64,000 nt of DNA from Setoptus koraiensis. Its lineage: Eukaryota > Animalia > Arthropoda. The notes beneath the pieces were generated by a model that saw nothing but the letters and a program-made list of their open reading frames with translations, searched no databases and was not told the origin of the DNA. The DNA is taken from positions 15,190,001 through 15,254,000 of the forward strand of contig CM106585.1 in NCBI GenBank assembly GCA_048013815.1. Direction: 5' to 3'. The position numbers were made by a program, and so were the translations under genes. Shown here in pieces: positions 1 through 64,000 of the stretch; the stretch's first letter is position 1, and the number at the start of each line of letters is the position of its first letter.

Positions 1-17
1 CCCATTATCCGGCATTA

Positions 18-120
18 TCGGCCGGCCGACAAGTGCGAGATCGGCCGGCCGACTAGTGCGAGATGGGCCGGCCGACTAGTGCGAGATCGGCCGGCCGACA
101 AGTGCGAGACCTGGCCGGCA
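18..120. repeat. 23-bp tandem repeat, about 4.5 copies, unit TCGGCCGGCCGAC(A/T)AGTGCGAGA
   Basis: Units start at 18, 41, 64 and 87. Three carry the perfect 12-bp palindrome TCGGCCGGCCGA; the unit at 64 has one mismatch. No spacers. Confidence 0.9.
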
Positions 121-2971
121 GGGCCCTATTGCCGGACTGGCGCTGAGTCGGTGGCGGCCCGAAAAGAGTTGCCCGCTTGTCGGGCGATCCGGGCGCAGCG
201 GCAGCGTAGTTGTGGTGTAATTCCAGACCGACACACAGTTGCAGCGTGATGCTGGTGCGGTTCTGGCATAGTTGCAGCGTTGCATAGTGATGCGCGACTA
301 GTTAACCGGATAATTCGCGGGCGCCTAGCGGCGCCTAAGTAGATTAGAGCGGGCCGGCCGACGGGCCAAACGGGGCTTGCACGGGTTGCAAATGACTTGA
401 TGCCGCCGCTGCGAGAATAACCAATTTCGGCGGCCCGCCGCTGAAATTGGCCGCTTGCAGTGCCCAGCTGGGCATTATAGCCCGGCGCGTTCAAGCCCGC
501 GCTACAAGCGTTGTAGGGCGGCCAAATATCCGTAATCATCATGTAGTCATGTATGGCGCGCGACATTAAGCGCGGTGTGTTAAGTTATTAGAGGGCGCTA
601 TCGGCTGTTACGCTCGGCTGTGGTGCCGTCTATAAATAGAGCGACCATGAGCCCTTGCCAGAGATTATTTGATCAGATAAAAAACGTCTGAGGCTGCTGC
701 TGCAAACTCTCTCTCTCTGTGCGCTGCCAATGCGAAATGCCTGCCATTATCGTGAATTTCTGTAAATAGTGCGACTAGCAACATCCATTAGAGCCATGTC
801 CCGCGTGCCGCCGTTGGCGGCCCGCGCCAAGGTTAAGACGCCTCCCTAACGAGCGCAGCGCGGCTCCGACCGGGCCCGGCCCGCCACGCGCCGAGCCCTC
901 GCTGTGCCCGCTCGAGCGGCCTCCGGGAGCCCGGGCTCGGCGGCTCGGAGATTTTGGAGATTTCGGAGATTTCGGAGATTATTTTAAGCGAGCGGGCCAA
1001 ACGGCTAAAAATAACGGCTCTAAATGATGTTGGCCACGCACACATTGGCGTCGTCGTCGGTGTCGCCGTCGCCTAGTTGTTGTGACGCTGTTGTGATGTG
1101 TGCTCGTTGCGGCCCAAAATCAATCTTGTCGGCACCGACGAGCCACGATAAGCCAGCGCTTGCACTCAACGAGCGCCCCAGCGGTATATGGCCGGTGATA
1201 TATGGCAAGTGTCATTAAACAAGAGATCCGCTGACCATAAGTGTCACCTGTGTGAGTGTGTGACAAACGCTCAACTTTGACGTCTGACAATCTTGTGAGC
1301 GAGTCAGCTGTGCAGACGATGATGTAATATAATAATGACACACACACACACACACTATCACTCAAAGGGGCCCCCGCTCTCAAAACAACAGCCGGCTCAC
1401 CACATACAGCTGGCTAGTTTCATTAATGGTCATTTCATTTTCGGCCACTTGCCGCACCTACGCTGCACCGAGCGGAACACTTCGGACACCCCGCAACGTA
1501 TAAGGCTCGGCTTCTTCAAAATGCCCTCCACATACATTGCCGGTGGACAAGATGCAAATGACACGTTACGACAATTTTCGCTCACTATTAATCTGGCAGC
1601 ATACTACTAGCGATTGTCGACATTGTTGACAAGTGAAACAGCCACCTCATTTGTCTGGCTGGGCCGGCATCTTGGTGATTTGTGGCTCGCAAAAAATGGG
1701 GCCAGATAGAATTGTTTGTGTGAGATATGGGCCAATATGAGATATCAATCAAAGTGAGACTATCAGCCTAATTGGCATGAATGATGAATGTGAATAATGA
1801 ACCATGAATAATGATGAACAATGGGGCCGATAATGACGATTTATTTACAATTGTTGCGGTTGCGGTTCAAACGACACACACATCTGCATTTGAGATGTGC
1901 ACAACATCATCAAATTAGATCACAGCCGAGAACAGATCGGTTGTTGCGGTGCTTGCTGAGAACACTTGTCAAGTCTCGCGATCAACATCTAGACACACTT
2001 TACTTTGCAACAATTAATTAACAATAATTATCGATTGATTTCAATCGACCGGTAGATGGATTGTAATCGGCAACATGATACGAAGATGATGGGTAGATAT
2101 TTCTTGACAGTTGCCATCAGCAGCATCATCAAATCTTGGCCAATCAACTAGCGCCAATCGACTGCCAATTAGAAACCCGCAGCAACACATACAAATGTAG
2201 TATATAAACAGTGACATGAAATAATAATAATAATTTGATTGATAACTTGGTTGTCAGTCAGTCAAAAGTGAGCCTTGTCAAAAGTGCTCCACGTGACTAG
2301 GAGAATAGTCGCGTGATGCAATTATTTGTCAAGTTTTTCTATTGAGTTGCTTGCATTAATGCCGGACGTCTTTCATGATTAGTCTCGAGCCACAATGAAA
2401 CACTTTTCGCTTTTGGATACAATTTAATGAGAGGATATTGCCCAACAAAAAAGGTCATTGCACACTGACATCGGAGCGGCAACTGGCACAATTATTATCA
2501 TTAAATTATTATTATCAACAGATAGTGATATTGACATGGTGATATTGACAGCCTCTAAGTGAATTGAAATCATCAAATACAAAATTAACATTCGTTCGAG
2601 TGTCCGAATATTCGAAATGATCTTAAAAAAAAAAATAGCACCTATGGGGATGTATGGGGACATAATTATCCGTATCATAGCCGTAGTGAGATTGTCCGAA
2701 GCGGAATGTGAGTATGAGAGGATGACAGTTTGTTGAAGCAAGTGAGATAGTAATCTGAGAAAGTTGTGCCAACTGAAGCAATGAATACGAATGAAATATC
2801 GTGCTCATCAAGATCATGTGTAAAATGATTTAAAATGAAATGCATGTCTCACATGAAACAAAAGCCCAGATAATTAGATTTAATTATATGGCCCGGATAT
2901 TGGATGGGCAGAGCGCGTCGGAATGACTCAACTGGGTAACCATTTCGATTTGTTATTTGAGGGGCACTTAC

Positions 2972-3901
2972 CGTTGAGTAGGCGACGCCAGTTTGTTCAG
3001 CGTTTTTGTACAAGTTGCTGTTTGCTGAGGCCAATAATATGCCAGTCATAATAGGTTGTGCCAATGTTAGTCCAGAAGCTAATAGAAAGCAAGTTAGTAG
3101 GCGCAATGGAAATATCACATAAATTGTATAGGTGTACAATAGTAATATACAATAGCATACTATTGAGTTTATGGGCCAGAGGGCGCACAATATTTGCATC
3201 ATTTGACAAAACCATATTGCATAGAATGTCGAGGCTGGGTTGCTGTTGTCGTTGTTGTTGTTGATACTCGACGATACTAAACGTTGATGTTTTTGACGAT
3301 GATGCTGCTGTTGTTGTTGTTGTTGTGGCGATGCTGGCAAGACTGCTGCTTGTTGTTGTTGTTGGCGCGAATGCTCCAATCGACTGCTCACCTGGGCAGC
3401 GGTTAGTAGCTCAGCTGATTCCTCGTTGGACGAATAATAGTAATGCGCCGAGGAGAACGTTCGCTGCTGCTGCTGGTGCGGTGTTGTGTTGTTTGTATGG
3501 TGTTGTTGTTGTTGTTGTTGGTTGCTTGATTGGCCCGTTGCTGGCAGGCTGGTGGAGGGGTCTAGGTCGTCTAGGTTGCCCGTTTTGTGATGTTGTATCT
3601 GCACTTGCCTCTTTAATATTACTATGGATATAAATAAATTGAAAATTTGTATAATCAATGATGTGGTTGTGGTAAATTGCGAATTAATTGTCAATGACAG
3701 ACACAATAATAGGAAATTCATAACAATAACTATGTGAACGGCAGTGGGAAATAGATTTGTTTTCACTTGAGCATAATAATCACAATACAATCTTTCTGCC
3801 TCTAGATCGGCAAAATTAAAATGCATGAACTTTGGCAGTAATTTCAACAAAAATCCCGAATGGTCCACACTCAATCTGTCTGTCGTCCGCAGCTCAATCA
3901 T
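2972..3901 (-). CDS. ADCY3: Adenylate cyclase type 3-like, first coding exon (N-terminus plus first TM cluster); downstream exons not found in window
   Basis: LLPKFMHFNFADLEAERLYCDYY matches the ADCY3 motif LPRFMRLTF...LENLYQTYF. Hydrophobic helices follow (FYAIWFCQMMQIL, YTIYVIFPLRLL). Donor ACG|GTAAGT after 2972, phase 0, 310 codons. No catalytic-domain exon was recognised in 1-2970. Confidence 0.8.
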
Positions 3902-6900
3902 CTTGACGTGTGTGTCTTGCTACTATCGATGGGATATCTGCGATGTGGGCTATCTGCGATGTGGGATATCTGTGGGATATCCGTGGGCTATCTGACAATG
4001 TTGTGAGACGCTCGCCGATATTGCACGCCGATATTTTCACTAGCAAATATCGGCTGTGCACCGTGTAAAATAGACTGTGTAAAATGTAAAATGCACTGCT
4101 TGCCGCGCCGTTGCGTAATTATATAATAATAATAAATAGATTATCGACGCTGCACAATCACCTGGCTGGTCGGCTGTTGTTGTGTTGTTGTTGTTGTGGT
4201 TGTGGGGCTGGCTTGCTGTGTTGTTGTGTCGTTGTCGTGGGGCTGGCTTGATGTGTTGTTGTTGTTGTTGTTGTGGGGCTGCCGCTGGCTTGCTGTGGCG
4301 CTGCGACTTGTACGGGGGCCGACAATTCAATTGGTTCAATTGGTTCCGACGGCTCACTTGGCTCGCTGGCAAGCTCGGCTCGCTGGCGCTGCAATCGCTG
4401 ATCTGGGTGACTCAGGTGACATGTTCGAGGGCATTTTACGGGGCACACCACGAGCTGGCTGCTGCTGAGAAGCTGCTCATAATACTCACTGGGCTCACTG
4501 GGTCGCCAGCCAGCCAGGCAAAACGTGGTGGCGAGCGGGCCGAGATAAAAATTAAAATTCGCCCGATTGGCTGATGAGTCGCACTTGTTCTCTCGCTGCT
4601 CGCTGTCTCGTCGATGGTTGTGCGCTCGCTAGACAGGGGCGCTGTCGCTGTTGTCGTTTAGGGCGCTGTTGTCGCCGTTGTCGCCGTTGTCGCCTTTATC
4701 GCTGCTGCTGCTGGGCTGTTGTTGTTGCTGTCGCCGTTGCTGCTGTCGCCGTTGCTGCTGCTGCTGTTGCTGTTGTTGTTGTTGTTGCGTTCGTCGTGGT
4801 TCGTCGTCAGTTGCGAGATGCGAGTCGCTCACAATGTGAGAATCGTCGTCGTCGTTCGCCAGCAAAATCGAAATTCGCGCACACACACAAACTCAAAACA
4901 CAAAATGCTGCTGCTGCGTTCGACGGTTGCGACAGAGCGAACGAAAAAACGACATTTACAACTGCTGCACTTTACGCTGCGCGACTCGCTGGCTTCGATT
5001 GAACCAAATCGAAGGCGCACCGCCGACGCTCGCAATTACATCACATGCACAGCCAGAGAACGCGCACGGCCGAGGAACGCACACGGCCGAGGAACGCGCA
5101 CGGCCAAAGAACGCAGAGAAGCCGCGCACGGCCACTGAGTCGGTGCAGCAGCACCATGCCAACACCATGCACTGTGAGCCTCACAGTGTGAGGCGTGTAG
5201 TAGTACTACAGTGGTACACCGTGTCCCAGGCCACTCCGACCACAACAAAGCGCGCTGTGCGGCGCACGCGCACACGACGCCCCCGAGCTGGCCGCTGTGC
5301 GCTCGCGTCACGGCTGCTGGCCGCGGTCTAGCTGTGGCACACAGTCAGTGTGCCACAGCGCAACGCTTATTTGGCAGGCTTACGCTGGCTCGATGGGTGT
5401 CGCGACTCGCAAGCGACGCACAGCGGGCACAATCTGTGCCGCGCACCCTCCACAACGCCAGCGAGCAGGTGCACTGGCAGAGGCCAGCGTATGCTTCACG
5501 CCGGCCAATTGTCAAACTTGGCTGCTGCACCCGAAACAATCCGACTCGCCGCACCTGGTGCACACACGCACACGCACACACTCGCTTCTCACAGTGACAA
5601 GTGCTCATCCGACGAGACTCGCTGGCGGCGCTGGCGGCGCTGACTGCGCTGCGGCGCACACACTGCCGCCCATGTGTGGGCATGCAGCGTAACTGGGGGC
5701 AGCACAATGTGTGTGCACAGATAAAACGCACACCACACACTCATTTATGCGCGCCCTGCTCAAATGAAATATTCAAAACGCAAGTGAGACGAAAATCCGC
5801 TAGGCGCGCCTGCGACACAGCTCGCATGCACGACAGAGCCGGCAGTGTCTCGCTGAAACTTTCCCGTTTCTGGTTGCGTGCTCGTCCGATCTGGCGCCAT
5901 GCACAGCCATTGGAAACACCTCACACAGCCATTGGAAACACCTCACACAGCCAACTGCGGCGCCGCCAAAAGAAAGCTCGGCAGCGCCGCCCCTGCGGAC
6001 GTGTCTCGCATTCACAATGTGGGCGCTGGCAAGCCAGCGCTGCCTGTTCCGCCATTAGCTCGTTGAGGGTGCTCCACAAAGCCGCTAGAGGCGCTCGGGC
6101 GGCGCCTGCACACTGGCTAGTCGCCAGTGGCGAGGCGCAATTATGGGCCAGCAGTTGAAACATTTGGCTAATATTTTGCCCAGACGTCAATTGTTCCTCG
6201 CTCTGTCAGAGATCGAGGGCTTTCCGTTGTGCCAGCGGTGCCCCTAGCGGGTTTCCGCACAGTCAGTGGCGGCCCCCGTTTCGAGCGCTACTCTCAATCA
6301 GCTGTTTGATGTTTCGACAGGGGCACGGCTTCGGCTCGAACTGCGACAACGGCCGCAGCGATGCCCTCGGCCAAATGCTGCCGTTTTCGCTGGCGTGTTT
6401 GTTGTTTTGCGATGTGTTGTCGCAAATGGATAGTCTACTCTATGTAATTGAAATTTGACATTGCGACGGGCTCCGCCGGGCACCGCCGAGTTTGTGTGTC
6501 GGGCGGCGAGTGGCGCCGGTTGCGCAACGAGCGCCAGTAATGAGTAATATGAGTGCAGCAATATGTATACACAGATATATGGATATATGCAGATTCACAC
6601 ACGTATGCAACGCTTGTGCATGTTGACAACTGGCAAACTAATTAGCGCGAGCCCTCCTCCGTCTGACATTCACGGCCCACTGTTCGTAGCGGCCGACAGT
6701 GTCTTGCTGACAATGTTAGTGGCGACAGTGTTGCAACAATGCGTCTGGCGCGAATACGCGGGCACGGCTGAAAGTCGCAACAGAGTCTCGCTTGTTAGCC
6801 GCTCGGTCTCGAGCAAAGTGTCACTTGCGTCGCTTGCGAGGTCACACGCCGAGGGGGCGCCTCGGCGCCGACGACCAGTCATTTGCCAGTATCGTTTTAC

Positions 6901-7588
6901 AACAACAACAACAACGTCGCAACGACAACGACGTCGCAACGACAACAACGTCGCAACAACTCGACGAACACTTTCACTTTGCAACAATGAACGCAACAAT
7001 TTCGTGTGCCGTCGTCGTGGGCGCAGCCAGCAAATGACACACTGTCACTGTTTACATTTTGCATCACTACTAACGACTGTCATCATTAATAGAGTGCAGT
7101 CACATGGTGATGCAGTCGTACGGTGATACACTGTATCAGATACAGTGACAGTTGCGGCGACTGTTGCGCAATGACAAGACGTGCGCGTCAAGCTTGCTGT
7201 TAGCGGCAGCCATTGTCGACATCAACAGCCAGCAACATTGGAGCTGATCAGCTGTGCTTGTGTCAATTGCGACAACTGCTTATCCTTTGTTTGTTGTGCA
7301 GTTTGCTGTACGGTTTGTTTGTCAAGTCAGTTGACACATCGATGACAATTGGCAGGCCTGTTTTTCATCAATTGTTTCATCGAATACGACGAGCGACTAT
7401 TGTTACGCAACGCGGCGGCTCGATGACAGCGCCAGCAAGAAACGAAGCGGTATAAAAAGATGACGGAAGTGCTGGCTCGATGATGTGGCTCTAATTGAGC
7501 CGCATCGTGCTCATTGTGCGACATTTAGCGCACAGTGTCCATGGCACAACTATGGTGCATGTTGCATTGCATGATATTTATGGATATT

Positions 7589-7672
7589 GCACAGTGAATA
7601 TCGCACAGTGAATATCGCACAGTGAATATCGCACAGTGAATATCACACAGTGGATATCACACAGTGGATATT
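7589..7672. repeat. 14-bp tandem repeat (GCACAGTGAATATC), about 6 copies
   Basis: Read directly; the last units drift to ACAGTGGATATC. Confidence 0.85.
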
Positions 7673-9386
7673 ATAGAGTGCATATTATGCAATGGATATT
7701 ATGCGAGCGATGTCACACAAATGTAAACTCACCAATGCGACCAACAAACAAAGACAAGATAATAACAATTCGCTATCAACAAATGAGGGATAAATTCAAA
7801 TCTCTCGCAGCTTGTGCATATTGATTGCCAATCAGTCTCGCTGGCGATGACACTGCGAGCTGACAAGTTGCAATTGGACAATTCGCATCACATGCGCATT
7901 GTCGAAGGCCCCATGGCAAATGTTGTGATGTAAATTGGTTGCTCGGCAAACAATGTTCACGATGCTGGTGCCACCAACACGCTCCCAATCACAATAATGA
8001 AGCATGCGCTCGATAGGGCTAAATAACTAGGCCAACTGTAAATACAGTGACTCGCCATCAGGGTGCGCGATCAGCCTAGCGTGTCCTTGAATAAACGGGC
8101 CACCCCAACTTAAATTAGCGCCCGTCGTCTAATTAGATGAAACCATGCGCTAGCGATGAGACCGTTAAATGAAGTGTTGCTGCCCCCGATAATGTTGCCT
8201 AGCTTGCTGTTATGCAGCCACCAGCGCCAGCACCACACTGGCATGCACCATGCACCGCCGGTATGTACCATGCACCACTACTGTGTACCATACACAACTG
8301 CTGTGTACCATATACCACCGATATATAACCTAGCCAAATAGCCAGATAACCAAATAACCAAATAACAAGGCCACTCATTAGACCATTCGTTAATTAGCGC
8401 GCCGCTTTTGATTGCTGGCTGCGTGTGTCCGCTGGCTTTGTTGCGCGTGCCACGTCGCGTTGTTGCGCGTGCAATGTCGCTTTGTTGCGCGCCAAGCTGC
8501 CTCAGCTCACCTTGGCCGGCCTGAACACGTGACGATAAATAAAGCCGCCGACATGATTAACATGCCAACTCGACAGAATTCGCCCCGTCAAAACTCGCTC
8601 TTTTGTCAACTGGCAAACTGACAGTCTGACACCGACTGGCTCAAAGTTTACAACAACAGCACAACAACAACAACAACAACAACGACACAACAGCAGCAAC
8701 AACGACACAACAGCAGCAACAACGACACAACAGCAGCAACAACAACAACACAACAACAACGGTCTCGTTGTTGCTTCTGCCGGGCAAAGTTATCGGGCAA
8801 GTCGTCGGACAGAGTCGCCCGATGAGAGCCGCCGCGAGTCGCCACTGACAGTTGCCAATGGAAAGAATCCACACGAACTGATCGCCTGCCAGCCTGGAAC
8901 TAATTACACAATGTGTGTGTGTGTGTTACGTAATTGACCCGTAATTGTTGTGTGCGCTATGGATTATATGTCATGTTTGATGTTTGATCACCAAACTGTG
9001 CCCTGTGATGCGTCATGTGCGCAGCTAAATAAACTCGCCGCTCTCATCGATCATCTACGTGCGTCGCGCTTAGCGCTAATTATGATTATGATTCGCTACA
9101 ATAATAATCCGATAATGACGATTGAGACAGCGCCCCATTCCAAGAATTGCGTCATTGCTGCCGAGCTATTGCCAGCTACTGACATTTCGGGCCAGCTAGC
9201 TGTGCCAAACTGGCTGCTGCTGCTGCTGCACTGACAACTCACAGTCGTTAGTGATTATGACGGCGCAACGGCGTTTTGTTTGCGACGGGCCTCACTAGAC
9301 GACCTTTGACGTTCACATGAATGTGTGCATGGAATACGGAATGAAAAAATGAAATTCTCATCACCGGGATGTGTGGATATGTCCAT

Positions 9387-9525
9387 GCGGCCTGTGCGGT
9401 CTACGCGGTCTACGCGGTCTACGCGGTCTACGCAGTCTACGCGGTCTACGCGGTCTACGCGGTGTGCGCGGTGTGCGCGGTCTACGCGGTCTACTCGGTC
9501 TGTGCGGTCGGTGCGGTCGGTGCGG
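9387..9525. repeat. 9-bp tandem repeat (GCGGTCTAC / GCGGTGTGC variants)
   Basis: Read directly; it generates the spurious STRSTR/AVYAVY ORFs. Confidence 0.85.
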
Positions 9526-11430
9526 GATATGTGGATAGATGGGCCTGTGGATACGTCTTTCGTGGATGTGTGTGGGCCACCGGCGAGCGGCAAGTTTATT
9601 TTGGTTTTAATTGATTGATCCATGCAATCGCTCCGTTGCCACGCTCGCCATTACAACTGTATCGCGCCATGTCTAGCCGTCGACCGTTTCTAACTGTTCT
9701 CGGGCGGCTCGAACGGTTCGCGGGCGGCTCGAACGGTTCGCGGGCGGCTCGAACGGTTCGCCAGCCCGGCGACCGAGTGGCGAGCTCGAGGACAGTCGCA
9801 GTTGCCAAAGATCGGCCCGTCGCTTGGCACGGCGAGGCCGCTGTAACGCGCCGACAGGGTCCTATATTTTGGCGTCCCACTCCGGGGGCGCCAACAATGC
9901 TGGCAATACGGCAATTGGAATGGTTTCCGAACAACAACAACAACAACAACAACAGCGCCTACTGTAAACACCAACGGCGCGTTTGTTTGCATTAGGTTCG
10001 CTGGCAGTTGTTGTCGGCCGCTGACAAGTGCATAAATTGGTCTAAACTACTGCCAGCATCAGCACGTCGATCCGGCCCGCTTCTCGAAGGCCGCCGATGC
10101 GGGCAGCCGCAGAGCTGCCGAGATGGGAGCTGCCGAGATGGGAGCTGCCGAGATGGGAGAACGTACACAATTGAGCACACGGCCGAGCTGATACATTTCG
10201 CACCGCCGGCTGGCTGGCAAGCCAGCAACAGCGTTCAAGGGTATATATGTCGGTATGATAGCCTTGGTCTGACGTATATAATAGTATTAATAATGGCAGT
10301 GGTCCAATTGCCGCGCCGGCGCCCCATCGAAGGGGCGCGCCGCGGCGTGCAAGCTCGAGAGATATGTGAGCGCCGGCACAGTGCGGCCTGTGCCGGCTCG
10401 CAACACAATCGATTGATCGTTTTTGATCAAGTGAACACAAATTAAATCAAAAAGTCGAACGGTCGCCCCCGGCGCGGGCCTACGGAGGGCAGCACGAGCC
10501 GCTAGCCTTGAGCCGCCAGCTAGCTGCCAGCGAGCAATTGAGTGATGACGAGATTAAAGTTGCCCAAAATGGAAAATCTTGTCAGTGTTTAAACTTTAAA
10601 CTTTTTACTTTTGCAACTTATCTTCAATTGGGCCGCTTACGCGCCGGCGGGGGCCCTTGTTGTGTCGACAACAACAAAGTAACGGCCATTGTCTACGACG
10701 GGGATGGGGCGCTGCTGTTGGCAAGTGGCGCTGGCGCGACAACTGGCGACTAGCGACTCGCCACTCGCGCCCGCCTAGCGACTTGGCGCAGCGTGCCGCG
10801 CATGATTGAATCTGTGCACTGGGGCGTGCTCTCAATGCGCGCGCCCCCACCATCAGTGTCTCGCGCGATATAAGTCGGCCGATATTGCCCGCTCGCCCGC
10901 TCGCTATCAGTGTCGTCTTAATGTCAAGCGCTCCATGTCGAGCCGGCACCGTTCGGCTGCAATATGACGGCCCACCCGACCAACTATGCGGCGCACGGTG
11001 AGCGGGCCGCTGGCGCGCGGTGAGCGGTCCGCGCCGGCCAACCCGCTGCGGCTGTGCCCTATACCGGGCCCGGTTGTGCCGCCGCGGCGCCGGTCAATGG
11101 GGCGCCCAGAGGCAACGTACGTTACGACTGCCAGAGTTGCGCTAGCCGTTGGAGCTGCACACGTCGGAGTGCAACGTAAGTCAGGGCGCAACTTCCCGTG
11201 CGTGCCTGTCCCACTGCAGCCACGCGGGCAGCGGCTACGGGCCGAATGAGAGACGAAGCGGGCCGCCGGTGTCGGGGGCGTCCGGCAAAACACTGACAAT
11301 ACGCGGAATGCACAGTGCACAAACAGGCCAGAATGGTAATAATATCTGGTCACGTTAATGCTATAAATAGTTATAGTAGTTATTTATGAGAACGGGCGAG
11401 CGAGAAGTACCGAGCCGCCATTGGCTCGGC

Positions 11431-11576
11431 CGGCCAGTCGCTCGTCGGGCTCGGCCAGTCGCTCGTCGGGCCCGGCCAGTCGCTCGTTGGGCCCGGCCGG
11501 TCGCTCGTCGGGCCCGGCCAGTCGCTCGTTGGGCCCGGCCGGTCGCTCGTCGGGCCCGGCCAGTCGCTCGTCGGGC
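11431..11576. repeat. 21-bp GC-rich minisatellite (CGGCCAGTCGCTCGTCGGGCC), about 7 copies
   Basis: Read directly. Confidence 0.9.
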
Positions 11577-14129
11577 AAGGTGCCCGGCGCCGACCAATTT
11601 ATGACGCTGGCGGCTTGTCGGGTCGGCTTGTTGGGCCAGCTTGTTGAGCCAACGGGGGCCTTTGTTATCTGCTGCAGAGGCCGTTATCTGGCGCGAGCCG
11701 CTCGTCTTTTGGGTGCAGTTCAGCTCGGGGCCGATTTGTGATTGCGCCACGGCCACCATGGCATGCAGTGTGTGTGTGTGTGTGTGTGTGCCCCGTGGGC
11801 ACAAACAAACTCGTTGTCGAGAAGCGATGGTCACTCCATGTCCCTTCAATCGGACCCTGTCCGATCGGATATAATATGAGATAAGCCAGTTGGGCGCTAT
11901 ATGCAGCTTGACCCACTGCTGGCGAGCTAGGTGCCAGGCGCTGCAAGTGAGCTTATCGCGGCCTAATTGAGCAGCCTGTGTGAGGTTAATGCGTTGTCGT
12001 TGCAATTGGCCGCAGTATCATTCAAATTGTATATCCCGTTACTTGCAGTGACGGCGCTGCTGATGACCCACTCTCTATTGACCGAACAGCCATCATCAAC
12101 GGCAGCGCAGGCCGTATTTTGTGACAAAATTACTCCACTGCAGCCCGACTGTAATTGTGTGTGACTGTCGAGCTTGACCGGTGGTCAACGCTTGGGCCGC
12201 CGATCGATGGCTGTCGCCTAACATATTGGCTGGCCGATATAGATAGACAGTGCGTACAGTGCGCGTAGTGATATCATATCACTGATATGTGAGAGCGGAG
12301 CCGCATTATGTAAGCGAGCGAGCCATATAATACCATCTAACTTGTCCTTTTTATTACTAATGACCTCTGCTGGTGGCGCCACCGTCGAGATATCGCTTGT
12401 TTGTTGTTGTCGTGTTATCAGTGCGTGTGTGTGTGTGTGTGTGTGTGTTTGCATCGGGCCGTATGACCAAGGGGCCCAAACCGAGCGATAAACCAACAAA
12501 CCAATATCACTCACAATATTGTTGCTGCGTATTGCTTACGCCAATATTACAGCCACATTGGCGGGCACAATCTGACCACTAGCCACACTGGCCAGTGTCC
12601 AAAACTGACCACTGGCCAAACTAAGCCCAGGGCCCCACTGACAAGTTTTGAGTCGTCATCAGTGCGGCGGCGGCCAACGGTGAACAGCAATTTTATATTG
12701 CGTCATCATTGATACTCTCTGGCCAAAGGTCACTGGTGTGTGGCAACGTTGCTGCCAATACGCTGACCATAAGGATAATCCAGTGGCTCACTCGACTGAA
12801 GATCATCATTATCCTGCGTGTGTGTGTGTGTGTGTTTGTGTCTCTGGGTAGCGAGTGGCGACTCGCCATGGATTAATGTTGCTACTTATATCATGTCCAG
12901 TAGTGTGTTATGTAACTATATGCTCGCTGCAACTAAATGATACTGTATCGGCAGCAGTATGTTTGCCCAAGTTGCAATTGTTATTATTATTGCTATCAAT
13001 ATATTACGCTTGGCTAGCAAACAGCCTATAGATTAGGTAATGAAATTGAGTGTGTTTATTTACATTTTGAATTTTATTTTATTAGTCGAGCCGTTGCTGT
13101 TGCTGTTTGTGTTGGCGCTGTTTGTGTTGTTATCGCCGCTGCTGGCCCGATCTCGATACAGTGGTGATACACAGCACAACAACTTCAAGCTCTATGGCCA
13201 CTGATTATACGAGCGGCCACCAGCGGCATCTAGTTAAGATATGAGCCAGCCTGCAAACAAATAAATACACCCATCACTGTTGCCAAAATATCCATTAGAT
13301 CCCAGGCTCAGAGGCATTATTATTAGCCAATCTATCTAAGAGGGGGCCATATAAGAGCGATCGATTGAACAATATTGGACATTTAGTGCTGTTGTTGGCG
13401 TTCGCTCGTGCCAAACTGGCCACTGGCGCTCACTATTGTGTGCGTGTGTGTGTGTGTGTGTGTGTTTGTGCTGGGGCCAATCCATCAGGCCGAAATATCC
13501 ATAAATGAGCCATTGCGAGTGTCAGGGGGGCTAACTAACTGGTCAGCGGGCCACTAACTGCCATTGCAGACCGCCAATGGTGATGGCACGATGCACTGAA
13601 TGCCCACACACAATTGAATCGTCTACTGCTATCCAAATGTCAGACTTGTCATGCTGCTGCCACCAGCAGCACCACATTCTATTCTGTGGGCAAATGCATC
13701 GCCAGCGTCTTGTGAGCCAGTGCACCAAATGTATTCTTTGCGGCCCCAAAGAATTCTCGCCCGAAAAGAATTGAGTAACTCGCCAAGAAAGTAGCGGCAA
13801 CCTTGATTGCGCGCAATCTATTTTTATTGCCGCAACTGCAACTCGAGATACAAATGCTAATCAAAACAACACTGAAAGCCAAGCAACTACCGCTTCTTTG
13901 GGCGGGGGGGGGGCACGCTGGGGTATAGCAGCAACGGCAATAACGAGCTGCCAAGAATTTTATTATATTGCCCTGCCAAGACAGCCAACAACAAAAACAA
14001 CAGCAGCAGCAGCAGAAACACAACGCCAGCACGTAGATGGTGATGGCCTCGGTAGTATCCATCTATTAGACACGTTACAAGACGACGACGACTACCGCCG
14101 ACTGCGAGATTAGCATGCGCTACCAATGT

Positions 14130-14192
14130 CGACTACAACAACGACACCAACAACCGTAGCAACACCAACAACGACGGCAACAACGACATCGA

Positions 14193-14223
<31 letters not shown>

Positions 14224-14285
14224 AACGACAACGACAACAACGACAACGACAACAACAACGAAAACGACAACGACAACGACAACAA
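14130..14285. repeat. (ACA/ACG)n tri/hexanucleotide microsatellite
   Basis: Long ACAACG run giving the poly-T ORF. Confidence 0.85.
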
Positions 14286-15665
14286 AGAACAGTGCAACAA
14301 AAACATGCTTGCATAACGTTCAAAGAGGCGCTGCTAGGCAAACAGGCCAACAACGGTCTTGTCAGATTACCACAGTATATCTATGACACGTCTATTTAAT
14401 GTTGCGTTTTGTCAGCGAGCCAACAAGCTATCGTTGATTGTCGTCGTCGTCGTCGTGTAGCTAGTTTACAGTATAGTGTAAGTTTAGTTTGCCGGCATCA
14501 ATTTCAACTATGGTAATAATAATAGCAAATTAATTGCTTTCTAGAAAAATAAGCGAGCACAGTCAGGGCAAGCTCTATTTAGAGAATACAATACAGCAAA
14601 CTGGATACTGTTTTGTGTATGTTAATGAGAAACACATTGAACTTTACACCCGATAAACAAACTCTTTCTTTTGTTGTCTTTTTTCACCACCAGCCAAATT
14701 AAGCGCAAACTTTTAGTAGTGGCAGCAGCCCTAATTTAGTCCTGGTGCTAATGTTGCCGACATTAGATATACAAACTGATAGCGAGTTAAATTATTGCGT
14801 ACATTCGATGACATTTATTTGGTTTATACCAGACATCGACAATACATATTGTCGTATTGAATATATGCTGAATATATATTCAATACAATTCAATACATAG
14901 ACAGTTACACGATGCCATATGGTCTCTTATGGTCTCCATAGTCGCTAGCTTGATGCAATTGTCAACGGTGACTATTTGATCGGTTTATTACCTTTAGCAA
15001 TCACTTTATAAACTATTTACAAACAACAACAATACACCTTGTCTTCTGTTGTTGTTTGTCACCTTCAATACAGCCACCGATGATAGTAACATCTTAACTG
15101 TTGTCTATTTATACATTACAGTATGTCTACGTGTCTCCACCGATAGCAAATAAGCGACTCATTCCCTTCAGCAAATTTTGGCAACGGCCACATGTAAACA
15201 AACAAGCAAAGACATTCCTTTTTGGATAAAATAATCATGACGGGCGTATAGTAATAATCAAGACAAGTTGACATTATTTTTATGCGGCTATTTATTGGAA
15301 GGGTTACGGAGAGGCGCGCAGTGTCAGCGCGCAACAGGATAAAATACTCTCGAGTTTAATACAAAAGACATGTTCAATACATCTCGATACATGTAGTCTT
15401 GTTTATATCTCCTCCAATTATGATAATTTGCGTCAATATGCGGCGATGAGACACTTGGCAAACTCTCTCAATGTTTGATGCGTTATCTTGATCGTCGTCA
15501 CATGCGTGAGGGGCGCGAGTATAAAGCTACAAAACAAAACGGTACAAATTACCATAGACTATCATTTGTTTTTCGCCTCTTTATTTACTCTGCCATTTGA
15601 CACACACAAACACACGACATTACATGCAATTTGATTTTGTAAACAAACAAAGAGCTAAGAGTGTA

Positions 15666-16410
15666 TCAGCTATTGAGTGTCTTCCAAAAATTTGGATCAG
15701 TCTGTAGTCTACGAGAATAATTGAGGTACCAATTTTGTATGGTAGACAATGGCACAAAGGTTACATTTGTGGACGAATTTGATGCGGCAAGCTCATGCAG
15801 ATTTGCAGCGAATGAAGAACAATAATTGTGAAGATTGGTGGCTGTCTTATTCATAAAATCCATGAACAAATTCATATTTGAGGCAATTGTTTCTGTTGCT
15901 GGCGTCATTTGTGAAATACTATCTAATGATTCGACGGAAATGCCTATCTGAGCAACGTGACTAACAGGTGCTTGAACATAATCAAAGGTGAAAAGCTTGC
16001 CCGATTGTGTTATCATATCGCCACCGGGGTCTGCGTGTTGCTTCCGCTGACTGGATAGATTTGAAAGTTTGTAGATAGCCGAGGGTTTCTCATTGGTCAG
16101 ATAGCCCAAGTAATACCACATTGGGGGCGCGTTTGGATCGGGTAGGGAAAAGTATATGCTGGCAGCAAGTCCTACATTAAGAGGCTGCATTCCTGTAAGA
16201 AAGATGACCACATGATTGATCGAGTCTGCGTCTGGTATTGTTATTAGAAATTTGTTTACGTCCACAGGTTGAAAATCTGTTTGCACCTAAATATAATAGA
16301 CGTTGGTGACTTGAGATTAGTATAGGCGATAACAAGGGCACGAGGATTAAATTGTCTGGATGATGAATACTCACAGGCCTTCCGGCTATCACTAATCCGA
16401 AGGTAGACAT
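15666..16410 (-). CDS. HIKESHI: Hikeshi / OPI10 (Hsp70 nuclear import carrier), 2 exons: 16410-16375, 16286-15666; 218 aa
   Basis: MSTFGLVIAGRP|VQTDF...INHVVIFLTG...IYFSLPD...LGYLTNEKPSAIYKLS...AQIGISVE...WYLNYSRRLQTDPNFWK matches the Hikeshi family. 88-nt GTGAGT...TTTAG intron, phase 0. Confidence 0.95.
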
Positions 16411-16516
16411 TGTGCTATTTGTTGATATCAACAATCTGATCTCGGAACGTCGGCGAATGTTGTCGAACAGTCACAAATTTTAGACAAGAAATCGGCGCAC
16501 TTTTCGAACAAACGAA

Positions 16517-16543
16517 GGGGAATTTTCCCGATGGGGAAATTCC
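16517..16543. promoter_or_regulatory. Candidate tandem kappaB-like / HSE-like sites (GGGGAATTTTCCC, GGGGAAATTCC) in the divergent Hikeshi/TRNT1-A promoter
   Basis: Motif match only. The first site contains nGAAnnTTCn. Confidence 0.3.
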
Positions 16544-16789
16544 TCAATAAAAACCAGCGCACCAGTAGCAGTAGTGCGCAGGGGAAAAGCACTGATTCGA
16601 CCCTCCGGAATTTCAAATGTCCCGCATTGTGACCATACATGTGGCCGCACATGTGGCGATACAGCATGTGGCCGTTCAGCAACCTTCATTGTTCATCACT
16701 ATAAAATGAGTTGCAATAAATAGCTAGATCCGGATAAATAATTCTCAGTCTAACATTTCTCGCAGACTTCACCACCTCTATTTACCCTC

Positions 16790-16962
16790 TCATGCTGTGA
16801 GAGACAATGTGAGATCAATATTCACCACCACTGGCGAGCGCCATAGCACCAAAGCAGCCTTAATCAATAGGAGGTCCAAGTTCGAAATAACAATACTCGG
16901 ATGCCCTACAGTAACTGACGGTCGTCATGCTGAGGTAGAATTTGTCCAAGTTCGGAAAACAG
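16790..16962 (+). pseudogene. TRNT1: Decayed partial duplicate of the 3' end of TRNT1 exon 1 with intact 5' splice site
   Basis: 16801-16962 is about 83-84% identical to both intact copies (26-27 mismatches in 162 nt). It has no in-frame ATG, and conserved residues are changed (RCD to GCP, HG to HS, W to R). Donor CAG|GTAAGT at 16963 is retained. Confidence 0.85.
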
Positions 16963-17007
16963 GTAAGTTTATGCGCCACATTAGATTCAATTAAAATCCT
17001 ATTACTT

Positions 17008-17125
17008 GCTATCTATGATGAGATACAGATGACGAGACTGAAGCGTCTTCGTTAGGCCAGAGATACTTGATATCCTGCCTAACAGACCATGTGAAGTTAA
17101 ATACGAGGCATTTGACTGAGATAGC
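17008..17125 (+). ncRNA. SNORD15: Box C/D snoRNA, SNORD15/U15-like, copy 1
   Basis: Terminal stem GCTATC/GATAGC, box C ATGATGA (17015-17021), D' CTGA, box D CTGA (17116-17119). Guides AGATGACGAG and ACGAGGCATTTG are antisense to the conserved LSU rRNA sequence CCAAAUGCCUCGUCAUCU. Two differences from copies 2 and 3. Confidence 0.88.
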
Positions 17126-17257
17126 TACAATCAAATCTATTATTCTCTTGATTACAGCCCAAGCATCTATTCTAACCAACTAATTATGTTCTAATATTTG
17201 CCACATCCATCAGACTTAACGTATATTTTAAACGTAAAATATGATCTTTCGTTAGTG

Positions 17258-19023
17258 ATGAGGAAAATGTTTCAGCCAAATCTAGTCGCTTGTATGAAAC
17301 GCGTGGCCAATCATCTTTGGGACAACAATGGAGTCTTGCGCAGGGTCAAGTTTCTAGAACTTCGAGAATTACCCATCAAAGTGAGATCATCGGTAGCTTG
17401 TCTTTCATCCTATAATAATTCAGCATCACCTTTGCCATCTGAGAGGTCAGCGTTATTCAAGAAACTGGTCGACAATGATGAGGTCAACTTTATCAAGGAC
17501 TTGTACCTAGGAGCTGGTTACGAAATTCGTATTGCGGGTGGTGCCGTCAGAGATTTGCTATCCGGCAAGCTCCCCCACGATATAGATTTCGCCTCCACGG
17601 CCACTCCGGATGAATCGAAGGCTCTACTTCATGGTCGAGACAATGTGAGATTAATATTCACCGCGGCTGGCGAGCGCCATGGCACTATAGGAGCTTTGAT
17701 CAACAGAAAGTCCAAGTTCGAAATTACCACACTAAGATGCGATACTGTAACTGACGGCCGTCATGCTGAGGTGGAATTTGTCAAAAATTGGAAAACAGGT
17801 AAGTTTTGACGCGCATAGAACCCCCTTACTTGCTATCGATGATGAGATACAGATGACGAGACTGAAGCGTCTTCGTTAGGCCAGAGATACTTGATATCCT
17901 GCCCAACAGACCATGTGAAGTTAAATACGAGGCATTTGACTGAGATAGCTACAATCAAATCTACTATCCTATTAATGACAACCTTGAGAACTTATCTAAC
18001 TGAATATTTTCAAATTTCTCTCAATTATTCAATACCATCAATCACGCAGATGCTGAGCGACGCGACCTCACATTCAACGCTATGTTCTTAACGCTGGATG
18101 GTGAACTAGTAGACTTTTTTGGTGGTGCAAACGATCTTGCAAGTGGCAGAGTTCGGTTTGTAGGTGACCCCAATAAGAGAATTGAAGAGGACTATCTTAG
18201 AATTCTGAGATTCTTTAGATTCTGGTCTAGATATGGTCGTGGTAGACCAGACGATGAGACTCTACAGGTTTTGCGCGACCACATATCTAGAAAGGGCCTA
18301 GATAACATAAGTGGTGAACGGATCTGGTCAGAGTTGAAGAGGATATTTGAGCACGTGCCTTTTGTCAATGTGGTAGAATTGATGCTTGAACTCAAGTTGT
18401 TCTACAAGCTAGGAGTTCACGACTTAGATACAAGCGCCGGTTGTGAATTGAATCAATTAGATACTGAGAATTACGCTAAATATTGTGCTGTGGTTATGGA
18501 AGACTTGAAGGCAGTGCAATTACGATTGCAAGACTTAGCTCTCAGAAGCATGCCTAATAAGGCTGATTCTCTCTTTGAATCTGTCGTCCCGTTTGCAACA
18601 CTAATCCGATCTCACAAACAACTAGCCAACGCACATGCACGCATGAAATGGTCAAACTTTGACAGAGACTTTATCGCCTACGTTCTGACCCACCGAGACC
18701 GTAGAATGGATCTTCAAGATTACAAAGTACATCTTGCTCTTGAACCAAAATCTAAAAGGGATATCATATTGAAACAAATGTTAGAATATCTGAAGTACTG
18801 TGGGCAGGTTGAGCTTGTTGGTGAGCTCGCGGACTGGCCCATACCAGAATTTCCTGTCGATATTCGGGCTGTCATCGATGCGATACCTACTCCAAAGCGT
18901 AATGTTAATGTTAAGGTTTTACATGCTGATCTGAAGCGTGAGTGGGCCAAGAGTGGGTTTAGCTTGACCCATTCAGATTTGATGAGAATGCTAGAAGAGA
19001 AAATTCAAAATATTAGACGATAA
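17258..19023 (+). CDS. TRNT1: CCA tRNA nucleotidyltransferase copy A (chimeric: mRpS6-derived N-terminus), exons 17258-17798 and 18050-19023; about 504 aa
   Basis: Class II motifs GGAVRD...DIDF, TTLRCD-loop-DGRHAEVEF, DAERRDLTFNAM and EEDYLRILRFFRF. A 251-nt phase-1 intron (GTAAGT...CGCAG) rebuilds KT-D-AERRD. First in-frame ATG is 17258; the ORF-track start at 17198 is TTG. The start assignment is less certain than the gene identity. Confidence 0.92.
17832..17949 (+). ncRNA. SNORD15: Box C/D snoRNA, SNORD15/U15-like, copy 2 (intron of TRNT1-A)
   Basis: Stem GCTATC/GATAGC, box C 17839-17845, box D 17940-17943. By the D+5 rule the targets are the LSU residues equivalent to yeast Gm2288 (D' guide) and Am2281 (D guide). 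Confidence 0.92.
17832..18862 (+). repeat. Left arm of a 1031-bp near-perfect inverted repeat (partner 22409-23439)
   Basis: Same length as the partner. Only 2 mismatches were seen in the parts compared (one intronic, one Ala/Thr codon), and the alternate-frame ORFs in the track are essentially identical. Confidence 0.9.
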
Positions 19024-19051
19024 ACTACTTGTGATATTTTTAATAAAACAA

Positions 19052-20405
19052 TTATGCATTTTGCAGCAAAATTTTCACTCTCTGTTTACAAATATTCAAG
19101 GCTTCATCTACATTTGTCTGCAAAATGTGAACCCCATTGGTGACAAGTATCACCAAGTCCATCATGAGATCTCCAGTTACGTCCAAGGGGGCGATCGAAT
19201 ATATAGGGTAATTTAGTTCATGCACTCGAGACAGAACGTATTGTCTTTGGGGACAGTCATACTTGTATATCAAGAGCTCCTGGCCATAAGTTCCAATCAT
19301 TATTTCATTGTATCCGTCGAAGTCCATGTCACTGATACACGAGGTAGTACAGCAATCAACACGTTGACTTCTTGGCAACTCCCTCGGACAACTCAATCCA
19401 GTCTGAATGATATCTTCAAAGATGAGACTTGCCTCGGTGGAGCTTGTTACAAGTAAGTTGATTGGTTCACAACCATCGAGCGAATCTATTTTATCTTTGA
19501 TGTCAGAAAACTTGGAAGCAGAGCCTTGTTGAGATCTGAATTTTGTTGTCATCAATCGTACTGATGGCACAATTGTTGTGTATTCATCATATATCCACTT
19601 CTGCAATAATTCATATTTGGAATTTTCCTTATCCAGTCTCGTGTAACTTAGGATAACTGTACCGCTCTCCAAACTGACCACAGTTAGTCTAACAAATTCG
19701 TCATCTTTTCTAAAAGATTTACTGTCTATCCATAAGGCGATGCTAGTGAGACCCCCAAATTCAGGAAAGTTGTCGTTTATCGATGTCTCTACAAAGCATT
19801 GATTTGATTTGTCCTCTTGAAACAAATGTATGCACCTGTCACCGCCACTAAGTAACCACACTGTGTCAAGCTCAATATCTGATCCTTCTGCTCGTGATAA
19901 AATCAATTCAGTGTGATATAGGTGATAGGGGACATAACTTATAGATATTGTCTGACAACCCTGGGCTATGTAATCGAGATCAAATTCGCTTGATAACGAA
20001 CCGCTCGCGTAAATATTGAAGTAGAATGTCTGATTCTTCTCACTTGAATCAATGTTGCTTGGTAAGTTATTTGCTGATGTGAGCGAGTGGGTGATTCCTA
20101 TGACAAAATCGTTGCGTCGATTCAATCTTTTAAACGCATCTATCGAAACGATTTTCGCTCCGCCTGAGAAATGATCCAGAAATGAGCCGTTAGATGAGAT
20201 ATCGAAGTGGCAAAGTTTAGACATAATTAATGTATTTGAATCACTTACTAGGAATATAGGTGAATTCAATCTCTCTGGCTTGGGCTCGGAATTTATTATA
20301 ATCAATACAAAATACTTGGCAATCGTGAGTAGCTACTAAGACTTTGCTATTTCCTTCATCAAAATCAAGAGATGTCATTCCATAAATGTTACTTTCGATA
20401 GTCAT
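19052..20405 (-). CDS. KPTN: Kaptin (KICSTOR subunit), exons 20405-20249 and 20163-19052; about 422 aa
   Basis: MTIESNIYG...REIEFTYIP|SGAKIVSIDAF...FNIY...DLDYIAQGC...LLSGGDRCIHLF...DMDFDGYNEIMIGTYGQELLIYKY...DVTGDLMMDLVIL matches KPTN. 85-nt GTAAGT...CTCAG phase-1 intron. The ORF-track start (TTG, 20305) is a frame artefact. Confidence 0.92.
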
Positions 20406-20546
20406 TGGAAAGAAGTTAAGATCACTGAATCTATTGAATAGGTTTCACATTAAATAAGAACAGAATAGGTAGAATGGCTACATTAGTTTACATCCGAGTT
20501 GCCTATTGAAGCTTGTTGGATAATTGAAGAATTAAAAACAGAAACA

Positions 20547-21570
20547 CTATTCTGGATCGGGTTGCTGATACATCTTCTTAGCCGGGATGGTTAATAGGTT
20601 TTTAGTTCTTGGGCCTTTTAGGAAGACACCGGTTAGTCTGTCACCGTAGACACAACCTATAAGAGGAAAGGATTAGATAAGGAAATCGTCTCAGAATAAA
20701 ATAATCTTGATATCTTGTTATGTGTTATAGTTTTTATGCATTCTATGCTATTGAATTCTTACCAGTATCGATACCCATGGCGAACTCGTATTCCTGGAAT
20801 CTTCGCTTTGCGTCATGACCGTAGTATACGAAGTAAGGCCCCTTCCAGAATCTGGACCAAGGTCCCTGGCCTATTCTAGGATCGGCTGTAGGTTTATAAC
20901 AGATCTCTTTGGTACTTTCATTTTCAATTATCTCGAGATTTCTTAACCTGATCATCTGATCTAGCGGAGTTACTTTTAGATAGTCTGCAACGGGCACAAA
21001 ACCAGCATGAACTACGATACTTTTCAAGGAAGGCATAGTTATGGTAAACGGTAGATTTCTAAGAAAATCAACATCGCTATCATCTAAGTTGGCAATCCAT
21101 TCATTGCCTTTCCTTGTCTCTTTTCCTTCTTTCATCTTGTCGTACTCGCGAACGACGGTATCATCGTGGTTACCCTTGACAGCTATAGTAGACAGGCTCC
21201 ATTTATCTCTCACCGAGCGAATCACTTCTCTACTGAGAGGTCCTTTATTCACAAGATCTCCAACGAGTAACTTAAGTAGCTTGTTGGGATCTCTGCTGTT
21301 TGATGTAGTGTGTGCTTTGTTCACAAGCTCTTCATACTCCTCGCAACAGCCATGAATATCGCCGATGACAAGAACTTCATCAAAATTATCTAAATATTCT
21401 TCATCTAGATTGACGTGATGGTCTCTAAAAGTTTCAATCCTTGATCTCTTTTCTGTGGTTTCAGTTTGTTTATCTCTCAAGCATTGAGACAGACCTTCTA
21501 CTAACCTCTTGCTAGCTGACTGAGCCATGGTTCCGATGGGCTGAGTTATCTTCGTTAGGCAGATTCTCAT
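20547..21570 (-). CDS. ApaH-like metallophosphoesterase (symmetrical bis(5'-nucleosyl)-tetraphosphatase / ALPH family), exons 21570-20763 and 20656-20547; 305 aa
   Basis: Motifs GDIHGC, GDLVNKGP, KGNHD, VHAG and YGH. GIDTG|CVYG is rebuilt across a 106-nt GTAAGA...TATAG intron. Confidence 0.88.
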
Positions 21571-22247
21571 TAAATCAAGTGGAAGTTCCAGACGATTCTC
21601 ACTTTTTATTAGTGGTAGGTGTTACTTCTGTCGACCGATATCAACCCCAATGAAATACTGGGAGTGTAATTAGAGTTAGAATATTTGGCATCAGGTAAGA
21701 GAAATATTAATCGATGATTGAGGTTTATTATCTATTCGTCTTTAGGGAGGTCAAGCCGACGAATCTCCGTATTATATACCATCCCGTGCAGATAGAAATA
21801 TGTTTTCGTATAGAATATGTCCTGACCTTTTTTGAATGTCAATCCTTCACCATTAGATAGAAAATTTGAATATCTTTTGCTTGTCGCCAACGCAGATAAT
21901 TCGTAGGTTTTAATCTCGACCATCATGTTGCGATCAGTAGTGGGGAAGATTATGAATGTGACGCTGACTTTTCGCGCACCGTCCGCAGCATGTAAACAAA
22001 TATTTTTGCAGTGTCACGCCGTACACTCAGAATTCTATCAAGTAACGCCAATAGGCGCTTCTGGCTTCCCTAAGGCTTCTGGGATCATTAAACACGTCTT
22101 TTCAGTTTTTTCAATAAAGGCCACATAATAAGATTCATCGATCAGGAACACATAGCAGAAAATGCAAATACTACAAGTATTTAATGATTCAACAAATTTG
22201 GACAAACTGTGCTTAAAAAGATTGCATCTAAACTTTAATAGAAATTA

Positions 22248-23881
22248 TCACATGTGGTGCTTCATATTCTCAACTTTCTCTTCGAGCAACCTTATCAGGT
22301 CTAAAGATGTCATCGTGAAACCGCCATTGGCCCAGTCACGCTTGAGGTCGGCTAGGAGGATTTGAATATTCTGTTTTGGAGGGGGTATTTTATTGACGAT
22401 AGCTTTGGTATCGACAGGAAATTCTGGTATGGGCCAGTCCGTGAGCTCACCAACAAGCTCAACCTGCCCACAGTACTTCAGATATTCTAACATTTGTTTC
22501 AATATGATATCCCTTTTAGATTTTGGTTCAAGAGCAAGATGTACTTTGTAATCTTGAAGATCCATTCTACGGTCTCGGTGGGTCAGAACGTAGGCGATAA
22601 AGTCTCTGTCAAAGTTTGACCATTTCATGCGTGCATGTGCGTTGGCTAGTTGTTTGTGAGATCGGATTAGTGTTGCAAACGGGACGACAGATTCAAAGAG
22701 AGAATCAGCCTTATTAGGCATGCTTCTGAGAGCTAAGTCTTGCAATCGTAATTGCACTGCCTTCAAGTCTTCCATAACCACAGCACAATATTTAGCGTAA
22801 TTCTCAGTATCTAATTGATTCAATTCACAACCGGCGCTTGTATCTAAGTCGTGAACTCCTAGCTTGTAGAACAACTTGAGTTCAAGCATCAATTCTACCA
22901 CATTGACAAAAGGCACGTGCTCAAATATCCTCTTCAACTCTGACCAGATCCGTTCACCACTTATGTTATCTAGGCCCTTTCTAGATATGTGGTCGCGCAA
23001 AACCTGTAGAGTCTCATCGTCTGGTCTACCACGACCATATCTAGACCAGAATCTAAAGAATCTCAGAATTCTAAGATAGTCCTCTTCAATTCTCTTATTG
23101 GGGTCACCTACAAACCGAACTCTGCCACTTGCAAGATCGTTTGCACCACCAAAAAAGTCTACTAGTTCACCATCCAGCGTTAAGAACATAGCGTTGAATG
23201 TGAGGTCGCGTCGCTCAGCATCTGCGTGATTGATGGTATTGAATAATTGAGAGAAATTTGAAAATATTCAGTTAGATAAGTTCTCAAGGTTGTCATTAAT
23301 AGGATAATAGATTTGATTGTAGCTATCTCAGTCAAATGCCTCGTATTTAACTTCACATGGTCTGTTGGGCAGGATATCAAGTATCTCTGGCCTAACGAAG
23401 ACGCTTCAGTCTCGTCATCTGTATCTCATCATCGATAGCGTGTGAAAAGGTTTTGTACGCGCCAAGACTTACCTGTTTTCCAATCTTTGACAAATTCTAC
23501 CTCAGCATGACGGCCGTCAGTTACAGTATCGCATCTGAGAGTGGTTATTTCAAATTGTGACCTCCTGTTGATCAAAGCTGTTACGGTGCCATGGCGCTCG
23601 CCAGCCGCGGTGAATATTAATCTCACATTGTCTCGACCATGAAGTAGAGCCTTCGATTCATCCGGAGTGGCCGTGGAGGCGAAATCTATATCGTGGGGAA
23701 GCTTGCCGGATAGCAAATCTCTGACGGCACCACCCGCAATACGAATTTCGTAACCAGCTCCCTGGTACAAATTCTTGATGAAATTGACTTCATCATTTTC
23801 TACCAGTTTCTTGAATAACGCTAACCTTTCGGGTGGCAAAGGCGATCTCGCTGAATCTTTATCGGAAAAAAGACACGCCAT
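22248..23881 (-). CDS. TRNT1: CCA tRNA nucleotidyltransferase copy B (parental), exons 23881-23473 and 23221-22248; 460 aa
   Basis: Same class II motifs as copy A and a 251-nt phase-1 intron. An in-frame TAG lies 13 codons upstream of ATG 23881, so there is no longer N-terminus without an extra exon. Confidence 0.93.
22409..23439 (-). repeat. Right arm of the 1031-bp inverted repeat (partner 17832-18862)
   Basis: Reverse complement of the left arm. Confidence 0.9.
23322..23439 (-). ncRNA. SNORD15: Box C/D snoRNA, SNORD15/U15-like, copy 3 (intron of TRNT1-B)
   Basis: Identical to copy 2 on the minus strand; box C at 23432-23426, box D at 23331-23328. Confidence 0.92.
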
Positions 23882-23970
23882 TGGACGAAATTTTATCGAA
23901 ATATGGTCGATTCCATACTAAGCATCTGCTAAGACAGGTCGTTCATTTCGAGGCAGCAGGCAATTGTACA

Positions 23971-23978
23971 TATCGATA
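23971..23978. promoter_or_regulatory. DRE-like element TATCGATA about 90 bp upstream of the TRNT1-B start
   Basis: Exact match to the arthropod housekeeping-promoter DRE in a plausible position; motif match only. Confidence 0.4.
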
Positions 23979-24168
23979 TGGGCTGAAGCACATGCCTGAA
24001 AAAATATCATTTACCAAGCATGCGCAGAGAACGCACGTGCTCGTTTGGTAAATTTTTGATTTGTCGGGCGCGAAAGTGGCCACTGGGATTATCAGTTTTA
24101 CTTTCTTTCGAAATTAATGTCGGGGTATCTGTGACTATACATAATTATGTTCAGATCTGACTAATTTA

Positions 24169-24585
24169 TTACCTCCTCAAGGAAGTGACAACATTCTTGT
24201 GTTCGAGCAACGGTTTAACGCTAGGTCTGTATGAAGGTGGAAGAAGTTCCTCCTCCAGAGTACACTCATAATCATCGCTGATTTTGTTCTCTTCTTTCTT
24301 GTAGAATTGATCTCGAACTACATCGACGTCCAGCTCAAATGTATCCTTGAGCCTCTTTAATTTTTCCGGTCCAATTTCCACATGATAGATGAAATAGTTT
24401 CCTACCTTGAATGGTTTTCCAGGCACCGGTGATCTCACTTTGATTGGTAAATCTTGAAGTCCTAGAAACTCGATCCTGCGCAAGACTCCGTTGTTGTCCC
24501 ATAGATGATTGGCCACGCGTTTCATACAAGCGACTAGATTTGGCTGAGACATTTTCCTCAACACCAACAAAAGATCATATTTCAT
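24169..24585 (-). CDS. mRpS6: Mitochondrial ribosomal protein S6 (bS6m), 138 aa, intronless
   Basis: MKYDLLLVLRKM...GVLRRIEFLGLQDLP...GNYF...LDVDVVR...ECTLEEELLPPSYRPSV matches arthropod mRpS6 (CTLHEEMLPPAYR-type C-terminal motif). Confidence 0.92.
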   Translation of the reverse strand: MKYDLLLVLRKMSQPNLVACMKRVANHLWDNNGVLRRIEFLGLQDLPIKVRSPVPGKPFKVGNYFIYHVEIGPEKLKRLKDTFELDVDVVRDQFYKKEENKISDDYECTLEEELLPPSYRPSVKPLLEHKNVVTSLRR

Positions 24586-25341
24586 GTTTGAAATATACGT
24601 TAAGTCTGATGGTTGTGGCGGTTGGCAGATGAAAAATTGATGATGATGATATTTATGAATATTATCGAGCTTTCAGGTCAATACTGTGTGGTTTGTGTTC
24701 CAGAATGTAAACTTGTTTTGATCCTACTAGCACTAGTGAATATTGTGTAACAACAACATTACATTGATGATACCTCATTGACCATGTTGAACAGAATTTT
24801 TTCTTTGTAAACCGAAACAAAATGTGCAATATTCATGTTGCCTCCATAGTGAAAGGAGCGAAAACTTGAGCGGGTTTCGTCCGCCAGGGCCGTTTTCAGT
24901 TGCAATTGGCGCAACTGCAATGATTCGTGTCGCTCTGGCGGACAAAAATGAGTTCAGATGTTCTCATAACTATCCCGTCTAACAAATGTGAAGCCATGGC
25001 TATAATACAATACAAACATTGGCACACTGTTCAACCTTCGTTCAGATATCTGTTCCCCCAAAGTGTAATCTGTGCAGTCGTTGTTGCGCAGTACTACGTT
25101 GGCATTATGCTTAAAATCCCAGAGCCGAAGCCCTGAGTAGCATAATATTCATCTTGGTACTTGGCTTTAAGTACTGTTACTATTAATATTATTACCATCA
25201 TTATTATTACATGTATTACTATTATTATTATCACCATAAATCTACTATTACGTCAATATCAACTGCCTAGGGTTGTTAAAGCCTTTGGCCATACTACCAT
25301 CAGTAACTGTCTATTTATAACCGAGTGCGCTCATACCTCAG

Positions 25342-27276
25342 ATGGTTCTCTCAAGGATGGTTTCGAATCTCGTCTTATTATTATCTGTTACATTGCTATT
25401 CACCATATCAATGACCACATATAATGATGCCACCTCTATTCACGATAATTCCCTTGCCATTACTACAAATAGAAAACTCATATGCCACTGTGATACATGC
25501 GAAAACAATAGATGCCTAACTGATGGTGTTTGTTTTGCTCAAGTTTCGTTGATCGACACCAAGAAACATACAACCTATAATTGTCTACATAGAGCAAACG
25601 CTATCTTTTCGGCTGACAATCCAGTGCAATGTTTGAACGCCAACAAATCTATTGAGCACTGGTCAAGGGTTCAATGCTGCAATGAGGATATGTGCAACAA
25701 ACAAATCAAGTTCGATCTGATTGGAGATGGTGGCATCAACACATTTTCTGGCTCGCCACGGATGCTCATTATAGTTGTAGGTGTTGTCGGTCTGAGCGTG
25801 ATTGTGGTTGTTGTTGGCGTCACTACCTTAGGTAGTGACTCAAGCTACGGAATCACATTGAGGAGTAAATTGAGCAAACTAAGCAAAACGGACACTGAAA
25901 CAGGCAGCATCACTAGTCATGACCCACTACTGGCATCCTACCATTCGAGTATAATCAGTCAATCTAATAAATTATCTTCATTACAACAGCAACAACTACT
26001 ACTACAGCAGCAACAACAGCAACAACAGCAGCAGCAGCTCTCACCATCACCACAAATACCCCAGCTACCCCAATTACCCCAAGTACCGCAACTAGCACTA
26101 CTGGCCCAACTGCAGCAGCCACATCAACAACTGCAACAACAATTGCGACAGCATCAGCAACAACAACAACAATTACAGCAGCAGCAACAACAATTCTCTC
26201 AACAGTCTTCTGGACATACTTGCGTTACATCAATAAGAGATCTACTGGAGACCACAACGGGATCGGGTTCTGGTCTGCCTTTGATGATACAACGTAGCAT
26301 TTCTCGTCAGGTAGATCTAATGGAGATAATTGGTTGCGGAAGATATGGCAAAGTTTGGCGCGGAGTTTGGCGCGGCGAATCAGTTGCAGTGAAAGTTTTC
26401 TCTTCTTTAGATGAGCGTAGCTGGTTTAGGGAGGCAGAAATCTATCAAACAACAATGTTGCGACATGAAAACATTTTGGGTTTTATTGCGGCCGACAACA
26501 AGGACGATCTCACATGGACACAACTTTGGTTGGTCACTGAATATCACTCAAATGGATCAGTATTCGATTATTTAAATAAGACCACCATTGATTTGGCTGG
26601 TCTCTTGCGCATGATTTATTCTATCGCAAACGGATTATCTCATTTGCATGCTGAAATATTAGGAATGCAAGGAAAGCCCGCTATAGCTCATAGGGACATC
26701 AAAACAAGAAATATTCTTGTCAAGCTAGACGGGACTTGTGCAATCGCCGATCTCGGTTTGTCTGTCAGATATTTTTCCAGCACTAACACAGTAGATGTGC
26801 CAGTGAATCCGAAGGTTGGTACTAAGCGTTACCTGGCACCTGAGGTGCTTGAGGAGTCAATGAATGCACATAATTTTGATTCATTTAAACGGGCAGACAT
26901 GTACGCTTTCGGGCTAGTTCTGTGGGAAATATTGAGAAGAACTCGAGCAGATTATCCCATCACAAGCAGTTTAAGTCAATTCAGTCAGAGCTCAAATGGT
27001 ATCGATCAAAACGTTGAGAACTATGAAGTACCCTACAAATATCTAGTACCCAACGATCCCACCATAGAGGATCTAAGAACTGTCGTATGTGTTAGGAAAG
27101 TGCGACCCATAATATTGAAGAGATGGACGAAAGATAACATAATGAATGAGGTTGTCAACATAATGCGAGAATGCTGGTATGACAATCCAGCGGCGAGGCT
27201 CACCGCACTCAGAGTGAAGAAAACAATCATCAACCTGAATGAGAGCACATTGAATTGCCAATTGAACTCAACTTAG
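25342..27276 (+). CDS. babo: TGF-beta/activin type I receptor (baboon / ALK4-5-7 class), single exon, 644 aa
   Basis: Signal peptide, Cys-rich ectodomain (CHCDTC...CCNEDMCN), TM helix, GS box [19 protein letters not shown], kinase [11 protein letters not shown] / HRDIKTRN / GTKRYLAPE. The L45 loop ADNKD..TWTQLW is of the ALK5 type. Confidence 0.95.
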
Positions 27277-30124
27277 TCGTCGTTAGGGTATTGAAATTTC
27301 AAAACAATAGTATTTAAATAATATACACGTGAGCAAACCATGAGTAATGCTTTCGAATCTTCATGTATATACTGTCTCTATATGAGTATTGTCACATTGG
27401 GTTGAACGACATGCTATCTTGTTATGTAATATATGTTTTGGTCGCCGTTGCGAGGCCCCAATCTGAGCCGCATCGCTGCAACTGTGTTTGCATGGATGGC
27501 TTAGATTTTATTTTAATCAACTTTGTTATAAAGCTTTTGGCCAGTGAATGTAATATATTAATCTTATTAAACAAAAAGATCTGATCATAAACAAAAACTT
27601 GCATAGATTGATAGATTGACATGAGAAATAGTTGAATCTTAAGTCCGTGTTCATTGAACAGTTGTTTCTTAATCAGAACTCTTGGGTTTGATTTTCCGAA
27701 TGCAACAACAACAGAAGCAGTCTGATAAGACTTTGGAAAGGCAACCTCCTGAACGATTTGAATGGTTAAATTATTATTATTTATTATTGTTGTCGTTCTC
27801 TTGAAAAAGTAGTGGTAGCAAACTTTCATGTGATATAATAATTTGTTGCCGGCATACGATTACTATAATTACAGAACAGGACAGGACAGGACAAGACAAG
27901 ACAGAACAGAACATGACGAGACATGACACATTAGTGAAAGTGAATTACCAATAATAAACTAATTATTACTTTATTATATTAACGACGATTAATCGATGTA
28001 TGTAACTATAATTACTTCCTGCGACACACACACTTAGCTTAATTGTACAAAGACACATACATGAGTGGTAATGGTTGCTGGTCTCGATGGTTACTACAAT
28101 AATAAGCCAGCCCAAGTGCAAGCCATCATGTCGGACATGATAGATTGGGAATATATCATCGCACTTGTGTGGCAACCATTAGCGTTAATAATTTAACTTA
28201 ATCAGGCATCTACCAAGCTGATGGCAACTATATGCAACAACAATTGTTTTCGATGTGTTCTGTTTGAGTCGTCCACATGTGTGCCATTCGAATTCGAAGG
28301 CTGAATAAACATGTTAATGAGTTGTAGACACGGTCGCTGTTACATAACGGTTGTGTGTCGACAGTAAACATACATAAAGTATCGTATATGGTCACCTCTT
28401 GTTGAATTGTAAGTTATTGACTAAGGTTCAACAACACATACATATGTATGAATATCGTTTGCGAATGAGACATTAACTATTTACGACAATCGTTATGACA
28501 GATAGGCAACAGCAACAGTAACAGCAACAACAACGACAACAGCAACAACGACGACGACAACAGCAACAACAAAAAATCGAAAGGGTTCGTTGTTTTGCAA
28601 ACAGGCGACACATATTATGACTAATGTCATGGCGGCGAGTCAAGTTTAATGTCTTCCTTTGAATATAGCCACCACCACCACCAGCACCACTTAAGCCGGC
28701 TAATGCATTCATGTCGGCAATAGCAACAACGACAACAACAACAATATATACCTGTACTGTATTATTGAGTGTCATAAATGAGATTTATATACATACGAGC
28801 ACACAACTGACTGTAACCAATCTAGATTTGAAATTCTCAACAAATGTAAATGTGAATGCGAACTATCTATGGCAAAAGAGAGATAACAGCAAAATGACAA
28901 GACAGGACAAGATAAGATTAGACACCATGTGTCGCCACGAAGTTGCCTGTTGATCTTGATCTCGCTTTTCGTTTCGTTTCGTTTCGTTTCGCTTTCTCTG
29001 GCCATTCTCGGCCATTTACACCGGCCGCCGGATTGATGGGCCAGCAAAGCAGAGCGTCAATGGCCAACAATGGCTCACTCGTCTATTCATAGACGAGCCA
29101 GACGGCCATTGAGAGTCGCTATTGAGGGTCCATTTCGAGCTTCGCTCAACAACCACGCCAGCTCAACAACCACGCCAGCTCAACAACCAAACGGACAGCG
29201 CAAGACAACCATCAAACAACAGAGACAAGAGCCAATCCGTCGGAACAATTTGTCTCCGTTGGCAGTGATGAAACAACGACAACGACAACAACAACAACGG
29301 CATTGGTAAAAATGGAAGAGGACGACGCTACGTCGTCGTCGTCGTCGTCGTCGCAAACCGTTAACAAGAAAGCCTGATTATAATTGCTCACCGTGAGCTG
29401 GCCGCTTGCAGCTTTACCGAGATGTTAATTACCTGTGCAGTTATTGCAATGTAAAGCGAGTCACTCTATATTCATTCGTGCCATTGTGTGTCCGTTCGCT
29501 TAAAAACTGTTAATCTGTCCATCTGTCTGTTTGTCGATCTGTTATAACAATTTCAATAAGTTAAGCTGACATGCTGCCGGCGTGTTGCATATTTACGTGG
29601 AATACATGTTAAATACAAACAACAGCGACATACAAGCGAGAGATTTGCATGTAGTAGCACCAGTTAATCTGCTAATCTACTTGCGCAAATCTGCATGAGC
29701 TAACAACAAGAGCAACGTTGTCAATGTGTTAATGTAACCATTAGGTAGTGGTTGCCTAGCGGTGAACCTAATAACATACATTACATAACCAGCCAGAATT
29801 TGTATTGGGCACACTGGCAGCCACTGGCTGACAATAGCGAGCTCTGTCGACGTGCTCGACGATAACGTTGCATAGTGTCTGTCATAGTGTCTGTCATAGT
29901 GTCTGTCATAGTGTCTGTCATAGTGTTTGCATAGTGTAGGCAGAGCACGAACACCTACGTACGGTATCGCCAATATACCGGTATATCGCGAGACCGTACG
30001 CAGAGAGCTTCGTGGATAGACCAGACTGACCACAGACAGACGGGCCAGAACTATGAATAACTAATTAGATTTACCTGTCGCTGTTGTTGCCGTTGTTGGT
30101 TGGTCGCTCATTACCCACAGCGCT

Positions 30125-30151
30125 TAATTTGTGGCCGTTGTTGTTTGTTGT

Positions 30152-30202
<51 letters not shown>

Positions 30203-30265
30203 GTTGTGGCTGCTTGTTGTTGTTGTTTGTTGTGGCTGCTTGTTGTGGTTGTTTGGCGTGGTTGT
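30125..30265. repeat. (GTT)n microsatellite
   Basis: Long GTT run with GCT/GGT interruptions. Confidence 0.9.
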
Positions 30266-33200
30266 TTGTTTGTCGTGGTTGTTTATTCGTTGTAGACACG
30301 ATGCGCTGTCGTGATGACAGTGAGCCTCGTCTCGCCTGATAACACTGGCCCTCGTGTTGCCGCTGTCTCGATATATTTCATCAAAAAACATAAAACAGAT
30401 GAACAAAAATATCAACGTTGATCGAGAGCCATTCACTTGCAAACTTGCAAAATTGTTAAAATCAATAAGCATACATCGCGGCATGCTGTTTGTTTGCATC
30501 TCTCGCTAATCAATGATTTCCACGATTATCACATGACTGCCAACACATATTACGCAACACAGGCCACCACAAACCACAGACAAGCCAGCAACTCTATTTA
30601 CCTGGCCAGCCGTCTATTTACCTGGCCAGCAGCCTATTTATCAGACAGGCTAAACAAGACATCAGTCAGTGGCTCGAGTGGAGCGGCACGTTGTCAGCCG
30701 AGTCGTGAGGTCAATTTCAGATTGATCAAGACTCCGCCAACGGGCCGGTCAATTTCAGTTGCTATCGTCATAAATCAATCTCTGCTCTGCTTCACATATC
30801 GCTTCACATATCGCTTCACATATCGCTTCACATATTGCTTCATATATTGCTTCATATGTTGCTCGCCCATGCCGGCCAGACTCATCCATTTATTTATCCG
30901 TGCAGATGCCGCCGTTGATTGGCTCGTCATGTATCACAATGTGAGCGCAAGTATCCAATGATGTAACTCCGTATGGTCCGTTAGTTGCTGGCCAATGGCG
31001 ACCCGCGAGCAACCCGCCAGCTAGCTGCCCGAGACCCGCTAGATAGCTGCCCGAGACTTGCACTGCCCACTGGCGGCCCGAGATGAATTGTTGGCGAGCA
31101 AACGGTTGTGGGGATAATTGTTATGTTTGTGCCTGTCATCGTGGCCTCCCGGAGCGAGTAACCTTTCAATTTGTTGCGCTCGTCAATCAATCGCGTGTGT
31201 GTGTGCGTGATGTCCGGCAAACTTGCCAAACTTTATTGGAACTATCATACTTGGCCATCGGTTGTGTCGGACAACCAGATGAGAGCAAAGGATGAGCTGG
31301 CCGTCGCAAATTAAATGGGCAGCGAAAGCGAGCCGAGATGCTGCCGGACGGCTGGCGCAATCGCTCCATCGACGAAGCGCGCCACGCCACCAGGAAGTGC
31401 CGCTGCGTACCCGAGCGGCCGGCTTGCCAACAACTACCTGTGTTACCTGTGCTGCCTGCGTTACCTGTGTTACCTGTGTCAGTGTGTAGTATTGGTCAGT
31501 ATTGTTGTGCCAGTGTTAGTGGTCAGTGTTGTGGCGCCAGTGTTGTTGTGGCCGGCACAGGCGAGCAGCCACAAGCGGGCCTCACCGGCCACTTGTTGCC
31601 GTTGTGCGGCCGATTCAGTTGCCAGTTGCGGCGGACACGGCGCCACACATGGAGTCACCGATACTTTCACTTTGCCAACACTTTCAATTCACTCTCGCTC
31701 TCGTCGGACGGCTTACTTAGCGAGCCAATTTGCGCTTTCGTCATTGGTGGCGGCCACCGCACCAACGACAGCGCCAGCGACAACAAAACGACAACGACAA
31801 AAACGACAAAAACAACAACAACAACGACAACCGCTGTCCGTGTCGGACGGCGACCGATGTGGCCAAAGTGGTGCTCTAATTATCATTCCCGCTCGTAGCT
31901 CGTCGCTCGTTGTGTCTTTATTTGCTGGCACTGGCCAGTTGTGCCAGTTGTGCCGGTTGTGCGACGCACAATGTCAGACCGTTGGCCACTTACCTGTTAG
32001 GTCGCTCGCTGGGGCCGGACTTGAGTTGTTAGCCCGAGATGGGACAGCGACTCAAAATGAACGAGGACACTCTCTCTCTCTCTCTCGCTGTTGGCGAGTC
32101 TCTACTGGCGAGTCGCTATTAGACAGTGACCGTCGCCGGACGAAACAAAACGAATTGCGTTATGTAAGATGGGCCGAGCGGCCGGTCGCGCAAAGCCGAC
32201 ACAAAGTGACCAAACGGGCCATAGACGACCCTACATAAGGCCGTACAGTGGCCCGTTATACATGGATGCACAGAATGGTAATCAATCGACATTATCGTTG
32301 TGTGCAAATGTTGTTGCTGTTGTTGTTTCTGCCAACAACAACAACAACAGCCACGGCAACGGTCGCTCATCAATCAATCAATTCAACCTCAGGTGTGTGT
32401 AGACACAAGAATGACGGATGGATGAGTGACTTTTCGGCGAGCCGGCCGATGTCCGTCTCAATGGTATAACCAGTTCTCGATCTAAGCATGTGATGACTCG
32501 CCTGATTATTGTTATAACTGCCAATAATCAAGCCGATAGAGACGCGTCAGCCGAGAATCCCAACGACGAGACTGGCAACGACGAGACTGGCAACGACGAG
32601 AATTGCAACGACGACTGAGATTTGCGAGAAATAGACTAACTCTCTGGCGCTGTCCGTTGTGTTTACGCTGCCGCCAGCGGTTGTGTTGCAGCCGGCGCCG
32701 ACGGTTGTGTCGTGGCGGGCGTTACGTAACGCCGTTATAACGTAGTTATAAATACGCTGCAATGCAAGCTTGCCTCTGCACGGCAGCCAGCCTCACCTGT
32801 TGGCTGCTGCTTGTTGGCACAAAGTGCCCACTGGCTAGGCGCTATGCATTATGTAATACATATTATACAATAATATTATGTAATATTGCTGCAGTGCGGC
32901 GGCGGCGGCCACAACAGTCACTCGTAACGAGCTGGCCGGCGAGCCGGACCAACCAGCGACAACCAGCAATAAGCAGCGGCAATAGTGACAGAAATAAGAA
33001 ATAGGCACAACAATAACACGCTTGTGCCGCAATTGCAATAACAACAATAACGCTAACAGGTTATAATGACGACGGCGCGACGTAACGGTACAGGCACGGC
33101 TGCCCGTGTGTGCTGACCATTGCTGACCAGTGGCCACTATCAAATCAAAATAATTGCCATCTTCACCTGTGTGAGCAGCACTGTGGGCAGCGTAACTTGC

Positions 33201-33954
33201 GTTACGTTACGTTACGTTACATTACGTTACGTAAGTTACGTTGCCAGTGATGTAAGTGTTGCCAGTGATGCAAGTGTGTCCCTTGTTTTAGGCTCTGTGG
33301 CGTGGAGTGACGGCGCCGCGACTGCAGCGCCAGTGTGTGTCCAATCACAGGGAGTAATTAGAGTGTCTATTAGAATGGGGCAACGCCGGCCAACGTTGGA
33401 CAACGCTGGCAAGGCAAGACTGGCAAGACCGCAATTGAGTGGATTAGCGAAGTAGGCTGACCACCAAACAGCGACATCCGCTGGCGCTGACTGGCGCTGG
33501 AGCTGGCATATTCAATTGTTGGCATCGTTAGTTTCATCATTCTGACACTTTCTAATCATTTATGCACACGAAATAAAATAAAATAAAATAAAATGCATCC
33601 ACGCTCGGGCACCGGCAACCGCACTAAAGTCACTAAAGTCGCAACCTATTATCTGGCTGCCGGCGCCGCTGTTACGCTGTGCCGCTCACCTGCGCTTCAC
33701 CTGGTTTGCTCACGGTGTCTCGCCAGCGCCTTGCCAGCGCCTTGCCAGCGAATCGGCAGCGTGTCGTATTGAGTGTTATTGAGTTAGTCGGTGCATGGGT
33801 TAAGTGTTCTGGTTGTGGCGTGCGCAGCGCCACTCTGGCCCGGTGAGTCTGGGCACGGTGAGTGTGCGCAGGCTTGGGTCAACTCATCGCGCTTATAATT
33901 ACTCTTGTCAATCGCGAACGTTGTCAATGGTTTCAATTTACCAGTGGTGAGTTT

Positions 33955-34060
33955 TATCAACAACAACAGCAACAACGACAACAGCAGCAACAGCAACAAC
34001 GACAACAGCAGCAACAGCAACAACGACAACAGCAGCAACAGCAACAACGACAACAGCAAC
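33955..34060. repeat. 21-bp CAA/CAG/CGA-based tandem repeat (CAGCAACAACGACAACAGCAG), about 4 copies
   Basis: Read directly. Confidence 0.85.
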
Positions 34061-37000
34061 TGCTCTGTCCATACAGTAACACAGTCATGCACTCGCTCGC
34101 CCTATTAAGCACTGCGAACCCTTTCATAAATTAAACCCTCGCCTTACGTAACAACTGACGTAATGCACTCACAATGGCAAGCCGGTGGCGCCAGAGCTTG
34201 AACTCGCACACATCGCCCGATAATTTGGCCACTGTGAGCCACTGCTGAGCGTTGTCGGCAGCCGGCCAGCGCCAACATAATAAACTGGCTGTGTTAAAGT
34301 CACCTAGGCTACCTTGTCAATTGAATTGAAACGACGACGACGACAACGATGAACATTCGACATTGACCAGCCACCTGACAGAGATAATTAGCGTTTGCAG
34401 TGCGGCCGCTCATTGCGAAATATCGCCAACATACTATGGTGACCATAGATCACTGATATATGGCCGCACATCGCTGCCATATATCACCACTATGGCCTGT
34501 GAATCGCCAAGACATTTTATTAAAGAAAATGTCTTGGCGAGTGTGTTTAAAATAGACAATGGTATATGTATAGACAATACGTATTTCTTTGCATAATAGG
34601 CCATGTATGCACAATACGCCGATATATACACAATGCGCGTACACTCGCGTACTCGTGTAGCATAAAAATAGAGAGAGAGGATATCGTGAAAATAGCCAGA
34701 GCGGATAATGTGAGAACGGAGAGCGGACAGCGCGAAAATAGCGAGCGGACAGTGCGAAAATAGAGAGCGGATTGTGTGAAAATGGCGAGCGGATAGCTAA
34801 AAAATAGAGAGAGAGAGAGAGGTCAATGGGACGAGATAAAAGGTCGCAAATTGACGGTGCCAGCTAACGAGAGATTTATCGCTCTTGAGACGGCTTTTCG
34901 TCCCGTTTTCGGGCACCTTCCGTCAGCAGGCGGCAGGCGCGCCAAACGAGCCGTGCCCACCGGTTGCGCGGCTAGTTGCGCGGCTATTTGCGCAGTCCGG
35001 CCAGTTACGTAACGAGTTACGTAACTAGTTGCGTAACTAGATCGTGCAGCGCCACTGCACGCGAGCATCGTGCTATTTTCGGCACGTTCCTTCGGCTGAC
35101 TGTGTCGCCAAGTGTGCGCTGACGAGTCCAACAAAAGTTGTGAGGCTCACATTGGTGTCTCACAGTGCGCGCCAATAATCATATGCAACGTCCAACAATA
35201 TGCAACGTCCAGCAATATCCAACGTCCAGCAATATCCAACGTCCAACAATATCCAATGTCCAATAATATCCAATGTCCAATAATATCCAATGTCAATTAT
35301 CTGGCCAGCGCATCTGCTCAACTCTTTATAATTGCCAGACTATTATTGCTAATAATTTAGTAAGTTTATATTGCTAGACTGAGCGGCGAGAGTTGAGCGG
35401 ATTTTGTGTAATTTTGGGTAAATTTGCGCTCACAATCTGGCCAATCCGCTCGACTGGCATTGTCGGTGTTGTCGGTGTTGTCGGTGTTGTCGGGTGCTTG
35501 CGATTTGCGCTGAACGTCGACGCTTTTGGGGGCCGGCGATGGGCACTGGCGGCGATGGGCACTGGCGGAGATGGGCACTGGCAGAGATTGGAATCAGCGA
35601 TCAACAATCAACGAGAAATGTGTTATTATGCGCATAATGTCCGCCTAATGATTTATGTGACTCATATGATGTGTGTGTCCACTTATCATGTTGCGCAATC
35701 TAATGTCGACCTAACTCACAAGTCAGACCTAATTCAGGCACCTTTCGTGTAGCTGACAGTCGCAGTGAGTGTTGGCCCACTGCCAACTGCTGGCATGTAT
35801 TACATAACTAAATGCTGATGTGTTTGATATAACTAAACGCTGACATGACTCAACTAACTGAATATAAGTGAAATGGCCGCAATGGCCAAAGATTGGCCCG
35901 CCAGACAGCGATTGTTATCTCAATGTGTTAGTAGTAATAACACACAAAGATAAAGGATGATCTAAATGATTTCGAAATCACCCTCGGCTCGACACACAAT
36001 TGCCGATTAGATAAGATTACGTCACTGGCCAGTGTGTGTCCATATCTGGTTGCGTGTTGCTTGCGTCGGTTGGTTTGTTGAGTTATGTTTCGAGTTGCGT
36101 AAGTCGCGCCGTCTGACATCACAGGCTGTGATAGATAGACGGCGACAGTAATTAGAGTGCCATTGCAATATTTCACACACACACACACACACACACAACC
36201 GAGAAAAGACCAACGGACAACGTGTGACGCAACACTCTCGTTCTCGTTAACCTTTCACCTTATTGTGAGCTCGCCTATTGCGCAACGCTCGCAGCCATGC
36301 TGATGCAAATCACGGCATGTATCATGCCGGCCAGTGATCTATTGGCCGGCCGGCCTGATGAGCGGTGTGTGTGTGTTGCGCAACAAGTAGCGCAACAATA
36401 AGTGGCCACTTGCCACTTATTGGTCAAACGCACACCGCACCAATCCAATAACATCCAATAACATCCAATAACATGTTACCATTGTATAACACATATTTAC
36501 ATGTTACATCATCGCTGATGATGACGACTCACAACAGAGCAGACGATGCAACGGACAGCTGATTGATGATTGCATCAGTTGCATCAGTTGCATCAGTTGC
36601 ATCAGTTGCATCAGTTGCGTCAGTTGAGATGAGCGCTCGTTATCGGCATCATCATCGGCATTAATAACACGCTTGCGCAATAAATATAGATTTAAATTCA
36701 ATCGCCTAGCCACTATCTCATCACACTAATGAGCGATGCTGATACCCTAATCTCGCCACTTGCTCACCGCCAGGCTCACCGGCAAGCTCACCGGCTCAAC
36801 GGGCGAGTGCGGCTCAACAGGTGAGTGCGGCTCGACAGGTGAGTGCGGCTCGCTCGCCCGGCGTCTATGGCCGGTAGCCGTGGCAGCAACTCAGGCCAAA
36901 CATAGCCAAGATATATAGCCAGTGTGTAAACTAATACCCGTCTCAAGCGATTTGGCCATAAAATGAAACCGAGCTCATCCGTGCTCATCCAAATTGGACC

Positions 37001-40000
37001 ATCCAATGTCTAGTTACGTAATCCGTTCCGTTGGCCTGTGTGTCGGCCTGTGCGTCTGTGTCTGAACAGGTGAACTGGTCAGAAGGCACTGTAACGGCAC
37101 ACACAATATAATGGTTGCCTCGGGCTATCGGCCTGTCAGGCGATCGCCTCGAGCCATTGGCCGCTTGCGTTCGCGTTGAGCGCCGGCCGAGATTTAACGA
37201 GATTTAATTGGTCAATCATGCGCTCATACTGATCGGCGATACTCACCGCTCTGCCGCTGACCGCTTTGGCCACTGGTCAGCGCCGTCCTAATCAGCGCCC
37301 TGTCAGAGCTGTATCGGCGCCCTATCAGCGCCCTATCAGCGTCGTATCAGCGCCGTATAATGACGACAAAGCCGATGATGCAACTGGCGCTCGCTACAGG
37401 TGAGTTATAGTTCACGGCTTGCCGGTTCATTCATCACCAAATAAAATAATAACAATAATAATAATAAATTGAGTGCTACCAGCACCACCGTGTGTGCATA
37501 CAATATGCGATTGTGCGGTCATGCAACGGCTCTTTTTGTTGCAATACTCAGTTGGTGTCAGTGTGACGACGTCCATGTCATATAATGTGTACAGGCGCCT
37601 GGTGGCGTTAATGTCAGCAACAAGTGTCAGCCATTGTGGTCAGCGGCGTCTGACGTAACACGCCAACAAACACCGTTGCTGTTGTTGTTGTTGCTGTTGT
37701 TGTTGTTGCTGCTGCTGCTGTTGTTGTTGTTGCTGCTGCTGCTGTTGTTGTCGCTGTTGTTGTTGTGATTGAGGCGTGAATTGAATCGGCGCTCTCGTCG
37801 ATGCTGCTGCCGATGATAGCCGGCGGGACGATGAGCAAATAATAACTGATAAATTCAAATGATTATCGGCTCGTTGCTGGCGCCCATCCCGTCGATTGCC
37901 CCCTGTTACAATGGCACCGACGCACCCGGTGCAGCTCAGCACCCGACGCTGCAAGGCACCAGACGCAGCTCAGCACCATAAGCTGCAAGGCACCAGACGC
38001 GGCTCGGCACCAGACGCAGCTCGGCACCAGATGCAGCAAGACTGCACCGAGGCACCAAGTGCAGCGAATGCGCCAAATGGCAGCTCATTAAAAGTCTGTC
38101 GGATATTCACCGACAGATTAACCGATCCGACGGAGTTAATAACTCGCTGGCTCTAACAACGTCTGCTCAATTCATCATTTAAATGAATCATTCGAATAAG
38201 ACGGGCGGATAATTGAAGCGCCGTTGCCATAGTGGCCGCTGAGGCAACCACATATCACGCCAGTCACAGGTAGCAAAGGTAGCAGAGACGGCACAAAGAG
38301 CACTTGTTGGCCACTTTCGTTTTAGGCTAATGTTAATCTATCGTTTTATCTTATTGGTGCCACCAATTGTGCGCCGCTCTCTCTCTCTCTCTCTCTCCAG
38401 CTCGCTCGCCAGCCACTTAATACAATTTCAATGGGATCGGTATTGCCATCTTGAGAATTAGCGTTGGCCAAAAGTTGCCGAGCTGCCGAGCTGCCGAGCT
38501 GCCGAGTCGCCGAGTTGCCGAGTTGCTCAGAGTCGAGAGCGAGAGGAATAAAAAGGCAAAATAAATTCCAAGACGAAGCCAGCATCAACAAACAACAACA
38601 AGTGCCAACAAGAGGAAGGACACACAATAATAGCGGCGGTGCGGTGCGTGTGGTGCGTGTGGTCTTGGCGAGCTAGCCGGCCGCTGACTGTGCAATTTGC
38701 CGATTTGATCTCGGTCGGCGATGCGCAGCGAGTGGCGGCCGCCAGAAGCGGCCGCGAGAAGCGGCTGCGAGTGGCGGTTTTCCCGTCTTTCCCGTCTTTG
38801 CCGTCTTTGCCGCCTTTGCCGTCTTTCCCGTCTTCGCCGTCGTCTCGCTCGCTGGCTCGCTGTCTGGCTGGCTCAATAGCTCACTGTATGGCTCACCGGC
38901 GGCTGGCCGGGGGCTCGCCGGCGGGTCGTCGCGGCCGCTGGGCCTTTCCCGAGCGGTCGCTGGGCCTTTCCCGAGCGACGGCCAACCGACTGAGACCGGG
39001 CGAAGAAGAAACGGCCAAGTGCCGGCGCGACGAGCGGCGAGCGGCGAGAGTCGGGCTCCAGAGCGAGACAGTGAGAGCGAGCGAGAGTGTGAGAGAGAGA
39101 GAGAGAGCCACCCACTGGCGAGCAACAAGTGGCAGGCACTTGTTATTTGCGTCGTCGGGGCGGCGCCTGTCGGAATCTTCTCCACACTTGGGGCTGTTGC
39201 GGCGGCGGCGGCGGCGGCGAGCTTGCCAGCGAAGCGTGAGCCGGCGTCGGCTTGCGTGCCCTTGCGCAGGCTCTGGCGGAGGCGTAAAACAATAACATGG
39301 ACGCAACAGGTGAGTGTGGCGCGGCAGTGAGAGTGACTTGAGCCCCAGCGACGCCAGCCAGAGACAGCCAGAGCGCGCGAGTATACAACTGCAAATAACT
39401 GGCTGGCGATTTCCGTTGGCTGACGCTTGCCAGAGATAGAGAGATGAGCTCGAATAACGGTAAGCTTCTCGGTAAGCGGCTCGGACAGCATGCACAGGTA
39501 ATACGCATAAGCGACGCGAGACACAAGCGACAGGTAGGCACATACGATATAAGCGACGCAAGATATAACGGCGACAGGTAGGCACAGCGGACAGGTGCGG
39601 CCAGTCTAATCTATCTAATGGTATTAAATGAATGGAGGAGAAGATGGCCGTTAGTTTGTTTCTCGTTGTTTGTAGTAGTGAGATATTGACATAACATACA
39701 TGAGTCAACACAGCAACGGACACACAATATACACAATATACAGACTATACAGACTATACAGACTATACAGAATATGCACACAACGACAACAGCAACAACG
39801 ACAACAGCAACAGCAACAGCAACAACGATAGCGACAACGACGACGACAACAGTTTGTTACAATACACGACACAACAACCGACTGACATCGCCGCTACCTG
39901 TTATGTAATCGTCGGCGCCAGCCTCACCAGTGTCCGGCCAGCAAGCGGCCACAAGCAGCAGATTAAGTGAACACACACACACACACAGCAGATAGAAATA

Positions 40001-40307
40001 AAAATGATAATCAAAATCAAAGTGATTACATCATCGTAAACATGTAAACTGTCACAGAGTGTCTCTGTTTCATTCAGACTGTTTCATTCAGACTGTTTCA
40101 TTGGGACTGTCATTGGCACTGGCCCACATCAAGTAGCCAGTTCACACACAGTAAATTAAACTTAGCGAGCAACTTTCACTAGCTCGCCCCACTGCACCAC
40201 TTATCCGACTTATCGTGCGCGGCTCACCTGGCGGCTTACAAACATTGACAAATTATTCCAAGCAAGCCAGCACTTGTAAACAGCGCAGCCAGCACTTATA
40301 AACAAGG

Positions 40308-40817
40308 ATGACTTGTCTAAATGAGTGCCCCCCATTAACGTTGTACGTCCACGACAAGCGCCTAGACCAACATCGAGCCGACAGTTATTATGAGCAGCGG
40401 TCAGCGACACTCAACACTGACCACAATCAACATCAGCGCCCCTTGACCACAGCTTCTGTTGCACAGCATAGCCATACAATTCAACACAACATAAGGCGCA
40501 CAAGCAAGCCACAACAAACAGCAGCAGCAGCAGCAGCAACAACAACAACAACTAGTTATCATTATCGTTATCTTACAAATGCCAATGATTCATTTGATCA
40601 ATTGGACCCCATGATGATGATATCTGCACAGCGGCCACTACTATGCGACAGCGCTCACCAAGAGAGGCCGCCAATCATCGATCACAACAGCACACAGAAG
40701 CAAGAACAAATTACGCAACAATCGCCGATCTGTTGTCACCTATTAGATACTGGTCGTAGCTTATTGGCGACAATGAAGAATCAAGTCAACGCTGTTGCCG
40801 CGCTACTGCCGCCAGCC

Positions 40818-40848
<31 letters not shown>

Positions 40849-41421
40849 GCAGCAGCAGCACCAACAACAACAACCTGAAGCAGCAAAACAGCGCCAGCAA
40901 ATCAATGCGCCAGTCGCAAGCATTATGCAAATTAGCAACGTTCAAATGTAAAACGTCATCGTTACTATCATTAACAGTGCCATTAATTAGTATTGTCCTA
41001 TTGTTGTTGACACTACAACAACAACAAACAACCACAAATGTTTGTTTGGCTCAATTGTTGCCCGCGCAACCCCGTGAGAGGGCCACCGTCTTGTTGCCCA
41101 GTGATAGGCTCATGAGCTCGGTGGGTGTGTTACCGATGACCCAAAACCAGAACCAGAATTTGAATTTGAATTTGAACCAGAAACAACAAGCTGCCACCAC
41201 AGCGCCAACTAACGTCACACTGCCGTCGCTTGACTCCATAGCGTCTAATGAGCCCGCTGGTAATCAACTATTGGCCACTTTGGCCACTCAATCGGGCCCC
41301 TTAATTGACGACGAGCTGCTAAATGAAATTATATCGCCCTTAGTGCTGGACGAGGCATATCAGACAGCCAAAGAGATGATAGTGAAAAGGCGCAAGCTCG
41401 AGACACAATTGATCCGCGAGG
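40308..41421 (+). CDS. Chorion peroxidase/peroxinectin-like, exon 1 (start uncertain: ATG 40308 or an internal ATG such as 40905)
   Basis: Long open frame with a hydrophobic LLSLTVPLISIVLLLLTL segment. It ends CGC GAG G|GTGAGT (phase 1), which matches exon 2. Confidence 0.65.
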
Positions 41422-41706
41422 GTGAGTTACTATTCACGACCATTCACGACTAATCACGACCATTCACGACTATTCACAATGCAACGTTATCATCGCATGA
41501 TAATCGTTATGACTGCAATCAGTCATGATTCGACCTGTTGGCCTGTTGAAAATGATTAATTGATTTATAATCGCCGCTCGAATCGCGTACAACCAATGGA
41601 TAATGCCGACACACTAATTACATATTACAAACTACTAAATTAACTAATTAACATCTCTCGTCTGTCAAATGCATCCGCTACCCACTGTCAACTGTCACTG
41701 GCACAG

Positions 41707-41839
41707 GATTCGTCACCGACATGAGCAAACCAACCGCCGTGGCAAGGCACCAACGCGTTACAACAACCACAACGCGCGGCAATGAATTAGAGAAGGCACA
41801 GGAAGTGTTCGAAGAGATGACACGCTTATTGGCCAGAAA
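41707..41839 (+). CDS. Peroxidase exon 2 (GFVTDMSKPTAVARHQRV...EEMTRLLAR)
   Basis: CACAG|GA acceptor and AA|GTGAGT donor; phases 1/2 link exons 1 and 3. Confidence 0.7.
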
Positions 41840-44800
41840 GTGAGTTTATTACATAATACAATTAATTGATTGATTGCTCGATTTTGCCGATTTTGCCGAT
41901 TTTGCCCATTTTGCCCATTTTTGCCTATTTTGGCCATTTTTGCCTATTTTGCCCATTTTGCCCATTTCGCCCCCATTCGATGTCACCCAACTCGCTGTCA
42001 CCGGTTGATGTTTGAATTTGATTTGAGTGTTTGCTTGTGTCCAGTACTTTTTGCTTTACAATTTTTTGTTAGTTGCATGCGTCAAATGAGAGTGGTCAGT
42101 GATCGAGATTGTCAGAGTGATGTGATGCTGTTCAATGTTCGATTCGATGGGCGCCGTCACTCGATTCACCAATGAATAGCGATTGGTAAATTCAGTATAA
42201 ATTCATTGGTAAATTCATTGATAAATTCATTGATAAATTCAGTATAAATTCATTGGTGAATCCAGTGTAAATTCATTGGTGAATCCAGTATGAATTCTTC
42301 GATGAATTATATAAATGCAGTGTAATAAATACAATTGGTAATCGCTGATTTGATGGACTCGTATGAGAGTTGGTGCGCGTGCGTTGGCCCATTCTCCGAA
42401 TTTATCCGATCCGTCGGCCCGCTGACAATGTGAACAAAAGCACCGTACAAAAGCACCGTGTAAAAGTGTGTGTAACCTGAGCGATATTCGGGCGACAAAC
42501 ACGACACACTTTGCGTCACACACTGGTCAACAGCACGACAAGTGGGTGCCATCGATTTTGGCCAGCTCACATCCTGTGCGCTGCCATCACCTGTCGCTGT
42601 TTGCCAATTCACCTGTTGTGTGTGTGTGTCGTTTTAGACAACTGGCAGCTGTTAAACATTGGACACACACACACACACATATAATGACTCTATCTCAGCC
42701 GAGTGACATTTGATTTGCGATTTGATACTGGACAGACGGACGGACAGACGGACGGACAGACGGACGGACAGACGGACGGACAGCGGCGGCCAGCGGCGGC
42801 CAGCGGAGCGGAGAAAGTGACAGTTGTTTGACAGTTGTCTAACGCCAATGCTTATTGGTCGCTTATTGGTGGTCAGCTGTGTGCGGTTGTTTGCGGTTGC
42901 GTAACAAGTGCCAATGGCAATGATTGTTCGAGCACTTGGACCCGTTTGATTGGTCGCTGGCACTTGCATTGATTGATTGTGTGTGTGTGTGTGTCGGCTT
43001 CTGGACACCTGATCCAGTCTGCGTCGCTCTTCGCGTCGCTAGCAAATCATATTTGATTTGTTCGACACCACCGACAACAACACTGACAACAACAACACCG
43101 ACAGCAACGACACCGACAGCAACAACACCGACAACAACAGCAGCAGCAGCAGCGACACCAACAGCTACAACAATCGCAACAATTGTTGCCACTCTCTCAC
43201 TCGCTGGCCGCACTAGAAGAAGCGAGCAGAACAAGCTTGCCAATTGCAGCTTGCCCGCTCGATACTCGCTGACCGTCGCAGTGGCGGCGGCGGCGGCGGT
43301 GGCAGCCCCAGCGGATGGCCACACACAAACATGACACACATGACACAAACATTTCACAGGCACAAACAGTCGCTGGTGGCCAGCAGAGAACTTCCTTGTT
43401 GTTGGCGTTGGTCACTAGCACTTGGAGCCGTCGGAACCGTTCGATCTGTCGCTTCGAATCGGAACTGTCGCTGCGAACGTTCGCTTCCAATTTGGACTTT
43501 CGCTCCGAATGCGAACGTTCGCTTCGAATTTGCACTGTCGGACCTGGCGCCAGTTCTAGCGGCTCGACAGTGCACTGTCAGTTGGAACTTGGAACGGACG
43601 CCAAGCGGCGGCCTATCCGTTACGTCGACCTATCCGTTACGTCGGCCTATCCGCTACGTCGAGCTGGCCCTAGGCTGCGCGCAAACCGCAGAGCCCGTTA
43701 TATCTGGCCAGCGGTTTGTTTTCGGTGCAAACTGGCCGGTTTGTTGTCACCTGTTATTTGTTGGCAGTTGTCGCACCTTGGCCGGCGCGGCTCGCCGACC
43801 GGCCAGCGCGGCTCGCCAACCGGCCAGAGCGAGCAAACGCAACAACGGGCGTAAAGGGCACAAATAGAAGTAGGTCGAAATTTGTGGCTCGGCGTCGCAC
43901 GGCCCCAGGCGGCGCTGTGGCCTGCGAGCCTCATCGGCCGTACCAACGGCGGCCGTATGCAAGCGCGTTGTTTCATTATGTAATAGGCATGGCGACAAAG
44001 TGCCACTCGGGCATGAGAAGAGCCGACAATCGGCGGACACTCGACAGCGACAAGTGAATTATGGACAAAGCGCGCTTGCTTGCCACGCCAACATGGCTCC
44101 CGGGCCGGCGGTCATGAGAGCGCTGGACGCAACTCTCAAGGTTTTCATTATCTGGCAAGACAGAAACAGAGAGACGGATTCTTGCACTGTGCAATTGTGT
44201 GCAATTTTGCCAGCATTTGGCATTTGGCATTTCGCTTTCTACATTTTACATTTTACATTTTACACGCACACTCAAGCACGGCCAAGTCCGGCCGCCACAA
44301 TGACACACAAACGTATGATTGTGTGTGGCCATTACGTAATCATTAGCATGCACTGCTTTGGCCCGTCACTCCGATCAGCTGTGGCTGGCTCGCCGAGTGA
44401 GTGTCGTTCGCTGGCAAGCTCGCTCTGGCCAGGCGAGCGAGCGAGCGAGAGCGGCTGGCCAAGACAAAGTGGACATCACGCTCATTCGCTCACAATGGTC
44501 AGTGGTCAGTCACATCTCGCACCTTAATTTTCTCTCTTTTGTTGCGCTTATTTGAGCGCCGCTCGCTCGCTCTGTCCGGCGGCCGAGACGCACAAATATG
44601 CCAACGGCACCGACAACAGCGACACCGACACTGACAACAACGACGACAACGACAACAACGACAACAACGACGACACCGACAACAACGACGACACCGATAC
44701 CGACAACGACGACGGGCTGCCCTAATCACCTGTGGCCGTAATGGCACCAGGTGAGCGGCTTCAATGGGATGTGCAGTTGTTTGGGTTGCAGTCGCGACGG

Positions 44801-46011
44801 CGGTTTGTCGGTGGTAGCCGCCGTAGCTGTCATCTTAATCGGGAGCGGGCAAGCGAAAGTGAGCGCACGCCGGCCGAATGAGGAAAACGCTCGAATGACA
44901 CTGTCGGGTCGCTCGTCGTCGCCCGTCGTTTGTTCCAGCGCGCTCGACAAAGCGACCGAAATCAACCGTCCCGTTCAATTAGACGCACACTCAATGCACA
45001 CAACAGGTGACAAGTGCTCGCCAATTGGCCCACCGAACCCGGCCCGCCAGCGGATCCGGCCCGCCGCGAATTTACGGCCCGTCAGCGAATTTACGGCCCG
45101 CCGCGAATTCACGGCCGACACGCATGGCGCGCTAAACGCACTTGTAAACGGTCGCCAGTTTAGCGAACGCTCTCAAGTTTAGTGTCTAAACGCTCTGCCC
45201 GCGCCTGGACGCGGTGCCGTCGGGCCGGCGCGACCGCGGCCCGCTTGTTGCGCACCTCGTTGCCGACAACATCATCAGCGACACGAACGACAGCGTCGTC
45301 GGGTCACGGCTTCACCTGTGCGCTCGCTGCCCTCTCGTTTGCAGTTGCGGCTGCTTGCGGTCGCTCTCCAGCGCTCCACAGCGACCGCGCTGGCGTCTCA
45401 ACTCGCCCCTCGTTACGTAACCCTCGCTCACCCGACTAGCTCACCCGACTAGCTCACCTGACTAGCTCGCCTGACTCGCTCGCCTGACTCGCTCGCCTGA
45501 CTAGATCGCCTGAGCGGCTCGCCCGGCCCGTTGCGCAACGCTCGCGCTGCTCACCTGGCGATCGTTGGCGTGCGACCGTTGTTAGTGCCGCTGACACAAT
45601 AATAACACAATGCAGCGAGTGCAAATGCAAACAAAGCGCCCGACGGCACGCTGTCGTTGTCTAATCTAATCTATCCGTTTCTTCCTCTCCCGCTCGCTCG
45701 CTCGCCTTCGGCCTGGCGGCTGCCGTGCGCCCATTTGTTCCGCTTAATCTCTGGCGGCGGCGGATTTAGCGGGCCGGAAACGGGTTGAGCGCGCTCTGTC
45801 GGCATATATCACCGCCGTTGCCGGCCTACACGGCGATATTGATCATTAGCATTCGATTCGTCGCTCCTAATCTCTCTGTTGGCTGCCAGCATTAACATTA
45901 TTATCTCGCCCATCGTGTCTCCCGCATCGCAATGCCTCCCATCGCATTGGCTCCCATCGCTCCGGACCGCATTGCTCCCATCACTTCGGACCGCGCAAAT
46001 GTCATGGCTCC

Positions 46012-46083
46012 CATCGCCGCAAATCGCCGCAAATCGCCGCAAATCGCCGCAAATCGCCGCAAATCGCCGCAAATCGCCGCAAA
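46012..46083. repeat. 10-bp tandem repeat AAATCGCCGC, about 7 copies, just upstream of the exon 3 acceptor
   Basis: Six perfect units at 46021-46080. Confidence 0.9.
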
Positions 46084-46125
46084 TGGCGCCAACTCGCAAC
46101 AAATCGCCGACAGCCTGACCGACAG

Positions 46126-46568
46126 GATCCACTTGGGGGCCAGCCAGGCGGGATTGGGCGCGGAACAGGCGGACATGTTCGAGACGGCCGACAGCATGCA
46201 ACTGCTGTCCAGGATTGATCTGCACGCCGGCGAAACGCGACACGCCGTATCGAGGTGCGAGGAGGACCAAATCATACAATGTGATCCCAATTTTCCGTTC
46301 CGTCACTCCGATGGTAGCTGCAACAACCTGCAGCACCCCACTTGGGGCAAGGCAAACACATGCTTTGCCCGGCTGCTGCCGCCCGATTACAGCGACGGGC
46401 AGTCCGCGCCGCGAATCTCCATTACGGGCAACCCGTTGCCTAATCCCCGTATCCTGTCCGCCATTGTGCATCGCGACTTCAATTATCCCGCCACCTATAC
46501 ACATTTTGTGATGCAATACGGACAGTTTTTTGCGCACGACATAGCGTTCACACCGAGCTCAAGAACAA
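46126..46568 (+). CDS. Peroxidase exon 3 (CDPNFPFRHSDGSCNNL...MQYGQFFAHDIAFT, distal His)
   Basis: Animal heme peroxidase motifs; GACAG|G acceptor and A|GTAAGT donor. Confidence 0.92.
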
Positions 46569-49500
46569 GTAAGTACAACAACAAGTGTCACTCCAGTCAG
46601 CTGTGTTATTTGAGTCAGCTGTGTCATTGGAGTCAGCTGTCAGCTAACGAGTCATTTGACATTTGTGAGTCAGCTGTTACAGCTGATAGCAATATAGTAG
46701 TAGGCAATATAGTAGTAGGCAGGCATTAGTGCAGTAATTATCGCGTTAATTGACAGTGATTGTTGCGCAATGAGTGAGTAGAGTGTGTATTTTTAGCCTG
46801 TGTGTCACATGTGCGTTGTTTGTGATTGTGTTGCGCCAGTGGCGCGCACTCTGACACTTGTCGCCATCAGCATCCTCAATCAGCTGACGTGACTGACAGC
46901 TGTCTGACAGGCGCCAGTGGCGCAGCGAACAGCTGACGCCGTGTGATATATTTGCATTTGACAAGCGCTGACGTTGTCTTGTGTCACACAAGTTGTGTCA
47001 CACAAGTTGTGTGTGTGACACTGTCGCAGTCACACAAGAGATTGTTGCGACAAGACTGTTGCGCAACAGAGAGCGGTCAGAGTGAGAGCGTGACCTAATC
47101 GACGAGCAACGGTAACGGCGAGATGATTGCCGCAATTGGCATACACACAATATATGCAAATAAGCACTTTGTGTGACATGTGTGAGCCTCTGCTCCGGTC
47201 AGCTCCGGTCAGCTGACACATGTCACATTGTTGCCGAAATTGTTTAGGTGCTGCTGGCCAGTCACAGGTTAATTGTTGTGCGTGCGTGTGCCAAAATAAG
47301 CATTGCGTAAGAGATGTGGCCGATGAAACTTTTGTCGCTGGCAGCAGTTCATTCAGCTGATTATTTGAGGTGATGCCCGCTGGTCAGCGACAATGACAGC
47401 ACGACAAGCGCCACAACAAGCGCCACAACAAGCGCCACAACAAGCGCCACAACAAGCGCCGAAGAAGACTCTCGCACCTATCGGCCTCGAGCGCAAACAT
47501 TTTCTGGCCGCACATTTTCTGGCCGCACATTTTGGGCACGAGACGACGAGGTTTGATACGGCTGCGATGTGACGCAAGAGTGGCGCAGTTTTCGCTCTAG
47601 CGGCCGCCATTTCCGCCGCTGGCATTGGCGCCACTCGTTTGGGCAAATCGGCCGACGGGTCGAGTTGAGCCGCGCACTGCGATAGCAACGACGACTAGTC
47701 GCCTCGTTTCGGCGAGCTCGACAATCACAGCTCTCGGCGATCAATTTCGCGGCGATTTGACCCAAGTTGACAGTTGACGCAAACGAGGCCTCTCGCCGGC
47801 CAGCACGCCTGGCGTCTGTGGCCGTAGCTGACCTGTGCACGGTTGTGAGCGCCGTCGCGACATTTGTGGCGCCAATTGATTGTTTGGCTGGACAGAGCAG
47901 AAGCGAGAGAGAGAGAGAGAGAGAGAGGGACAACAATTGAAAGTTGAGGCGCCGCCTATACGGGCCAAATATGCAAATAAGTAGGCCGTGCCATCATGTG
48001 GCATGATGCGCCGCTACGTTATGGAGCGCTTGCAGCGCCACTCTGTTATGTAATCACATTCACGGTTGGCATGTTATCGCGACGTTGCGTCATTACATAA
48101 TGGTCGTCGCATGGTCGTCGCACGGTGGCCGCAGTTTGGCGGCGGCGGCGGCGGCGGCAGTGGCCAGCGGCGAGACAGACAACAACGGCACTCAGACAGT
48201 CGTAAACATGAATGAAAATATGAATGAAGTGTGTCGCATTCATATTGTGTTCAAGGTATTATGCAATGAGCCAGTGAGATGTGCCCAGACGTAAATATGC
48301 TACTAATTTGGCGCGTTAATAGCAGCAGCAGCAGCAGCTTTTGTGAGCTTGCCAGCAGCTCACAAAAGTTCACGGCAACGTTGCGTCATCGGGCGTGCAG
48401 TGGCCAACAGGTGAGCAGGCGAACGGGCGGACAGGTGAGAGGGCACAACGGTGACACGGCAACTGTGGGATTCTATTAAAGTGGCAGCGTCCGTTAGTGG
48501 CAATTGTTGTTATTGCTATTATTGCATCATGCCCCGCTCTCTCTCGAATTGAAAGTCTCAATGCCGGCCGGCCGCTCTTCAATGGTGGCTTGTGTAGCTT
48601 GTGCATTGAGGGTTTTCAGTCACTGTGGCGAGAGTCGCTTCGCTTGTGCCTTGCCATTGCCCACTAGATAGCGACTTTCAATCGGATTTTATCCGACTTG
48701 CTCAACTATTTATCCACTTGCCATCGCATAAGTCGGCCAATTTTGGCCAACCAGCTCGCATGATTTGCCTGTGCCTGTGATTGCAGAGTCTAGATTGCAG
48801 AGTCTAGATTGCAGAGTCTAGATTGCAGAGTCTAGAGTGAGAGCGGCAGCGGTCGGGCACGATTTTACGGCAAGTGGCGAGGAAATAGTCGTTAGCAATA
48901 TATTAAATATTCATTAGGACTTTGTCGTTTCAATTGTGTGCACCAACAGCACGGCCACATAATGATGACGTTAACCTGTATTGCTCGCTAGCGCGCTGTA
49001 TCGCCGGCCGCCACCGACAGCAGCCAGCGCCGAGCTCAATTATGCACACACCGGCCCGAATTGGAGCAATCATTAGACAACACGATTCTCTGGCCATTTC
49101 CGCAATTTAGAAACTCGCCAGAAACTCGCCAGAAAGGGCTATTTGTGTGAGTGGCGAGATGCCATATGGTGCCTGTGTGTTTCTAAATGCATTTGTCGCG
49201 TCCAAAAACTCGCTCTAAATGCTGATTTCGCTTCTTAAATTGAGAATCTTAATGAGAAACTTGTCAAATTAGCTGACAACTTGTGAGAAATGCCACCAGT
49301 TGGCCAATTGGCAATTGTGACACACCAGCGGCCCATCTATAATAATAATAGCGACAATAATAATTAGATAATTTAGTATCAATAGTAACAGTGACAACCT
49401 GTGTCGCATTTGACAATTGTGACTCACCATTTGTGTCAACAATCGGCTCTGTTCCGATGTTTATGCAATCGGCTGCCGATTGTTGTTGCGCCAACGACAA

Positions 49501-50312
49501 TTGTGAGTCGTCTGCTCACAACTGTCAGATGACAGGTGAGTCATGACTTGCGATGGTCGCTTGATGTCACTGCATGGGTGTCGTTTGGCAGTGACATCAA
49601 GCGTCACATAACGTTAACGCATTACGCAACAAGTTGGCCAATCATGCAGCGTCGCCCGTGTAATTAGTAATTGTGTGCCAGCAATATTATATTGTCAATA
49701 TAGATATAATAGTGGCCATAATTGGCACCTTATCCACTGTTGATCCCGGCTGATTTGTCGCCGTTGTTGTTGTTGCCGTCGGACGGTTGTCGCTTCGACA
49801 GTTGGCAACACATCGCAATTTGCATTATGTACACACTGCCAATCACAGTTCACATTCGGCCCGCCATGCTGCTGGTCGCCATGTTGCCACGCTGGTCGCT
49901 TGTCTAGTCGGGCCATTTCGCCAGAATTTGCCAGAGTTCGCCAGAATTCGCCGGCGCAGGCGATATTTGCGCGGATATTTGCGCGGATATTTGCGCGGAT
50001 ATTTGCGCAGGCATTTGCGAAATGTCGGCGGATAAGCTCTTCGGCTGCATGGGCAGAGGGCAAATATAATGGCGCTTGTCGTCGTTGTCTCTGGCCGGCT
50101 GCCATTGTAGCCGGCCGGCCGGCCGGACAGATAAGATTAAGGGTATTAGTACATGTTGTCTGTGCGGCTAGCAGCGCTGTATGGCCATGTATGGCGCGAT
50201 GATTAGCCCGGCTGCAAGTGGCCCGATAAGTGAGCAAAAGTGAAAAATTGTTGCTCAGCAAACAACAGGCTTCTCGTGGGCAGTTTTGCCGAAGCGGGGA
50301 TCCGACGCCGAA

Positions 50313-50431
50313 GTTCGCAGTTCGCAGTTCGCAGTTCGCAGTTCGCAGTTCGCAGTTCGCAGTTCGCAGTTCGCAGTTCGCAGTTCGCAGTTCGCAGTTC
50401 GCAGTTCGCAGTTCGCAGTTCGAAGTTCGAA
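50313..50431. repeat. 7-bp tandem repeat (GTTCGCA) x15 perfect plus 2 GTTCGAA variants
   Basis: Read directly, inside peroxidase intron 3. Confidence 0.95.
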
Positions 50432-53400
50432 GGAATGTTTGTGAGCCACTTGTTTGTGAGCAAGTTGTTGTTGTTTTTGTCGCTGTTGCGTTGTTGTCGT
50501 TGTTGCCGTCGCTGTTGTCGCTGTTGTTGTTGGCGTCGTTGTTGTTGTTGTTGCTGCAGCAGCGAGAGGAAGATTCATTCTTACAAGCACTCGAGCGCCT
50601 GCAAGAGCAGCGGTCTTACGTAATGCGCTGGCGTCTTGTTTGGCGCTGTTTGTCTTGCTGGTCGGCGCTGTTTGTCTTGCTGGTCGGCGCTGTTTGGCTT
50701 GCTTGCAGGCAACGACAGGTGCAGAGCAACGGCTAATCGAGTTCCCGCTGATTCAAAGTGAGCCATTAGAACAATGAACTTTATGAATAATTTATCTTCC
50801 ATTTATTGTTATTATCTGGCTGGCTGGCAGGCTCATTGTGTTGGCTCATCGGCGCGACAGTGATTAGCATCATGACGGCGGCGGCGTCGTTGTTCGTCGT
50901 CAAGTCGGAATCACTCTCGCCCGGCAGTCACACCAACACCAGCGACAGCAGCCAACACGGCGACAACAGAAACAACAGCAACAACGACAACAACGACAGC
51001 AACGACAGCAACGACAGCAACGACAGCAACAACGACAACAACGACAACAGAAACAACAACAGAAACAACAACAGAAACGACGACAGTGTCCGCATTGCGC
51101 AACGGCCGACGGCTGCTTGCCTCATGAGCGACATGACAGCAACAATAATGGCCACATCATCGCCAAATGTCAGTTGTTTGTCTCGCTGCGCTGTCTCTGC
51201 GCTGTCTCTGCGCTGTCGTTTGTTTACCTGTCCGCTCACCTGTCGGGACGCTGCAATTGCACAACTTCCACATATTGCGCACATTGTCAGCGATGGCGTC
51301 ATGAGCATATCGCACTGACGGCGTGTCGGACAATCAGACGATATTATTGTGAAAATATAAATGATAATGATGATGTGTGCTGGCAGATGTCGCCAAGACG
51401 AATTATGACATTGTGATGAATTATGTGTGTGTGTGTGTGTGTGTGTGACAAGTTGGCACACAGCCGAGTGAGACATGCAAGAGGTTTTGTCTGGTCAGAG
51501 GGAGCTGTCAATGTCTCAAGTTGTCACCATGTTTGTTTTGGCTAACGATTTAAATGACAACATTCATTCTGTTCAGCTGTCATTGTGTGTGTGTGTGCGC
51601 CCCACTCAGTCGGTCAGTGTGCCGGCCCGGCCCGTACACTGACCGACTACGGCAAATCAGTCGCAATCATCATGTAGGTGTAGTGATAAATTATTTCATT
51701 ATTATTTCATTTAGCCTCTGCTGTCTTATTATTATGACCACCTCACCTTTCGTCCGCTGGCACGCTGATTTGTCGAGGCAGCTCATTACGTCATTGTGAT
51801 GGCTTGCACCATCGCAGCCTGCATGTCGCAACTCTTTGAGCCCGCTCTCCGCCCCCGAGCACCGGCCAACAATGCAAGTTGCGCAACATGCAGCGACGGT
51901 GCAACGGTGCGACGGTGCAACGGTGCAACGGTGCAACGGTGCAACAACGGTGCAACTAGTGCCAGTGCATGTTGTTGCCTGTTGTTGCCTGTTGTTGCAT
52001 GCTGTTGTTGCCTGTTGTTGCATGCTGTTGTTGGCCGCCATATGCTGCTGCATGCTGCACAACAATATGCAGCATTATGCTTCATTGTTATGTAACGGCT
52101 GTGTAACGATTGCATAACGGCGGACGGTGCCCGCGAACGCGAACAAGATTGCATCACAGATTTGAGACTGATTGCGCCGATTGCGCCGATTGTGCAATTG
52201 TCCATCAATGGCGCCATCTATTAATCGGCTCACCTGTGCGGCCCGGCGAGTTGACTTATCGCTGTTGATCACAGTTTGATCATGATGCAACAACTGACCG
52301 CAACAAGCCGCAACTGGCCGCAACTGGCCGCGACTGGCCGCAACTTGTTTCGGCCGCTAGCAACTGGGGGTAGCCTGTCGATAGAAACGTACCGACACAA
52401 AAAGGTATGAAAAGGTATGAAAAGGTATCGGCACAAGAGCATATCGACAGGTCGCCGTCAATCGATTATTGTGTCGCTCTTATCCGATCCGATCGGATCT
52501 AATCTCAGCGTTGGCTCGTTGTGCCGCCTCGCCGGTCTCGCCGTTCTCGCCGGGCCAATTTGCCGCCCTCTGTCGTCATGTTGGCGGCTCGCCGTCGTTG
52601 CGAGCGAGTCCCGCGGAGCGCCCGGTCTCCACTGCAGCGGCGAGACTGGAGCGGCGAGACTGGCCCGGCGAGACTGGCCCGGCGAGCGGACTTGCGGCAC
52701 GCGAGCGCAATTTCTCAATGGCTGGCCAGCCATTGACAAGAACAATCATTGTTGCATGCGTACGTATCCGCAGTCGAGCGGCAATTGTGGCCGCTCGCTC
52801 GTTGGATGCGGCTGCTCGCTCGTTGGATGCGGCCGCTCGACGGCCGCCGGCCCATAGAAACCTAATCAATTTTTGAATGGCCGGCCGCGCTCGCCGCCGC
52901 CGTTGCCATCGCCGAGGCTTCCGTTTCGGGGCGACGCTCGCTCGATGTTGCCGGCGCCGAGCGCTGAGATTGGAAGGCGCCGCAGTTGCCGGTTGGCGGC
53001 TCGAGATTGAGCAACGGAAATGGAAATGAAAGATTGCGTTATATTATGTTAACAAAGCGGCCAAGTGCCCATTGTGTTGGCTGCGCGAATGCGGCTCTTC
53101 CTAGTGCCGGCAACCTGTTGCAGATTAACATACCTGTTGGTGTTGTTTTTGCTGTTGTTATTAACTGTGTGTGCTCGGCTGCATTCCGATTCTGCATTGG
53201 GGTGATTCCGCGGGCGGCTCGCATCTCGCCGGCCACGACGCACCAAGCGGCAAACGAGGCAAGCGAGGCAAACGAGGCGAGCGAGGCAAACGAGGCGAGC
53301 GAGCCAGAGCGACCGAACGGCTGAAAGAGCCGAGAGAGCGCAGATTAAAAGAGCCAAAATGCAATCTAACAATAACAGTAAAAGTGCAAATTTAAACAAA

Positions 53401-54835
53401 TGGACGGACTGGCGAACGGATATATTAAACAGGTACGAGCGATAGCGTCTATAAATAGTGAGCCGCGCTCGAGTCAATCAAATCAGCGCCGATCAATATT
53501 AGTGTGGCGCTGCCTGCACCGGCCGCCAGCCGACCGTCCGACCGTCCGTCCGTCCGTCCGCCAGCCGACCGACCGTCCGCCAGCCGACCGACCGTCCGTC
53601 CGTCCGTCTGGCCGTCCGTCTGGCTGTCAGCGGGCCAGTGTGGCGAGCTCGCCACGCCGAGCTCGCCAGCGGTGTGAAAGATCAACAAGCCGAGACAAGA
53701 GTGTCTGACAAGTGTGTGTGTGTTGTTATTGCGCGGACAGCTGACGGACACTTGCTCAGCAGCCGATGCGACTCGCGTCATGCGAGTGAGAGGTGATCGC
53801 ACTCGGCGCTGCTCACCTCTGCAACAGCAACAACAACAACAGCAACAACAGCAGCAACAACAGCGGCAACAACAGCGGCAACAACAGCGGCAACAACAAC
53901 AACAGCGGCAACAACAGCGGTGACGGCAACAGCAACAACCGCTATCAATTATACTAATGAAGAGCTACAGCGAGAGGCGACGGCCACTTGTTGCTCGCCG
54001 CGTCCGGCGCGATCGATCATCGTCTCGGCTCCGTTTTGATATATGGCTGCGGCGGACGCACGCCGGCGCCGACAACGCAGGGCGCCCGAACGAAGGCGAC
54101 TTCGAAAGGCGCTCGAACGAAGGCGACAGTCGAGAGGCACAATAGTGATAGTAAGTTACTATTGGTAGGGCGCCCAAGAGCGCAGAAAATGGCCGGCCGA
54201 TAGGAGAGAGGCCGGCGGAAAGAAAAGAAGCGACGGCAAGCCGGTGAAAAGAAAGGAAAGCAAAAGAAGCAATTAAAAGAGGATCACCTGCTATTCGGTG
54301 CAATCTCACATATTTAATTCACATATTTAATGGCGATTAATTGAAATTCCATTTCATTGCGAACTCGCGAACTCGCGAACTCGATTTCGATCGCATATCG
54401 CGAACAAGCGACCTGTGCGAGCGACGAACAAAACGATTTGCAATTGAATCGGAATTAGCTTTCGGATTGGTGGAATCGGCCCAGCGCCGAGCCGAAATGT
54501 CGCCCATTCAAACCTGACCATTGCCATTTAAAATACTGGCTCTGATACTCGATGCACTGGCTTTCAATAAGCTGGCTTCAGCGCTGGCCGGCTGGCTGGA
54601 TTAGAGCCAAACTGGCTCACTGAGACTAAACGAGAGCGAACTAAACAATGTAAAGCCATTTATCAATTCCGTTATAATTCTAATTGAGCGATTCAATTCA
54701 ATTTTGGTCACTTTCTCCCATTAATTGCAACTCTCTAATAATATTCTATCTATTGAATCCCATAATCGCCCATTATGTTACTTAATAATGACCAACGTGA
54801 TTGTTGGACGCAAACGCACCGCAATGTATCAACAG

Positions 54836-54991
54836 AGACGGGCCAAATGATCCAGTGTTGTCCAATTGAGCGCGACAGTCACCCACAATGCTTTCCTATT
54901 TTAGTTCCGCCCGATGATCCGTTTTACTCAAAATGGGAGGAAAACTGTTTGAATTTCGTGCGAACAGCCGTGTGTCCGCGCTGCCGATTAG
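54836..54991 (+). CDS. Peroxidase exon 4 (TGQMIQCC...CFPILVPPDDPFY...CLNFVRT...L)
   Basis: Typical CFPI.VP..DPFY...C..FVR motif; AACAG|AG and G|GTGAGT, phases 1/1. Confidence 0.92.
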
Positions 54992-55256
54992 GTGAGTTTC
55001 AGTCATTTTGTTCATCTTTGTTCACTATTCACGCTCCTCTAACTCTAAATCTTCTCACTTGCTAATTACCAATTCTTGCTAATATCGCCAATATGCTAAT
55101 CGCTAATTACTTGCCCCTGATACCTGCGATACTTGCGATATTTGCGATCCGATACTTGCGCTAATTTTGACTGGTCAACGCTGGTTGCGTGGCGCATTAT
55201 GCACGCATTGCGCAATCATCAATTATTGTTTGCATTTGATTATTATTGTTTGTTAG

Positions 55257-55614
55257 GCCCCCGCGAACAAATGAACCAGATAACCTCGTTCGTGGACGGC
55301 TCACAGGTGTACGGAAGTGCGGCCAACGAGACGGCCGCCCTGTGGACCAAGAGCGGACCCGCGGGCCGCATGCACGTGTCGTTCGACGAGAACGGGCGCG
55401 AGCTGTTGCCCCACTCGGCCGATCCCAGCAACGATCAATGTTCCGACGTGGAGAAGCGTCAATTTTGTTACCGGGCCGGCGACCGGCGCGTCAACCAGCA
55501 TCCGGCGCTCACTTCGGTGCACGTCATGTGGCTCAGGCAGCACAACAGAATAGTGAACGGACTCAAGATGGTCAACGCGCACTGGAACGGCGACCGCTTG
55601 TACCAGGAGGCCAA
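55257..55614 (+). CDS. Peroxidase exon 5 (GPREQMNQITSFVDGSQVYGS...AGDRRVNQHPAL...RQHNRI...LYQEA)
   Basis: Contains the distal Arg motif; TTAG|GC and AA|GTAAGT. Confidence 0.93.
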
Positions 55615-57862
55615 GTAAGTCACCTCATATCTTTATAGCTTGTTGTTTGCATCATTCGCCGTCAGTCGTCGTCAGTCGCAGTCTCCCGTCGGTCGCAATC
55701 GCCCGTCAACAGTGCGTTCAACGGGCCATCGATGCACAACTTATGGCGGACGCTGCGAACGGCTCAGCGGCAATATTACGCAACTGAAGCGTATTGCCAA
55801 ACGCATGCAGTGACCGTTACAGCGCCGGCCAATCAACGGCGACCACGACGCGACCACCGGCTCTCATTGCATTTTATGTAATTTTAACAGTGCCAAATTG
55901 GCCGCTTCGAGCGACCAGCGTGAGATGAGCGCGCCGGCGCGCCAATTTGCATAAGTTTTATAATAGCGCAAGTTGCATAACTTAGCCGGCCCGCCGACCG
56001 CTGCCAACAAAAGCGAGCCCAAGACTGAGAGTTGCGTGCCGTTGTTTTATCGGCAACCATCGGCGACCATCGGCAACCATCGGCAAACGATCGGCAAACG
56101 ATCGGAAAACTGTCGGCAGACAATAATTATTGTTGCCGTCCATATATTTGGACGAGCGGCGAGCGACCGCGATGATGATATCAACCAGCAACCAGCAACA
56201 TGCTGGCATAGCGGCCCTTTGTGTCGGAAACGGCCAATGATGCCGATAATGCCGATAATGCCGATAATGCCAATAATGCCGATAGTGCCGATAGTTCCGA
56301 TAGTGCCGATAGTGCCGGCCCGATGCTCACGCCGACCGCCGGCCCGTAGTCTGAACGAATGTGAGCATATTGTTGCCAATATATCGCCGGCTTGTTTGCA
56401 TAGCCAACAGTGTTGCTGTTGTGTGTGGCACTCTCTCCGGCCGGCACCTTCTATCGGCCGGCGCCAAGACCGGACGTTAAACGAGCTCGCCATCGACGAC
56501 CGGCCGGCCAGCCAGTCATTTGGCGGGCGAAATGCAGGCGAAATGGCAGCAAAATGCAGCGACCAGCGAGCCGCAAAAGCTTATGATTTGATCACGATCT
56601 CGTGCGTCTCTAACAACTAAATTGGGGTCAATTTGTTAACAAACATTCGGGTAGCCCCGTTCTTTCTCACTGCGTTGTGCGCGCTGCTGAGCACCGTCTC
56701 AGAGAATCTTCTCTTTATCTTATCCTTCTTTATCACTGCACTGTGCCAAGCTAACAAACAAGCCGCTCGCCCATGTGTGCGCATCGTCGGCTACAAATCA
56801 CGGCACTGTCCATTCGAGAGTGCGTTCGAGCGAGGGTAACGGCAAAATTCGAGCCTCGATGGCGAGCTTTCGATTTTTGTCCGTCGCTTGTCTGTCCTTT
56901 CTGTCGGCCGGCCAAAAGAACGTCAAGTTAATGGTTGTTGCGAGCGGCGCCAGGGCGACACAACCGGCCTGCGAGCAATTATGTAATTTTTGTTGTTATA
57001 AAGTTATTTGATTTGATTAGATGCACAATCTCATGTCGCGTTGCGCTTTCACCTATTGCTGCTATGGGCGAGAGAGAGAGAGAGAGAGAGCGGCCGACAT
57101 TAGGCATGCAACGAGAGACAATAAGACAGAGAATAGATACTCGGCTGGCGTCAGTCCAACGCTGGCGCTTACGTAATACAATGGCCGGCAACGCAGTGGT
57201 CGTCATGATGCTCAATTTATCTGTTGTTGGCAGAGTGTGTTGTCGTCCTGTTACAATGAGCGCTTGTTTTAACGAGCCGGACATGAGATCATCTGATGGG
57301 CATTTGATGGATAAAACAAGTGCGTATTGTTGTTGTCGTAGCAATAGTGACTATTCTTTTATCGCCGTCAGCTGTCGGCGAGCCGGCAGCCGGCGGCCGG
57401 CAGCAACGGCAACACAATCAAACACTTGTTTTACAGCTGAAATTCTTGGAGACTCTCTAATAGAGAGAGAGAGACTCGCAAGCTAGTTTGTGTGTTATGT
57501 AACTTATAATAACTTTAAGTAGCCGCCGACCACCATTGGCGATACCAAATACGCCAACTGCCGGCCAGGCGCAGATAAAAAGAGATAGTGTTATTATAAT
57601 ATTAAAATGAATCGTTGGCTTGTTAGCAGCACTCGCCACTTGCTGAAAGGCAACACCGAGACGCCGAGCCGTCGAGACGACCATTGCAAATTATACGAGC
57701 TACAAGTGGAAACAGTGCGATAACATGACAAGAGGCAAACACTATAAATACTGCATACTACTCATGTATCGCTTATGTAATCAAAGGACAATTTGGTGCC
57801 ACCAGCAACCGGATGAGTGGCACCCGGTTGAGTCACCGGTTGTTGTTATGGCACAACTCGTG

Positions 57863-57902
<40 letters not shown>

Positions 57903-59726
57903 TTGCCATGTGCTGCAAACTACAACCGACTCCGTGTGGCTCCATGGGCCGCTCACATGTCCCGTAGCAAGCTCCACTTCCGGCTGCCAAAGGCTTGCGA
58001 CTGGCGTCGGGACAATCGCAGGCATCGTTTGCGTCCAACAAGCGAGCTGATATGTGATACTGTAAAGAGTATCTCAGCTGAGCTGATGGCTCATGTTGCT
58101 GCTGGCTGTTGGCGTTTTTTCCCATCGTTGATTGGCCATCGAGATGTGATGGCCCGGCACAACAGCGACAACATCAATGGGCAACAACTACACCAAACAA
58201 CATCATCAAACAACAACCGTGCCACAAACAACAACAACATCAAACAATACGGTTGGCCAGTCGCAATAACGATAATTGTTAACTCAACCTGAGCTCGCTG
58301 GCGGCCATTGCGAGCAACATGTTGATTTTTTAATGAGAATCACTCACCAAACTGAGTGATGATCTCTGCCAGTTTGAGAATCTTCACTCGTCATTCTCAT
58401 CTAATTTCACTTGCACTGCCAAACAGAGTGCCAGACAGACAGATAGACAGATGGAGAGAGAGAGAGAGAGAGTAGGCGGCCGAACACATCGGTATGTGTC
58501 TCATTATACATGCGAAACAATTTAAACAAACTCGCAGGCGATTATCGTTCGCCTAACTGACCGGCTAATCAACTGGCCGGCTCGCTAACTCGCTCGCCCA
58601 ACAGCACATCCGATCCGATCCAATCCGATCTGAGATGACTTCGTTTTGGTTGATCTGTTATATCTGTGGTGTTGTTGTATCTGTTGTGTTGTTATTGTCT
58701 GTGTGTTTTACAAATGTGGGCCAGTCGAAAGGACTAAACACTTTGGCGCGGATGCTGCTATGCTCTAGTTATCCAATTGCATTTTGTTGAGACCAAAAGT
58801 GTGCCCATCCAATGTCCAATTATTTGCTTGTGCGGCCAGTCTCAGCTCACTTTCGAAGGGGTAATCTCAAGACACAAAAAGGCCACACTATTAACGTGTA
58901 CACAGTGAACAACAACAAAAATCATAACGGCTCCAAGTTGAGCTAAATGAATGGAGCTAATAAAAACGTTCCTTGCTGTGTGCAATAAACATGGTCAGTA
59001 TACATGATCACCGTCGTACCATGATGACGCCAGCCAATGAACTAATGGACTTTTGCACGAATTAACTCTGGTTATTTTGTACTTTGCTCACTCATCATTA
59101 TACAAGATAATGATAATGATGAGCATGATAAGTGAGACTAAATGAACGGTAATTGATGATGAGGCCAATATAATTTATTCATGCAAACAGCTATAAATTG
59201 CATCTCATTAGCCATCTGCGCGCCGACAACAACATAGATCTGTCTACGTGAGCTGCCTTGTTGCAAACTGTTGTTGCTCAGTTAGGCCGGATGGATGCAT
59301 ATTGAGAGATCAAGAGAGGGACAGGGAGAGAGACAGAACGGACAGAATTATAATGTGTGTCCAATTGAGTCACTTCCGATGAGCTGTCCTATTCGGCCAA
59401 AGAAAACAGTTACATTCAATCGTTGAATAAATACATCTTAATCATTTGTGGTGCTAATCATCTTCACACAGACAGATAGAGTTGGGCAAAGTGGGCACAA
59501 GTCGCCCACCTGAATTATAATGATAACCGAAACTCACGCCACACTTTAGCTTTCGTTCTTCGTCTTGCTACTTATGTTCTCTAATGTTGTTGTACCATAC
59601 AAAAAGAAAAATGATAATTACTTACAATTCTCGACTACGTCGTTTAAAAAAAAACAAATAACCCTATAATAATCATAATTCACCATCATTGCTTTTTCCA
59701 CTTCACTTTTGCTTCCCACTTCGCAG

Positions 59727-60563
59727 ACGCATCACTACATCGCAAATGCAAATGGTCACATACAACGAATGGCTTTCATTGATCATTGGCCAAGAGGCAA
59801 TGAAATTCTTGAAACTGAACGTTCTACCTCAAGGATACACCAACTATGATCCATCTGTTGATCCATCGCTGTTGAACGAATTCTCTGGCGCGGCATTCCG
59901 TTTTGGTCACTCAATGATCAATAATATATTTGCCGAGATACTGCCCGATGGCAGACCGTCTGGATACCGTCTAAACGAGTTCTTCTTCCATCCGTTCGGA
60001 ATGAAATCTGGCCAATACGATATGATAATGCGCGGACTTATATCACAGGCTTCGCAAAACAGAGATCCGTTTGTATCATCTGACATTAAGAATCATCTAT
60101 ACAGGCCCAGAGACAATCCATATGGTCTGGATTTGCCAGCGTTCAACATACAAAGAGGCAGAGATCACGGTATACCAGGCTACACGAGACTCATAGAGTT
60201 TTGCTTCGACGATATTGTCACCCACTGGAAACAATTAGATCAATATATGCCCGTATCGCAGAGGATACGCTTCTCAAAATTATACAGATCTGTGCACGAT
60301 CTAGACTTGTTCTCGGCAGGTCTGGCCGAATATCCGTTGCCTGGAGCAGCGCTTGGGCCAACATTCACTTGTATTGTAGGCATACAAATGTTTAATTTGA
60401 AATTTGGAGATAGATTCTGGTTTGAGCACGGCGGTCAAGTTGGTTCGTTCAGCCCGGCTCAATTGCAAGAGATTAGAAAGACCAATTTGGCGCGTCTAAT
60501 GTGCGCAAACAGTGATAATATTGATATGATTCAAAAGAACGTCTTCCGTGGCGAATCACCAAG
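59727..60563 (+). CDS. Peroxidase exon 6 (proximal His AAFRFGHS, IQRGRDHG, GPTFTCI, GDRFWFE)
   Basis: Conserved motifs; CGCAG|A and AG|GTAAGT. Confidence 0.95.
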
Positions 60564-60930
60564 GTAAGTAGAGGTGTCTTTATTTATATCCGTGGTGTAT
60601 TTGTTCTGTCACACATGTTGCGTGCTCAATGTGAACATTATGTAATACTTCAGATACTCTTAGATATTTGAGATATTGTGTGATATTCTTGACTTTGGAA
60701 AACATGACATAGTATGAGTGATATGAGTAGTGGTAGTAATACAATGATAATGTTCTTTCTCTGATATAATAATATTAATATTAATAAAATGCATTCTTTA
60801 TCTCGCAACTCACTCTTCTCATCCAACCACCAAATGTGTGTGGATCCGCCGTGTGACACGCAAATGCCCCCCGACAAACCCGAACACGCCCAATGGTGAT
60901 GCAATGATTCTTTTTGGTTGACAAATAAAG

Positions 60931-61012
60931 CAATCCGAGTGTCCCTTGTAACAGCTTGCCAGATCTCGACATGAAGGCATGGTTTGAGCCTCCAGGTATG
61001 CTGAAAAAATAG
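60931..61012 (+). CDS. Peroxidase terminal exon 7 (NPSVPCNSLPDLDMKAWFEPPGMLKK*)
   Basis: Matches the NP..C..lP.LDL..W terminal motif. It needs an AAG acceptor at 60930 because an in-frame TAA lies just upstream. An alternative donor at 60996 cannot be excluded. Confidence 0.75.
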
Positions 61013-61082
61013 TTATTTGAAAGCCGCCACTGCTACCATTATTGCTGCTGCTACCACAACGCGCTGCTGCTACCTACCATTC

Positions 61083-61529
61083 TCAACCGCTCATAACCAT
61101 ACGGACAAAATCTTCATAATGAATATTGCCCTGGCTATCCTCTTGGCCAGCTAACAATTGTTCCACTTCGTCATCGGTTAATTTTTCGCCTAACGTTGTC
61201 AGTAGGTGCCTCAATTCAGCTGACGATATGTAACCGCTACCATCCTTGTCAAAATGACGCAAACCTTCAATGAAATCCTCAGCTTGATCTGTGCATCTAT
61301 TCTTGCTTATAGCTTGCAAAATGGGTAAGAATACCTCAAAAGTGATCCTCTCATCCGGGTTCTTGAATTGTTGGCAACACTTTTTTACTTCTTGTTCGGT
61401 GGGATTCTGTCCCAGAGCCCTGAGAACGTTGCCCAATAATCCTACGCTTATCATGCCATCGTTGCGATTGTCGAACAAGGCGAACGCTTCCTGAAATTCC
61501 GCTATTTGATCCTCTGTAAAATTGGCCAT
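61083..61529 (-). CDS. Mlc-c: Non-muscle myosin II essential light chain, 148 aa, intronless
   Basis: [22 protein letters not shown]...[10 protein letters not shown]...[13 protein letters not shown]...[32 protein letters not shown]...[11 protein letters not shown] is highly similar to insect Mlc-c. ATG at 61529. Confidence 0.96.
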
Positions 61530-62578
61530 CTTTGGTTCAACAAGTATCAACTAATTAACTAAATAACTAATTAATTAATCAATAATAATACCAATCAAAG
61601 TAAAGTAATCTGTGTCAGCTTATGTTGTCATGGGCGTAATACTTTGGCACAATATTGGCGACCAGTTGATCATAATCTCGCTGAGGCGCATGCTCACAAT
61701 GGGCAAAGCGCCAAATTCAATCGGATCGAAAATTTTCGTACAGGGTGTTTCAAGAATAGAGAGAGGCACACGGGTTGCTGGTGCACAAATCGTAAGTTTG
61801 TGCAAATACATGAGCTGCTGTTATGGAGAAATTAACTAGCTGTTCCGCTGTATATTTGATAGAGAAGACCCCAAAGATGCACAACTTGTGCCATCGAACT
61901 TGTTACCTGTGCGCAATGAAATTGCATCATCAAATTGAAGTTGCAAACAAACTCCGAAAGGCGCGCTTGTATAATGGACTTGATATGAACTCGCTTGCCA
62001 AGAGCTCCCCCTCCAGGGAAAGGCGAAAGTTTGGCTGTACACATGAAATACAACACCGACCAGGAGAATGCACTGCCTAGGGCACACGACGAGAGTTGCG
62101 CAACAAGTTGTCCTCGGTGCATCTCAACCTCTTTTTGTTTTTGAAACACTTTTCAATCCGACGAAAAGTTTCAAGTGCGACTCACAAAATAGGCTCTCCA
62201 TTTTGATTGTTATATCGCCTTACAAGTTGTTAGTAAAGCACTCACCTGAAATCAAATGAACACAACTGTATGTATGCAGCCCAGATTGAAATCGCATCAT
62301 GAAAAAGTTAAAAAAGTGCTACCATTGACAGAAGCTTGGGCCCTGAACTTGATATTGTCATGTTCTGGCGGAATCAGGCATGGAATCAACTCTATTTCGC
62401 GACTTGCCTGACTCACCACAACTAGGACAACTTGTTGTAACTTTTGATCAGCTGTGATATGAATCAATTGGTTTACCGTTAACCGCATACATACACAATG
62501 TTATGCCGCTTTTTTACGCTTGCTTAAATTTAAACTTTTGCTCGAAAAGTTTAAAGCTTGCCCAATCAATAATGGCGA

Positions 62579-63016
62579 ATGAGCAACACTCAATATATCC
62601 GCTATGTACTGATTGTCCACCACTTTATCACGTTGTACTTAATCACAACACCCACTTTAGGTACCCGATCTACCTTCTCCGATGCCATATATAAAATGGA
62701 GGAGGACGAGAAAAATGGATATGGTGAGCAAGCAAACAACAAAAATCCACACCAACAACAGCCTATGCCCGTAAAACAACAACCTCTGGCTTACGGGTTT
62801 GTGGAGCCAATGTCCGAGAGGCGACCCACTAAGTACGTCGCAAAGAGACCTCGCAACCCCAACAACAATGTCAACAAAAAATACTTGAAACAAATGATGG
62901 AACCGGAATTCAGACCGCGCTATAATGGAGTAAATTTTCCGCCTAGAACGCCTGCTCTTTCATTTAATATGCTATATGGAGCTCCTCCGCTAGCGGCCAA
63001 AGCAAAAGCAGCCTGA
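62579..63016 (+). CDS. Hypothetical 145-aa protein, possibly secreted (Pro/Asn/Lys-rich)
   Basis: ATG-initiated ORF in non-repetitive sequence with a hydrophobic N-terminal segment (YVLIVHHFITLYLITTPTLG). No homolog recognised. Confidence 0.4.
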   Translation: MSNTQYIRYVLIVHHFITLYLITTPTLGTRSTFSDAIYKMEEDEKNGYGEQANNKNPHQQQPMPVKQQPLAYGFVEPMSERRPTKYVAKRPRNPNNNVNKKYLKQMMEPEFRPRYNGVNFPPRTPALSFNMLYGAPPLAAKAKAA

Positions 63017-63829
63017 TTAATCAGTCAACTTCATGTTAATTGAAAGTATTCTGAGTTAATATTTAAGTAAGCCACCACTATAATTGCTCATTGTGGAGTG
63101 TTAGAAGAACTCACAAAAGTAAAAGCCATAGTAACAGCATAGAGAAGCCGACCCAAAATCGTTGTAAATAGAAGTGAACTACTAATCCAATAATGTATGT
63201 GACCACCACTTGTTAATTGTGTAAACAGATACAGAACATCGCAATGCATTCATTCAAAATTAACTTAATTAAGCCCATTGGTTTAAAAGATTATGTTAAT
63301 AGACAATGAAATGTATAACAACTACGCCCACTAGCATTGGTTGTCATTCGGCTGGACAAGCATGACAAGAAAAGAAAAAAGAAAAGAAATTAATTGGTCA
63401 TCCACTGGTTACGTACATCATCTGTAAATAATCTTCCTTTAATTGTCAACTTTGTGTGTTGCTATAATTATCATTATCATTGTTGATTTCGTTATGTTTT
63501 TCTATAATAATGAAGTTTCTTAGTTAATTAATATACAAATGAGTGTTTGTGAGGTACGTTACAATCAATACATCCACTCGAGAAGCGTGATAATCGTATC
63601 CTTGTAGTTGGAAGCCAAATTTTTACGTAAACCTCACTTCTTTTCCTTTTTTTCATGTTTTATCAAAGAAAGCAAAATAAAAAAAAGTCACAAAACTCAT
63701 TCAATAGACACCTTTTAGCAAATAAGTGATAAGAACTTGTTATGCAAATGTCGATATTTATTATTACACCACAATAGAATTAACAATGCATAAAAGACGA
63801 TGGCATTTACATGTGATGTTTAAGAATAG

Positions 63830-64000
63830 TTAGTCTATATCTGTATGCAAATTAGTTGTTGTCAATTCAACTGGCTGACTGGACATATAAAGTTTACTTC
63901 TTTCGGACGATGGCGACGAGCAGCTGCTCTGGTTATTGTTGGATTGTCCCGCCGTCTTTTCGGGATTGAGTCTCTTCATGTAAACACCATTAGTTGTGTA
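63830..64000 (-). CDS. Possible 3' end of a gene entering from the right edge (...YMKRLNPEKTAGQSNNNQSSCSSPSSERSKLYMSS...TDID*)
   Basis: Frame is open from the window edge to TAA at 63832-63830; family not recognised. Confidence 0.35.
   Translation of the reverse strand, partial: YTTNGVYMKRLNPEKTAGQSNNNQSSCSSPSSERSKLYMSSQPVELTTTNLHTDID

What the first reader, a model, noticed from the sequence alone, without database searches (positions are those of the whole stretch)
17258..23881. Two full CCA enzymes with identical core but diverged tail and beta-turn patch: possible specialisation for truncated mitochondrial tRNAs
Seen: exon 2 proteins are identical except one A/T change until ...PEFPVD. 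The last about 53 aa then diverge strongly (A: IRAVIDAIPTPKRNVNVKVLHADLKREWAKSGFSLTHSDLMRMLEEKIQNIRR; B: TKAIVNKIPPPKQNIQILLADLKRDWANGGFTMTSLDLIRLLEEKVENMKHHM), yet both stay in frame and reach the same length. A second divergent patch follows GERH (HGTIGALINRKSKF vs HGTVTALINRRSQF). Known: the class II tail domain contacts the tRNA elbow, and many acariform mites have mt-tRNAs lacking D or T arms. Inference: the tails may be tuned to different tRNA substrates and so escape homogenisation.
Basis: partly seen in the sequence, partly recalled or inferred. Interest (0 to 1): 0.75.

Follow-up and report, generated by a model that had tools for sequence, protein, structure and literature searches.

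The report
Two mite CCA-enzyme genes, shared core
A plant-mite-like genome carries two mirror-image genes for the enzyme that puts CCA on tRNA ends; copying between them keeps the middle identical, while the tRNA-elbow-binding tail and the N-terminal leader stay different, which suggests, but does not prove, one enzyme for mitochondria and one for the cytosol.

Summary
Two intact, two-exon class II CCA-adding enzyme (TRNT1) genes lie in inverted orientation: A at 17258-19023 (+) and B at 23881-22248 (-).

A 1,031-bp tract (17832-18862) differs at only 2 bases. It includes 218 nt of intron with a SNORD15-like snoRNA and 270 codons without a single synonymous change. That is gene conversion, not purifying selection.

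The last 53 codons are only 47% identical. Synonymous sites there are saturated (pS 0.71) and dN/dS is about 0.14. The tail is therefore an old stratum, constrained in both copies, and shows no accelerated protein evolution.

The tail is the three-helix module matching human TRNT1 helices a19-a21. These carry all published T-loop/elbow contacts; A and B differ at 6 of the 7 aligned contact positions.

The "beta-turn patch" is a 146-bp unconverted island. It has only 5 mostly conservative residue changes and also spans intron sequence. The beta-turn tip itself is identical in both copies.

A has a 93-residue leader taken from the neighbouring MRPS6 gene and has lost B's start codon. B has only the short form. 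An RNA-like assembly shows A's exon 1 spliced to exon 2.

A mitochondrial/cytosolic split is plausible (about 0.5). Tail tuning to truncated mt-tRNAs is unproven (about 0.3). Notes from this scan already cover overlapping aspects of this stretch.

The parts
17258..17798 (+). [quoted passage not shown]
   Evidence: Open frame 17198-17809. Pfam PolyA_pol E 2e-15. The donor at 17798|17799 is used in RNA-like contig X7.
17200..17394 (+). Copy of the 5' end of the MRPS6 gene, fused in frame to A. The original MRPS6 ATG is mutated, and the first in-frame ATG is at 17258.
   Evidence: 91% identical to 24425-24619. dS 0.16, dN/dS 0.49. The real MRPS6 gene has Pfam Ribosomal_S6.
17510..17685 (+). Conversion tract 2 (B partner 23586-23761): 176 nt with one mismatch. 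It encodes motif A and the beta-turn tip.
   Evidence: dS 0.023, dN 0.
17686..17831 (+).
   Evidence: About 83% identity; dS 0.48, dN 0.07, dN/dS 0.15. The first 32 intron nt compared (17799-17830) are 69% identical.
17799..18049 (+). Gene A intron (GT-AG), hosting a SNORD15-like C/D snoRNA at 17834-17948
   Evidence: Joint 17798->exon 2 in X7. Rfam RF00067, E 0.0016, below the gathering score.
17832..18862 (+). Conversion tract 1 (B partner 22409-23439): 1,031 nt with 2 differences (17964, 18829)
   Evidence: 270 codons have 0 synonymous and 1 non-synonymous change.
18050..19023 (+). Gene A exon 2: motifs B-E, neck, body and tail, plus the stop codon
   Evidence: Pfam PolyA_pol and PolyA_pol_RNAbd. 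AF2 pLDDT 90. Foldseek 4x4w/8cbm_E at E 1e-13.
18862..19023 (+). A tail: 53 codons plus stop; helices at exon-2 residues 271-277, 287-300 and 307-322; net charge +5
22248..22409 (-). B tail: 53 codons plus stop; helices at 271-275, 283-298 and 305-322; net charge +2
22248..23221 (-). Gene B exon 2
23222..23472 (-). Gene B intron, with the snoRNA copy at 23323-23437
23473..23881 (-). Gene B exon 1. The ATG is at 23881, giving a short N-terminus of 49 residues before GGAVRD.
24169..24585 (-). Intact MRPS6 gene directly upstream of B. It is the source of A's leader.
   Evidence: Pfam Ribosomal_S6 E 1e-11. MRPS6 also lies about 0.8 kb from the CCA gene, beyond TMEM70, in the closest relative's contig L001.
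16801..17185 (+). Third partial copy (F3): 3' half of exon 1 with conserved residues lost, a donor site, and the intron start with a nearly intact snoRNA copy (17010-17124)
   Evidence: It is equidistant from A and B (dS 0.59/0.58).
19024..22247 (.). Single-copy spacer between the tails, carrying minus-strand genes (a 417-aa ORF gene and a metallophosphoesterase)
   Evidence: DNA contig 18833-22438 with no differences.

Best explanation
This is an old inverted duplication of the single animal CCA-adding enzyme gene (TRNT1). Both copies have been kept functional.

Shown:
- Gene conversion between the arms repeatedly overwrites the middle of the gene. The latest event is a 1,031-bp tract, next to an older or patchily repaired 176-bp tract. 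As a result the catalytic head (part), neck, body, the first half of the tail domain and the intronic snoRNA are letter-identical.
- The last 53 codons have not been exchanged for a very long time and evolve under purifying selection in both copies. They form the three-helix module that, in human TRNT1, touches the T-loop/elbow.
- The copies also differ at the other end. A lost the ancestral start codon in a ~540-bp deletion that fused the first ~52 codons of a copied MRPS6 gene in frame to it. A can therefore only be made with a 93-residue, presequence-like leader. B encodes only the short form, which in relatives starts at the internal Met.

Inferred:
- The ancestral dual-start gene has been split into a mitochondrial enzyme (A) and a nuclear/cytosolic enzyme (B).
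- Each tail then faces only one tRNA pool: truncated mt-tRNAs or canonical tRNAs. The tail differences are therefore at least tolerated and possibly adaptive. A is more basic at the RNA-facing positions.
- The tail escapes conversion mainly for mechanical reasons. It lies at the edge of the homology and is now too diverged to recombine. Selection against tail-swapping conversions may add to that.
For: Conversion:
- There are 0 synonymous changes in 270 codons, the intron is identical at 217/219 positions after its first 32 nt, and the boundaries are sharp.
- The run-length permutation test gives p < 2e-4.

Divergence strata:
- dS is 0 (core), 0.02 (tract 2), 0.16 (MRPS6 piece), 0.5-0.7 (exon 1 flanks) and saturated (tail).
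- Tail versus the other unconverted parts: Fisher p = 0.0065 for synonymous and 9e-5 for non-synonymous differences. dN/dS is 0.14-0.18 in all of them.

Both copies intact:
- Motifs A, B, D and E are present, with Pfam hits.
- AF2 gives pLDDT 90 for both exon-2 products, with the same three tail helices. Foldseek finds human TRNT1 at E 1e-13.

Tail mapping:
- Alignment to 4x4w has a constant +26 offset that reproduces the named residues G390/H391/R394/G401/K402/G405/L408.

Duplication is lineage-specific:
- A and B share a 3-residue deletion and the loss of the Gly kept by 71/75 orthologs.

N-termini:
- B has 49 residues before GGAVRD, the same as the short forms of orthologs, with its first acidic residue at position 7.
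- A has 93 residues with no acidic residue in the first 21 and no internal Met.

Expression:
- The RNA-like contig in run X7 carries A's patch letters, is spliced 17798|exon 2, and runs 313 nt further 5'.

Reality of the locus:
- Independent DNA contigs cover both tails.

Charge:
- Tail charge is +5 for A and +2 for B, and the patch is +2 more basic in A. This is the direction of the known nematode adaptations (PMC7730189, PMC12013499).
Against: - No localisation or activity data exist.
- The presequence call rests on simple composition measures only.
- B's exon 1 and both tails were not seen in the one RNA-like run. Contigs drop variants, so this is uninformative, but B's expression remains unshown.
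- The closest relative (P0001, contig L001) has only a short-form, MRPS6-linked gene on its contig. A short form may therefore serve both compartments in this clade.
- Residue differences between the tails are mostly conservative and roughly symmetric (15 vs 11 positions closer to the ortholog profile). B is only mildly more derived.
- The charge asymmetry is not significant (7 vs 2 changes).
- The 1-kb inverted repeats could invert the spacer and swap tails between the two 5' halves. The N-terminus/tail pairing seen in this assembly is not phased by any read evidence.
Confidence: 0.55

Rival explanations
1. The mosaic is purely mechanical and there is no division of labour. The two enzymes are interchangeable. 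The tails differ only because the end of a duplicated unit is rarely converted, and once diverged it cannot be. The duplicate persists through conversion, dosage or chance. A's MRPS6 leader is an accident that still allows function.
For: - dN/dS is the same in the tail and in the other unconverted parts, and divergence is elevated at synonymous sites too.
- Homology ends about 25 nt past the stop codon.
- The patch island contains intron and silent differences.
- Residue changes are conservative and nearly symmetric.
- An earlier scan note, not tested here, describes another palindromic gene pair in this genome with a conversion-resistant island (s1-367050).
- Dictyostelium keeps two CCA enzymes without a compartment or substrate split (PMC7432833).
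Against: - Both tails have been under purifying selection through saturation of silent sites, so both copies were needed for a long time.
- The N-termini differ in exactly the way expected for long versus short isoforms, and A cannot make the short form.
- A and B differ at 6 of the 7 positions aligned to the human T-loop/elbow contacts.
Confidence: 0.3
2. Only one copy is a working gene. The other, most likely B because it was not seen in the RNA-like run, is silent or dying and looks intact only because conversion keeps refreshing its core.
For: - In X7, only A's exon 1 letters are present at the patch.
- No contig covers 23400-23599.
Against: - The unconverted B tail and B exon 1 flanks show dN/dS 0.14-0.18 with no stop codon or frameshift.
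- B keeps its ATG, splice sites and a confidently folded tail.
- The X7 contig ends exactly one base before the A/B difference at 18829, as expected if both variants are present in that RNA.
- Logan contigs pop bubbles, so absence of one variant means little.
Confidence: 0.1
3. Assembly artefact: haplotypes or a collapsed/mis-joined repeat create a false second copy.
For: Near-perfect 1-kb inverted repeats are hard to assemble. No single contig from the other runs spans a whole arm together with both of its unique flanks.
Against: - Contigs from separate studies carry both tails on one 3.6-kb piece (18833-22438, no differences), and core plus A tail on another (17832-20848).
- The two copies have different flanks: intact MRPS6 versus an MRPS6 fragment plus F3.
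- Divergence is structured by codon position.
Confidence: 0.03

Closest known systems
Human TRNT1 (class II CCA-adding enzyme; PDB 4X4W, 8CBM)
   Same: Same fold and motifs. The exon-2 model matches at Foldseek E 1e-13, and exon 1 aligns at E 3e-27. The tail helices a19-a21 align, including the conserved W..P.FP and LK..W anchors.
   Different: Human has one gene that serves both compartments through two start codons. Here there are two genes with different leaders and different a19-a21 modules. Both mite tails have lost the Gly390 equivalent and have a shorter a19-a20 loop than other mites.
Nematode CCA-adding enzymes adapted to armless mt-tRNAs (Romanomermis beta-turn lysines, PMC7730189; Ascaris basic C-terminal extension, PMC12013499)
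   Same: [quoted passage not shown] A is more basic than B in both regions.
   Different: The nematodes adapt a single enzyme. Here the beta-turn tip (positions 74/75) is identical in both copies and not basic, and neither copy has a C-terminal extension. The differences lie inside a19-a21 and in positions 82-90.
Nematode mitochondrial EF-Tu1/EF-Tu2 paralogues (PMC1636415, PMC4013460)
   Same: They are a precedent for duplicating a tRNA-binding factor and specialising the copies for differently truncated tRNAs.
   Different: Both EF-Tu copies are mitochondrial and their specialisation is shown biochemically. Here the proposed split is mitochondria versus cytosol and is untested.
Dictyostelium discoideum CCA1/CCA2 (PMC7432833)
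   Same: Two complete CCA-adding enzymes in one eukaryote.
   Different: In Dictyostelium the duplication is old, the two enzymes are not separated by compartment or substrate, and the core is not homogenised.
Concerted evolution of inverted (palindromic) gene pairs by gene conversion
   Same: Arm-to-arm identity includes intron and silent sites, the tract boundaries are sharp, and the strata have different ages.
   Different: Nothing differs in the mechanism. What is particular here is that the unconverted ends are the two functionally addressable ends of the protein: targeting leader and tRNA-elbow module.

Membership tests
Class II CCA-adding enzyme / TRNT1 | Nucleotidyltransferase head domain with motif A (GGxVRD...DxD) | tested here: met
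   Pfam PF01743 at E 1e-15 to 2e-15 on both exon 1 products. GGAVRD...DID is present in both.
Class II CCA-adding enzyme / TRNT1 | Motif B (RRD), motif D (EDxxR) and motif E, as needed for templated CTP/ATP choice | tested here: met
   AERRDLT, EDYLRILR and ISGERIW are present in both exon 2 products and identical between them. They align to human TRNT1.
Class II CCA-adding enzyme / TRNT1 | Basic/acidic motif and flexible loop of full length, which marks a CCA-adding rather than a CC-adding enzyme | tested here: met
   The stretch from TDGRHAEVEF to DAERRD is the same length as in human. A has N where over 90% of orthologs have D in the 'DW' pair. The effect of that change is unknown.
Class II CCA-adding enzyme / TRNT1 | All-helical neck, body and tail fold | tested here: met
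   AF2 pLDDT 90.2 (A) and 89.8 (B). Top Foldseek hits are 4x4w and 8cbm_E, aligned over 313-318 columns.
Class II CCA-adding enzyme / TRNT1 | CCA-adding activity on tRNA | not testable with these tools
   Needs recombinant enzyme assays.
Gene-conversion (concerted evolution) tract | Identity extends to silent sites and non-coding sequence and ends abruptly | tested here: met
   0/175 synonymous sites differ in the core and the intron is 217/219 identical. Identity is about 63-75% in the 60-nt windows just past 18862.
Gene-conversion (concerted evolution) tract | Tract longer than expected from the overall mismatch density | tested here: met
   The longest identical run is 864 nt; the permutation maximum was 205 in 5,000 runs.
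Compartment-split paralogues (mitochondrial vs cytosolic isoform genes) | One copy has an N-terminal targeting leader and the other lacks it | tested here: inconclusive
   A has a 93-residue MRPS6-derived leader, basic, with its first acidic residue at position 22. B has a 49-residue N-terminus like the short isoforms of orthologs. No targeting predictor or experiment was available.
Compartment-split paralogues (mitochondrial vs cytosolic isoform genes) | Both copies expressed | tested here: inconclusive
   A's exon 1 is seen spliced in RNA-like run X7. B-specific parts and both tails are not seen.
Armless-tRNA-adapted CCA enzyme (nematode type) | Extra basic residues at the beta-turn tip (positions 74/75), or a basic C-terminal extension | tested here: not met
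   The tip reads FTAAGERHGT in both copies, with no K or R at 74/75. Both proteins end within about 5 residues of the last helix.

The most novel reading that the evidence does not exclude
An animal has split the normally single, dual-targeted TRNT1 into two genes. One is a mitochondrial enzyme whose import leader was captured from the neighbouring MRPS6 gene. The other is a nuclear/cytosolic enzyme. Gene conversion keeps one common catalytic core, while each copy keeps its own tRNA-elbow module, fitted to truncated mt-tRNAs or to canonical tRNAs. That would be a natural tail-swap chimera pair. Because the tails sit inside a spacer flanked by 1-kb inverted repeats, inversion of the spacer could even exchange them.
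Probability: 0.3. Interest if true: 0.75.

Novelty: new variant of a known kind. Interest (0 to 1): 0.55.

Why it matters
How tRNA-processing enzymes cope with mt-tRNAs that lack D- or T-arms is an active question. So far it has been answered only for nematodes, and only by laboratory domain swaps.

This locus offers two natural enzymes with an identical catalytic core. They differ essentially in the 53-residue T-loop/elbow module, in 5 residues of the beta-turn region, and in the N-terminal leader. Expressing A, B and the reciprocal tail swaps would test directly what the tail contributes to recognising truncated tRNAs in a mite.

The locus is also a clean example of conversion homogenising the middle of a gene while both functional ends stay apart. 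It adds a further case in this genome of a mitochondrial leader borrowed from a ribosomal-protein gene.

If the enzymes turn out to be equivalent, the locus remains an ordinary, well-resolved case of concerted evolution.

Tried and rejected
Searches that gave nothing useful:
- Close relatives for branch-wise dN/dS. The protein search gave at best 43% identity, with Aceria tosichella at 40%.
- The metagenome scan returned only distant loci.
- Exact look-ups of both exon-2 ORFs found nothing on record. Sliding dN/dS across relatives was therefore impossible.
- The run search listed no holder on record as RNA.
- Two loose-end sequences from X7 next to the intron (17956, 18039) do not occur in the window.

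Ideas considered and rejected:
- Positive selection on the tail: dN/dS is 0.14.
- One tail being a foreign acquisition: A and B share derived indels against 75 orthologs.
- Strongly asymmetric evolution: 15 vs 11 positions. There is only a mild excess of derived states in B (436 vs 339; 9 vs 1 against P0001).
- The beta-turn tip as a point of difference: it lies inside the identical tract.
- Assembly artefact: see the rival explanations.

Step left out:
All work was done exon by exon.
Full report
**What is there**

The window holds two complete genes for a class II CCA-adding enzyme in inverted orientation.
- Gene A (+) has exon 1 ending at 17798, a GT-AG intron at 17799-18049, and exon 2 at 18050-19023.
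- Gene B (-) starts at ATG 23881. Exon 1 runs to 23473, the intron is 23472-23222, and exon 2 is 23221-22248.
- Pfam finds the PolyA_pol head domain split over the two exons, and the PolyA_pol_RNAbd domain in exon 2 of both genes.
- Motifs A (GGAVRD...DID), B (RRD), D (EDYLR) and E are present.
- Both exons align to human TRNT1 structures: E 3e-27 for exon 1 and E 2.5e-34 for exon 2.

All searches and folds were done exon by exon.

- Exon-2 products are identical except for Ala/Thr at 18829/22442, up to ...PEFPVD.
- The last 53 residues are then 25/53 identical. A 2-residue indel is balanced by a 2-residue longer end in B.
- The patch after GERH differs at 5 of 38 codons.
- Longest identical run: 864 nt, against a maximum of 205 in 5,000 permutations of the 101 mismatches.
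- DNA contigs from other public runs reproduce the structure. One contig covers 18833-22438 (A tail, spacer, B tail) without a difference. Another covers 17832-20848, linking intron and core to the A tail.

**Why the core is identical**

The identical tract is 17832-18862 (1,031 nt, 2 differences).
- It includes 218 nt of intron, which is 217/219 identical after the intron's first 32 nt.
- It includes 270 codons with no synonymous change at about 175 synonymous sites.
- Purifying selection cannot produce that pattern. Gene conversion between the inverted arms can.
- A second tract, 17510-17685, has one (synonymous) mismatch.
- Between the two tracts lies a 146-nt island (17686-17831) at about 83% identity. 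It covers the end of exon 1 and the first 33 nt of the intron.
- The island could reflect two separate events, or patchy repair within one event.

**The unconverted parts form strata (Nei-Gojobori)**

| Segment | dS | dN | dN/dS |
|---|---|---|---|
| MRPS6-derived piece | 0.16 | 0.077 | 0.49 |
| Exon 1 5' part | 0.67 | 0.118 | 0.18 |
| Island | 0.48 | 0.07 | 0.15 |
| Tail | saturated (pS 0.71) | 0.32 | about 0.14 |

- The tail is significantly more diverged than the other unconverted coding parts. Fisher p is 0.0065 at synonymous sites and 9e-5 at non-synonymous sites.
- The ratio is the same, so the tail is older, not faster at the protein level.
- Both tails have been under purifying selection for as long as silent sites took to saturate.
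- Both copies share derived states against 75 orthologs. These are a 3-residue deletion in the a19-a20 loop, and loss of the Gly that 71 of 75 orthologs keep after FPV(S/D).
- The duplication is therefore specific to this lineage.
- Polarising with orthologs shows near symmetry: 15 vs 11 positions closer to the ortholog profile. B has a mild excess of derived states (436 vs 339 summed; 9 vs 1 against the closest relative P0001).

**What the tail is**

- AF2 models of both exon-2 products are confident (pLDDT 90.2 and 89.8).
- In both, the 53 residues form three terminal helices: A 271-277, 287-300 and 307-322; B 271-275, 283-298 and 305-322.
- The conversion boundary falls at residue 270/271, the start of the first of these helices.
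- Foldseek's best matches are human TRNT1 in apo form (4x4w) and bound to a mitochondrial pre-tRNA (8cbm_E).
- The alignment to 4x4w, with a constant offset of 26, reproduces the residues named in a 2026 preprint as contacting tRNA. These are G390 and H391 (a19) and G401, K402, G405 and L408 (a20). R394 touches TRMT10C.
- Meynier et al. [quoted passage not shown]
- At the aligned positions, A/B read I/T, R/K, I/V, K/K, R/Q, K/Q and H/L.
The diverged segment is the C-terminal 55% of the tail domain, and it holds all the reported tail-domain contacts with the T-loop and elbow.
- The first part of the tail domain, including the R354 equivalent, lies in the identical core.

**The patch**

- Hennig et al. 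2020 define the beta-turn region as human residues 61-91. The critical basic residues sit at 74/75.
- Against the human sequence, the tip lies in the converted tract. It is identical in A and B and has no basic residue at 74/75.
- The patch corresponds to positions 82-90 and the start of the flexible loop.
- A reads RKSK where B reads RRSQ. Most arthropods have an acidic D/E-K-E-N type sequence there.
- A also has N where over 90% of orthologs have D in 'DW'.
- These are few and mild differences, with dN/dS 0.15 and many silent and intronic differences around them. The island looks like unconverted sequence rather than a protected functional patch.

**The other end of the protein**

- Directly upstream of B lies an intact MRPS6 gene (24585-24169; Pfam Ribosomal_S6).
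- A carries a copy of its first ~52 codons (17200-17394, 91% identical) fused in frame to the CCA reading frame.
- Compared with B, about 540 bp are missing, from MRPS6 codon ~53 to the A of B's ATG. B's start codon therefore does not exist in A.
- The copied MRPS6 ATG is also mutated. The first in-frame ATG is at 17258.
- A has 93 residues before GGAVRD. There is no acidic residue in the first 21, there are 8 K/R in the first 40, and there is no internal Met.
- B has 49 residues, with acidic residues from position 7.
- Mite orthologs fall into the same two classes. Long forms have 65-91 residues, a Ser/Thr/Arg-rich start and an internal Met. Short forms have 49 residues and start at that Met.
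- The simplest reading is that the ancestral two-start gene has been divided: A makes only a long form and B only the short one.
- The closest relative's contig (L001) has an intronless short-form CCA gene with TMEM70 and then MRPS6 next to it. The CCA-MRPS6 linkage is therefore ancestral and B is the parental locus.
- That relative shows no long form on its 5.9-kb contig. This weakens the argument that a short form cannot serve mitochondria.

**Expression**

- No listed holder is on record as RNA.
- Run X7 nevertheless behaves as RNA. Its contigs skip three GT-AG introns.
- One 1,291-nt contig carries A's letters at all 13 patch positions, joins 17798 to the start of exon 2, and continues 313 nt beyond 17600. 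If collinear, that reaches the MRPS6-derived piece.
- That contig stops one base before the A/B difference at 18829. This hints that both variants are present.
- Neither tail and no B exon 1 appear in that run. Contigs drop variants, so nothing can be concluded about B.

**Reading**

- I take conversion (about 0.95) and long-term function of both copies (about 0.8) as established.
- The mitochondria/cytosol split is likely but unproven (about 0.5).
- Adaptive tuning of the tails is possible (about 0.3).
- A's unconverted parts are more basic: tail +5 vs +2 and patch +2. That is the direction of the nematode adaptations (PMC7730189, PMC12013499). The asymmetry is not significant (7 vs 2 charge changes).
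- Escape from homogenisation needs no selection. Homology ends about 25 nt after the stop codons, next to a convergent neighbour gene, and about 65% identity is a poor substrate for recombination.
- All 27 acariform mites examined, including two eriophyoids, have truncated mt-tRNAs (PMC4702108). This species' own mitogenome could not be reached.

**Caveat on linkage**

- The tails lie on the spacer side of the 1-kb inverted repeats. Recombination between the arms would invert the spacer and exchange the tails between the two 5' halves.
- No read evidence here phases leader and tail.
- X5's contig combines B's letter at 17964 with A's letter at 18829. This may reflect ongoing exchange or assembly path mixing.

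**Earlier scan notes**

- Notes on this same stretch describe the MRPS6 chimera, the 1,031-bp repeat and the snoRNA. I re-derived each of these here.
- Notes from elsewhere in this genome describe another borrowed ribosomal-protein leader and another palindrome with a conversion-resistant island. They fit both the leader-capture reading and the mechanical reading of the mosaic. They were not tested here.

Noticed in passing
window 17834-17948 (+), 23323-23437 (-), 17010-17124 (+): There are three copies of a C/D box snoRNA resembling SNORD15 (Rfam RF00067, about 30 bits, E 0.002, below the gathering score). Both guide/box D regions match and there is a terminal stem. Two copies sit in the CCA gene introns and one in the partial copy F3. 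The F3 copy differs at only 2 bases although its flanks are 12-16% diverged.
   Followed up: partly
window 16801-17185 (+): A third, partial copy (F3) lies directly upstream of A's MRPS6 piece. It comprises the 3' half of exon 1, a splice donor, and the intron start with the snoRNA. It is open in frame but has lost conserved residues (HGT to HST, LRCD to LGCP, W to R). It is equidistant from A and B (dS about 0.58). It may be a relic of an older 5' end of A, or a snoRNA-carrying pseudo-exon.
   Followed up: partly
proteins P0001-P0038, aligned to window 17686-17720: The nearest mite orthologs, including Aceria tosichella, carry a 29-51-residue Lys-rich insertion (consensus start VAVKFKE..DFKRIKL, end PEYDEESP). 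It sits exactly between HGT and FEITT, inside the beta-turn region. Other arthropods and both copies here have 10 residues at this place. It could be an acariform adaptation to truncated tRNAs. I did not find it described in the papers I read.
   Followed up: no
window 20163-20247 and 20431-21505 (-): RNA-like contigs of run X7 skip these two GT-AG introns on the minus strand. The second joins sequence upstream of 21506, inside the start of the metallophosphoesterase ORF (20743-21570), to the gene with the 417-aa ORF (19052-20305). The two genes may therefore share a first exon or overlap.
   Followed up: no
window 17956 and 18039: In run X7, one contig follows the intron up to 17956 and then continues for 255 nt of unrelated sequence. 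Another arrives at 18039 from 239 nt of unrelated sequence. Neither flank occurs in the window. This suggests another intron variant or a further copy in that sample.
   Followed up: partly
window 19023-19052: Gene A and the convergent minus-strand gene (stop at 19052) have stop codons only 28 nt apart, so their 3' UTRs must overlap. The homology between A and B ends in this interval.
   Followed up: no
L001 1797-4410: On the closest relative's metagenome contig the CCA gene is intronless, so it hosts no snoRNA. It is followed by TMEM70 and by MRPS6 on the opposite strand. Its CCA ORF has an in-frame stop 22 codons upstream of the ATG, so it is a short form only.
   Followed up: partly
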